Both the position numbers and the translations under genes were made by a program. Under the pieces are notes generated by a model. It searched no databases and was not told where the DNA came from. It saw only the letters and a list, made by a program, of their open reading frames with translations. A DNA stretch of 62,605 bases, counting the filler, from Porpidia crustulata (Eukaryota): NCBI GenBank assembly GCA_964255105.1. It is 7 parts of 7 records of this genome, joined end to end, with 100 filler letters (N's around TTAATTAATTAA, not from the genome) between each part and the next. Parts side by side here need not be neighbours in the genome. Positions count along the whole stretch, not along the records: positions 1 to 8,880 come from CAXUWE010001035.1; 6 more parts are not named here. One strand, written 5' to 3'. How positions within the stretch are numbered: position 1 is the first letter of the stretch; each line of letters begins with the position of its first letter. Positions 1 through 62,605 of the stretch are shown one piece after another.

Positions 1-224
1 AGCTTGTGTGGTAACCTGTGGAAGAGAGATGAGGTTGTAGTTTCGGGTGGTTGAAGGGCGGGCGGGTAAGGCTAGACACGTGATCTCGAATTTTGATCAT
101 CGACATGCACCCCTCAGCCGGTCGTTACCTAGGGTTAGGGCTCAACATATATCTTAGCCTAGGGTGCCCGATTGAGGGATACAGGGTGTAGGTGTATCCC
201 TCACTGTCACGACCGTGTCGTGAA

Positions 225-790
225 TATAAACGAGACGAAAATCATGCTGAGCATGTTCAGCTTCATCAAACTCCCTGTCGATAAGACTGACACGCGAGAC
301 TATATCGAAAGTATTACCATCAACGATAAATATTTAAAACTTCTTAAAATCTGATCGTCTACGATTCATAGAAATCATTAAACAACATATTCCAACCCTA
401 AATGACTCTATGCATGCTTCGAATCCGGATTTACCGACTTCTATATCAATCTGCAGTGACTCAAGTGTGTGTTTGGTCCCCGTACTATAAAACTGATTAT
501 CAAAAATCACGAAGGCAGATATAAAACGATTTCTGAATGCATGAGACTCGAGATCTTGAAGTTTTGTTTCGAAAACAGAATTATTGTATGCCGTATGTTC
601 ACTCACATCTTTCACGATCTCTAGTTCATATCGTAGTGTTTAGTTCGCTGAAGACAGTCTATCGCGAACAGGTTGAACAAATGGAGCGAGGCGTGAACAC
701 AATCGGCAAGCAACTTTTCACTTATCTGTACAGCTGTGCAAGAGAAGGAACGTTCATCAAGCAGGACATTCTCGCAGGATGGAGAGGCAA
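225..790 (+). mobile_element. Degenerate pogo/Fot1-type (Tc1/mariner superfamily) DDE transposase fragment
   Basis: Broken reading frames give NETKIMLSMFSFIKLPVDKTDTRDY, YACFESGFTDFYINLQ*LKCVFGPRT and VFSSLKTVYREQVEQMERGVNTIGKQLFTYLYSCAR. These resemble the DDE_1 region of fungal pogo transposases. Stops, frameshifts and many G>A/C>T-type changes are present. Confidence 0.75.
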
Positions 791-932
791 TTTGAACGTT
801 GATCACTAGACTGAAAATACTGGACTGTATCTCAGTTCGGTGTGATGACTTCTAAATAACTAGACAGCGGTTTATTCCCATTCAATCCTGCAAGAGTTCT
901 CGCAGATACGTCAAAGTCTCCTACTGAATTAA

Positions 933-1510
933 TCATTCCGGAAGCCGATGAGGTAAAGAAGGATACTTGTCCGCACTACGAAGCACTGTCAACGCCCATA
1001 GTTCTGGCGCAATTTCCACCTCCTCAACCTGCGCTTCGCTCATCCGCACATCTTTGGTCTTTGACTCTGGCGCACCTGCCTCTTTCGAACTTTTGCACTT
1101 CCGGCCATGATTTTCCTTGCCTGCGGGGGCGACTTTCTTGTCCTTTTTCGCGCTCTTCTTGGCCTCATTCGCAGCCTCTTTCACAGCACGCTCCGCTCGT
1201 GCCTTCTCGAGGTTCTCATAGCTCATCACTCTCACATTCTCTAATATCACTGACTTGATCGATTGATGAACTTTGCCTTCATCATTGATGTTGATCAAGA
1301 ATTGATTTCGATCCTCAAGGAGAGCGTTCTTGGCAAGAAATTTCTGGGCGGTAGTGATGACCTTCTGTTGGGACCTCTATTGATGCTGTCTGCTCGTCTC
1401 ATCATCAGGAGCCTGTTTGATCATATCAAGTAGCGACGTCAGAGTTTCTGCTGACACTGACATCACGGAGAGCCCCAGTGGCGTGGATGTGGTAGCGGAG
1501 GATGTGGAAG
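933..1510 (-). mobile_element. Degenerate pogo/Fot1-type transposase C-terminal fragment
   Basis: VSAETLTSLLDMIKQ...KNALLEDRNQFLININDEGKVHQSIKSVILENVRVMSYENLEKARAERAVKE resembles the C-terminal coiled-coil tail of fungal pogo transposases. It contains an internal stop. Confidence 0.65.
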
Positions 1511-1966
1511 ACGAGACTCGCGTTCTTTTACTGATTAATTACTTAGCAATTAATGAGAGAGTTTATTATCGTCGCTCTTTCGACACAATAATCGTACGGA
1601 CAGACGACCAATTGTAGATAGAGACCGGTCTTTGGTGTCCCTCTGTCCTGCTCGTCATGTCCTGCGATAACCGTTCCCATTACAGAGGAGTGCAGATACA
1701 TCTGGGACTTCGTGCTCTTTATTTATACTATCAATTAATCAGTAAGGAATGACTGTAGAATTACAATCGACGTGGTTGATTTTACATTTACTCTATTAAA
1801 ATCGATCGTTGTTCACACCATTGTTTGAAGCACCTCGGTCATAGAGATACAGCGCATCTTTATGCAGTCTTGGACCGACTTATCCCGAGTGAATGGTGTC
1901 TTTTCATCATTCACCTAATTCTTTCATCATGTCTTTATATCCTCGTCTCCTTTCTCCTGTAGAATG

Positions 1967-4347
1967 TTACCGAACTTTACTAGCTTCAGCGTTCTTAATC
2001 GAACATTCAAGTTCTGTTGAGACGCAAATTTTGCGTGAACGAAGCAGAAAGTTCCATATTTCTTGACTTCGAGCATTTAGCATGACGTGATGCTTTATCC
2101 GGTCGGTCTCGTTTCTTTTGATAGTTGCTGAATCACTTGCTGCAGAAGAACTAATCTTGGATTCTTCTATCTGCCATTCAGTCAATGCTCTGGAAGAAAA
2201 CAGCGTATCGGGATGATTGGCGCCTAAGAATCGGGTTTGCAGATTTGCACATTCAGTCATTAAATCGAAAGCCTTTACATTTCGATCCTGGCGTTTTCAG
2301 ATGAGGGCAACATTTTTCATGCTGGTCAGCGTCTCAGGATGCTCCTCGCTTAGCACCCGCTTACTTGTCTCCGTTACTCGTATCTCCAGCGCTTCCGCCT
2401 CCTTNNNNNNNNNNNNNNNNNNNNNNNNNNNNNNNNNNNNNNNNNNNNNNNNNNNNNNNNNNNNNNNNNNNNNNNNNNNNNNNNNNNNNNNNNNNNNNNN
2501 NNNNCCAGCGCTTCCGCCTCCTTTCAGCGTTCTTGATTGCAGTATGTCGAGGCTAGATTGCCCATGCTGACCAGCGTGTGAGGATGCTCCTCGCTCAGCA
2601 CCCTCTTCGTTGTCTTCGTCGCTCGCATTTGCAGCTCTTTGGCTTCCTTTTAACGACCCGCCGAGCTATATGCTACGTCTGTAATTAACATACTTCTCAG
2701 AGTCTCCTCATCTTCTTGACCGAATATTTTCTTCCTGGCTTTCATTGCCAATTCAAACAGGTTGACGGCTTCAGTTGTACTTCCTTTACTCCACGCGTAC
2801 CAGGCTACATTTTGTAATAGTGAAGCTCATTCTCTCAATGACTTGTCCTCCGTTGGCCGTAGTTTGACTGCCGACTTCACATGAAGAAAGAGTGCTCGGC
2901 AGTATGTTCAAGTCTCGTAGCTCCCGATCGGAAATTCGGCGAAAAGGTTCTCAATGTAACACTGCATTCACTGCTCGAACTTTTCGTTGGCTTTCAATCA
3001 TTCTCGCGTTGTCAGTTGTACTAGTGCATGCATTTCAAAGATCCGATTTGTATCGACGGACAGAAATGAGTAGTTTCTTAAAATCTGCACGTCATCTTCA
3101 AACCCGTCGTTCTCACTGCATTTCGATTTATTATCCTCATCATCTTCCTCTTCTTCTCTGTCATCATGCTTACCGAACTTTTCTTGGCCTCTGTGATTAT
3201 TTTCAATTTCGGCTCGCTTCCGGACCAGGACTTCAGGAATGCCTTGTCGATCAAAGAAGCTCATCAACGAGAGTAGATCAGCTGCGGATGCCCTGTTCCG
3301 TTCTATGTGCTCGAACGAGATCTGCCACGTGATAATGATGAAGTTTTTGGCCTCCTAGTCTCTCCGGAGGTGACCTCCTTCGCGATTCAGGAAACTCGTT
3401 TTTTGTGATCGCTGATGCGAAATTCTTCCAGATATTGCTGTACGGAGCACCGCGGTGCTCGCTGAGAGATGCATGCCGCCGCTTGCACGATGGCCAGCGG
3501 CATAAAATCCAGTACTGCTGCGAGATCGGCGATATGGTTGTCTTCGCCTATCGCTCCTAGCTTCTTCTCGAACAGTGTCAGCGCGTGCGACTCCTTCATC
3601 GGTGATACTGCAATTGTTTCCTTCTCTTTCACTAGCTTCAACGCAACGGCCTGGCTCCGACTGGTAACCAGGATCGACCCATTTTGGCTCTGAGGGAGAT
3701 ACGCTGTCATCGGCTGCTGAGATTCACCATCCACGCCAGTCCCTTGCCCTCCCTGGCCAGCATCTCCAGTCTCAGAAAGAAGATCAATATTGTCGACGTT
3801 ATCGAGGATCAGCAGCCACTTTCCCTCGCACCCGCGAAGCCAGTCGTGCACCAACTTGAATATATTAGCCTTCGGATCCTCCCGTCCTGCAATCTTGGTC
3901 ATGTTTGCAATATCTCGATAGCCCTGCTCGAATCGAGGTGTGTTACTCGCGTGAACCCAGAAAACCCATGTATCCGGTGACCGGTCCCGGGTGCGGTGGG
4001 CATATTCAATAGCAAGTTGAGACTTCCCCACGCCACCCAGGCCGACAAGCGCTGCGCGACCGGCTGGTTGTGAGCATCGTTGATCGACTCGTGAGAGGAG
4101 ATCGCCGCGGTCGACAAAATCGGGATCGCGTCGAAAAGGAACGTTAGAGATGGGTTTCGGAGGGCGGCTTGCTAGATATAAGTTTAGCCTTAGGCCTTTG
4201 AAAATTACACACAAATCCAGTATACTGACATTTGCGCGTGCCAATGGCCACATTTGTCAAATTTGGGAAATGTCCTGCAAGTGCGATGCTGTGGTCAGTC
4301 GCGGACGTGTCGCTGATGTGCTGGTGGGACAGCTGAGCGCTCGACAT
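1967..4347 (-). pseudogene. Fungal NLR (N-terminal amyloid motif + NB-ARC + TPR repeats), 3' half disrupted
   Basis: Exon 1 4347-4230 (MSSAQLSHQHISDTSATDHSIALAGHFPNLTNVAIGTRK) is followed by a GT-AG intron 4229-4172 that splices in frame to SRPPKPISNVPFRRDPDFVDR. Walker A is GLGGVGKSQLA, Walker B is WLLILDNVD, and a MPLAIVQAA motif follows. TPR units read LSEEHPETL and LGANHPDTL. There is a frameshift near 3395 and in-frame stops at 3355, 2998, 2968, 2908, 2827, 2650 and 2524. Confidence 0.9.
2405..2504. other. Scaffold gap (100 N) within the TPR array
   Basis: Both flanks carry CCAGCGCTTCCGCCTCCTT (KEAEAL on the minus strand), consistent with unresolved near-identical TPR repeats. Confidence 0.9.
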
Positions 4348-4547
4348 TGGTCCTTGCCTTGTCTATCGGATTCGCGACTTATGAAGAATTCATTATACTT
4401 TGGCGTAAATCCCTCCGTAATACGACTTGGGATGCTTTGGCTACGAAGTCAAGGCGGCCGCTGGATATCTGCACCTCTTGCGATGCATGTCGCAAGCTCA
4501 AGCTGGGCCGGAGACGGTGGCGGAGTCCCCCTGTCCAATTGCAGCAT

Positions 4548-4605
4548 TCAACAAGGCTGCCGATTGCCACGTATTCAAAAGGGTCAATAAGGCTGCCGAT
4601 TGCCA
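4548..4605. repeat. 22-bp direct repeat in the divergent NLR/effector intergenic region
   Basis: TCAACAAGGCTGCCGATTGCCA (4548-4569) and TCAATAAGGCTGCCGATTGCCA (4584-4605), one mismatch. Confidence 0.85.
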
Positions 4606-4701
4606 ATGCATTGATATGGGTCAACGTCCGTCGCATTTGATACAGCGACAGCTCAAGTCTTTGTTTGTACGTATTTCCGGTCCAGAAACTTCAATTTGAA
4701 A

Positions 4702-5735
4702 ATGACTGACCCACTTAGTATTACTGCTTCGGTGGTAGCCATCACTACCGCTGCCATTGGGAGCGTCAAGTTCCTTCATACCACAATTGGCGATATCAAG
4801 GATGTTCCCACTGCCCTGGGAAACATTAGAACTGACCTCGAAGCAGTCGAGCCAATACTTCAGGTGCTGCATACAGAATTGGAAAGCGAAGACTCTCAAG
4901 TGCTCCTGATTGATGACATTAAAGGGGCCGTAGAGAACTGTCACTCAGCCTGCACCACATTCAAAAAAAGGCTTGATCATTGGATGAGACACGCTACCAA
5001 AAACAAGGCGTTCTGGGCTGAGTGGACTGATCGATTAAGAGTCGGTATGTTTGAGCAGGGAACAATCAACGTCTTCAGAGGACGACTCAACGATTGCAAG
5101 AGTACACTTAATGTGACGCTGAATACCTCCTCAGTGTAAGACTATGTCAAAGATACCTTACTAGATTTGTACAGCTTCAGCTTGCCGATTGCTCTGATAG
5201 GCTTACAGTGGCCCGTCAAGGCTTTATAATGAAACAGGTGAAAGATTCCATGCTCAAGGACAATGAAGTACGCCTTGATGAAGAGAAATCTCGAGCAAAC
5301 CACGAGTTAGCAGCAATCGAGAGCTCCATGAAACAGCTCTCAGTCAGTATTCGTCACGAGATCAACGAAGAGTCGAAGCGGAATCTGAAACAGCTGTTCG
5401 AGGAGATGCAGGAACAGAAGGCCTTCAACGAAGTCTTTCGAAAGACTTGCGACGAAGCGCTCCTAAAAAGCAAGAACGTTCATGATGAGATCGAGCAGGA
5501 AATCAAGAATACCAAAGCAGACAACAACAGTAGAGCTGTGGCTGGACTCATAAATACTTCTGAATTTCGGAAGATCAAGCAAAATATATCAGATACTTCT
5601 GCTACAGAAGGAAGCTTTGCTGGCGCTGGAATTATTCAGGGTCTGGACCTTTCGATTCCAAGCTCAAGGAATCAAACAGCAACGACTTCGGTCTCATTGT
5701 TTGATTATGCTGCTGTGGAGTTACCGAGTTCTTGA
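4702..5735 (+). CDS. HeLo-like/SesA-type N-terminal domain protein with a C-terminal two-repeat HET-s-related amyloid motif (about 322 aa)
   Basis: The N-terminus MTDPLSITASVVAITTAAIGSVKFL is typical of HeLo-like domains. Intron 5136-5200 (GTAAGA...TAG) joins the two ORFs in frame. C-terminal pseudo-repeats are QEIKNTKADNNSRAVAGLIN and QNISDTSATEGSFAGAGIIQ. Confidence 0.85.
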
Positions 5736-5795
5736 ACGCAGACATTATCACATACGGAATTCGTTCATGGGGAACTACGACATTTAAGAGTCATG

Positions 5796-5917
5796 TGTTA
5801 TGAACCCTATTGATATATCTAGTAGTATATGGGCTAAGTCTAACGGCTTAGTATAATGACTTAGCATAGTATAGGTAATGACTTCCAGGTTAGTATAGTA
5901 CATCAAGTTCCATAACA
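5796..5917. mobile_element. Possible RIP-degraded solo LTR
   Basis: Bounded by TGTTATG...CATAACA inverted termini (TG...CA) with a strongly TpA-rich interior. No matching target-site duplication was seen. Confidence 0.45.
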
Positions 5918-6507
5918 ACTTCATCTGTCAACAATTTTCTTCCATAAAGTTGTAGCTTTTGATGCTTATATCAAAGTTCAACATAATTTGATTATCACAT
6001 AGATTTGCATCCACTGTTCTCTACGACGACTTGTAATTCGATAAAGAATTGGATTTATCTTGAATATCAAGAGTCGAAATGATAATGATTCATCTACAGA
6101 AAATTAATACGCTCGCGTAGGCAAGTAGTAAAAGAAAGTTGGTTTTCCAGTTACATCTTTCGTGGTGACTTATTGAGAATTAAGAAGTCTTGGTGTTTTT
6201 GTGAAATCGTTTGGAATCTGGAATCGGCATTGACTTTTGTATCCGACCCTCGTAACCGCAATGACTATTTATCTTGTATACCAAGTGTATTGGTCACTCG
6301 GGTTTCCATGGAGTGGACATTCAAACCGCTTACAGTGCTACCATATCGACCACAGAATCGGAAAAGCTGATGTGGTTCACTTCGCTGGTTATCTATTCCT
6401 AATACTAAGAGTTTCGCTACGTGCTAGCAATCCATCGACGAAGTAGGCCTGAATGCATGTCATAACATGTACAGATTTCCCTCAAATAGCATTCCACCGA
6501 TCTGTGA

Positions 6508-7361
6508 CTATATGCTGAGGGCCATGATGGAATTGACAATATCGTTATCATTCTAGAACGCTCGTTAGCAAATTCGACACGGAAGTTTCGACAAAGGTAC
6601 AAGGGGTTACCTCTTTCAAAGCCTTGACAGCCTTCTTTTTCGAGACGCTGGCTTGAGCCATGACCAATTCAATGTCTTTGGCTTCTAGTCCGGTGTCATC
6701 GACCTCCTCGTCATCGTCCTCCTCCTCCTCCTCCTTGGTATGATCTCCATCCTCGATGGCTTTGCCCTTGTCCTTTGCGTGGTCGTGACCTGCGTGTGGG
6801 TCTTTAGCACCGCTATCTCCTTGTGACGTAATTTTCTTAGGCGGCCCCTCGGGCATCTGGGAGCTTAGATCTTCAATCTTGGCTTCGCCGAAGATGCTAG
6901 GGTTTCAAGTTAGCCATATTTGAATCTGGAATGGGACATGTAGCATACATCCAGGTGTTGCTCGACGGAGATTTGTAGACGTCTGGCTGGTTTATGACAA
7001 AGAGAATCTGTTGATCTAATCAGCCCTTCGTACATGGTCTACACCTTAAAAAAGCCTTGAGCACTGCAAAGCATGTCCAAGCGGTCAACATATCGGTTTT
7101 GCTGTAACTCACATTCTTAGGTCTCCTCAAAGTAACCCTTGTAATTCCTGGAACATGTTTCAAGCCCAACTTGGCAATTGATTTTCTAGCCTTCTTCTCA
7201 TTACGCGAGTGTACTGTAACAGAAGATCCCCCAGTTATTCCAATCTCTTCTCCACCTGCAGCTTCCGGCTCAGAGTCGGAGCTACTCGAAGCATCGTCGA
7301 CATCTGCGCCCTTCTTCGCCGGCGGGTCATCCGGAAGTTCCTCGATTCGGGGATTGGACAT
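6508..7361 (-). CDS. EGD2: Nascent polypeptide-associated complex alpha subunit
   Basis: [11 protein letters not shown]...[56 protein letters not shown] and a UBA tail [38 protein letters not shown]. Three GT-AG introns. Confidence 0.95.
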
Positions 7362-8880
7362 CTTGAAGGGAGCTCTGCATTGTGGAAACATGAATTAGCA
7401 AAGCCATTTCTCCAAATCTTAAGCTACTCTCTCGTGACGGTATTGTTCAAGTACAATCCGAAGTCACCTATTCAAAGGAACCGGCAAGAGATTTAGACAT
7501 ACCTTAGATAAAATATGACCCAAAGTGAGCTGGTGGCAGCAGCGTAAAGCCCCAGGGCGGTTCCCTCGAGAGTTTAGCGAGTGCGGCGCTCGATCGGGCT
7601 TAGCTAGCACAGACGTTGTCAATCGAATGTCGACCACTCAGAGCAATTCTGTTCATCACATCGTGTACAGTTATTTTCCGCTTACATGGGCAAGCTGTGA
7701 AGTTCTTTACAGGAGCAAGATTGCTCCTTTCTCGGCGAAAACGTATTGGATTATCCATACCTCCATGACCTCTCGTCGGCCACGTCCCGGAAGCGACAAT
7801 GTCCCCCATCCTACCAGTTGCCAACGTGCCTGTCTTCAGCTACATATGAATATCATCATCCCAGACCCAGACCTCACTCAATTCAAGATCAACCAATCCA
7901 TATATCATCGACATAGCGCCACTACTGAGTCACTTTGCACTAGTATGTGGCCTTGGTGGAGTATCTCTCTCGAGCCAGCGTCTGTTCTACGCAACAAACT
8001 TTATGAGGCTGTGATGTCTATCCAATTATCTAGCTTGCGCAGTGGTGCCATCCTGCCATGGGAAGAAATCTCGTATTTTTACGCTTGTATCTCCAGTCTT
8101 GTTTCTGCTGCACGTTCTATCCTACTGTACATGGCTGTCATCAAATTACTGCCATCTTCCTCTATCTCATCCGCCAAATACTAAGTTACTTCTCGGTCAA
8201 AACAGCAACCTTCTTTAACACATCGACTCGCTCACCTTCAAGTCGAGTCTACTTAGGTCTTTCTCTCTGACTTGAGTACGTCTAGTTCTTCACTTGCGAC
8301 GCTTTATTATTGTATTCGCTTTACCGTCACGGCCCGCTACCCTAGCTGAGATCAATACGAGGTGAAGGCTGAAGATTGGTGGACATGGCCCATTGTTTAG
8401 CTGTGTCAATTCCGCATGCGGTCGCCTGTCTTAGTCAAGCAGTTCACGGGGGGCTTATAGACGTACGATGTTTTTGGTCATGCTCCAACGCCTTCTAACT
8501 CAAAAGTGGAGCGGGCAGGGCAGTTTTAGCCGAAGCCTCTACAATTTACGTTTTGCCCGGGATTTGTTTGCAGCGTTCTTCGTACAGTTTGCTCGTCTGA
8601 AAGTCATCAGCTCCGCGTCCATGGCCAATCCAGCCAGAAGCCCCGGTCAGCATCGTATGGTCGCTGTGCTTTCTTTGGGTATATAATAATCGAGGGTTTT
8701 CCCATCTTCAACATAACCTTGCACTCTATTAAGTTCAAAGTCACTCAAATCTGCAAAACCAAGCTATTCAAAGCAAAACATTACTATGAAGCTCCTCTTT
8801 GCGCTACTTTTTAGCATTGGGTAATCCTAACTTTCCTACCATCCGTTACCGTGCACAATCACCGCATCATACCTCAAAAG

Positions 8881-8980
8881 NNNNNNNNNNNNNNNNNNNN
8901 NNNNNNNNNNNNNNNNNNNNNNNNTTAATTAATTAANNNNNNNNNNNNNNNNNNNNNNNNNNNNNNNNNNNNNNNNNNNN
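8881..8980. other. Artificial contig linker (N44-TTAATTAATTAA-N44)
   Basis: Six-frame stop spacer, identical at six places in the window. Confidence 0.98.
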
Positions 8981-9743
8981 GTACAGAACTAGAAGGTTGA
9001 GTGGCCAGGTGGTCACATAAGACAGGGGTAGGGCAGAGCCCTACCACTAGATCCAATCCATCCATTCACACCGACTAGATAATGAGGAGGTTAGGCCTTC
9101 GTCCTACCGCACTTTCCAACAAAAAGCATCAAAATCTTCGAATAAAAAGAATTTATGCTCAATGCCGCAAAGCGCTAGATAAATTGATTTGGATATTGAA
9201 TACAAAATGATCCGTTATAAAGAATGAAGATTTTCCGATTCCAAAGCCTGTATGGATACACCACTCGCGCTTTTCTTGAATTTCGCACCCATAAAAAGGT
9301 CACATTCCTAGACTTGCGGCAGATTCTCTCTAAAACTATCAATGTAATGATAGGAAAAATACGAAAACAATCTTACCTGTCTGGCATCAGAACAAGCCAA
9401 TATTCCTGCATGAATCTAGGGAAATCCACATGACTCGAGGGCAAGCGAGAAGATTACGTGTGGCAAAGAAAAAAGGAATGGTGGCAATCGGAATTTATTC
9501 TGTCATGGCTACCTACCAACATAGCCCAGGAGCGATTGAAAAAGCCCCCTGCCTACGCCCAAGCTAATATCTCCCTTCCCATTCCGTATTCATCGTGACT
9601 GCCGCCCGCACGGCTTCCCAAACCCTTGAGCATCGTCATGTACAAGAAAACCCTTCAATCCAAATGCACACGCCCGTCATAAATGTACCTAATCCGAGTC
9701 CCCAACGCCATCTCCCAATGCCCCGAGGACGACGCCAATACCA

Positions 9744-12557
9744 TCAAGTTTCCGCAGATTCCCTCGCGGCCAACCTTGCAACATCATCGTAAACCTCCCC
9801 ATGCGCCGCACGGTCGACATCCGCCACTTTCGTCAACTCCTCGACCAAAGCCCCAATCTGCACCACAAACTCCGGCAGCCCACTGGAAGCGAGGACTTCG
9901 CTGGCAGTGGCGGTTGCGCGGACCCGTTCGTCGGCGCTGGCGGCCGACAGGCGGGTGAACACGTGGGTTTTGAGTTTCTGCAGGAGGACCTTCATCACCG
10001 GGTGGGTGGCTTGGCTGTTCCGAGCGTCGACGAGGACGCGTTCGATCGTGCCGGACAATTGGCTTTTCGTAGCTGGGGGCATGGCGTATCGACTGTCGAG
10101 AATAGAGAAGAAAGCTTGGGAGTCGTCGTAGGGGAGCTCCCACATTCTTTGAGCTTCGGTGTTCCATTGAGAGCGGACGTCACGCTTTAGTAGGTTTTTG
10201 GCCGTGAGCAACATGGAGTCGATAGTGATCATACGGAGGACCTCAGATCTGATGCGCACAATGCGTTCTCTGTCCAATTCTAATGTCTCTGGTACGTCGT
10301 CATCTTCTAATGCTGTCACAGCGATTACGAGATCTGTAAGCCCTTGCATATAGATCTTGTCTGGAGTCACTCTGCCCGGAGGACCGAAAGAGCCCTCAGC
10401 AACCCGCCGAGACGACGCTTCTTGAGTCTTGGACGAGGCGCGGCTCCACCATCTCGAGGTCTTGTTTGGAGAGCCACCCTTGAGACGTGCAGTAAAGCAT
10501 CCACGCTCATACATTGGAGCGCTCTCTAGAAGGGCAGCAGCATGTCTTTGTAATGTAAAGTTCGCATTATCAATAGAGAGCAGATCAATGACGTAGTACA
10601 GCCTAGCCAGACGGTCAATAGGATCTTGGCTCTGATCTTCAGCAATAGCCTTGACTTCTGCGTCCCGAACAGGTGCGCAAAGTTTTGGGAGAACTGTGTT
10701 CATGAATGAAAAGAACTTCTGGTATGAAAAGCCTCCTATCTTGACCTGACTAGCAATCATTGCAGGGTCCAGAGTCTCGGATATGATGCTGTGAAGCGAC
10801 TTCCCGGGAGCCACCAAGCCCAACAGCTTATCCCTGGTTTCCTTGGCCATAGCAACGATCCAGGCTTCACTATATTGGCTCTCCAACCCCACTCTCATAT
10901 TTGACGATGTCGTACGCATGAAAGTTTCCCGGTTCTCTACCTTTGAATTGACATCAATTCGGTATTCCTTATTGATGGCAAGCTCATGCATAATCATTCG
11001 ATTATCAGGAAGAGTACTTGTCGTCTTCCGCCGCCCTGCTGGCACAACGTCTGTTGGAGAGTTTATAGTGGTCGCTGGGCTCTGTGTAGACGTTGGTGTT
11101 AATGCTGCCACTGTTGAATTTTCCATAACGCTGGAAGCCGCCCTTGGTCTGGCTTCAATAGCAGGCTTTTTCCGAGAATTTGCCTTTCTCCTTGCCTTGA
11201 CGGCGGTTTTTACCATTTCCATCGCCTTCTCTGGTCCTGCAAGTCGTTTGAGGCTGACGAGAAGCATCGTCTGGTTCTTCTGGATACCTTCTCGATAATC
11301 TGCAGCAACTTCACCATTTGTATCGTTCTTCACAGTCTGCCATATGGCATCCAACTCAACAAATTGTGCAAGCATGGTGTTGATGAGAACTGATGAATCG
11401 TGGTTCTTCCAAGCGGTAAATGCGGCCTGAAATGATGAGTATGCTCCTGAAAGGGTGGCAAGCTGGGTGGGGAGGGGCGAAAATTGTGGCTTTTGTGATG
11501 TTGATATGAGCTCCCCAAAAGCTAATAAGAGGTCCTTGGCCTTGACGCTAAGATCATACTCTTGAGGACCAGCGTTACTCAGGACGTAGGCTGGGTGGCC
11601 TAGAACAAGGAAGCTGCTAAGAAACACTCGTACCGCCGTTTTCTCCCCGAGACCACCACCTTCGCCATCCTGTAAGCCACAAAGCTTCAGCATTTTCGCG
11701 GTGCAGGCAAGGACGTTCTCTTGGCTCAATAAAATTCCAACGTCCTCGAAGCTCGTCTTCTGAATATTTTCAACAGTCAACCCAAGCTGCATGAAGTTGG
11801 ACACTATCTGCCTGCGTTGTCGATTTCGCCAGGCTTTCTGGATGAGCCTTGCAGCCTCCTCGTCATTCCTTGGGATCCACGGCTCTGTTATGACTCTCTT
11901 TTCTTCTACTGATTGTAAACTTGAAGCTTTGGCACGACGTTGGCTCTGATGGAGGTTGAAAAGAACCCTCCTCTTCTCGGCCTCGGCGGCCCTCTCCTCC
12001 ATATCCTCTTTCAGCTTAAGATGTTCCGCCGCCTTTTTCTCCCTTGTATCTTCTGCCACCCTCTTCGCTCGTTTGACCTCCTCTGCACAGCTCGCGGCAA
12101 CCTGCGCGAGAAACCTGTCCCTTGCCTGCTTGGCAGCTATGGCCCGTTCTTCGCTAACTGGCGAGATGCGCGGTGCTGCCTTGGCCATCGCCGCCCGTAG
12201 TCGGACCTTCTCGGCATGTGCAGCTTTCTCAGCCAGTCTTGCCTTTCTCGTCTCGATGATGGATGCTCGACGGAGATGCTGGGCGACATGGGTGCTAAAA
12301 GGCCCGCCATGAGCAGATCGAGTAGATCTACTGGAATGATGTGAGGACATGGAGTTGCGGCGTGACGAAGCTGCTGACTTCCGCCGGGGGTTCGTAGATC
12401 GGTAAAAGCGTGCTGCAATATGTGGTGGGGGAAGGTAATTGCTGGGTCCGTCGCCATCGGAGCAGATCATCATTTCGTGAGTCTCTTCAGAAATGGTATT
12501 TTGGCCGGGGCTGGGAACATCAGGCTCAAGGTCAGACGAATCCGAGTGTGGGTGCAT
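9744..12557 (-). CDS. T-complex protein 11 (TCP11/SOK1) family protein with IQ-like motif
   Basis: Uninterrupted 937-aa ORF with an IQ-like AARLIQKAWR, and TCP11-type segments LPKLCAPVRD and VPETLELDRERI. The true start may lie further upstream. Confidence 0.85.
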   Translation of the reverse strand: MHPHSDSSDLEPDVPSPGQNTISEETHEMMICSDGDGPSNYLPPPHIAARFYRSTNPRRKSAASSRRNSMSSHHSSRSTRSAHGGPFSTHVAQHLRRASIIETRKARLAEKAAHAEKVRLRAAMAKAAPRISPVSEERAIAAKQARDRFLAQVAASCAEEVKRAKRVAEDTREKKAAEHLKLKEDMEERAAEAEKRRVLFNLHQSQRRAKASSLQSVEEKRVITEPWIPRNDEEAARLIQKAWRNRQRRQIVSNFMQLGLTVENIQKTSFEDVGILLSQENVLACTAKMLKLCGLQDGEGGGLGEKTAVRVFLSSFLVLGHPAYVLSNAGPQEYDLSVKAKDLLLAFGELISTSQKPQFSPLPTQLATLSGAYSSFQAAFTAWKNHDSSVLINTMLAQFVELDAIWQTVKNDTNGEVAADYREGIQKNQTMLLVSLKRLAGPEKAMEMVKTAVKARRKANSRKKPAIEARPRAASSVMENSTVAALTPTSTQSPATTINSPTDVVPAGRRKTTSTLPDNRMIMHELAINKEYRIDVNSKVENRETFMRTTSSNMRVGLESQYSEAWIVAMAKETRDKLLGLVAPGKSLHSIISETLDPAMIASQVKIGGFSYQKFFSFMNTVLPKLCAPVRDAEVKAIAEDQSQDPIDRLARLYYVIDLLSIDNANFTLQRHAAALLESAPMYERGCFTARLKGGSPNKTSRWWSRASSKTQEASSRRVAEGSFGPPGRVTPDKIYMQGLTDLVIAVTALEDDDVPETLELDRERIVRIRSEVLRMITIDSMLLTAKNLLKRDVRSQWNTEAQRMWELPYDDSQAFFSILDSRYAMPPATKSQLSGTIERVLVDARNSQATHPVMKVLLQKLKTHVFTRLSAASADERVRATATASEVLASSGLPEFVVQIGALVEELTKVADVDRAAHGEVYDDVARLAARESAET

Positions 12558-13688
12558 GACGTCGCCGGTCTAGTCACATGGAATGTGCTGTATAAAGAGA
12601 GAGAACTGGTGAACGGTCTGATGCGTTCGATAAGTTCACCAGTTCACCTCGCCCGTGGAATTGGAGTGAGCCGTTTGCGGCAGGCGCGAGATCTTCCAAT
12701 CAACAAATAAGTGAAGGTCTAAATCAGTCAATGCGGTATACGCAGACTAGGAATAATGAAGAAGTGAACAAATAATGTAAAAGTATGAAGATAAGAGGGG
12801 ACAAGCCTCACCTCAGATGGTTGACGTTGCTGATAAAGAAAATGAGAGGCTGGTGAGCGGGAGGGCATCCTGAACGGTCATACTCAGATAGGGCGGGTCA
12901 GGCACCTTAGCGCCCTGTGACGGAAGTCGCAACTGTCCGATTACTCAGCTCTGCGTCAAGCTTCCAGGTCCTTCGATCTTATCTTCATCTCAAGTATGAG
13001 CCGGGCAGCGCAAAATTCATAAAGGCATCTCGACAGGGCAGACAATATCAAATACTAGGTAGTCGTGTGCATATCAACGGCAGTGAACACGCAAACCACA
13101 TTCTCCACCATAGAACCGCAGAAGCACCCCCTTTACCTCAGTTACTTCGAGCAGTGAAAGCGATGGAAGTGAATGTTCGGATTCTACCACATCGAAAACC
13201 CAAAGCTTGAAGCGAGTCTCAATCTATAAGAGCACCAATGCAAGCTAAAAGTGACAGCGTTATTGAATTTCATTGATCTGGTCGTTTACGATCCGTGACG
13301 CAGATATGAAAACTTAGCAAATCATTTCCAACACGTCCAATTCAGGGTATTGCCCGCTTCGCTATCCATGCTTCATGCTGGAATAGATGAGACCGCTCAA
13401 AAACTCCGCTCCATGCCTGATGGTTCAACTTTCGTCGTTCGCGTGGGGTTGATGGTACGGTTGCAAAAAGGACTAAATTCCCGTCGAGAAGCGTTTCAAT
13501 TGTTGTCCAACTCTCGAGGGTGTGATTTGGTAAAAGAAAGAAGAGTATAAATACATAAAAAAGATGGATAGATTCTGGACTATCAAGATAGCCGAATGAT
13601 CTATCGCGGCGGTCTAGAAGGAATGCCCGCTCCCCTGTCTAACCAGCTCGCCCAGCAAAAGATATTTAAAAAGCCAGCACCGTCTAGA

Positions 13689-14857
13689 CTAGTAATGGCC
13701 GGTGGGCTTCGGGTGCTTGTGGGAGTGCTTGCCGGTACCTACGGGCATGTAGGTTCCGGATGGTTTCGACACGGTAAGGAATCCGGATGAGGCGCACTTC
13801 TTTTTGCTCTTGGTTGCGCTCGTATCAGTACCGTTACCGTAGGGAGCAGCGCTTATGATGGGAGCCGCCGTTGTGGCTGCGGCTCCATTGGCGGAGGTTT
13901 CTACGTTGTTGTTGGCTGTGATGGCTGCCACACTAGAACCGGCATTTGCAGTCTAGGATAATTAGTGAACGTTCCACAATCTTTCATACCCAGATAGCAA
14001 CTCACAACAGTGACGGTTTGTGCGGGACCAGATACGGTGACGGTGACTTGAGGAGCGCAAGATCCTCCAGCACCACCAGCGCCTAGAGGGCTATCGTTTT
14101 TGGCCCCAGCACCACTGCTGGCAGTTGCCGAGACAGTAATATAGTGAGTCGAAGTAGACGTGGTGGAAATAGTGGATGTCATCGGTCCATTGCCGGCCGC
14201 ACTGCTGGCACCTCCCTGGCTACCAGCGTTGTCGACGGGAGAGTTGTTGCCGCCACTGCTGGCACCATTCTCGCCAGCTGAGGCAGATTTTGTTGCGTAA
14301 CGGGTCTGATCACGCATATTAGTCTGGGGCGAATCGCATTGCAAGGATTCTGAGCTTACCGAGTGCATGGTCTTGGTTGAAGTGTGTCGAACCGTAGTTG
14401 TGACAACGGTTTTTTGCGAGCCAGAACCAACGGTGTATGTGAGTGTGGTGTCAGAAGTCACAGTGGTGTCAATGGTCTCGGTGGTGTACGCGGTGGAAAC
14501 GCCAGTGCCAGTGCCGATTGGGCCTGTACCAATAGGACCAAATGCGCTGATAGGAGGTCCGGTCGGGTAGGGGCCGTGGACAGAGCTAGGACCGGCAGAT
14601 CCAGTGCCCATAATGGGACTGTTACCAGACGAGGGGGAAACTCCAGTGCTGATGGGAATCGATGGTCGGCTCTCGGTGGGAGCTGTGCCAACAGGCGCTG
14701 TGCCGGTGGGACCAGCGGAAGTGACTGGGATTGGAGAGACTATGACAGTCGAGGTGGAGCTGGTCTCGTTCTTATATCCGTATTGACCGCCAGGAAGGGT
14801 GGCCTGAGCAGTTGCGGCGAAAGCCACGAAGGCGGAGAGGATGACCTTGGTAAACAT
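13689..14857 (-). CDS. Secreted Ser/Thr/Gly/Pro-rich (cell-wall or mucin-like) protein
   Basis: Signal peptide MFTKVILSAFVAFAATAQA and a low-complexity S/T/G body with TVTV motifs. Two GT-AG introns (near 14307-14360 and 13953-14005) link to the 13931-13689 frame. Confidence 0.8.
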
Positions 14858-16406
14858 CTTATGCTATGCACTTCTTGATCGTTTGATAGTGATGTTGATT
14901 TAGATGCTTCGCTTATTTTTATTTGTACTTTGCTTATTTGTATTTGTACCAATACTCCTGGACGTGGTAATTCTTGACTGCGTGGAGAGATCTGAGCTAC
15001 GATATATTTTTATGCTGCGATCGTGAAGGCTTAAAGAGCGTGGGCGAAATCTATTCGCAAAAGAGTGACTGAATAATGAGCGACAGTGCCAACACGAAGC
15101 AAAAGCAAAAAAGAGAGCGTGGGTACAAAAAATGAAGTCTTTGATAGAAGGGAAGGAAGGGAGGAGAGAGAGAAAAGAGAGATTAAGTGAGTGGAGGGGG
15201 TGATGAGTAGGAAATGAAGGGGAACGAATTGATTGTACTGAACCGGGGTACGATAGTAGAGATTGAGGGTGGGAAGGGTGGAAGGGTGAATGGTGATACA
15301 TGAGACAGGGGTATAGCAAGTACTAAGACGTACTAACAAGTCGTAGCGAGGCTTTAGTGGACTAGCAGACGCAGGAACAAGATTGAAAGTGTGAAGTGAC
15401 TGGGGAGTGACTGGCTCCAGCAAAGTAGATCAGGGGGGCGCTTGCATGTCAACCAATCACATAATGACATCTAACATCTAGAGTAATTGGTTCTTCGGCC
15501 AACCTAAAGCGATCAGCATCATCACCAAGACCTTTCAAGTCCTTCACCTTTCCTCCAAAGCGCTTCAATTTAAGGCTTGATCCTTTGTCTTTGATTGCGA
15601 AAAGCGTCTGGTCTGGACAGAGGTCTTTCAGTGACCTTGGAGTAGAGAGTACAGATGCGGAGACAAAGTCAACGGAACGGTTCTTTGTGTGATCAACGCT
15701 TCGGATGTGTGCCCGTGGATGGGCGTTCAACGGCGTGATTGGCACTCTTATGGTTGTGGTACCTCGGACTGAGCCTCATCAGACAGCTGCCGGAGTCAGT
15801 TTCACCCGGTTCAGCGCCAAATAAGGTGTAGCTTTGCGAATGTCTCAATCAGGTAATCTCTGTACAGCCTCAAGCGTCAATAGTCGCTACAGAACTAGTA
15901 AGTAGTCGGAAACCTTGGAGAACAATCTCGTATTCGCACAGTAGTAGTTGTGTCCCCAGGTCTCTCAACGATAAAGCCACCGAGAGGTGCGTCTTATTTC
16001 TATCACGAGTTTACAACAAGGCTCGATCCGCCTTGTCTCACAAACTCCGTCATTACTTTGTCTGAACGGAGGTGACGGGGCTTTTTTTTGGCCTTGCGTT
16101 TCACCCTTTATTCTTGTCCTTTGTGGGCCGAGAAGTTACTTGCCCCTCCGTGCCCCTCGTGCCCCTTAAGGTATTTTAACGTTTCAATCGAGGTTAATCC
16201 CGTGCCGTGCCCTGGATCTTAACTCAGGATTAGTCAGCCAGGCTCGTGATTTGGTGTTTTATTGTCCCGCATTCGGCGAGAACGCTTTCGTAAAAAACAT
16301 TCTCAGGCTGCCATTTTACTACGTTTCGTTTCGTTTCGTCCGTGCCGCCAACAACGACCCATGATTCTAAGATTCGGGCATACTCAACGTCGCAGTACGG
16401 AATATA

Positions 16407-17537
16407 ATGCCGATGGCTGGTCGTGCCGGCTTGTCAGACAATTGGCGAATGAAGTCGGATATCTTGCCACAAGATAATGGCTCGGCCGTTGAAAGCTCAG
16501 GACATCGCTATGGATGGGGTTCTCAGCAACATAAAGATTTCAATGTGGAAACCAAACGAATTACCGCTGAAAATCGCGGTTCAGCGACGACAAGAGGGGA
16601 GGATGACCCCCGTACACTCCAGGCCATATCCGAGGGCAGAAGGCTTTATGTCGGGAACATGCCTTACATGGCCAAGACCCAAGATGTGGCAGCATTATTT
16701 GCAAGCCAATCGTACACGGTGTATGCTTGTTTTGGAGTACTCAAACCGTGTGACTAATTTCGCGAAGAGCACATATCAACATGTCAATTGATCCCTTCAC
16801 CGGACGGAATCCCTCATATTGTATGTAAGACTAGAATCTTTCTAGAGCGAGATATCTGCCCATATGCAGGGCTTACTACCAGTAGGCTTTGTCGAGCTTA
16901 GCACAAGAGAGGAGGCAGATCGAGCAATGCACGAACTCAATGGCAAGACTCTACTTGGTCGTCCGCTAAAGCTTGGGCCTGGAGTGGTCAAACATGAAAG
17001 GAAAATCCACAACACCACCGAGAACGGAGCTTATAGCCAGAAGCCAGTAGCTAACAAGACCGCCTTTGACCGCTGGACAAGAATCGATGCAGCGGATCAT
17101 TGGAGAGGGCCTAGTGAAGACAATCGTCGATTAATAGTTTCAGGCTTACCAAAAACGCCCGATTATCACACAGTCAATGAGCAAGTTCGAAAATTGTTCA
17201 AAGGATACAACATGCATGTCTTGCCACCTTTCATGGACATCGGTTTTTGAGATTAATGAATTGCAGTAACGCTGTCAGCAAAGTCATTGTTCCGAGCACA
17301 CGCGACCTTGCAAACCCATAGCCTCAGGACGACCGCTATCTGTTCATGGACTTTGAAACCTCCGAAGAAGCTGATGACGCCGTCAAGAAAACAAATGGCG
17401 TCATAGCATGGGGTGTGCAGATCCGCGTTGGTCAATCCACAGAGCGTGGACCGAAGAAGGTGGCGGAACGAGAAGAGTGGGAGGTAGAGCAGGTTCTCAA
17501 AGAAAAGTACAGAAATAGGGCTCAGCGCGTGAGATGA
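16407..17537 (+). CDS. Two-RRM RNA-binding protein (in-frame TAG at 17319 in the best model)
   Basis: RNP2 RRLYVGNMPY, then SIDPFTGRNPSYCFVEL across introns, and a second RRM RRLIVSGLP...YLFMDFETSEEA. The third intron appears to be GC-AG (17214-17266). Confidence 0.75.
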
Positions 17538-17852
17538 GAAATTTTACACCATCTGATCGAGTTGCTCTCTAGGATCTTGGAGCATAAAGAGTAGGATTTG
17601 AAGCGAGCCTCGACGTCAAAGGACAACGCCGGGTGAAGTTCAAATATGAACAGATTACTTCAAAATTCAGGACTTGACTTTCAGATAAAGCCTTCCTAGC
17701 AAGAGGCAAGCACAACCCAGAGTGTAGAATGGGATCGACTACCTATCCACACTAAGCCCAACGTGACAAGACAAACATCGCCCGACGGACTACTGAAACC
17801 TTCTCTTTACTTCGACCTTTGCAACGTCCCAAGTCCTCGTACATATCTAGGT

Positions 17853-17952
17853 NNNNNNNNNNNNNNNNNNNNNNNNNNNNNNNNNNNNNNNNNNNNTTAA
17901 TTAATTAANNNNNNNNNNNNNNNNNNNNNNNNNNNNNNNNNNNNNNNNNNNN
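17853..17952. other. Artificial contig linker
   Basis: N44-TTAATTAATTAA-N44. Confidence 0.98.
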
Positions 17953-18037
17953 CATAGCAATAGATGCGTAGGTTAATAGCGCTAGAACCCTATAGGCTTA
18001 GAGCCTCTGGGCGGAATAAAATCTACTACTACTACTA
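17953..18037 (+). mobile_element. Possible 3' end of a LINE-type (non-LTR) retroelement
   Basis: TpA-rich segment at the contig start ending in AATAAA-ATC-(TAC)n, like the short tandem 3' tails of fungal Tad-clade LINEs. Confidence 0.4.
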
Positions 18038-18680
18038 TCCCAACTGGTTACATATCAAAGTCTCCCTCCCGTCAATCAGTAGCAACGAGTCTCTCGACAA
18101 GGAACGAAAGTCTTTATTCTCCACATTAAGTCTAAATAAGATAAACATATAATTGTCAATGGTCGTAGCATTCGCAAGCCCTTTGGTCTCTTGATCCCAC
18201 GCTTTAGGGAACTACTAGATTGGTACCACTACCCCCAACTCATCAAAAACAATCATGACCCTCTCCATGCTTTAAACAAATGCAGAATTCGTAAGAGACT
18301 GGCTTTCAGTGTTTCTCTACCCGTCCAACTCTTCTCCAGTTTGAGAACCCACCTCGTTATTCCCTTTACGATACATTATAAATCTGCTTCGATAATAACT
18401 TAATGCGGGTCTCGCTCGGAATTATCTTGAACTTCCTCCACTTTCTCCAGCGCGGCAAGATATGTAGCTCAGTGGTTCGCTTGTCGCTAGTGTGCCACTG
18501 ATCGATAGATAGACTGATATTGCGCGCCGATTATTGAATGGATTGACTTTGATGGTGAAAAGACTGGATGGGAATTTGTTGCCTCGGTGCTGCTGATGAC
18601 GATGATGTTAGCGCTGAGATGTCATAAGATATTCGTTATTTATCTGACCCAATCCAATTCTTATCTACTGACGAGAACGA

Positions 18681-20634
18681 TCAGCATGAAGCTGGATCTT
18701 TTTCCAAATCAGCAAGCGAGAAAGGATCCCGTTCCAGGAAACGTTCTCTGTCTGAGCTCCATTTGTATATGAAATACGCTACGTAGACACAAGGACTGCC
18801 TCGCTCATTCCAGGAACCACGATTCACGATCTGGTACACTGGAAAACTTTCATTAAATAGTATTCGTAAGAGAGCTTTTGACTTCCACGCCCATTTACGA
18901 TGGCCATGAGCGATAAGCCACCAGATCATGAAGATGCGGACTCCGATTTTGGAGTGGTTCTTGTGATCTAGAATTTCGGATTGAGAACGATCTGTTCTAC
19001 CGTTCTCCTTTTGCCAAGATTTGGTCTGATTGATCTCTTCCATCGTGAACCATGATATTGCGGTCGTGATAAGTACGATAACGGCTGTAAGGATGAAGGC
19101 CCCAATGTTATGTCCACTATTGTTAATCTGCTGTATGTTCATTCCATATATCGAGGTCACCGTGTTGAGGGGGGCGTAGACGAATGCGAGGATCGTCACT
19201 GTAAACCTAGATGTAAGTCTCTGTCGCATTTCAAACGCCCGAAGAGACATACGGATCTTCACTGCGATTGAGTAAGTAATCCGTTTTACATCTGAAACCA
19301 GGACCATTTACCTCGCTTGCCTTCCTGGATTTGATAATTCGAAATCTCGATAGATTTCTTTGATGCTTCCAAAGCAGATTGACTGGCCAGAAGCTGCATA
19401 TTGTCTCGGATCTCTGTCTCAATGAGACGAGCGTCTCTCACGCAATCTTCCCAAAGACAGTCGACTCGCCGAAAAACCGAGTGTGTTGACCACACATCCT
19501 GTTGATATCCATGAATGTAATCAATGAAGCGAATTCTTTCTGTCTCAAAATCTTCAATACAACGCCGCAAATTAACGCGCGTGGTCGTAAAATAAGAATT
19601 TCCATGGAGAATGCCTCTCGGCGAGGAGAATTTAGGATTTATGTATTCGTCCCGCACTAGCTGAGACTTTCTATATAAAAGGAGAGCTTTCATGTGTAAG
19701 AGAGGTAGCATTGAAAGCAACGAAAGGTCAACGTCATTGTTAGCGACATTCATGTGATAAATTAGATGGTTCAAACACCTCACGTATGTTTTGCAGTGAC
19801 CGTCTGCATGTGATAGTTGGTCTGCACTATTACCATGCTGGCTCTCTACTTGTGGCGGAAGGCGAAAGGGTGGTGTCCGATCAAGATATAAATCATACAC
19901 AGAAACGAACTGGCCGTCAATCCCCCAGGGTTCGGCAGTCGTGAAAGATCTAAAGTCGCCTGCTATCAGTAAGACAGGCGGCACGTCTTGGCTTGAAATA
20001 TAATTCCGCGCAACGGTTGCAACTTTGCCGCGTAATGTCATTATGGATGGAGCGATTGACTCGGTACCGCTTCTCACGTTAGCAAATACCTTGTACCTTT
20101 TTTTCAAAAAACGGACCTAAGGGGAGATACAGCCGCAAAGAACTCGGGCCCAACTCTTAGCCCCAAGCCACAAACATTGAGAAAGTGTGACCGCAGCCTT
20201 CGAGCTTGACGACCCCTCGGCTCCAAGGACCAGAGTAAGACTCGTGCACATGAATGTCTTCCAGGCTGTCGTATGGCTCTCAGTACATCTGCGACGGCAG
20301 CATTGCCTCCACCATAGTGGCTCGTGTTAACGATTATCGAGGAATCTGCGTCCTTTGATAGATCAATTATGGAGCAGTAAAATTGCTCGCGATCCACTGG
20401 ATCACGGAAATCATCCTCAATGTCCATTTTCATAAGCACCTTAAGTGCAGAGCCATTTTCGGACGAACAGGCGTTTAGATACTCGAGGTAGGACGCGAAT
20501 CCTGTTTCAGCGACGATTTCCTTCCAGCAGCTGTTAACATCTTCGCTCAATTCAATATGCTCCGCCCTGGTGAAAAAGCGTTAGCGAAAATCGAATTGAA
20601 AGTTTAAAAAATTAGATGAGCACTTTACATACAT
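18681..20634 (-). CDS. Fungal CorA-like Mg2+ transporter-domain membrane protein
   Basis: ALEASKKSIEISNYQIQEGKR-VKIL-TILAFVYAPLNTVTSIYGMNIQQIN carries the GMN motif between two TM helices. Introns 20632-20567, 20116-20070, 19311-19262 and 19252-19199 all keep frame. Confidence 0.8.
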
Positions 20635-21670
20635 TTCTAGACTATTGGTGGGAATATCAGGAAATCCTCTTCGATACGGAACTTGGTGCTTTCAGTAAAT
20701 CCAAGAAAACTAAAAAACCAAGATGTAGGACTGATATTAATATTTAAATCATGTCGTCATTCAAAACAATATACTTCGTCTGGTATGTGTTAACAGATAT
20801 GCGCTTACTTCGTACGTTCTCCGGACTGTTTCGTCTGATTCTATAGACGAGCAAAGATGAGTCGAGGTGAGTTCCTCTGAGCAGTACAGAGGCAGAGGCG
20901 GAATCCTGAAACCGGCTGAGCCCGGCTTTACTTGCCTTCATTGGCCGCACGCTGCCGCCTACTACGCAGTACACTTCTTGAACGCTGCTGCCTAAGCCCA
21001 TCAGTCATTGGTGTCTATTAAGATTCATCCTCGTCCTCATGCGAAACGACTACGACGATTCAATCAGACAGCTTGATCTAGTCCGGTCCTTTCTCTATTG
21101 TGCGTCGTGTTATGCTCGCAGGACCGGATCGTGACGTCATTCGCATTGTATGGATGGCTATGCAGCATTAATTAAATTCCGAGCCTCGACATTCTCTCCG
21201 GTCATAATCCAATCCATTCAGCGATAGATCCATATTTTGCGCATTCTTGAACCGAATTCTCTGCAGTGCCTCAACTGGCTATGCAGCCTAATCCTACGTC
21301 ATGAAACGGATATGGATGCACCTCAATGGAGGAGCACAGTTCAAGAAGCTCACAGGTGGCCACAGGAACACTCATGCGCACCAACAGGCCCGCATCTTTA
21401 AGAAATGTATGGATGAAATTCGTATTCTGTAAACACATGTGCAAAAATTCCTTGTACCAAGGCATTTTAACCAAGCCGCACAGTGCGTCGCAATATGCAG
21501 AGCTGGGGCAGATGTTTCGGAGGCGTAGAGGTTCAATACTGCTTCAGAATTCGCATGCATAAAAAGAAGATCGAGTCGCTGTTCAGCCTCCGTAGCTGAT
21601 AGAAGATCCCTTATGTTCATGCTATTATTCCTCTGGTGCATCTTAACACTATTCTACCGCTTTCAATAAA

Positions 21671-24600
21671 ATGAAGGTACTTGATGGATTTTGCGGTGAT
21701 CGCCATCCCGATCAGACTACACCCGATGAAACAGACAAACACAGACGTGATCTAGAAACCGATTCTACAGCTTTACCAAAACCAAAATCAAAACATATTG
21801 ACGGCCATATCGCATACACTTCGACATATCTACGGCGACGAGTGCTTTTCGCCTTTGCTGTTCTTTTTGGAACACTCATTGCACTTGTTCAGTTTCTTTA
21901 CTATTACTCGCAGAAAAATCGAGGAATATTGACCAGTGACCAAAGCAGACGGTACCTCTGGACATTCGGACCGACCGCCATCTTCGTTTTCATCACTGTC
22001 CTCTGGCGCCAGGTCGGCTATGCCGCCAAGCTCATCTTACCCTGGGCCAACATGGCAAAGGGACCTTGTTCAGCTAATCGCTCTTTTCTTCTGGAGTATG
22101 TTTCGCCGTTCCAGCTGATAGCTCTTTGGAAGTCATTGCGGAATCGAGATTGGCTTATCTCTTCAACCGTTCTCGGTTTCATCTTACTGAAGATTCTAAC
22201 CATCGTGTCAACTGGACTGTTCAGCCTAAAGTCAGTACCTGTCGGGATTTCCGGGCAAGATATGATTCTTGCCCGTTCGTTTAACGGAACCAACTTTCTC
22301 GAATCAGATTTTGATATGCGACCCGCTTTCGTAGTCTACGGTATTCAAAACCTCAACTTGAGCTATCCGCCGGGGACCACTGAGCAATATGCTTTTACGG
22401 AATTTAAACCACGTGAACAAAATGTGGCGCAGCCAGGCTCAAATTTTACTGCCGTGGTTGATGTTTTCTCCAGCAGTCTTGACTGCGAACCTGGATTATT
22501 AAATCTCCTTAACACAACACAGTATAGGGAAGAAAATGTTAGTAGCATCGGGAAAGATACACAGTTAAGCACATTGTTCAATGTGAATGTGTCGACTCCG
22601 GACTGTCAAATCTACAATATCCCACTTGGACCTCCTGGATGGCATCCTACGGAGTTTTTGGCTAAGGTGCAGAAAGTTTTCTGTTCAAACCTTTCCTCAA
22701 ACGATAGAAATTATTATCGTGTTATGTTCTTAATTGTCTACTTTATGTTTGATAGATCTAATGTTCCCAGCATCTTCAAGTCATCAATCGCAGTATGCAA
22801 GCCTACCTATGCGATAAACTCGGCATCTGTCACCATGAATGCTTTCGGTGTTATCTCAAACCTGACTCTAATCGACCGGCCATCGCGGCAGCTCAAGGGC
22901 ATATCGGGGGCAGATCTTGCACAGGGTATAATGGATTCTCTACCCACCATAATGCCTCTAGGCCATTCTCCAAAGCATGATGGAGACGATTTACTGATCC
23001 TTGGCCTACAACACACCCATGGCCATGCTCCTTCTCGGATATCCGAAGCTGATCAAGAGACAGAGCTAGATATCTTTTTCTTATTAATGATGGAAAACAG
23101 CACATATCCTTCAAATGATTCGCCTCCTTCGGAATACCTTAGTTACGAGTTTTTAATGAATCAGAGCATTCCCATGTATAATATGATTGCAGTTCAAGTA
23201 GCCAGTCAACATCTCACGATGTCCTTAAGCTCTGGAGATTCTTTATCGTTTACGACTGGTTCAATCATCGAATTCAAAGAACGGCTTGCTTTACGCGAAG
23301 AACCCGTCCGTTTGATCGAGAGCATTCTTTTATTGATGATTTGCCTCACGGTACTCATATTCGTTGTGACGCCCCGAGACGTGGCTCCACGCTCGCCAGA
23401 CTCAATTGCTGTGCTCGTAGCGGTTTTCTCTCGGAACCCCACTGTCATTGCAGATTTAAGAAACGCCGGACATCTGAGCCTTGATGTCATTCAATCAATA
23501 TTATGCAAGAAAGACTTCTGGACTACCGCAGAACTGCAACAAAATATTCCTGTATTTACTATCCAGTGTTCAGGAACCCGCAGTCCATCCATGGATACTA
23601 AAACCATCAATTCAACTACAAAAGAATCGCAGCTTACTTCCACGTGGTATCGACCACTAGCATTCGGGCTCCCTTTAAGACTTGCGTTGATTCTTTTTCC
23701 AATTACCATCATCGCAGCATTGGAGGTCACATTACGCGTATCAAACTTGAAATCCGGTATCGCAGCAGTGGACGATAGCACCTTGACCAAGTATTGTTGG
23801 TTGTACACCCCCGTCGTCGTCCTTGTATTTGTAGGGACTCTCTTCAACGTTCTCGAGTTCCAGGTTGAGAGCCTTGAGCCATATCATACGCTGTCAATGG
23901 GATACCTTCAAGCTACCGACGGCTTGCTTCAATATCCACTGCGCATTATACCTATATATATAGTGTGGACTGCTTTACGCCTCCGAAGTTTCGCCATATT
24001 GGCCGCTTCGGTCGCCGGCATGTTCGTTCCTTTTTTGACCATAGTTGTCAGCGGACTCTTCTCTGTTGCGAATTTCAAGATTGAGCGCACAGTCTATGTT
24101 GGTGCAATTGATTGGTTTAACACGAATACTGATGTAGTCCTCCAATCAGGCATCATCACCAGCTTGATCATACATGATAACATGCCTTATCCTGCGTGGA
24201 CCCATGACGAGCTAGCGTTTCCAGAGATCATCATGCGAGACAATGGTTCTGTGATAGAGGCTGCCAAGGTGACAGAGTTAAATGTTGTCATGACCGCGCT
24301 TCGAAGTGTTCTAAACTGCACAGTCGTTCCTCAAAATCGAATATTGAATGCTTCCACAGTGACTACTACGATCGATGCGACCTTGCATTACAATTTCAGC
24401 TGCAATTCAGGAGAGGATGAGTTCAAGTCCATTTGGGTATTTAATAACGACACCGGAGTTCCAGTTCCAATCGATGGTTATTTCAACTATCTGTTCGTCC
24501 CAAGCCCGGTTGGCTGTCCACCGATCATGCTGTTCTTTGGCCAGGTATCGCCGAACAAAACAGAGCATTTTACTGCACTGACATGCAATCCTTATCTTGC

Positions 24601-25315
24601 AAGTGTTAACGTCAACGCGATTCTCGCTTTCTCTAACTTTTCATTATTCCTCAGCGACCAAGCGCCAACTGTGAATGAGTCCAGCGTCGATTATTACTCG
24701 GATTGGTTTCCCTCTATTGTCGATTTGTCAAAAAGCTTTCAGCCTCTGAACCGTTCTACGGATCTATTCACTCCTTTTTTTCAGGCCGTAGTTTACGGCA
24801 AAGATGCTGTGTCAGCAGAGGAGCTCAAGGACGACACTAAGCTCATAAAGTCTTTGGAACACATTTATCGACAATTTGCAGCGCAAATCTTGAACGGCAA
24901 TCGTATTTTAGATGGCTGTGTCCCGCCTAATCGAGCAAACGTCCCCAAATGTGTATGGACCGCATCTGTCCATTTATCGCAAACTCGTCTTGTCCAATCA
25001 ATGCTCTCGACCCGCCTTCTACAAGCCATCCTCACCGTCCTCACTCTTTGCGCCATCGTCGTATTCCTCGCCATGGACACGCGTCGGGTCCTGCCCAAAC
25101 CACCGTGTACGATAGCGGCAATTGCAAGTTTAGTAGCTGGAAGTCGGCTCATCAGTGAACATGAGCGTCTTTTCCCGCCGGGAATGGAGTGGTATACCAA
25201 TAAGGAGTTGGAACGATCTAAAATCTGGCAGGGCGAGCTTTTCCGGATGGGATGGTGGGATGGGGAAGACGGAGAGAGAAACTTTAGAATTGATGTCAAA
25301 GAAAGAACAGATTGA
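21671..25315 (+). CDS. DUF3433-family multi-pass membrane protein (1214 aa)
   Basis: Intronless ORF with two internally similar TM blocks (RYLWTFGPTAIF...LPWANMAKG...LLEY; YCWLYTPVVV...LEPYHTLS...LLQY), many N-glycosylation sequons and a C-terminal FRMGWW. Confidence 0.8.
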   Translation: MKVLDGFCGDRHPDQTTPDETDKHRRDLETDSTALPKPKSKHIDGHIAYTSTYLRRRVLFAFAVLFGTLIALVQFLYYYSQKNRGILTSDQSRRYLWTFGPTAIFVFITVLWRQVGYAAKLILPWANMAKGPCSANRSFLLEYVSPFQLIALWKSLRNRDWLISSTVLGFILLKILTIVSTGLFSLKSVPVGISGQDMILARSFNGTNFLESDFDMRPAFVVYGIQNLNLSYPPGTTEQYAFTEFKPREQNVAQPGSNFTAVVDVFSSSLDCEPGLLNLLNTTQYREENVSSIGKDTQLSTLFNVNVSTPDCQIYNIPLGPPGWHPTEFLAKVQKVFCSNLSSNDRNYYRVMFLIVYFMFDRSNVPSIFKSSIAVCKPTYAINSASVTMNAFGVISNLTLIDRPSRQLKGISGADLAQGIMDSLPTIMPLGHSPKHDGDDLLILGLQHTHGHAPSRISEADQETELDIFFLLMMENSTYPSNDSPPSEYLSYEFLMNQSIPMYNMIAVQVASQHLTMSLSSGDSLSFTTGSIIEFKERLALREEPVRLIESILLLMICLTVLIFVVTPRDVAPRSPDSIAVLVAVFSRNPTVIADLRNAGHLSLDVIQSILCKKDFWTTAELQQNIPVFTIQCSGTRSPSMDTKTINSTTKESQLTSTWYRPLAFGLPLRLALILFPITIIAALEVTLRVSNLKSGIAAVDDSTLTKYCWLYTPVVVLVFVGTLFNVLEFQVESLEPYHTLSMGYLQATDGLLQYPLRIIPIYIVWTALRLRSFAILAASVAGMFVPFLTIVVSGLFSVANFKIERTVYVGAIDWFNTNTDVVLQSGIITSLIIHDNMPYPAWTHDELAFPEIIMRDNGSVIEAAKVTELNVVMTALRSVLNCTVVPQNRILNASTVTTTIDATLHYNFSCNSGEDEFKSIWVFNNDTGVPVPIDGYFNYLFVPSPVGCPPIMLFFGQVSPNKTEHFTALTCNPYLASVNVNAILAFSNFSLFLSDQAPTVNESSVDYYSDWFPSIVDLSKSFQPLNRSTDLFTPFFQAVVYGKDAVSAEELKDDTKLIKSLEHIYRQFAAQILNGNRILDGCVPPNRANVPKCVWTASVHLSQTRLVQSMLSTRLLQAILTVLTLCAIVVFLAMDTRRVLPKPPCTIAAIASLVAGSRLISEHERLFPPGMEWYTNKELERSKIWQGELFRMGWWDGEDGERNFRIDVKERTD

Positions 25316-26821
25316 CCCAAAAATGGGTCATGGCGATTATAAGAAGCTACGACTAAAATGCCTTTGGCTGTTTCTCCGTAGGGCGCACAAAGCGAGACTA
25401 CCAAGTAGCTGCACCATTCAGGAGCGTGTTCAATTCGTACCGCTCGGCCATGGTCCCATCAGAATGACATAACGCAAGTCTACTAGCAACATACTCCGTA
25501 AGTGTCTATCCAGCACAGATACTATTAAGGAAACTATCTGATGTCCGGATCTCCTATGGTATAGGCAAGCAGCGTGGTAAAAGTAGGAATCAGAGCTTTG
25601 TACAGCCATGCGAATCACGCTCGAGTTGAGATTGAATAACATCATGTTACGGTAGACTGGCTGCTCTGACGCTGATGCGACTGAGGACTTTACGTCTTGT
25701 GTGCCAAAAATTGAATGTGAAAAGACTACGAAAATTGGTGTTGAGACCGTATCAAATCGGACGCGTTCTCACCTGCACACAGAGTATCCGAGACCTCGCC
25801 GGCTATTTTGGCTTAGGAGTGCAACGTAGGCTAGAGACCAAGGTGCAGGCGCTCAAACGAAGCTTGAGGAATTTTCAAAGATGTTCAAGCCCGCTCTGCT
25901 GCTCAGTCTCTGCCATTCACCAGCAATCGACGTTGTTATCCTTTCGCCTCCACTCTTTCCACATCTTCTCACCACTTCATCTTCATTCTCTCTAAAAATT
26001 AAAGTTTGCAACTGCTACGACACGTTGAAGGGTTCTCTGATCAATCTCGAAGATGCTAAGAGTGAAAGATTGGTGCGACGAAGAGTGCTAAAGAACTGTA
26101 CAAAGACCGGTCAATTCCAGCATCACTACTACAATGACCCCGGGGATGACACCGATACGATGGGGTATCTATGGTGCCAGGATTATTCCATGATGACTTG
26201 CGAAGTTTGGGCATCGATTACAAGAAAGACTTTGTGGAGGTTACGGATGCTCTGAAGAACTGAAAAGATGATTCGGTGCTATGGGACTAAATAGTCCTAT
26301 GCGAAATGGCGGCGAGAAATTCTTACCTCCCGGTCGTTAGGAAAAGCCAGAAGCAAAGTGGAATTCCATTGATAGACAGTTCAAGAAAACCAAAGTCATC
26401 CAATTTTCTGCAGTCAGCTTACCATACTCTAAATATCACCCCGCCAATTTGTCTAGATTATACAAGATCCCTCAAATCCACGTCCCTAGACCCATACGCA
26501 TCATTAATCACAGAAACCCCAGCCGAGTCAAACGCAAACTTCGAGAAAAAACTAGTGAGAAGCTAATTCATTCTCATCAGCGGCAGCGCTTGCACTGCAG
26601 CATTGAGGGCTACGCTGTAGCTGAGGAAGAAGAAGAGGAAGAGGAAGAGAAAGGAAGAAGAAGAAGAATAGGAAGTCGAGAAAGACGAGGAAGGGGATCA
26701 GAGCCGTCGAGTTAAACGTACGATATCACATATCGTAAATACAGCACCACCCTCTCTATCATTCCAAAAACCACAGCTTCTCCATCCCCACAACCCAGCC
26801 CTCAAACCATATACCATCGCC

Positions 26822-26921
26822 NNNNNNNNNNNNNNNNNNNNNNNNNNNNNNNNNNNNNNNNNNNNTTAATTAATTAANNNNNNNNNNNNNNNNNNNNNNN
26901 NNNNNNNNNNNNNNNNNNNNN
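26822..26921. other. Artificial contig linker
   Basis: N44-TTAATTAATTAA-N44. Confidence 0.98.
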
Positions 26922-29811
26922 GGGTGGCGGAGTAGAGATCGTTGGAGGGGTCGTCGGTTTCGCGAATAATTTCGAAGATGTCACGTTGGTTGATGGGCTC
27001 TCGGCAATTGAAACAGAGGGGCAGGGTATGTTTATCTTTCTGGTGGTCGATGTAGTTGAGAAGGCATTGCTTGCAAGCGCTGTGCCAGCAACCTGTGACG
27101 GCCGGGTCGATCATGGGTTCTTCGGCGCAAATAGGACATTCGTTACCGGTTTCGGATTGGATTTGCTGGAGGACATGAGCGCCGAACTTGTTGGTGATGT
27201 CCTGGTCTTTGGACTCAGAGGTGAAGCGCTCGATAAGCTCTTGTAGATCCATGTCGTCGGCGAGGCCGTGTGCGACATCCGCTGCAGCGGCAGCCTCCTC
27301 TTCTTCTGCAGCAATTTCCTTGTTGCGAATGAGAACTGGGTGGCAGCACGATTGACGGAGACGAAGGATTTGAGCAAAGATGGTTGTGTAAGATTTCAGA
27401 AGCGTGCCGGCCTCCATCGTAGCATTGAATGCACGTTTGGCTCGATTGAAGATGTAGTCATATACTTCCCGTTCCTGCTTGGAAAGCTCGATTTCTTCAA
27501 TTTCAATGATGCGTGGCGGCAGAGGTACGAGGGCTTGACCGTCAGGAGTTTTCATATCCTTCGTCCGACGGAGTACAAGTGGCTCGAGGACTGTCTGTAC
27601 GACATCGAGGGCCCGAATGAAGTCTTTGGATTCAAAGGGAACGGTAATAAAAGTTTTCCAGAACGAAAAGTTGGACCACGGTTCGACACGTAGGAAGCGG
27701 ACAAGACTAAACAAATCCTCAAGACGATTGACGATCGGCGTTCCTGTCAAGACCCAACGATGATGCGCGCTAATTTCGTAGCAGGCTTTTGCGGTTTTGG
27801 ATTGCCTGTTCTTGATGAAGTGTGCTTCATCGAGGATGACACGGAAGAAATCGAGGGAAAACAGTCCGGCATGCGAGCCTCGATCACCTCCACGGGCTGC
27901 TACTTGATTGAACTCTGAAAGGACAACGCCATAGCTGGTGACGACGACATTGGGAGCAGATGCAGCGTTAGCTTCGCAGCAAAGATTCCGTAGACTAGCC
28001 ACTTTGTCACTTCCATAATATACCAACGTTTTCAGAGTTCCTGGTTTCGACGCTTTCTCGGCTTCACTTTCCCATTGCGCTAAAAGTGACATCGGAGCGA
28101 CGACCAAAGTAGTACATGGCGCGGGTTCGATGGATGTCGAACTTTTGGGTAGTCTTGGTAGATTGACGACTGAGCCCTGGCAGGATCCTGAAGCCCGAAT
28201 TGCGACTTCTGATCTATGAGAATGTATCAGACTAAGCATTTCGATTGTCTTCCCAAGACCCATTTCATCGGCCAGAATGCCCCCAAGGCAATGCTGCTCT
28301 TGTTCTGGAAAATCCAGTGATAATTCTCCAGAGTAAGGGTTTACGTAAAAGCTTTCTTGACCAGCGACCTCTGGAATTATTCGATCATCCATGTCTTTGA
28401 CGGGCCATTTATACTCCTCCCAAAGCGGGTGCATTGACTTTTCTTTATTCTCAAGTTTCTCATCCTTCTCTTTGCCCATCATCCAGTGCAATGCTTGCTT
28501 CTGGTACTTTCGAAGGTCCATGCTAAAGGTATCTGCAGGCTCTCGAACCGGAGTATCAAAGTCAAATGACTGAGCTTTCTTATATAAAGAATCGAGCTGA
28601 TCTTGTTCCAACTCCGTGCCATCTTCTGCCTCATCATCTGCGGGAGAAGAGGCTCCATTCTCCTGTGAGACTTTGGGTTTCTTGCTGTCAGTATCTTTGT
28701 CCTGTAGTTCTGCAATCTCCGCCGCTTCAAGTATGCTCTGCCGTTTGTGCTTCGCAGTAGTGTCATTTACGGCGCATGGATGTAAGTTAATTTCATCAAA
28801 TAGCTTTACTAATGCCACCTGCCTCAGCCTTAGATCCTTCTCTTCCGATGTCTCCTTCTCCTCAAAAATACCTGTGGTACGATTGTTGTCCTGTGGGTTG
28901 ATGAAGTTTTCCACCTCAAACGCCTTCTTCAATAATGAGCATCTTAATTGCAGATATATGGTATCGTTGACTCGAACTCTATCCGGAGTAAAAACACATG
29001 TACCATCAAATCGACAGACGTTATGATCCATCAAGGTAGAGACCCAAGCCGCAACGTCTTTTGGTAGTCGTCCAATTTCTTCGCCTTTACCGTTCGTGAA
29101 TCGAACAATGATGTCTGTCCTCATCCTAGCAGCGTTTAATTTGGAAATTTGTATTATTTTTCCCCCTCTTCCTGTTTTCATTGGCGGCTTGATTTTGGTA
29201 CGCTCAATCTTGACTGATTCTCCATGTTCCACAAGACTTGGTCCACTTCGTGTCGCCCAAGCACCAACCCCAAATGCTCCTACGTACTTGACGTCAGGCA
29301 TCGACATAAGCTGTCTGGCATTGATAACGACCTCCGGGTTTGAGTCCTTGACTGATGTCGGCCTCTGGGCCTCCCGAGCCGGCAATTCCGAGCTGAAGGC
29401 ATCTCTAATAGGGTTCAAAGACGGCGCGGAAGTCGAAGATTTCTTCCAAGATCCGTCTAGATACAAGTTTACAGCACGCTCTATGCTGTCACCCGCTGCT
29501 TCTCTCAGCCTTTGCATAACATGCTTCGGTACTTCCTCGCCCACAAAAATCTCAAATAGCTGTTCGTCGAACCCACTTGTATCTTCTCCATTTTCTTTAT
29601 TGTGAGGGGTGTGAGTACCTGTCTCAATAGACCCTGGTTGAAGTTTGCTTGGAGTGTTTTGCCTTGCGGGTGTGTTGGGCGATTTCTCCGACAGTACTTC
29701 GCCATTTGGAATCGAGGGCTCTGGGCAAGCTGGCTTCTCAGCTATCGGAGACTCATCAGCAAAGAAGCGCCTCTTCTTGTAAGGTCGCTCTTCAATATCC
29801 GGAGCACTCAT
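26922..29811 (-). CDS. RAD5: DNA repair protein Rad5 (HIRAN + SNF2 helicase + RING), 3'-truncated by the contig end
   Basis: HIRAN (IVRFTNGKGEEIGRLP), SNF2 motifs GGILADEMGLGKT, ILDEAH and LTGTPIVNRLEDL, and RING CPIC...CWHSACKQC...CFNC. The helicase C domain is missing at the linker. Confidence 0.95.
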
Positions 29812-30225
29812 AATAGACTGCTGAAATGGGATGGTGATGATCGGCTTATTGCCCGCCTGCCCCACGGCAAAACGCGAGCGCGAGTCAGTCACGTAATCTC
29901 GTGCCTAAGTGCGGAATAATAGCCTACGGAAATAAGCCACTATCTCCGTACAACAATTTATTGTGTCTGCTGCGAAAGATTTGAAACGATCTTCCGGAAG
30001 GGAGACCTAGTAAATGCTACCCAGATCGCTTTGGCTCGTACAATTACAATAGACTAGTTACTTTGGAAATAGCTATGCAAATGGTGACGGGCGTTAAGTT
30101 CTGTGTCAGTGTCGGAAAACTAAGATAATGCTATGCTTGCTAATTTCAGCAATTCTCTATTCCTATCCCCTACGCGGTTATGCCCAAGCCGGCCCGCATT
30201 CATAAAGCATGAGAGTTCACAGCAT

Positions 30226-32425
30226 TCAACTTGCTGCAGCTTTAGGAATCCCTTCTTTCTCTGCGTTCGGATCCAATGGTTTCGAAGGGTCATATCCAAC
30301 AGCCTTGACGATTCCAAGACCTTTTGTCCGGCCTTCGCGGAACAGTATTCTATCACCCACGGCGAGGTATTCTGGTCTTTGTACGAAACGGAAAGCAACA
30401 GTTGCTCGATCCCCTGTCCGGATGAAAGCCCTATCTATGTCGATGATGGCACACGTTTGAGAAATCGGCCCGACATGAAGCATTGCCTGGTATTTGGTTT
30501 TGATAGTGGTAGCATGACTGAGTATCAGAACTGAACTGCTGTTAGCCTAGTATCTCGCTCCTTGAACTGCGTATGGGCTACCTTCGGCCACAAATTCCCG
30601 GTAAACTTTAGGCGGTGTATCAAGCTTTGGCAAGACTACCATACCTTTTCGTACTTCTTTCCGCCGTACTCTTTTCAGCGCAAAAGAAGCAGACTGGCCT
30701 GCCGAGCAAACCGGTACGGGTATTCTTTTTCTTTCAATAGACCTGATGTGAGTGGTCGTGAATTGGCCCAGAGAATCAGGCCCAATGAGGACTGCATCAC
30801 CGGAATGTATGACCCCTAATGTTTCTCAGCACAATCCTAATACTCCGAAAGGCGCGACAAACCACTTTTGACTACACCAGATACCACCGTTCCCACAAAG
30901 GGCACCGAAAATGTATCATTGACGTGGAATTCAAAAGGTGCCCCGGCGTCATAATTACCATGGTGAGGAAGTATATTCAAGAATGTCCGAACCAAGTCAA
31001 GACTTTCGCCGGTAACGTTTGATACCTGGAAGACAGGACATATCCGCTGGCTGATGAATTGGGTAGCCGTCTCGATGGTTTCCTCGTGATTTTTAATAAA
31101 AATCGGGATTTTCCTCGCTCCTGGGGACTTGAGTATTCGGGTAAGCTGCGTTATAGTCTGCTGCAGGATTTGAGGCGGGCAAATATCGATTTTGGTTATG
31201 ACAACCATCACTGGTACATTGAGTGCTAAGGCAATCCCCAGATGCTCTCTGTAGGCACTTCTTAGGATAGTTCCTCAGCGGGCTGTCATTCAACCACTTA
31301 CTTGCTCATTCCTATGAGACCATTATTTGCAGCTACCATAAGGAGACAGTAATTTGGACTGCTGCTTAGCAAGCCAAATACGGTTGTTCGCAGATACCTT
31401 TCGTGGCCTGCCAGATCCGTGAAGCTGATAACTTTTGCCTGTTTCGGTCAGCTTGATTTCCTTTTAGCATCTAGTAAAATCATACAGAACGCTTTCCTAT
31501 TTCTTCCCACGATAATTTTCTGCCAGGAACATTGGAAGCGACAACATTCCCTTGCACATCAAAACCCATTATCTCCATTCCCACTGAACTAGTGCGCCCG
31601 CTTTCCATCTCATGTTTGTGGCGAAAAAGGTTTACCCGCGCTTTTCCACGACCATCATCAAGATTTCCTTTTACAAGCACACCAAGCATCGTACTTTTAC
31701 CAGCATCCACTATATTGAAGTGTCAGCTTAATTCCTTCTCCTTTGAAATTGCCGTGTCCTACCATTGCCCACGACTGCAATGCGAGTCTCAATCACGTCT
31801 TCGATTGTGTCAGGTGTTTGCCGTATCAATAGCTTCCCGCTTGCACTTTTGTCTTTTGAATTCACCGTTTCAATCTCTTCGAGTCCTCCCACGTTTCGTG
31901 TCATAAGCACTCGGCACTCAGCCTGTAACATTCTACCAGCTCGCCGTATCCTATCCAACGCGATGTCCCATTGCTCTTTACTGAACCCCATCGACTCTCC
32001 ATTGTCTTCCTGCCCAAGGTCAAAAAGTGTTTCCCCATGTCCTTCTAGCATCCGACTTTGCACTAAATTGCTGAGCTGCTGCAGTGTGACCTCTGCGTCA
32101 TTGCCAGCGTCGAGAAGCAAGTCTTTCAATCTGACCTGCGCTGAAGTCTCAGCGAGGTCGAGAGTGTCGAGTATGTCAAGCTCAGCATGATCTTCAGTCA
32201 GTGTGCTTTGGGTCGAGTAACCACTATCGCTCGGCGCAACAGAAGCTTGACGCCCTGGGCGTAGCGATTGCTGCTTCTCAACATAGTCCGCAAACTCACT
32301 GAGTGCCTACTTGAGCAATCTGTTAAGGTTCTGGTACAAGACTTGATGTAGCCACAGCTTTGAAGACATACAGATTCACCTTTGCGCCGCTCTTGCACCG
32401 TTTGTTTCTGTACCCCTGCCGTCAT
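30226..32425 (-). CDS. GTP-binding protein 1/2-like translational GTPase
   Basis: [56 protein letters not shown] and [11 protein letters not shown] across several GT-AG introns. Confidence 0.9.
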
Positions 32426-32931
32426 CACCTATATTGCTCTTCAAATGCTAATTCAAGCACAATAGGTCAGGTGTTAGGATTTCTGTTTTCGTAGTATCAT
32501 TTAGAATTTCGATGTACTCTGAAATCGGGAAACGTCAATGGTTTTCTAGGCTCACTACATGCGATCTATTGGGATATATAGATAAATGTAGTCAAGTGGT
32601 GAGGTCTACGGCTATCGATAACCGGGATCATGACGCATAAGTCATGAGTCACCACCTAGTCATCACCAAGTCACCGTCGTGAGATTCTGAATTGTGCCGA
32701 TGTTAATTTCCAAATTTTTATATCAGGCCACTTTTGGGCGAGCACTATGAGGTTGAAATGGACATCCATCTTGCTAATGTCGTTGCACTACACTGTTCAG
32801 GCAACAAGAGAGCATCAATAGCCCTTCCAATGCAGGTATCATCGATGAGCCAGTCAATTAACAATTTTGGTTTCGAGCCCTTTCGAAACAGTCATAAATC
32901 TACTTGGATTCCTCGATGTCTGCATGCATCG

Positions 32932-33418
32932 TCACGAGGGTGCTTGCGGCGAAATAAGCACGACTGAATCACCTGATAGATATGAGCTTTAATCATGTAT
33001 AAATTTCCGTTCCAGTAATTGGACCAACCTCGAATGAACAGCATCTCGGACTGCTTTTTGATCGTCTGTAATTTTAGTTAAATCTTCAATCCAATGAGAC
33101 GGCCAGCTTTCATTCAATACATACCTTCACGACCTCGTCCTCATCGTCATCGTCCTCTACTACGTAAATTGTCTCTTCCACATCGCCTAGAACAAGATTG
33201 CAGTGACTATCGTATGCCTAGTTCTAGTTAATTTTTTGCATATCGGAACAGCTTGAAAGATTTGAAGCTCGACAGCGTCAGTAGGAACATACATGGAGCC
33301 GTCCTTTTAATTCTCGATCGCCCCTTAGCTTTACGAAGACAACTTCGTCCAGTGATAGGCGAATCAAGTCTAGAGGCTCCGAGACAGGCGCAGAATCTCC
33401 TTCTCCTGTGTCTGCCAT
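32932..33418 (-). CDS. LSM3: U6 snRNA-associated Sm-like protein LSm3
   Basis: [29 protein letters not shown] / [18 protein letters not shown] / [12 protein letters not shown] / [13 protein letters not shown], four exons. Confidence 0.95.
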
Positions 33419-33644
33419 AAGAAACGTAGTTGCAGTACCTTGAATTGAGTTTGGGGGGACGATGAAATGAGATGAAATCGTGAGGGGCGGAATTTTTCCG
33501 TCATGAAGGCTAGGATTTCCTTCCCGCAAACAATTTACAGGCGTATTGTGGTTCATTGAATGACACAAGAGTTCTGGAATATGACTATTTCAAGTCTATA
33601 CATCTTCTCGTGGTACCCAAGACTCTCTTTCCTTGTCCAGACTA

Positions 33645-35191
33645 ATGGCTATCCCTGAAGAGAAGGACGCAAGCAAAATTCAAAATGAGTCACTGGAGCC
33701 GGCCGTACCAAATGAAAAAGTGAGCCGGCAAACACCAACAATGGCTGACAAGGCATTGGAGAATAGCTCTGGGGGCAAATCGAAGAATGGGCCCGAAAAG
33801 CCTACAAAGTCGATAGCGGAACCAAAGGATGCACGATTGACAGGTGCGGAGGCTAAAAAGAAAGCGAAAGAAGAGAAAGCCGCGAGAAGGGCAGTGGGAA
33901 AACAGGGTCAGCAACCACCAAATTTGCAAGGAAACCGAGAAAATTTTGGAAAAACTGCCAATGGGAAAGAGACTGGGTCAGCTACGCAGACCTTGAAGAG
34001 TCAGCATCGGAAGACAGGCTCTACCGCTGCCGCTCAGCAGAAACCATTGGCTCTCCGGCCAGCAGAACCAGTTGCTGCACTACCTACCCAAGATGGCAAG
34101 AAAGACAGTAAGAAAGTTGCTCTATTTGGACATCTCTACGGAACGCCCAGAAGGACTACGATAGCGGGTGCAGGGAAAGATATACATCCAGCTGTTCTAG
34201 CATTAGGGCTGCAGATGAGTAACTATATTATGTGTGGGGGTAATGCTAGATGCGTTGCAACCCTACTGGTATTTAAAAGGGTTTGTGAAGCATACAGGCT
34301 TTATCGGGCCATAGCTTACGTATGTAGGTTATTGAATCATACGTCACACCTCCTCAAAACTCTCTCCCTCGTCATCTCACTACCCATTTGTCGTCTCAGA
34401 TCGACTATATAGTTTCCTGTCGGCCGCTCTCCGTATCAATGGGTAATGCTATACGATGGCTGAAGGTTGCCATATCAGCCGTTGATCCAGATACCCCTGA
34501 ATCCACGGCGAAGGCGGACCTCTGCGATGCCATTGACAACTTTATCCGCGAAAGGATTACCATTGCAGGCCAAGTAATCGCGACAAGTGCCACCGAAAAG
34601 ATCAGTGACGGCGACGTTATTTTGACATTCGCCAAGAGTAGTACCGTCCAGCAGACGATCCTAGAAGCGTTCCATCAAGGCAAGAAATTCCGCGTCATTG
34701 TGGTTGATTCGAGGCCACTGTTTGAGGGAAAGAACTTGGCACGCGCCTTGGCGGATCTTGGACTTGAAGTGCAGTACTCGCTCATACACGCCATCAGCCA
34801 TGCCGTCAAAGATGCGACAAAAGTGTTCCTGGGAGCACATGCCATGATGAGCAACGGCAGGTTGTATTCAAGAGCCGGCAGCGCAATCGTGGCTATGATG
34901 GCCCGAGAAGCCGATGTCCCGGTCATTGTCTGCTGCGAGAGCGTCAAATTCACCGACAAAGTAGCCCTGGACAGCATTGTCACAAACGAGGTTGCCCCAC
35001 CGGATGAATTGATGATACAAGGAAGCGGATCTACACAGTTACATCACTGGCAAGATACGTCGAAGCTGCAACTCCTAAACTTGATGTACGATCTCGCGCC
35101 GGCAGAGTACATCAGTATGATCATCACGGAGTATGGGTCTTTACCCCCAAGCTCTGTGCCTGTTGTCCATCGATTGGCCACCGATACGTGA
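33645..35191 (+). CDS. GCD2: Translation initiation factor eIF2B delta subunit
   Basis: DIHPAVLALGLQM...GGNARCVATL, SCRPLSVSMGNAIRWLK, FRVIVVDSRPLFEGK and NLMYDL...ITEYGSLPPSSVP. One intron 34281-34328. Confidence 0.93.
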
Positions 35192-35774
35192 AAGATGATA
35201 TACGGCTTAATAACTCCCATCATCAACTAGTAGAGTAAGCCGGCAGCCTCTCCTACACTACCGTGAAGTGTCACCGTCACGGAATCGACCCAATGACCCA
35301 TCTGAGTAACTCACCTGCTTCCAAAGAAACCCTAGACGTCGTCAAAGCACCTACGACGACCACCTCTTCTGCGGAACCTTTACAAGCTAGCAAAGCCCTA
35401 TCCTCGAAGCAATCTCAACATATGTCCAGAGTAGCAAAAAAGGGACATCAAAATCCCATCCTAGCTTCCCCCTCCTCAGTCCAGCTCTGCATCCACACAA
35501 TCCCACAATTATCCCCGCCACCGGAAACCCCAGCCCTCCAACAGCAATCATACCTTCCAGACAGCAACACCCACGAACCACTCCACAGCATCGGACGTCC
35601 ATTCATCTTACATCCTCGCTTCCACAGGCAGAAAGCCGCGCGGTGAAATACATATCCAGCAGGATTAGGGGGAGGGACGACTCGTGGTATGGCGAATGTT
35701 GTATTCTAGAGCTATCAAATATGAAGTGGTATAGCGAATCATCAGACAAGAGAATCAATCACATTTCCCAATAC

Positions 35775-35874
35775 NNNNNNNNNNNNNNNNNNNNNNNNNN
35801 NNNNNNNNNNNNNNNNNNTTAATTAATTAANNNNNNNNNNNNNNNNNNNNNNNNNNNNNNNNNNNNNNNNNNNN
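35775..35874. other. Artificial contig linker
   Basis: N44-TTAATTAATTAA-N44. Confidence 0.98.
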
Positions 35875-36496
35875 AGATTGACGTTTGCTTGTGACTCAAC
35901 AATATTTGACGCGTACAGTACGAAAAACAGATGAAAATTGACTTTGTTTCGATAAAATTGGTGATTTTGCGACGAATTGCGGCCGGATTGCGCCCGATGC
36001 TTGGGCGACAACACTCTTTGCTTCACCACCTGCTCAATTTTTGGTCCTAATTGATAAATAAGGGCTTGATTTGCTCGGGTGAATGAGCTCTTTAATTTGA
36101 TGTGAGTTTTGTCTTATCATCTGCTTTGGTTCATGGTCGGTATCGCCGGCTCATCAGAAGAAAAAAATAGTTTATCTTGTTTTTTGCAAAAGTGTTTCGA
36201 TAGTCTAGCTGTGTGCCAATAACCCTAACCCTAGAGCCTAGTTTCAAGGAAAGATACTTTGAGACTAAAACGTTCCCATATAGTCTAAACTTACATTTTG
36301 AAAGCTTCTTATTGCCGAAACATATCAAGCAGTACCATGACATACGACAGTGGGCTGTTTTCCACCTGATAAATGTTGTTAACAGATCACTCACAAGATT
36401 GTTGAACCTATCAAATATATAGCATTTCTTGGAATTGTTGAAAGTTGAGTCACCAGCATTTCCGCATTGGAACTCCAACGCTATGAATGTATCAAC

Positions 36497-39400
36497 ATGT
36501 CATATCATACATTGGTTGGTGATTCGTGCTACACCGACCATAAAAATCAAAAGCTCTTGAATTGCATTAACGAGAAGAGCCATGTCAAAGTGAGCCAAAT
36601 TCGTGGGCAGTGGCTCTACTATGTCCACTCGACATCCGAGGGCGCTCTCGACAAAATTAAACATGAACTTCTCCAAGCGACCGATCGATCGAAAAGTCCT
36701 CCTTTGAGAAAGGGCGAGAAATGTGTCGGAATTTATATCACTCCTCGTACTATCTCGCCATGGAGCTCGAAAGCCACGAGTATTGCTCATGTTTGTGGAT
36801 TGAAAAATTATGTTCACCGCATCGAAAGGGGACGATCTATCGTTATTGAATTTGAAGACTCATTCAATAAAGAGCAAGTTCTCTCATTTGTTGACGTAGT
36901 CTACGATCGCATGACAGAGAATTTTAGTCTCGATTCGCCGGATCTGGACATATTGTTTGCTAAAGGAGCTCGAAAACCTCTTGAAGTCATCGAAATCTTT
37001 GCCGATAAACGGGGTGCACTCGCTGCTCTTCAGGTCTATAATCGTCAGATAGGCTTAGGTCTTAGTCAACCCGATATGGAGTACCTAGTGGCCGAATACG
37101 AAAAATTGGGTCGCTCTCCCGTATGTTGATTCATGGAATTCGTTACTTGAGCTTCCAACCAAATCCTAGTGCAAACCATTCTTCCTCCCTTAAGCTTTTT
37201 GTTTTTCATTGCTGTGAGAACCTTCCACAATGCTAACTCCTAATGTTGCAGAATGACGTTGAGCTCCTTATGTGGGCCCAGGTGAATTCAGAACACGTCA
37301 GTACAGTTTTGAATACCCGTGGAATACACAAGTACCCCTGAGCAGGAACCACTGATTTGTAATAGTGCAGACACCATATTTTCAACGCGGCGTGGACGAT
37401 CAACGGTGTACATATGGAGAAGAGCCTTTTCCACATGATCAAAAACACTCACAAGCAGACCCCAGATTTCACCGTCTCAGCTTACAGCGATAATGCAGCC
37501 GTGATTTCCGGGGAAATGGCGTACTACTGGGCACCAGACTACTCAACTGGAAGTTGGAAACTCTCTGAGGAGGTGGTCCAGTGTCTGATCAAGGTGGAGA
37601 CCCACAACCACCCAACAGCAATTTCGCCGTTCCCGGGAGCCGCTACGGGCTCAGGTGGTGAGATTAGAGACGAGGGTGCGGTTGGAAGGGGCTCATCGCC
37701 GAAAGCGGGCTTGGCAGGCTTCTGGGTTTCGGATCTTCTAATTCCAAGCAGGAAGAAATCCTGTCCGTGGGAGCTTGATATAGGGAAGCCTGCCCACTAT
37801 GCCAGCAGTCTTGACATCATGCTGGAAGCCCCCGTCGGATCCGCGCGTTTCAACAATGAATTTGGCCGTCCTGTCCTAACAGGAACTTTCAGGTCAGTAT
37901 CGAGAGTCCTTCGTCACCCATATTCAATCATTGGGACAGAATTGGGCTCCTGGAATGTAACCTCAATCTTCTATACTCTGGCTCTATTCTTTATACCACC
38001 CTGGTCTACTCCTGAAAGTCGCCATTTAGACTAAATGCTGACTCTTACGAAATAGAACCTTGCTCTCTAATACTGCCGGACCCGGTCAAACCCCTGAATG
38101 GAGAGGCTATCACAAGCCAATCATGGTAAGTTTTCTGAAGTGTTATACCTCTTAGTCCCAGGTGTATACGTCTCCTTTAGGATTTGTTTGCTAGGCGTGC
38201 TGCGCTTGAGATACAACTCTAAAGTCGATCTCAACGGGCTTGATCCCCCGTTCACTCCTTCATCTGGTTAAAGTAAATACCGACTCCTGATGGTTTGTAG
38301 GTCGCCGGCGGTATCGGAACCGTTAGGCCCCAACACGCCCTCAAAAATCCCGACTATGTTGTCGACGGGGCTCACGTTATTGTACTCGGAGGTCCAGCGA
38401 TGCTGGTTGGCCTGGGTGGTGGTACTGCTTCGTCAGCTGCAGGCTCAGAAGCTACGGTTGAGCTCGATTTCAACAGCGTGCAGCGGGGAAATCCAGAAAT
38501 GGAGCGCCGCGCCCAGATGGTGATAAATACCTGCGTCGCATTGGGAGAAGATAGTCCGATCGCATTTATACATGATGTTGGTGCCGGAGGCTTGTCTAAT
38601 GCCCTACCAGAACTGGTTAAAGACGCCGGTTTTGGGGGTGAATTCGAATTACGTGATGTGGAGAGTGCGGATGATAGCATGAGTCCCCTTCAGATCTGGT
38701 GTAACGAGGTCAGTAATCGGGATGATTCCGTTATTTCCCCGTCAGGTCTACTTAAAGAGCGTTTTGCTCTTGAAATACGGCTAGTCTCCTTTACACCTTT
38801 GTGCGCTTCGTCCACTCCCTGTCTGTGCTTCAATCGTGTCTAACCTGGTAATTAATTACTTACGAATAGGCTCAAGAAAGATATGTTCTGCTCGTGAACA
38901 AAGGCAAACTTCGCCGTTTTACCAACATTTGCCGCCGGGAAAGATGTGGGTTCTCTAGTGTGGGGAATGTCGTCAGTAAAGACAAAGACGGTTCCACAAG
39001 ATTAGTTTTGACAGATCGGGACTCCACCATTCAATCTTCCGTACCACCGATTAATCTGCCCATAGATATTATATTTCCTCGTGGGCAGAGAAGAGAGCGA
39101 AGTGTTGAAAGAGTCAAGAAGAATCTCTACGCTTTTGACGCATCATCAAGTCTGAAGGAGAAGTACGACACGCCCTACCTGGGTGATATGATAATCCAAG
39201 CTACCAGACTTGTCTTCTCCCTGCCTTCTGTGTATGTACTCCCAGAATTTCTCTCCTGATCTAAGCTGCACTGGGAGCAAAATGTGCCTGGTTAAGACGT
39301 TTCCACTCACCAAATCCCTGAAGTATAATTCATAGCTCTCGAGCATACACCCTGAAGACTTGAAGGTAAGAAATGCTGACTTTCTTTCGAAGGGGCTCCA

Positions 39401-41475
39401 AAATGTTCCTAATCACCATTGCCGATCGTGTATGTAGCTTTCACACTCTGATGACGGGAGCGATATGCTGAATCTATATGTAGACCGTCGGCGGCTTGAC
39501 CGTACAAGACCAGCTCGTTGGCCCCTGGCAGACGCCTCTGGCAGATGTAGCCGTTACGTTGACATCTTTCAGTCTTAACGAAAAGCGTCGTAGTGGAGAG
39601 GCCATGGCGATGGGAGAAAAACCCTTGCTCGCACTAATCTCGTCAGCTGCGTCAGCGCGCATGGCAGTCGTGGAAAGTCTCATGAATTTGGGCGCTGCCG
39701 ATATCAAGAGCGAAGGTAATTTGAAGCGTGTGAAGCTGTCCGCGAACTGGATGGCCGCCGTCAACCACCCGGGAGAGGGCGCCGAGCTCTTCGATGCTGT
39801 TCAGGCGATAGGAATGGAGCTTTGTCCTCAGTTAGGTGTGGCCATCCCAGTCGGTAAAGATTCAACGTCTATGAAGGCTTCCTGGAAGGACAAAGATACA
39901 GGAGAGTCGAAGAGTGTTATAGCTCCCATGTCAGTGGTAATTTCTGCGTTCTCACTCGTTGAGGATGTGCGCAATACTTGGACACCACAGCTTCGACGTG
40001 TTGAACAAGTGGGTGACACGATTCTGTTATTCGTGGACCTCGCACAAGGACACAAGGCTATGGGAGGATCAGCGCTAGCCCAATGCCTTGGACAAGTTGG
40101 AAACGAAGCACCAGACGTCCGTGACTCCCAGCTCATCAAGCATTATTTCGATGCCCTTTGGCAATTACATCAAGAGGGCATCGTTCTTGCATACCATGAC
40201 CGATCAGATGGCGGCTTGCTTACGACCATTGCAGAAATGATGTTTGCCGGACGCTGTGGAGCCGACATTGTAGTTGATGATTTTGCCAAATCTGAGTCTG
40301 ACGTGGTTGAAGCGCTTTTCAACGAAGAACTTGGTGCCGTGTTTCAAGTCCGAAAGGAAGATGAGATGAAATTTACGAGATGCTTTGCTACCTGCGGGCC
40401 CCCACACGGTCTAATAAAACCAGTCGGATACATTCGCTCTACATTACAACAGTCACTGATAATTCGATATAAATCAAAAACACTCGTTGACATGAGCAGA
40501 GGTGAGATGCAGCAGTGGTGGTCAACCACTTCCTTCGAGATGCAGAAACTCCGAGATAATGCAGCTTGCGCAGAATCAGAATTCAATGCTCTTCTGGATT
40601 CAAAGGATCCTGGCATCTCCTACAAATTCAATTTTAACCCTGCTGATATCAGTCTTCCCATATTGACCAGCCTCAAAGCGCTTGTCACTAGGCCGCAGGT
40701 TGCGATCCTGAGAGAGCAAGGCGTGAACGGTCACGCAGAAATGGCATTTGCCTTCCGAGCAGCTGGCTTTGATGCTATCGACGTTCATATGTCGGATATC
40801 CTCGACGGCTTCTCCCTAGAGGGGTTCCGTGGTCTCGCTGCTTGTGGAGGCTTCTCCTATGGTGACGTGCTTGGCGCGGGCCAGGGTTGGGCGAAGTCCA
40901 TCCTTATGCATGATGCTGCTCGGAAGTCCTTTGAAGCCTTTTTCAAGCGACCAAATACTTTCAGCTTTGGCGTTTGCAATGGATGTCAAATGCTGACCAG
41001 ACTCAAGGAGTTAATCCCAGGGGCGCAACATTGGCCTACTTTTGTAGAGAATACAAGTCAGCAGTTTGAAGCCAGGTATTCAATGGTGACTATCCAGGAT
41101 CAGAAGCCTTCCGTCTTTTTCGATGGAATGGGTGGTTCATCATTGCCTATTGTTGTGTCCCATGGTGAAGGTAAAGCTAGATTCTCCTCACCGGCTGATC
41201 TGCATTCTCTCAATGATAGTGGGCTGATCCCAGTCCGATACATTGACAACTATGGATCTGTCACCGAGCAGTACCCTTTTAATCCAAACGGCAGCCCCCA
41301 GGGTACTGCTGGTGTGAAGAGTCGCGATGGCCGAGTAGTCGCAATGATGCCACATCCTGAGCGAACTATTATGGCAGATGTAGCCAGCTGGGCACCCAAG
41401 GAGAGGTTGGACAAATCGGGGCAATTTGGGCCGTGGTTCAGGCTCTTTCTGAATGCGCGCCAATGGGTAGGATAG
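36497..41475 (+). CDS. ADE6: Phosphoribosylformylglycinamidine synthase (large PurL)
   Basis: [54 protein letters not shown], and a glutaminase domain GVCNGCQ and MMPHPER. Eight exons, seven GT-AG introns. Confidence 0.97.
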
Positions 41476-43454
41476 GGAGGATGTAGATGATTTGACTGGA
41501 CAGGTTCCCAGGCGTTAACAGGCTCGGTCCCTCTGAGTTTAAATATATGGCAACCCGATTAGACGCTGAAGGGCATAGACGAAGGCTCCATTACTGCAAA
41601 CTGTGAAAGTTCGTGCCTGGCCTACTTTTCGTCACCGAATCTGGAGAAGAACCTGGTATTACGCTCTAGCTTGAATGAGGATGGGGCGTTGGATCCGTAC
41701 AGTTCCTGGGTCATGATTGCTCCCACGATCTGGATCTAGAAGTGATGTGTGTGTAGCATAAGGCTCCCCTACGTCTGGAAATTGAACGTAAGCGTTTGGA
41801 TTTCGGGCGAGACGACCGAAAGCTGGCTCTAATACACAACGCGGCTCCTATCATCCAGAAATCGCCAGCGCAATCAAATTATTTCTACCCAGTCTCTTGT
41901 ATTTGAGAAGGTTGGTGACAAAAGTAACGACTATCAAAGTAGCTGTCGATGGAACGCTTGTTCCCCGTTGTTCCTGATACTGTTCTTCGTTCCCTAAGAG
42001 TTAATAGAAAAGGTCTCACGTATCAAGCTCCTAAGACTCAAGATGTATCTTGTAATGGTCACTCGAAGGAAAGAATGAACCACGGGTGGTTGGGATTTTT
42101 TGCAGCCTGCCTTGATTTGATTGAATGCAAGAAACGCAGTAGATGTGTATTCCAATTCCAGACAACCACAGTAACCGAACGTCGGCAGTGACTCAAATAC
42201 ACGAGAAATTGATTATGAAATGATGCCGTCCTGCCGCCAAGGGCTTTGATAATGACACGAATGGTAAACCTCTGGTACCTCGGTGGCATCCTACAGAATC
42301 CATCTGAAACAAGATTGTAGATGTAACGAGGTGCCCCTTGGCATGGAAGAATTTACAATATTTGAAGCTCGGTCGCATATAGACCTGGACTTTTCCGTAA
42401 TGATGTTGTCACACAAGGTGGCTTTATAGATACACTGCAAACGCATGTGTTGATCCTTGGTGGCCTTAAAATATGATGAAGCGACTCGCTGATCACGTTG
42501 CCATTTCTTACAATGGGCATTTAGCATATCGGCCGCAGCACAAGTATCGAGTGCTGCGAAGCATACTGGAGTCATAGTTTCAATGCTTATAGCCCACCAT
42601 CGAGGTGTGCTATGGATCTAAGGTTCGGGCTGAGGTAAATCAACAAATTCGGAGCAAGAATGACGAGACAAATGTGAAGGAAGAAAGATTGGCCATGGGT
42701 GCAAACAAAAATAAGCAACAGCGGCTAAATTTGGCGCATGCAGCAAAATCTCGTGATGAGATTGCCTCGACGAGAATTTCATGCGCAACAAGAGAGGGGA
42801 TACTAAGAAAAGAAACAAATCGCAATAAACTAGACTGTAGAACACGTGAAGGGTGTCAAACTCAAGAAGCTGGCGGACTACAGTAATAGAGAGGCCTACC
42901 ACAGTCAATGCTATCCCAAAATGTACAGCGCAACGAAGATAGAAAGCAAGCACGAACTATTGAAAATTCGTAGGACGCTTGAACAGAAATTTTGGAAGTC
43001 ATAAATCCAATTTACCAAAGATTATAGCTCGCTCATCCCACAGGGGATTGACTACAAAGCACTGCCGTAATCTCAGGCTTGTAAGTCACTCCACCAAAGA
43101 CTTGATTTCTTTTATAGTTATATATGTACTGAGTGCCGCGTTGACCTCTCTTGTATCTGTGCTCCGAGGAATCTGAATAAGAAGATGAGTCTCGAGCAGG
43201 TATCGCTGTATTCGAAATTCTGATCCCGATTTCAGGATATAGCGAATCCGAGCGGAAACAAGAACGCACTTATTGAATTTGCTCTGCACAGCTTCTCGTA
43301 ACTCAGAGTCCTGTTTGTCTCTATACTCTAAAACGATATAAATAATGATCTATTTGTGCGCATAGAATAAACACGCGTTTACAGATTATAGATCGTAAAT
43401 TTTATTATATTGTAAACGAACGAAGTACCCGACGTGCCGACTCCCGAAGGAATA

Positions 43455-43590
43455 GTCGTATCCACCCCTCGTTCGATTACACCCCCAGTTCGAACGTCAA
43501 ACCTAGGGTTAGGGCTGTAAACCATTCGGGCACTAACCCTAAGTGCGATGTTCGAACTAGGGGTGTAATCGAACGAGGGGTGGAGACGAG
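43455..43590. mobile_element. 136-bp MITE-like fold-back element flanked by TA
   Basis: Arms 43455-43498 and 43547-43590 are inverted repeats with 40 of 44 matches, and pairing continues through TAGGGTTAG/CTAACCCTA. TA dinucleotides lie at 43453 and 43591. Confidence 0.8.
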
Positions 43591-43854
43591 TATAATGCCA
43601 GCTCGGGTGCGGCGGCTAGCGCTCGGCTCGGCTTACCGTGGCTGAAATGCGGGTTTGCCCAACCGGAAGTGAATACTAGGCTTCGGCTTCCATCATCCAT
43701 ATTTAATCACTACTTCTGGTTTACTGTAACCATAAATGTCGCTCCCACTATTGTCAATCCTGTTGGAAAAAATGCGAACGCACCTGTTCCTTGCTGATCC
43801 ACTATATGTTGACTTCCGGCAAATCCGTATCCCATACCACTGCCGTATCGCACT

Positions 43855-44386
43855 ATGGCTCAACCAGACGCAGTACAGATTGCATCACATTTGCGTGCGG
43901 CTGCAGACCAAATAGGACTGTTCGTCAACTTGCCCGCAGTTTCCGAAGCGCCGATTTTGCAGAGAATACTTGATGGGATCGAGGGCCTACGTAATGATAT
44001 ACTAGGATGGCTCGCCTTGATTCAAAGATCGCGGTGGAGTAAGCTCATTCTTGAATTTGAAATCTTGGAAGCTCATACTCATATGCACAGCGCTTGTAAA
44101 AAATAAGCACGTCTTTACAACTCGTTAAGCAGCCGCTCTCAACGGCCTATAGAGATTACAAAGACCACAGTAGAAACCCTACCAGCCAGCTTCTCAATCA
44201 ACCCAGTTCAGCGTGCGGTCATGCAATGTACAAGTCTTCCACGAACATAAGCAGTAGATCATGCTAACAAGCCTTTAGCTGCTCAATCCTCACTTTACTT
44301 CGTGCTTACAACCTACCAGAACCGGCACTGGGGACGAGAGAAAGTACAGATTCAGACGATTTATTGGGATATTAAGAGAGATTTAG
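43855..44386 (+). pseudogene. Small coiled-coil protein pseudogene resembling Mug135-like C-terminal family
   Basis: MAQPDAVQIASHLRAAADQIGLFVNLPAV, then ARLYNS and LLRAYNLP...RFRRFIGI across two introns. The model needs a frameshift near 43998 and has a TAA at 44104. Confidence 0.45.
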
Positions 44387-44725
44387 CAGAACACATGAAG
44401 TATGGATGTACAGAGAAGAGGTTTACAGGGAGAGATATCTAGCTGCAGTAGTACACGAAATCATGGGCTTCAAAACGGATCCCAGAACACCGGGAATGGA
44501 ATTTTGTTGGAACAAAATGCGACCGCACCTGTTCTTTGCCAGAGGTAATCCACTGTCTATATTAATTCCAACAAATTTTTACTGCAAAACGACCAGATCT
44601 TATTGCGCAAAATTGTGTGATAAAAGATAAAGCAGTCAAAATATTTCGTAGACCTCATGTTTCAATCGGTAGTGTTACGATCAGACCTTCCCCAACATCC
44701 CCAGCAGCACACCGGATCAAGGTGG

Positions 44726-44825
44726 NNNNNNNNNNNNNNNNNNNNNNNNNNNNNNNNNNNNNNNNNNNNTTAATTAATTAANNNNNNNNNNNNNNNNNNN
44801 NNNNNNNNNNNNNNNNNNNNNNNNN
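44726..44825. other. Artificial contig linker
   Basis: N44-TTAATTAATTAA-N44. Confidence 0.98.
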
Positions 44826-46026
44826 TCATTCCCCTCCCCAAATACCATAATCCGGGTTTCTTTCCTATGATATCTAAAGTTACTCATTACATATCTAGCA
44901 CCCTCAGCCCAAACATCAAATACCCCAGATCCTCGGAGTTCTGCAAATTCTACGCTCAGAAAATACCCATTCTTTCCGTATTCATCATCCCTTTGTTTGA
45001 CCTTGTATGTAGGGTCGAGGACAGGATACATGATTGGAGGTTTAATGGCTTTTTACTAGACACCCGATAATATCAGGATGGGTGGGGGGTTCTCACAGGG
45101 AAAAGGAGAACCCTTTGTGGTTGGGATGGATGGGCTTTGTGAGTACGTGTTTCCGTAATCGATATTCTATGAGTGCTCAGCTGTTTCAATCAAGGGCGTA
45201 TCACGATCCTCGAGCTCGTTGCCACACAGATTGAGACCCTCGTTTTATCAAACTTGAAAAGAGTGTTTTATGTTCATACTTCTGGAATACAAAGCCAACC
45301 TCCCACCGCCGTTGCCGTTTGCACGCTCTTCCCCGACAGATCCCCTTCCACCTGAATCCACCATCGATGACAAAGTTGACAAAGGAAAATGTTGCAGATG
45401 TGCGGTGGATTCTGCCGTGTCTCTTACGGTACATTAATGTTTTCTTCTTCACTTTCTGTGCACTGCTTCATCTGTGCTATAGCGTCTTTTCGGCCATGCT
45501 TATCGATGTTGGTCGAATACTGGGAACCACCCCTCGCCCGACCATGCGTTTCTGACAAAGGAAATGGTGCAGATGTGCAGTGGATGCCGTGTCTCTCTGC
45601 GGCGCATCAGTTTCCTCGTCTGCCCTCTAAGCGTCGCGTCATTCGTGTCATCCGTCCTTCCCCCCGTTCCTAGCATCGTTGATTGATGAATGGAAATCAT
45701 CCCCCCACGCACGTTTCGTTGTAAACAAAGGAAAGATGCAGAAATGCGGTGAGGGTGGAGTGCCAAAATCGAAAAACATATCTAATAGTACATTTGGAGG
45801 TGATCATCAGGCAATGTTTCTGAAAACGTAGGAAATGCAACGACAGAACTAAAAATACAACGCGTGTTGATTGATGCGAATAGAGAATAGGTTGCACGCA
45901 GAGCATTGAAGGGTATGGTCACAACAGAACGCCGTCCAGTCATGACATCCCGAAGCGCGTAATGGCCTCCAACAAAACCAAGGCCAAATGACGTATCCTC
46001 CATGAAGCCATATAGTCCTAAAAGTT

Positions 46027-47667
46027 TCAAGATCGAACTCCATTCGCGCCGTTTCCACCCAGAACGTTAAGTTTCAAGATTCGTCGTAAGTCATCCTCCA
46101 TTGAGCTCGTCGAATTAGAACTTTGAATAGGGGTATCATCCATGCCATGAAATATTTTATTTGAAGAAGAAAAGTCAGGAAGAAAAGATGAACTTCTAAT
46201 GGTGCCGGTATTCTGAGAAATGTGAGAGCCTGAGGAAAGATGTTGTTTAGAGCCTTGGACTCCGGTAGGCGTGGCCGGGAACTCCGGAATATTTTTTCGC
46301 ATGGGCGAAATGGGTAGAGTGACTTCCTTGCGAAGACTCGAGGAGTCGTAGCGTGGAAGAGGCGAATTGGTGCTCTTTTCCTTTGCCTTCATCAGGTTCT
46401 GTAGCAGAGGCAAGCTTTCTGTTTGTTTGAGACTTCGATAGGAAGAAGTTGAATCATGGCTAGGGGTTGGTGTAGGTGACCCAGATAGACTCCGACCCGC
46501 AGGAGGCCGGCCGTATGGAAGTTGCTCACGAATTGATGTGATGTTCTGTTCACGACTTACCTCTGACCATGAGGAAGTAGCCGCCGGATGCTGGAGCTGC
46601 GGCGACATGAGCAACTTCTTTAATAGTAAGGTCTTAGCCTTGCGCTCTTCTTCTTCGCTGTCGCCTTGTTTGTTAGAGTTTGGCGGCGCTGAACTGGGCC
46701 GGAGTGAGCTATTAAAGAAGCCGGGCGAATTCTCTGAGGTTTTCTGAACATGTGACTTCTTATTTTGGGTTCCATCGTCCATGTCCAAAGGGAAAAGCTC
46801 GCCAACGGAGCTGCCCGTTGCATGGCGCGAATGGTGCCGCATGTCTTTGTCCATAGATAATCTAAAGCCGGAGGACGTATTCAGTGTTGACGGGAGTTGC
46901 ATGTTATTAATCAGGCCGTTGGGAGTACCAGGGGGAATCTTCGGTTGTTGTTTCTCCTTCTCCCTTCTATCGGCTTTGAAGAAGATGTCCAGGGGAGATT
47001 CTTCTCTTACTTGGTTCTCACCGAGGCGCTGTGCCTTTTCGAGCGTCGGAGATTCCTCATTCTCATTATATGGGGATTCTGGAGACGAGTCCAATACTTC
47101 CTTTCCCATTATTGACGACAAGCTGGCACCCTTTTCGGCTGCCGGGACTGATTTGGAGAAGAATTTTGGCATGGGTAGTGACGAGGCTGCTGGTGATGCA
47201 TGGAAGGTAGGCCCAGCATATGCTTGTAATGGAGTACCGTTTGTTCGTCCTGGAGTCAGAGACTGTGGTCGTGCAGTCGGTTTTGGTGTACTAAGACCTG
47301 GTATTGGAGACGCTGAATCGGTCTGTTGTTGCCCTTGTATTTTCTCCAGCTTCCTTCTCCTTTGGCCCTTAGGCTCCGTAGCAGAGAGGTCCTCACCTTG
47401 AGGTATACCGCGCGAAATTCTGGGACGCGGAGGAGTGATGGGCGTACCGACTGAATCCATTGTACTTTGAGTTAATTGCGTAATGTCCGCAGAGCTTCGG
47501 CGAAGGATGACTGTTGGTTTTGTTGGGGTGATCGTAGACTTGGGCGGTATCGGGAGTATTGCGCCCTCCCTTTTGTTAGAAGAGACGGGTTTGACGGTTG
47601 ACTTATGACGGCGAGGGTTAGACTTCTGCCTTCGAATCTTGTGCTGTTCACCCTCTGTTGGAGACAT
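46027..47667 (-). CDS. Disordered Pro/Ser-rich protein with PNRC/Edc1-type motif
   Basis: 546-aa ORF containing AYAGPTFHASPAASSLPMP, SPLDIFFKADR and a C-terminal MEDDLRRILKL. Confidence 0.8.
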   Translation of the reverse strand: MSPTEGEQHKIRRQKSNPRRHKSTVKPVSSNKREGAILPIPPKSTITPTKPTVILRRSSADITQLTQSTMDSVGTPITPPRPRISRGIPQGEDLSATEPKGQRRRKLEKIQGQQQTDSASPIPGLSTPKPTARPQSLTPGRTNGTPLQAYAGPTFHASPAASSLPMPKFFSKSVPAAEKGASLSSIMGKEVLDSSPESPYNENEESPTLEKAQRLGENQVREESPLDIFFKADRREKEKQQPKIPPGTPNGLINNMQLPSTLNTSSGFRLSMDKDMRHHSRHATGSSVGELFPLDMDDGTQNKKSHVQKTSENSPGFFNSSLRPSSAPPNSNKQGDSEEEERKAKTLLLKKLLMSPQLQHPAATSSWSEVSREQNITSIREQLPYGRPPAGRSLSGSPTPTPSHDSTSSYRSLKQTESLPLLQNLMKAKEKSTNSPLPRYDSSSLRKEVTLPISPMRKNIPEFPATPTGVQGSKQHLSSGSHISQNTGTIRSSSFLPDFSSSNKIFHGMDDTPIQSSNSTSSMEDDLRRILKLNVLGGNGANGVRS

Positions 47668-48505
47668 TTTTGCTGATTGCGACTTGAAAAATAAACAGCC
47701 GTATCAACAGGTGCGAGGTTGGAAGGTATTCTCGATGAGATCAGTAGCAAAAGAAAATAACCGGTCTCCAAGGAGGCCAGTCTATGCACGCGGGAATGAG
47801 AAGACGAATCTAAGGTGGATAGCGAAATGCGTAGATGAAGCAGATGTACTCGAATTACGAGCAACAAGAGGAGGTGCTTTGTTCAGGGTTGCCCCACTTG
47901 AGAAGCTTTCAATGGTATTGGAGTGTCGTTCATGGTATTGAGCTTGTTATGTTGAGGTAAAGATTTGATTGATGGGTAAGTTGTCTTGCTGTGCGACGCA
48001 TGAAGGATATGGGAAGAGTACTGGCTTTTTATTGAAGAGTAAGTCAATTGATGCGTGAGACGAGGGTTCACGAGGCACAAGGCAGAAGGTATATTTATAT
48101 CCGAGCTAGACCTGATTAGATAGATATGATAGGCTGCCAGAGACCCTCCAGATGTGAAAGATTTCTTTCCGCGATAAATCTCAGTCGATGCTATCACAAG
48201 GTCAGTGACTTCGCCTATCTACCAGAGATTATCATATTCATAGAATCCTGATTCGATTTATTGCGATTAACCATTCCCTCCTACCACTCAGACGAAGTGT
48301 TACGACACACTATTCCCTCGCTCGGCTTTCCATAGTGAATCCAGCACAGCTCAAAATACCTAGGACCGTTCCTTTCGAGATCAAAAGACTTGTTTTCTGA
48401 TGGGATCTATTCTACCAAGCGACTAGTATTCGATCCTTGAAATTATTGCCGCCTAAGATCGACCGTTGCCCTCCTCGTACCACGTGCCTGACAAAGTCGT
48501 TCAGC

Positions 48506-49043
<538 letters not shown>

Positions 49044-50025
49044 TCATAGGATGGACTATATCAAAGACATGCCTAGTGTTGGGTTGAATGCTTGTTTGGT
49101 GCGCAATCACCCCATATGAAACAACGATATTACGAGTAGACGAGAATTGAGGCCATGTGTCAGATGGAGAGCCTAGGAGACAGCACTGAAGTGGCTAAGG
49201 GAGCCAATCCACGCAGCTGCTATACCTAAGAACAGCGGGTCGTGAGGAGAAGACCAAACGACATTGTTTCATAGAGCGATGTCCAAATCAAAGTAGCGGT
49301 TTTAGTTCCCTTAATAATGCGACTTCATTGACTTGATGTACGCTAATTTATCTTCTTACCGTCAACCTGAATTCCCGAACCTGCTATTGCGCTTCCAGCT
49401 GGCAGCCAATTTTCTGGATTCTCGTTATAGATCGGGAATGGCGGAACCACCACCCAAAACGCGAGCAATGAGCCACCTAGGCCAACCCAAAGGGTGATGT
49501 AGATATTTTGTTGTATGAAGCCGAGGAAAAAGGCTAAGAGCTATATTTACACGTTTGTAAGAAGCTGCTTCTCGCATAGTACACGCCCAAATACCTACAC
49601 CTGTAACAACAAGGATGATGGTAGTGAATAGCTCTGCAAGCTTCTGACCCTCGAAGTCCTAGGTTTAAATATTAGTGGTGGATCAATAACATTGGAGGTA
49701 CAGGCATACAATTTGTCCCTCAAACAAGTCTTGGGCTTGCTTTAGGACTTGGTCCGCCATGTCTGCTTTCCGCCGATTTTCTTCTGTAAAGCTGGCCTAG
49801 AAATTGGGAACGGCCACGATCAGCGATTCGCGCCCTTGGCAGGTGAAGGCGACAAAATTCTGTCCCTCGCTCACTCGAGGCTCGCCCAGACGCTGCCGCT
49901 TTTAGCGAGCGCACCGGGTAAGCAGGGTGATGCGGCACCCGACCCTGGTGAAAGATCGCCCAGGTAGTACCTTTTATATTGAAACCAAAAAATATGGCCG
50001 CAGAATCCCTCTGTTGAACGATGTT

Positions 50026-52513
50026 CTACATATCTATTGACTTTCTGTTCCTTCCTTCCTTCTTCAAAGGAACTCGCCGTGATTGGTTCATAGTAAAATC
50101 TTCCGACTTCCCCTCCAAAAAATCTACAAAAGAATTTATCTTCTTCATATTTAGGTCACTTTTGGTCTGATACCAGATTTCCTCTGCTTCATTAGTGTTT
50201 TTAGACCGATATCTGACATGGACCCCAAGTCGCTTGCATGGGTCGCCCTGGGGTGCATTTTCTGCGCAAGTTTTTGGATGCTCGGCTCCCTCAAGCAACT
50301 CGCACTGAACCCACACATTATCAAGATCCGCGTGGCGTGGTACCAAAATACACAATGACCCTCGCAACGTGAGTCTCCCGTACTGGTCTTCTTTCCTCCT
50401 GCCACAATGGACCATACCTCCTTGGAGAAATCTTTCCCGGCGCTCAGCATTGGGACCCGATTGACGTGAAATGGGCTGATCACTATTGGTCCTGGTCGAG
50501 CTCATTTGCCTTAGATCTGACGATTGATCCAGACAGCTCTTGGCTTGTAACTCTCTCTCAATCTGTGTGTGCCAATCTCCTCCGTCTTGGGCATGGTGCA
50601 TATACACCGTTGGTCTAGAATCAACCACCTCGTTCGCAACTTTGAGAATGATCTTGTCAGAGAAGAAATGGATGGTCGGGCTCAACCCCGATTGCATTAT
50701 TCTTGCTTGTGCTTCTGGACGAATATACAATCGAAGAGGTCCTTTTTTCCATGGAACCCTAAAAACAGCATGGCCATTTGCATACATTTTCACTGTTCTC
50801 CCATCCCACAGCTCTTGTGCTTCTAATGTTGAAAAGTGCTTTTGAGCGACCTCGCGGTTGATTTGTGCTTGCACTCGTCGAAATTCGCCTTCATCGAAAA
50901 TTTTATTGCCACATTCCTTCTTGGATGCCTCTGGGTGATTGGCAGAGGTCATTGGGCGTTTCACAGGTTGGTTATTCGGCGTATCACGTTTCCTCTTCTT
51001 GTCAACTGTTTGTCGTTCCTTGAGATACTTCTCGATACGCGCAGTCCATGCATTTTTGGTCAGCTTTTCTCGACAAGCTTCGGCAGCCGACCTTTTTTCT
51101 CGAACTATTGTATTAAAATCACGTCCGAGATATTTCTTAGCCCAATTAAGGAAACCGAAATGATATTCAGTTTCGTCGAGGATTTTGCACTCTTTTCTTT
51201 CCAGGGCCATGTACCACTTTAGATCTGACACCGGAGCGCGATTGAATTGGTAGCTACCAATGATAGCCTTCTGCTCTTGCATAGTGGTTGGACGATATGG
51301 CTTCCCAAACAACCAAAGGATGAAGTTTGATCCGGCATCGATTTGGGCAGAGGATGATGTCCTCAAATCTTGGTTGTCCCACCAGACAGTTGAAGGATGT
51401 GGGATGTATGTATTGATACGGCGCAGATTCCCATTTTTGAAGACGAGGTCGAATTCCACGCCAGGTTCTTTAGTTCCATCGAGTGCTACTGCAACATTAC
51501 ATCTATAAAACTCTGAAGACGAGTCCAGCATTTTCTGGACGTGTTGCCGAGCGCAAGTACCGGCAATTAGAGCAAATCGAGAAGGCAATGTCTTGAAAAC
51601 AGAGGAGGATATGCTGCCATGTAAATTTTTCACAGCTTGCGGCCATGTGTTGAGCAAGTTCCTCGGCCGACACACGTCTCCTCCGCTCGCCAATGCCAGT
51701 CGTAACCGTAGCAGAAATCTGGGTCGTAGCCTTTGGCTGCTAGCGTTTGGATTGTGAAGGATCAGCATCAATTCCGCGTCCTCTCTTCCTGTACTCTTAC
51801 AACTTCAATTGTTAATTTATACGCATTTAAAATGATGAATATCAAGTATACTTTAGCTACATATAACCTTCTAAAGCGTAACCCAGATACGGTATACTAT
51901 ACTTAAGTTATCGCTATATAAACTAATTTCCCCAAATTTCTTCCGGGGGCCCCCGCCCCCCTATAACTTTAGAGACCCCCAGCTTAGAGTATAGATAACC
52001 CTTCATTGGAGTCATAGGGACCTATTAACAAGTCTCCTCTGTCTTCTCAGCGAAAGATAATAATTTTTAGGATAAGAAACAGCTGATTTAAGAGTTGTTA
52101 ACACAAACTGTTGCAATAAGCCTCATTCCAAGGCTTAGCTATAGCTTAGCAGAAGGCTATAGTAGGGCTTAGCAAAGGCTATGGCAGGAGTTTTGGATAT
52201 ATAAAAAGGGGCTCTCACCTCCTAATAGTTAGTATCAACAGCTTCAATAGCATCGACAGCTTCAGTTACAACAAGCCTCAACTTAACAAGCTTTTCCTAA
52301 CTCCTAATTGGTCGATTTAAATACTTCACTTTCGCTACCCTACCTTATTTTATAAGATACCCCTTACCTTTTCACACGAACTGTGTCAAGGTGGAAATTC
52401 GCTGTTTTTCTCTGACCGTATGCACCATGGGGCAGTTTGCACTGCAGCAGTTTCCGGAAAGCCGGAGCCCTGGGGGAAAGGGGGTAACAGAATAATTGGC
52501 TGGTGAGCCACAT
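50026..52513 (-). CDS. Uncharacterised protein (about 619 aa, two exons)
   Basis: Exon 1 52513-52368 (MWLTSQLF...DTVRVK) ends at AAAAG|GTAAG in phase 2 and joins in frame at the TAG acceptor (51740) to the long 51739-50026 ORF. No family recognised. Confidence 0.65.
51796..52367. mobile_element. Degenerate AT/TpA-rich insertion bounded by CTTAC direct repeats
   Basis: CTTAC at 51796-51800 and 52363-52367 marks both edges of an abrupt AT-rich island. An internal LTR-like piece (TGTTG...TATATAAAA...CAACA) spans about 52109-52273. Confidence 0.6.
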
Positions 52514-52783
52514 TTTCTCCCTCGCTCTAGCTGAGCACCGAAAACTCCAACGCACTCCGCTGTTTTATCATATCGGATCGAAACATCAGGAATTTACCAG
52601 CCTTTGGGATTTGACGTATCACTTAGCTGCCTATTCGCAGTAATTTTGTGTCATCCTTGATATCCTCACTAGCCAACTATTTTGTAGAGCGTAAGGAGGG
52701 CCGGAAACCGCGCGGGTATGGATTGTTTAGATTACTATTTATTAGAAGATATAGTTCAGTATAACATAAATATTGATAGTCAT

Positions 52784-52905
52784 GGACTGGTAGCTCAGTG
52801 GTTAGGTATGTGCATTATCTTCTTGGCCCTTAGTCCTGGACTAACAATCTCTAGAGTGTAGGATTGCAGATCCCAAGGTCGCCCGTTCGATCCGGGCTCA
52901 GTCCT
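52784..52905 (+). tRNA. tRNA-Cys(GCA) with a 49-nt spliceosomal-type intron (52806-52854) in the D-arm
   Basis: Removing the intron gives a 73-nt cloverleaf: acceptor GGACTGG/TCAGTCC, D-stem GCTC/GAGT, anticodon arm TAGGA-TTGCAGA-TCCCA (GCA at 52866-52868), T-arm GCCCG-TTCGATC-CGGGC and discriminator T. A-box and B-box are intact. Confidence 0.88.
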
Positions 52906-52910
52906 TTAAC

Positions 52911-52929
52911 TTTTGTCTTTTGGCCTTTT
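52911..52929 (+). terminator. Pol III terminator-like T runs after the tRNA
   Basis: TTTTGTCTTTTGGCCTTTT begins 6 nt after the discriminator. Confidence 0.6.
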
Positions 52930-53666
52930 GCTCCCACCCTTCCAAGAGAGGGTTTCAAGACCGCTCCACATAACAGACATCTAAACTGAAGTTTAGTCTA
53001 GACTTTTGAAACAGACGTAACTGCAGGTGGGCTCTTCCCAACTGTCCCTACGCGAGATACCAGGGTATTTTTCCCCGTACATTACATGCAACCTCCCGCC
53101 CACTATTCTACCCTGAAGCCAAATTTCTAAACCCATATACACTCCACCGCCATCGGGCCCGTAACATCAGACCGCCAATTTTCCCCGCCCTCATCGCCTG
53201 GCAGTACATCATAATCGTTTCACGTCCACCAACCCCCTCCATCGCCGTAATACCCATACTGTCCTTTCCTCCCCAGTCTTCCCCGTCCTCCGCGTCGTCA
53301 TCAGGTCATTGCTTATCATCCCTGACAACTACATGCGTATCGCCCATACTCCAACCCTTATCCCCTTCGATCCACATCACGCTCTCCGCCCAGCTCTCTG
53401 TCGTCTCACGTTATTGCTAGTAGAGTCCCTGTATGCCGCGAATTATATCTACCATATCCCGCCATTTTAACACGTTGAGATAGGACCCGCCTACTATAGC
53501 GAATTCAGCGCGGATGCGTTTTTCGAGTGCTGCCTATGAAGGTGAGATACGTTTGGCTAAGAGAGAGAGTTTTGTTAGAGGAGGGTGTGATCGGATTGGA
53601 TGGATGACGAGGGCATTCCGGGGTTATTACTGAGCGAAGGACAGAGCGCCGAATAAGGTGGAGAGA

Positions 53667-53766
53667 NNNNNNNNNNNNNNNNNNNNNNNNNNNNNNNNNN
53701 NNNNNNNNNNTTAATTAATTAANNNNNNNNNNNNNNNNNNNNNNNNNNNNNNNNNNNNNNNNNNNN
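53667..53766. other. Artificial contig linker
   Basis: N44-TTAATTAATTAA-N44. Confidence 0.98.
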
Positions 53767-54004
53767 TGCAACGACAGCGCTATCTAACTTATGTCCATTT
53801 ATAGTGGCCAACATCATTTGAATTACCTTAGAGGACGTGAAGGGTCTCTTAGGGGACACCTCGAAAGCATTTGCAAGAACGCGCTAGTACTTATGGATAG
53901 ACGCAATACCCTACTAGTAGGGCACAGGGGTACGTTAGATCTTCAATTAGCTTGGTATTTTAATAGATAACACCATCCACATCCACTTCTACGATTATCT
54001 TCCA

Positions 54005-54623
54005 ATGGCGACTACTGAAAAATATGTTAAGCTCGCGCAGACACTACCTCCAACACTGCTTCGGTTCTTCGCCCGATATCCTCCACCTCTGAGGTCTAGA
54101 TCGAGCAGCAATGTCTCCACGGCGCCTGCAAGCTCACCATTAAGCATATCATCTTCTGATAGTAGCGCAGCTCATAACGAAATCTCCGTACAACTTCCAG
54201 AGGCACCCTCTAAGCCTTCAAACCCTTTTCAATCACAGAAACATCCAGTCACAGGTAAATGGCACGAGCCGATCTACTCGTTGAGGCGCCAGGCCGACCT
54301 AGTGAAATTGGCCCGGGCAAATGGCGTGGAGGAGCTTTTACCCTTTACTGTCAAGGGCACTCAAGAGCGTATACGGAAGAGAGCAGAACATGGACTACGA
54401 GTCAAGGGTACTGGAGTTGGTCAAAGGGTCAAGGGCAAGGAATGGGAAAGAACTATGAAGGGGAGACTTGACCGGAGAAAGCAAGCTATGCTGGAAATGC
54501 CGAGTATGATACAAAAATGGAAGCAGGTAAGCTCATGCATACACTCAATGTCACTTCGTGTGGACCTAAATTGTCATTCTGCAGATGGGACACGGCCGGG
54601 GGTGGAAGAAATGGCCAAAATGA
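54005..54623 (+). CDS. MRPL25: Mitochondrial large ribosomal subunit protein mL59
   Basis: LPPTLLRFFARYPP, NPFQSQKHPVTGKWHEPIYSLRRQADLVKLA and VKGKEWER. Intron 54527-54584, then MGHGRGWKKWPK*. Confidence 0.92.
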
Positions 54624-55317
54624 TGAACATGCACAACAGTGTATTTTTGTTGATGGGTAGATCTGGGGTGGTAAAAAATAATACCCGTGGGCACAACGAC
54701 CTTGGCGCTCATATCTCGGAGAAGGTATAGCAGCAATACCGCCGTTGAGGTCGCCAAGGGTCGTGAAGCTCGCCGTAAAGTGAGTATGTAATACGTAAGT
54801 TAAGGTATCTCAAAGGGGATCCATATTTCTTGTCAATCATCAACGTTGTACCACAGATACAATGGATCCAGCACTTGAATCTTGAATGTACCGGCTTTTC
54901 TATGGCATCTCACCTATAGATTGAAAATGGATGCCTCAAACTTTGCGATAATGTAGTCTTGCAAGAACTAGCTATGGGGCGTAGGACAGCCAGCATTTCG
55001 ACGAACAAGGAACGTAATGCTGGGAGGACTGACTTGCTTAAAGAAAGGAACGATTTGGAACTTTTGACGGATAGAGATCGAGTTCCAACGCTAAGGCGCG
55101 TGGGCGCCTAGGCCATGGGGCTAAGAGGGCCTTCCAAGGTCCTCAAAGCACTTGAGCTAGGTAGGCAAGCTAGAGCAAGCGCCAGGCGTTTGTGACCTAA
55201 CGACTTTCTAGAATAGGTAGGTAGGTACCTACCTATTACAGTCGGTACGCATGTAGCAAAGGTGCACGCTCATTGATCTCCACAGTCATCTGCACAATTC
55301 TTTTTAGAAAGCGGTAA

Positions 55318-58300
55318 ATGATTCATATAATCCCATGGAGAAGCCGACTTGCAACTAGTGTAGTCAAGCCGTCATCCAATCCCCTCACCCTACAAAGGGC
55401 GACTTCCTCCTCGATTTCCCTAAGGACTTCGAAATACTTTCACTCCAACACACGACCTCATCCGCTGAAATCGAACAGATTGTTCCGACCGCAAAAAATT
55501 CCGGTTCTTCAGAGCAAGAGACACTGCTCCCATCGTCGAACAATGTGCAAAGCAAATGCGGACTCTGAAGTCGGAAGCATGGACGTAGCAAAAGGTCGGG
55601 AGGTCCTTCCCACCAACGTAAGGCCGGTACATTATGGTTTAACCCTAGAGCCGGACTTCGACAAGTTCAGCTATGAAGGAACCGTGGTCATGGAGTACGT
55701 ACGGTCGGATGCTATCTGGGCCTCGATGCTCCTTCAAAGATATACTTTCGCAAAACTATTTACTAATTAATCGCTTACAGTCTTGAAGTCCAAAGAGAGA
55801 CAAATTCTATATCTCTCAATACTCTTGAACTTGATATACATTCAACCACCATCCTTGCAAATGGCAGCGAGATTACATCATCACCAAAGACGACTTATGA
55901 TGAAGGAACCCAAGTTACTACTGTCGCTTTTGACAAGCCCGTAACAGTAGGAGAGAAAATACAACTCATCCAAACATTTACTGGCTATCTTAACGATAAG
56001 ATGGCTGGGTTTTACAGGTCGTCGTACAAAGACCGAGATGGAAGTACGAAATATCTTGCAACAACCCAGATGGAACCAACAGACGCACGAAGAGCATTTC
56101 CTTGTTTCGATGAGCCAGCGCTCAAGGCTCAATACACAATAACCCTCGTGGCAGATAAGCACCATACTTGTCTGAGCAATATGGATGAAGCATCCGAGAG
56201 GGAGGTTGATTCAAAGATTACGGGTGGCAAGCGAAAAGCTGTAACATTTAATAAGACCCCATTAATGTCTACATATCTGCTAGCTTTCATCGTTGGTGAG
56301 TTAAATTGCGTGGAAACGAATGATTTTCGCGTTCCTGTCAGAGTATTTGCCACGCCGGACAAGGACATCGAGCATGGTCGTTTCTCGCTCGATCTTGCCG
56401 CTAAAACCCTAGATTTCTATGAGAAAACCTTCGATAGCAAATTTCCCCTTCCTAAGATGGATATGGTAGCTATACCTGATTTCAGTGCCGGAGCTATGGA
56501 GAATTGGGGTCTTATCACCTATCGAGTAGTAGATGTGCTATATGATGAGAAGACAAGTGGTGCCTCCACCAAACAGAGAATTGCGGAAGTTGTCCAACAC
56601 GAACTAGCTCATCAATGGTTTGGAAACCTTGTTACGATGGACTTCTGGGATGGGCTTTGGCTCAACGAAGGCTTTGCAACATGGATGTCTTGGTACTCCT
56701 GTGATAAGTTCTATCCTGAGTGGCATGTCTGGCAGAGCTACGTCACAGATACGCTCCAGGGTGCACTGTCCCTTGACTCTTTGCGTAGTAGTCATCCAAT
56801 CGAAGTTCCTGTGAAGAGGGCAGACGAAATCAATCAGATATTCGACGCCATCTCATATTCAAAAGGCTCTTGCGTGCTGAGGATGATTTCCAAGTATCTT
56901 GGGGAGCAGACCTTCATGGAGGGCATTCGGCAATATCTTAAGAAACATGCTTATGGCAATACGCAGACGAGGGATCTGTGGGCTGCGTTGAGCGATGCGA
57001 GTGGTAAGCCGGTGGAAGAGGTCATGGATATCTGGACCAAAAATGTGGGATATCCGGTCATTTCGGTCACCGAAGACGAACCCTCGCAAAGCATCCACGT
57101 GAAACAGAATCGCTTCCTCCGGACTGGAGATGTAAAGCCGGAAGAGGATAGAACACTCTTTCCGGTCTTTCTAGGTCTTCGAACCAAAGATGGAGTCGAT
57201 GAAACCCTCACTCTGTCAGAGCGTGATCATAGCTTCAAGGTCCTCAGTCTTGATTTCTTTAAGCTGAACGCCGACCATTCCGGTATATATCGCACATCAT
57301 ACACTGCAGCGCGGCTAGCGAAACTTGGTCAAGCTGCCAAGGATGGCCTTTTGACTGTCGAGGATCGCGCAGGTATGATTGCTGACGCAGGTGCATTGGC
57401 TTCATCTGGATATCAAAAGACATCCGGTATCCTCTCACTGCTGAAGAATTTCGACGGGGAGACTGAATTCGTAGTTTGGAGTGAACTTCTGAGTCGGATT
57501 TCTTCTATCCGTGTGGCTTGGGTTTTCGAAGATGAAAAGGTTTGTCATCGAGAGCTCTACATCTGATCCTTAGTAGCGATGCATCATCTTTGACGACCAC
57601 TGCTGATCCCGTCATATAGGTCCGTGAGGCCCTGAAATCCTTCCAGCGGGGGCTGGTCAGCCCCCAGGCTCATGAAAAAGGCTGGTCCTTCAGCAACAAC
57701 GAGGATCACATCCTTGCGCAATTCAAAGCCCTCCTTTTCAGTAGCGCTGGCTCAGCTGGCGATCCCAAGATTATTGAGGCTGCTCAGACAATGTTCCGCG
57801 ATTTCAGTGCAGGCAATAGAAAGGCTATACATCCGAACATCCGCGGCAGTGTCTATTCCATCGTTCTCCAGAACGGTGGTGAGAAAGAGTACGACATTAT
57901 CCTCAACGAATACCGCACAGCCACAGATGGTGACGAGCGTAATACTGCACTGCGGAGCCTTGGACGTGCCAAGGGTGAGAAGCTTATCAATCGCACGCTG
58001 ACACTTCCATTGAGCGAAGAGGTGAAGGGTCAAGATGTTTACATCCCAATCGCAGGTATGCGGAATGATGCCGAAGGCATTCGCGCGTTATGGGGCTGGA
58101 TGCAAGCAAATTGGGACGGTTTACAAAAGAAGTGTCCGCCAGGCTTGACGATGCTGGGTAGTATCGTACAGATTTGTACCTCTGGTTTCACAACCCAGGA
58201 GCAGCTGAAGGATGTCAGGACATTCTTTGACGGTAAGAGTACGAAGGGGTTTGATCGCGCTTTGGAACAAAGCTCGGATTCAATAAGGGCCAAGGCAAGC

Positions 58301-58384
58301 TGGTTAGCCCGAGATCGGGGAGATGTGGAGGCATGGCTAGGAGAGCATAAGTACTTGGAGAAAGCAGCTGAGGGTAAGCTTTGA
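55318..58384 (+). CDS. APE2: M1-family aminopeptidase 2
   Basis: TQMEPTDARRAFPCFDEP, GAMENWGL, HELAHQWFGNLVTMDFWDGLWLNEG (HExxH...E) and an ERAP1-like C-terminus. Two introns (near 55695-55780 and 57540-57619). Confidence 0.95.
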
Positions 58385-58829
58385 AGCGCGATTTCCAACA
58401 AGAAGAAGCGAGTGATAGGTAGGTTATCATACTATAGTAAATATTAAAGCTCTGTCAAGCTACTTCTATCCCTGTTCACAAGCTGAGCTTCTGACTAGCA
58501 AGTACCTTCTCAAACCCCTATTTTTCCCATCTTGACCGCTTTCAACACCACTTATTGCCAATGGTGGTGTGATCCCAGAGCAAAGCTTGTGAGACATGGA
58601 TAAACCTAGTTCAGCCCTATCCCTTTTCGGCCTCGGCCAGTTCGGCAGCCTTGTGGGGCGTCGGGAGCCGTTTCACATGTTCGCTCCCATCATAATTCCT
58701 CAACGCTTCTCTATTTCTATCTACATCATAACCTCTAATCCGAATTGAAACTTAAGAGGGGGCTGGGACATCATGTATCAGTAGTCCAGAAAGTTATGAA
58801 GCCGAGGCAGTGCGATCCGCCATTTCGAT

Positions 58830-61659
58830 ATGTTCACGAATGGGGCGAATTCCATGTCGAAACTCCCCAAAGCCGTGGACAAGGAAAATGAACTGCCCAC
58901 ACAGGACCGAAGACTTTCACGCTCACCACATCCATACCACAAGGATAGGAAGTTTCTCTCCAGTCTCACCCCAATACATGCTATAGCAACTAGCAAAACG
59001 GATGCTCGCGAACACGGGCGGGCACCCAACAGCTCGAGTGGGGACAGGTCCAATAGACCCTCTTATTTCGACGCGGATGCTCGAACGAGGAGGAAAGCAA
59101 CCACATCTCCAAGCGACAGCGGCACGGAAGCCGATGATGAGAGTGGTGGTGTTCTAAGACTTTTACCAGCGCCGCCCATCAACCAACGGAAGGGTCTTAA
59201 GGCCCCTAGCGGTTCCTCAAGCCCGCTACTCACACCATCATATCTTGATGATGAGAACCGACAACTCGTGGTAGAAAGCCAATTGCGGCGTCGGAAAGGT
59301 TTGCAAAACCCGCCCATCACTGACGAGGAGACCTTGAAGATCAGAGAGAAGTTCACTAGAAGGCGGCGAGCAGAATTAGTAAGGAGAATTACAGAAACGC
59401 TTTTGTTGGGCGGCCTTGGGTGTATCACTTGTGGAAGTATCCCAAGTTTGCTACTGCGTACGTGGGCCAAAGGTATTTCTTTCGATTGCCTAGCAGAGAG
59501 ACCAAATTGATATATCAGCTGTAGAACTCTTTACTCTTGGCTTTGTCATATCTTGTATATACCTCGCATACCCATTAAGACTCCTCTACCATAATCGAGC
59601 TCAATCCATCGATGGAGACAAAATTCAACGCAGCATCCGCATACCAGCAGCATTTGACCCTGCTCCTTTACTTTACCCTGTTTTTGTTCCAGTCCTCGTG
59701 GCAATGTCGCTGTTGACCACCAGCCCCCGGTTAATGCTCCCTAATATCATCTTGGGCATTTCTTCGATACCACGTCGGACTATACCAATTTTTGAGAGTC
59801 CTCCCGGATACAGCTCGATACAATGGCTACTCTCCGCACTCCCACTCGCTTTGCCTCAGGAAAGAAGCTCTCTGTCCTTTGAGACGCCGATCGATTTGGA
59901 GAATCTCATACTACTGTATCCTCTACACCAAGCTTTAATGCCTTCCCTAGGATACCTGACGACGACGAGTCTGTTACCAACTGAATTGCAGCTCCTATCC
60001 GTCTCCATGATCAATGTGTTACTTTTAGCAACTTCGCCACAGGCCGTCATATTGAAAGCGCTCTTGTGGATCGGGGGCCTGTCGATTTTCATATTGTGTG
60101 GAGCAGTACTCAAGTGGGAGGTTGCCTTAGCACGTGTACCAAGTTGGCGCTTCCGTCATTCCGGTCGCCGGTCACGTAGAGGTTTTGTTCTTCTTACTGC
60201 TCTGGACGACTACTTTAAAGGACATCTGCATAACTGGGGCCTGGTACCAAGCCCAGAAGAAGCCTCAGACAGCGACGAACCTACTGTTACCACAGCATAT
60301 ACCAGCCGCAATAACAGACATAGCAAGCTCAAGCTTACCACAACTAGAGGACAAGTTGCTGACCCAAGTGACCGATTACTAAGTCATTTCTCAACGGTAG
60401 ATTGTAACGCGCCCCTTGCAATTACCAATATCACAATGAAAACGGAAAGTATTCAAGCCAGCTTTAAGCCCCATAGAAGAAATACCCTGCCATCATACGT
60501 GGGAATGCTTCCAGCAAGTCCTTCCGAAGGATTTTGGCAAAAGTCTCCTGCCACGAAGTTCCTGTCCACCAAACCCAAATCATTCTTATCCCTGACCAAG
60601 GCCCAGGCGACAGTTATGAAATGGTCCAACGCCTGTTATGTCTACACTGTGGTCTTCATCACCATTATTACAAGTATAAGAATCTATGTGGGCCGTCAGG
60701 CTTTATCTGGTCAGGAGCCTGTAGGCTGGGCCCTTGGCTATCTATTTGGTGAAATTCCACTGTTCCGAAATTATACTGTCAGCTCCGGTCTTGACAATTG
60801 GGTCTGTCTACCACCTGGCCTGGGTGATCCTCAAATTTTCGAACCCTTAGGTATGGCAGACAAAATCCGGCTGCTTCATTTAGGTGCTGCAAATCTTCGA
60901 CTCCTGATCTGTGCATACTACGTTGGCGTGATTGCCTTTGGTCTTGCAGTTGTATTCCGGCTCAGTGCCGCTGTCGAAATTGACACACGCCGGAAGATGT
61001 TTCACGCCACCATGGTGGCGATGTTGCTTCCAACCATATTCATTGATCCTACTTTTGCAAGCCTTGCGCTAATCCTAGTCCTCGCAATTTTTCTATTACT
61101 GGACATTTTTCGAGCATCTCAATTGCCCCCAGTCTCGAAACCCCTAACAAAGTTCCTTGCTCCTTATGTCGATGGGCGAGACCATCGCGGTCCTGTCATT
61201 GTATCTCACATCTTTCTACTGATAGGATGTGCTATACCGCTATGGCTCTCCCTCGCAGCTATTGAGCGCACGGGAAGACCTCCCTGGAAAGGCTGGGATG
61301 TTTCAAGCCGTGATCTCAGTATGATCAGTGGGATAGTCTGCGTCGGTATGGGAGATGCCGCGGCTTCCCTGATCGGCCGACGATATGGGCGCCGAAGGTG
61401 GTGCTGGAGCGGAGGTAAGAGCTTCGAAGGCAGTCTGGCATTTGCCGTCGCCGTGGTTTTGGGGCTAGTTATGGCAAGACTGTGGCTCCTGCTCGGCGGC
61501 TGGATCGGCGATAGTGGCGACCCTTGGGCTCTGACACTGGGTAAAGCAGCAGTTGCTGCCACTGGTGCTAGCCTCACTGAAGCGGTACTCACTGGTGGAA
61601 ACGACAACGTCATCGTGCCTGTAATTCTGTGGCTTCTTGTCAGGGGATTGAAAATGTGA
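58830..61659 (+). CDS. SEC59: Dolichol kinase
   Basis: DTRRKMFH, DGRDHRGPVIVSHIFLLIGCAIPLWL, CVGMGDAAASLIGRRYG, GKSFEGS and GGNDN. Intron near 59473-59524. Confidence 0.92.
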
Positions 61660-62180
61660 AGGACTTTGTGCTTGATTTACGGAGGCATCCAGGAGTAAAT
61701 GTGGGAAGGCAAAAGCGGTGAGGCGAAGAAGCAAGGCAGCCTATAGAGTCTAGAATCAACAGAGTGGCTGCTTCGGCCGGGTCTCCTATACTTGTGCCTC
61801 CAATTTTGTATCTCATTCCTTAATTTCCTCCATGTGACGGCCAAGATTACAGACCGATTGAAGAAGTGGCTGCAACAGGCCCTCACTGACTCGGCGCCAT
61901 GCCTTTAGATGACCGATAACTAATCTGATTTCAAGGATATCACTAAGTGATTTGAGGTATGCCGAGGCATAGTAGGTGTTCCAAACCATTTGGCAAAGGT
62001 AATCCATTGATTAGTGAGAACTTCCGTGTAAGCTGACCGCGACTGTATTGAAAGGTCCACAGAAAGAAACTTCCAAACGGAAATCGATACAAATAGCCGT
62101 CATTACCTGGCAAGGCATCACATCCTCAGTCAATTGCTTACTACTGATCCCCACGATAGCTACCAGGCGCAAAATCCATC

Positions 62181-62605
62181 ATGTCACGCACATTGGCGCC
62201 ATTCAAGGCGTTCATCCACCGTGGCCCCTTCAACGAAACCTCACGCGCGCATCCCGTCCTCGCTTTCTTTGAGAAATACGTCAACATGGTCGACGCCTGC
62301 GACTACTCGGGACCGTCCAGCCGCTGGTACGCCGACGGAGCCTCCTTCTTCAACCAAGACAAGACCATCTATGCGAGCGGCCCGGCGATCTGGCGATGGA
62401 TGGGAGGGTCTTTGTTTGGTGGGTTTGAGAAGATGAGCGGAGAAATCGTGCAGATTACGGTGGTGGAGTTGGAGGAGGGAAAGCGGTACAGGTTGTTGCT
62501 GGATGAGCTGCGGACCTTTTGGATTAAGGGGAGGGAGCCAATCACCGTGCCGAGGGCGCTGCAGTTCATCACGGGGATAGCGGAGAAGGAGGGAGAGGGT
62601 GAAGG
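62181..62605 (+). CDS. Probable NTF2/SnoaL-like fold protein, runs off the window end
   Basis: Open frame from ATG 62181: MSRTLAPFKAFIHRGPFNETSRAHPVLAFFEKYVNMVD...WYADGASFFNQDKTIYASGPAIWRWM. The fold call is by pattern only. Confidence 0.5.
   Translation, partial: MSRTLAPFKAFIHRGPFNETSRAHPVLAFFEKYVNMVDACDYSGPSSRWYADGASFFNQDKTIYASGPAIWRWMGGSLFGGFEKMSGEIVQITVVELEEGKRYRLLLDELRTFWIKGREPITVPRALQFITGIAEKEGEGE

What the first reader, a model, noticed from the sequence alone, without database searches (positions are those of the whole stretch)
4230..5735. Head-to-head NLR and HeLo-like effector sharing a HET-s-type amyloid motif
Seen: the NLR's first exon, which the ORF track does not join to the NB-ARC, encodes HQHISDTSATDHSIALAGHF. 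The divergent gene 354 bp away ends in two pseudo-repeats, EQEIKNTKADNNSRAVAGLIN (about 5493-5555) and KQNISDTSATEGSFAGAGIIQ (about 5577-5640). The shared pattern is Q-x-I-x-[DN]-T-x-A-x-x-x-S-x-A-x-A-G. Established: in the NWD2/HET-S and HELLF-type systems an NLR with one N-terminal repeat (R0) templates the beta-solenoid amyloid fold of an adjacent HeLo or HeLo-like cell-death effector with two repeats (R1/R2). Inference: this is such an amyloid-signalling immune module, with an NB-ARC/TPR receptor and possibly a distinct HRAM variant.
Basis: partly seen in the sequence, partly recalled or inferred. Interest (0 to 1): 0.82.

Follow-up and report, generated by a model that had tools for sequence, protein, structure and literature searches.

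The report
Amyloid-motif NLR/HeLo-like pair, receptor decayed
A lichen-type fungus carries a known kind of immune gene pair, in which a receptor and a cell-death protein share a short amyloid-forming tag, but here the receptor's sensor half is broken by stop codons while the death protein is intact.

Summary
The minus-strand first exon (4347-4230) encodes one 21-residue motif (R0). It matches two pseudo-repeats (R1, R2) at the C-terminus of the divergent gene 354 bp away: 12/18 identities to R2, with 0 of 5000 shuffles reaching the score.

The effector is an intact 322-aa HeLo-like protein (PF17111, E 8e-23). The receptor is NB-ARC/DUF7779/TPR. Annotated homologues support both splice models.

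The same head-to-head pair recurs in 5 of 14 fetched metagenome loci. It also recurs in two named lichen-fungus genomes with consecutive locus tags. The motif fits the published HRAM pattern (Q3, hydrophobic core positions, G19). By homology it belongs with HRAM2-type proteins, so it is not a new motif class.

AlphaFold gives a two-rung strand pattern. Its only structural match among 48,161 chains is HET-s(218-289), and that match is weak (Z 2.6).

The cis receptor is therefore probably dead and the effector is an orphan.

Verdict: a new member of a known kind, of modest interest. No RNA data were found and amyloid formation is untested.

The parts
4702..5135 (+). Effector exon 1: HeLo-like N-terminal domain with a hydrophobic N-terminal helix
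   Evidence: PF17111 (now named PigL_N, formerly Helo_like_N) E 8.4e-23; SesA PF17107 E 2.2e-7
5136..5200 (+). Effector intron (65 nt; GTAAGA donor, TAG acceptor)
   Evidence: The frame is restored. The 322-aa model aligns to A. fumigatus AFUA_8G05770 with no gap at the junction. The intron position is kept in L001-L004.
5201..5735 (+). Effector exon 2: helical hairpin, then the R1-loop-R2 region, a 31-residue tail and the stop codon
   Evidence: AF2 gives helices 2-52 and 56-94, then four strands. There are 72 homologues with E<=1e-3.
5490..5555 (+). R1 pseudo-repeat (IEQEIKNTKADNNSRAVAGLIN)
5574..5639 (+). R2 pseudo-repeat (IKQNISDTSATEGSFAGAGIIQ), separated from R1 by a 7-residue loop
4348..4701 (.). 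Shared divergent intergenic (promoter) region. It holds an extra 36-37 bases that relatives lack, a second copy of the adjacent stretch around GGCTGCCGATTGCCA (about 4550-4626).
   Evidence: 82% mean column identity to L001, L002 and L004; the insertion is seen only in the window
4230..4347 (-). NLR exon 1, 39 codons plus 1 base; the R0 motif lies at 4267-4329
   Evidence: The same N-terminus is present on 6 of the 120 listed NLR homologues.
4172..4229 (-). NLR intron (58 nt)
   Evidence: Splice signals are conserved in L001, L002 and L004. The alignment across the junction is gap-free.
3390..4171 (-). NLR exon 2, still-open part: P-loop and NB-ARC
   Evidence: PF00931 E 9.3e-10; 80% identity to P0073
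2140..3389 (-). Degenerate NLR remainder (DUF7779 winged helix plus TPR_10/12). It has a frameshift in the A6 run 3399-3404 and stops at 3387-3389, 3355-3357, 2998-3000, 2968-2970, 2908-2910, 2827-2829, 2650-2652, 2524-2526 and 2297-2299. An assembly gap (N) lies at 2405-2504.
   Evidence: tblastn of P0073 and P0104; Pfam; Logan contigs identical over 2581-5800

Best explanation
This is a HET-s-related-amyloid-motif (HRAM, HRAM2-like) signalling pair of an ascomycete whose closest relatives are lichen-forming Lecanoromycetes.

In intact relatives, the expected mechanism is as follows (inferred from NWD2/HET-S and FNT1/HELLF). Ligand-driven oligomerisation of the NB-ARC/TPR receptor brings its N-terminal R0 motifs together. 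They adopt a beta-solenoid-type amyloid rung. That rung templates the R1-R2 region of the neighbouring HeLo-like protein, which then releases its N-terminal membrane-targeting helix and kills the cell.

In this window the effector gene is intact and has evolved under purifying selection. The receptor keeps R0 and the NB-ARC but has lost its winged-helix/TPR half to one frameshift and eight stops. The cis receptor is therefore most likely a pseudogene. If the effector is still used, it would have to be triggered by a paralogous NLR that carries the same motif.
For: Shown by tools:
- Domain content: PF17111/SesA on the effector; NB-ARC, DUF7779 and TPR_10/12 on the NLR.
- Motif sharing is beyond chance and unique in the window.
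- Fit to the published HRAM pattern: in all three repeats Q3, I5, T8, A10, A16, A18 and G19; R at position 15 in R1; a 7-residue loop against 6-18 published; no like-charge clash in register. R0 has 4 H, 4 S and no E or K, matching the published r0 trend.
- Both splice models are supported by gap-free alignment to annotated homologues.
- Of the 120 listed NLR homologues, 6 carry the same R0 at their N-terminus.
- Of 14 metagenome loci, 5 keep NLR(R0 exon)-effector head to head. L001 is fully intact, with a 977-aa NLR ORF.
- Consecutive locus tags in two genomes: Xylographa soralifera MMC17_006904/006905 and Lecanora helva ACLMJK_008757/008756.
This is suggestive only.
- AF2 of the 61-aa repeat region gives pLDDT 88, with strands 6-11/13-14/20-26 repeated at 34-39/41-42/48-54. 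The only chain of 48,161 with Z>=2 is 2kj3_A, HET-s(218-289): Z 2.6, rmsd 5.3, 59 residues aligned.
- NLR decay: a frameshift plus 8 stops, 7 of them opposite Trp in intact homologues. The Logan contigs are identical.
- Window-specific changes are 111/659 in 2506-3399 against 68/725 in 3400-4347, with G>A 38 against A>G 13.
- Effector dN/dS is 0.26-0.35.

Inferred: the templating mechanism itself, and trans-activation by paralogues.
Against: - No RNA run holds the locus, so neither expression nor splicing has been seen.
- No amyloid, prion or cell-death assay exists for this protein. In the searched library the term HRAM2 occurs in 5 papers; the 4 listed are one unrelated paper and three fungal amyloid-motif papers, of which I read only passages or sections and saw no HRAM2 experiment.
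- PF11558 does not match. The window's repeat region matched 0 families at E<=10, and PF11558 is not among the 25 families shown for the 25 aligned members.
- The HET-s structural match is weak (Z 2.6). Foldseek found nothing with E<=1e-3. AF2 may also have learned the HET-s fold from the PDB.
- Among 7 cognate pairs there is no pair-specific covariation. Cognate R0-R2 identity averages 9.7/21 against 9.9/21 for 42 non-cognate combinations. Only clade-level co-conservation is shown.
- Of the 14 loci, 9 show no adjacent NLR. L007 and L009 have 1.0-1.4 kb of upstream DNA without one, and the others are short or degraded.
- R0 is closer to R2 (12/21) than to R1 (8/21), the opposite of the trend the paper reports for HRAM2.
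- HRAM2 assignment rests on species tables and homology, because the paper's motif file could not be read.
- dN/dS of the decayed NLR part is only slightly raised (0.25-0.29 against 0.17). The decay is therefore recent, or the comparison is insensitive.
Confidence: 0.74

Rival explanations
1. The whole locus, effector included, is a silent relic. The effector frame is open only because decay is recent, and the pair has no present function.
For: The partner NLR is broken. Paralogous copies in relatives are often dead: effector stops occur in L003, L004, L011, L012 and L013, which is 5 of 14 loci. The usual stop after ...SIPSSRNK is lost here, and the protein runs on for about 19 more residues. 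No RNA holder was found, but that is reported only as a blank.
Against: The 322-aa frame is open with good splice signals. dN/dS is 0.26-0.35 against L001 and L002. The promoter region is 82% conserved. The same C-terminal extension occurs in another homologue, P0237. All core HRAM positions are kept.
Confidence: 0.15
2. The NLR still works in some form. Either the 300-aa R0 plus NB-ARC product acts as a sensor-less seed or regulator, or the stops belong to one allele or copy and an intact copy exists at this locus.
For: Exon 1, the intron signals and the NB-ARC stay open for 300 codons at 78-80% identity to intact relatives. NB-ARC dN/dS is 0.29. There is an assembly gap at 2405-2504, and repeat joints in the TPR array show that the assembly is uncertain there.
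Against: Nine frame-breaking lesions lie upstream of and beyond the gap. An independent contig build reproduces them with 0 differences and no variant letters at those places. From general knowledge of STAND NTPases, a receptor without its winged-helix and sensor repeats has no known way to be ligand-gated.
Confidence: 0.08
3. The shared motif is not an amyloid template. It is either another kind of short linear interaction or regulatory motif, or similarity without function.
For: PF11558 does not match. The structural match to HET-s is weak. Amyloid formation is untested.
Against: The motif occupies exactly the positions (NLR N-terminus once, effector C-terminus twice) that define HRAM pairs, and it follows their pattern. 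It is conserved in 10 of 10 aligned NLR N-termini at Q, I, T, S, A, A and G. Chance is excluded.
Confidence: 0.03

Closest known systems
HRAM2-class HeLo-like/NLR pairs (Daskalov, Dyrka & Saupe 2015, PMC4518210; example named in PMC5485727: Penicillium roqueforti W6Q0M1/W6PZN6)
   Same: HeLo-like N-domain. Two 21-residue pseudo-repeats with Q at position 3, a hydrophobic core pattern and G19. One r0 on the adjacent NLR. The effector is homologous to A. fumigatus AFUA_8G05770 and to Cadophora proteins, species for which the paper lists only HRAM2.
   Different: The lichen-clade signature has T instead of a hydrophobic residue at position 8 (I-S-x-T-S-A). R0 is nearer to R2 than to R1. The effector has a roughly 19-residue C-terminal extension. 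The NLR is decayed here. Clustering against the paper's motif set could not be done.
FNT1/HELLF of Podospora anserina (HRAM5; PDB 6EKA)
   Same: A HeLo-like effector with an R1/R2 prion-forming region, next to an NLR with an N-terminal R0. For HELLF, prion behaviour, membrane relocation and cell death are shown (passages).
   Different: The HRAM5 hallmarks QxFG (positions 1-4) and QG(QI) (16-18) are absent. 6EKA appeared only at rank 24 with E 1.3 in Foldseek.
NWD2/HET-S of Podospora anserina (HRAM1; PDB 2KJ3/2RNM)
   Same: The same logic: receptor R0 templates effector R1/R2. 2kj3_A is the only PDB representative with Z>=2 to the AF2 model.
   Different: HET-S has a HeLo domain (not HeLo-like), N at position 3 and a PF11558 match, and NWD2 is NACHT/WD. 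Here the effector is PF17111, position 3 is Q, there is no PF11558 match and the receptor is NB-ARC/TPR.

Membership tests
HRAM NLR/HeLo-related amyloid-signalling pair | Effector has an N-terminal HeLo, HeLo-like or SesA domain | tested here: met
   PF17111 E 8.4e-23, SesA E 2.2e-7
HRAM NLR/HeLo-related amyloid-signalling pair | Two C-terminal 21-residue pseudo-repeats with G at 19 and hydrophobic residues at 5, 8, 10, 16 and 18, joined by a loop of 6-18 residues | tested here: met
   R1 and R2 have I5, T8, A10, A16, A18 and G19, with a 7-residue loop. Position 8 is Thr here and Val in more distant homologues.
HRAM NLR/HeLo-related amyloid-signalling pair | The adjacent gene encodes an NLR with one copy of the motif at its very N-terminus | tested here: met
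   R0 occupies residues 7-27 of the divergent NB-ARC/TPR gene. The same holds in 5 of 14 loci and in 2 named genomes.
HRAM NLR/HeLo-related amyloid-signalling pair | r0 is poor in D, E and K and rich in S and H | tested here: met
   The R0 21-mer has 2 D, 0 E, 0 K, 4 S and 4 H
HRAM NLR/HeLo-related amyloid-signalling pair | Beta-solenoid amyloid fold with in-register stacking of the repeats | tested here: inconclusive
   AF2 gives a two-rung strand pattern at pLDDT 88. The only match is HET-s at Z 2.6. Foldseek is not significant.
HRAM NLR/HeLo-related amyloid-signalling pair | Prion or amyloid formation, seeding by R0, and cell death on conversion | not testable with these tools
   Needs experiments
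HRAM NLR/HeLo-related amyloid-signalling pair | An intact, ligand-gated receptor partner | tested here: not met
   A frameshift plus 8 in-frame stops after the NB-ARC
HRAM2 subfamily | Q at motif position 3 | tested here: met
   Q is present in R0, R1 and R2
HRAM2 subfamily | Clusters with HRAM2 motifs at PAM110 | not tested
   The paper's motif files are unreadable here. Indirect evidence: homology to proteins of A. fumigatus and Cadophora, species listed with HRAM2 only.
HRAM5 (HELLF type) | QxFG at positions 1-4 and QG(QI) at positions 16-18 | tested here: not met
   The repeats read I-[EK]-Q-[EN] and A-[VG]-A at those positions
Pfam HET-s_218-289 (PF11558; canonical HRAM1) | Match to the Pfam model | tested here: not met
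   0 families at E<=10 for the repeat region, and no hit at E<=1 for exon 2. The paper notes that only 38 of 155 HRAM proteins match.

The most novel reading that the evidence does not exclude
Lecanoromycete (lichen-forming) fungi hold an expanded sub-clade of HRAM2-like pairs whose R0, R1 and R2 share one clade-wide signature (Q-x-I-S-x-T-S-A-x-x-G-S-x-A-x-A-G) without pair-specific covariation. NLRs and HeLo-like effectors would then form a cross-seeding network rather than private pairs. Orphan effectors like this one would stay under selection because paralogous receptors fire them. Copies are turned over by a GpG/CpC-biased hypermutation that preferentially makes Trp-to-stop changes.
Probability: 0.2. 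Interest if true: 0.55.

Novelty: new member of a known kind. Interest (0 to 1): 0.3.

Why it matters
The locus adds a clearly documented HRAM-type amyloid-signalling pair from lichen-type fungi. The searchable literature I reached does not discuss that group for this system (one search listed no lichen-specific paper).

It also shows a natural case of an intact cell-death effector left beside a decayed receptor. If paralogous receptors with the same motif can fire it, that bears on how specific amyloid signalling really is.

It does not change the known picture of how such modules work.

Tried and rejected
- Whole-genome search: no genome is held for this window.
- Earlier scan findings: none for this genome. 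The word search returned only bacterial and phage motif pairs, which I did not use.
- RNA evidence: no RNA holder is listed. Only contigs of one DNA-type run could be laid.
- Complex prediction of the 61-aa repeat region with the 39-aa R0 exon: the verdict was 'no answer' (scores 0.02 and 0.00). My alignments were not used by the tool. This is neither support nor evidence against.
- Foldseek against the PDB: nothing with E<=1e-3, with the whole exon 2 model or with the repeat-only model.
- Supplements of PMC4518210: unreadable.
- Four short motif strings searched in the supplements of PMC9815663: 0 occurrences, with 3 files not searched.
- The term AFUA_8G05770 occurs in no paper of the library.
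- Classical RIP as the cause of NLR decay: the indices are not met (TpA/ApT 0.57, (CpA+TpG)/(ApC+GpT) 1.36). I do not call it RIP. The C>T changes are instead enriched at CpC.
- Pair-specific covariation of R0 with R1 or R2: not found.
- HRAM5 and HRAM1 membership: rejected on their defining residues.
Full report
**1. What is in the sequence**

The plus-strand gene starts at ATG 4702. Its first ORF ends at a TAA at 5137-5139, and a second frame is open from 5112 to the stop at 5733-5735. A 65-nt intron (5136-5200, GTAAGA donor, TAG acceptor) joins the two frames into a 322-codon gene. That product aligns from residue 3 to 295 with Aspergillus fumigatus AFUA_8G05770 (42% identity, E 7e-76), with no gap at the junction.

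- Exon 1 matches PF17111 (now named PigL_N, formerly Helo_like_N) at E 8.4e-23, and SesA at 2.2e-7.
- Exon 2 has no Pfam match.

On the minus strand, ATG 4347 opens a 39-codon exon containing HQHISDTSATDHSIALAGHF. A 58-nt intron (4229-4172; GTCAGT donor, CTAAC branch site, TAG acceptor) puts it in frame with the ORF that runs to 3390. That ORF matches NB-ARC (E 9.3e-10). Further downstream come DUF7779 and TPR_10/TPR_12 pieces. The joined 300-aa N-terminal product aligns to Xylographa soralifera MMC17_006904 over 294 residues with 0 gaps, and to Puttea exsequens MMC21_005855 from residue 1.

**2. Is the shared motif more than chance?**

- BLASTP of the 39-aa exon against effector exon 2 gives 12/18 identities, E 2e-5.
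- None of 5000 shuffles of the exon reached the observed score (51; maximum 41).
- The R1-R2 repeat is likewise beyond 5000 shuffles. R0 against R1 was reached by 4 of 5000.
- In register, R0-R2 share 12/21 residues, R0-R1 share 8/21 and R1-R2 share 9/21.
- A relaxed pattern finds only these three sites in six frames of the whole window.

**3. Which motif class?**

I read the abstract, Results, one Discussion section, and the legends and tables of Daskalov, Dyrka & Saupe 2015 (PMC4518210). HRAMs are defined there by:
- G at position 19;
- hydrophobic residues at positions 5, 8, 10, 16 and 18;
- often R or K at position 15;
- a loop of 6-18 residues;
- r0 motifs poor in D, E and K and rich in S and H.

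Position 3 separates the classes: N in HRAM1, Q in HRAM2, H in HRAM3. HRAM4 has Q at position 18 and HRAM5 has Q at position 16.

Here all three repeats have Q3, I5, T8, A10, A16, A18 and G19. R1 has R15. The loop is 7 residues. In-register charges do not clash. R0 has 4 H, 4 S, no E and no K.

HRAM5 (HELLF) hallmarks QxFG and QG(QI), taken from passages of bioRxiv 10.1101/2020.07.06.188508, are absent.

The effector's more distant homologues include A. fumigatus AFUA_8G05770 and two Cadophora proteins. Table 1 of the paper lists only HRAM2 for both taxa. I therefore file the motif as HRAM2-like by inference.

Direct clustering was not possible because the motif file could not be read. PF11558 does not match. 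The paper says the same is true of 117 of its 155 HRAM proteins.

One departure from the paper: R0 is nearer to R2 than to R1, whereas the paper reports the opposite tendency for HRAM2.

**4. Relatives and conservation of the pair**

*Effector homologues.* The exon 2 product has 72 representative homologues with E<=1e-3. It also has 77 clusters at 62-85% identity among proteins of 97-310 aa. Most of these are exon-level gene calls from metagenome assemblies.

*NLR homologues.* The closest named NLR homologues are from lichen-forming fungi: Xylographa, Wetmoreana, Lecanora, Letrouitia, Cladonia, Ramalina, Teloschistes and Puttea. Of the 120 listed N-termini:
- 6 carry the same R0: P0074, P0076, P0088, P0090, P0099 and P0104;
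- about a dozen close ones start inside the translated intron, so exon 1 cannot be seen;
- many others carry a different N-terminal motif of the NxGxQxGxN kind, or a fused SesA-type domain.

*Named genomes.* Two named genomes give consecutive locus tags on one contig:
- Xylographa soralifera: NLR MMC17_006904 and effector MMC17_006905;
- Lecanora helva: NLR ACLMJK_008757 and effector ACLMJK_008756.

*Metagenome loci.* Of 14 loci fetched with the effector, 5 keep the NLR R0 exon and the effector head to head: L001, L002, L003, L004 and L012.
- L001 is fully intact, with a 977-aa NLR ORF and no stop in effector exon 1.
- The other 9 loci show no NLR. L007 and L009 have 1.0-1.4 kb of upstream DNA without one. 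The rest are short or degraded.

*Other signs of linkage and conservation.*
This is suggestive only.
- Ten aligned R0 sequences are invariant at Q, I, T, S, A, A and G.
- The 354-bp intergenic region is 82% identical across four loci.

*Covariation.* Among 7 cognate pairs, R0-R2 identity averages 9.7/21, against 9.9/21 for 42 non-cognate combinations. The motif is therefore co-conserved at clade level, with no sign of pair-specific co-evolution.

**5. Structure**

AF2 on exon 2 (20-row alignment) gives two long helices and then four strands, with mean pLDDT 76.9.

The 61-residue repeat region alone (25 rows) gives pLDDT 88 and pTM 0.68. Its strand set repeats with a 28-residue period.

- Foldseek found nothing significant. 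6EKA appeared at rank 24 (E 1.3) and 2RNM at rank 4 (E 8.2).
- VIA-align against 48,161 representative chains returned a single chain with Z>=2: 2kj3_A, HET-s(218-289), with Z 2.6, rmsd 5.3 A and 59 residues aligned.

This is weak support, and it is not independent of AF2's training data.

**6. The receptor here is broken**

tblastn of intact homologues (P0073, P0104) against the window shows a frame change at the A6 run 3399-3404. It also shows in-frame stops at 3355-3357, 2998-3000, 2968-2970, 2908-2910, 2827-2829, 2650-2652, 2524-2526 and 2297-2299. Seven of these lie opposite Trp in the homologues and one lies opposite Leu. In the unshifted frame the ORF ends at 3387-3389.

Logan contigs of the one run that holds the stretch match 2581-5800 with 0 differences. 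The lesions are therefore not one assembler's artefact, although the run may be the source sample. The TPR array around the N gap (2405-2504) is not reliably assembled.

Window-specific substitutions are denser in 2506-3399 (111/659) than in 3400-4347 (68/725), and they lean to G>A (38, against 13 A>G).

Classical RIP indices are not met. C>T changes are enriched in the CpC context:
- window: 37 of 90, p 0.001;
- L004: 52 of 91, p 2e-10;
- background: 26%.

That context is the one that turns TGG into stops.

dN/dS values:

| Region | dN/dS |
|---|---|
| Effector | 0.26-0.35 |
| NB-ARC | 0.29 |
| Decayed NLR part | 0.25-0.29 |
| Same part between intact relatives | 0.17 |

**7. Reading**

The locus is an HRAM2-like amyloid-signalling pair of the NWD2/HET-S and FNT1/HELLF kind. 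The effector is intact. The receptor keeps R0 and the NB-ARC but has lost its sensor half.

The templating mechanism is inferred from the model systems. It was not tested here, and no RNA data were available.

The locus is a new member of a known kind. The mildly new points are:
- the lichen-fungus clade signature (Thr at position 8);
- the many paralogous, often decayed copies;
- the absence of pair-specific covariation;
- the orphaned effector.

Noticed in passing
window 8881-8980, and again about every 8.95 kb (17853, 26822, 35775, 44726, 53667): Each N block is 44 N, then TTAATTAATTAA, then 44 N. That is a six-frame-stop linker, so the window looks like a chain of separate contigs of about 8.9 kb. 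The finding lies on the first piece (1-8880). The window's own effector protein is on record with a longest contig of 8880. Genes beyond 8880 need not be linked to it.
   Followed up: partly
window 2297-3357 (minus strand); L004:3250-5183: C>T (G>A) changes are enriched at CpC, that is GpG on the other strand: 37 of 90 in the window and 52 of 91 in L004, against 26% background. In L004, 48 of 49 differences from the L001/L002 consensus in the NB-ARC part are G>A or C>T. This is a RIP-like hypermutation with an unusual context that favours Trp-to-stop changes. Classical RIP indices do not detect it.
   Followed up: partly
window about 4550-4626: The window holds 36-37 extra bases that L001, L002 and L004 lack, a second copy of the adjacent stretch (core GGCTGCCGATTGCCA) in the otherwise 82%-conserved divergent promoter.
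   Followed up: no
window 5660-5735: The effector has lost the stop that most close homologues use just after ...SIPSS(R/K)N(K/E), and it runs on for about 19 more residues. One homologue (P0237) has a similar extension.
   Followed up: partly
window 6548-7394 (minus strand): The downstream neighbour is a nascent-polypeptide-associated-complex alpha-type gene (NAC domain E 3e-8, UBA E 2e-6), split by an intron.
   Followed up: partly
L003, L004, L011, L012, L013: Paralogous or orthologous copies of the pair in relatives are often dead. There are stops in the effector exons. The ATG of the NLR R0 exon is lost in L003 and L004. The repeat region is lost in L012.
   Followed up: partly
proteins P0094-P0192: Most other close NB-ARC/TPR homologues carry a different N-terminal short motif (ISFGDxNxGxQxGxxNG type, resembling the published PP pattern NxGxQxGxN) or a fused SesA-like domain. 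One NB-ARC/TPR lineage has therefore swapped N-terminal signalling modules.
   Followed up: no
window 933-1376 (minus strand): A 147-aa ORF with a Lys/Ala/Glu-rich tail lies just beyond the 3' end of the NLR. It has only a sub-threshold Pfam hit (DUF2486, E 6.5e-4). It may be a remnant of a mobile element, but this was not established.
   Followed up: partly
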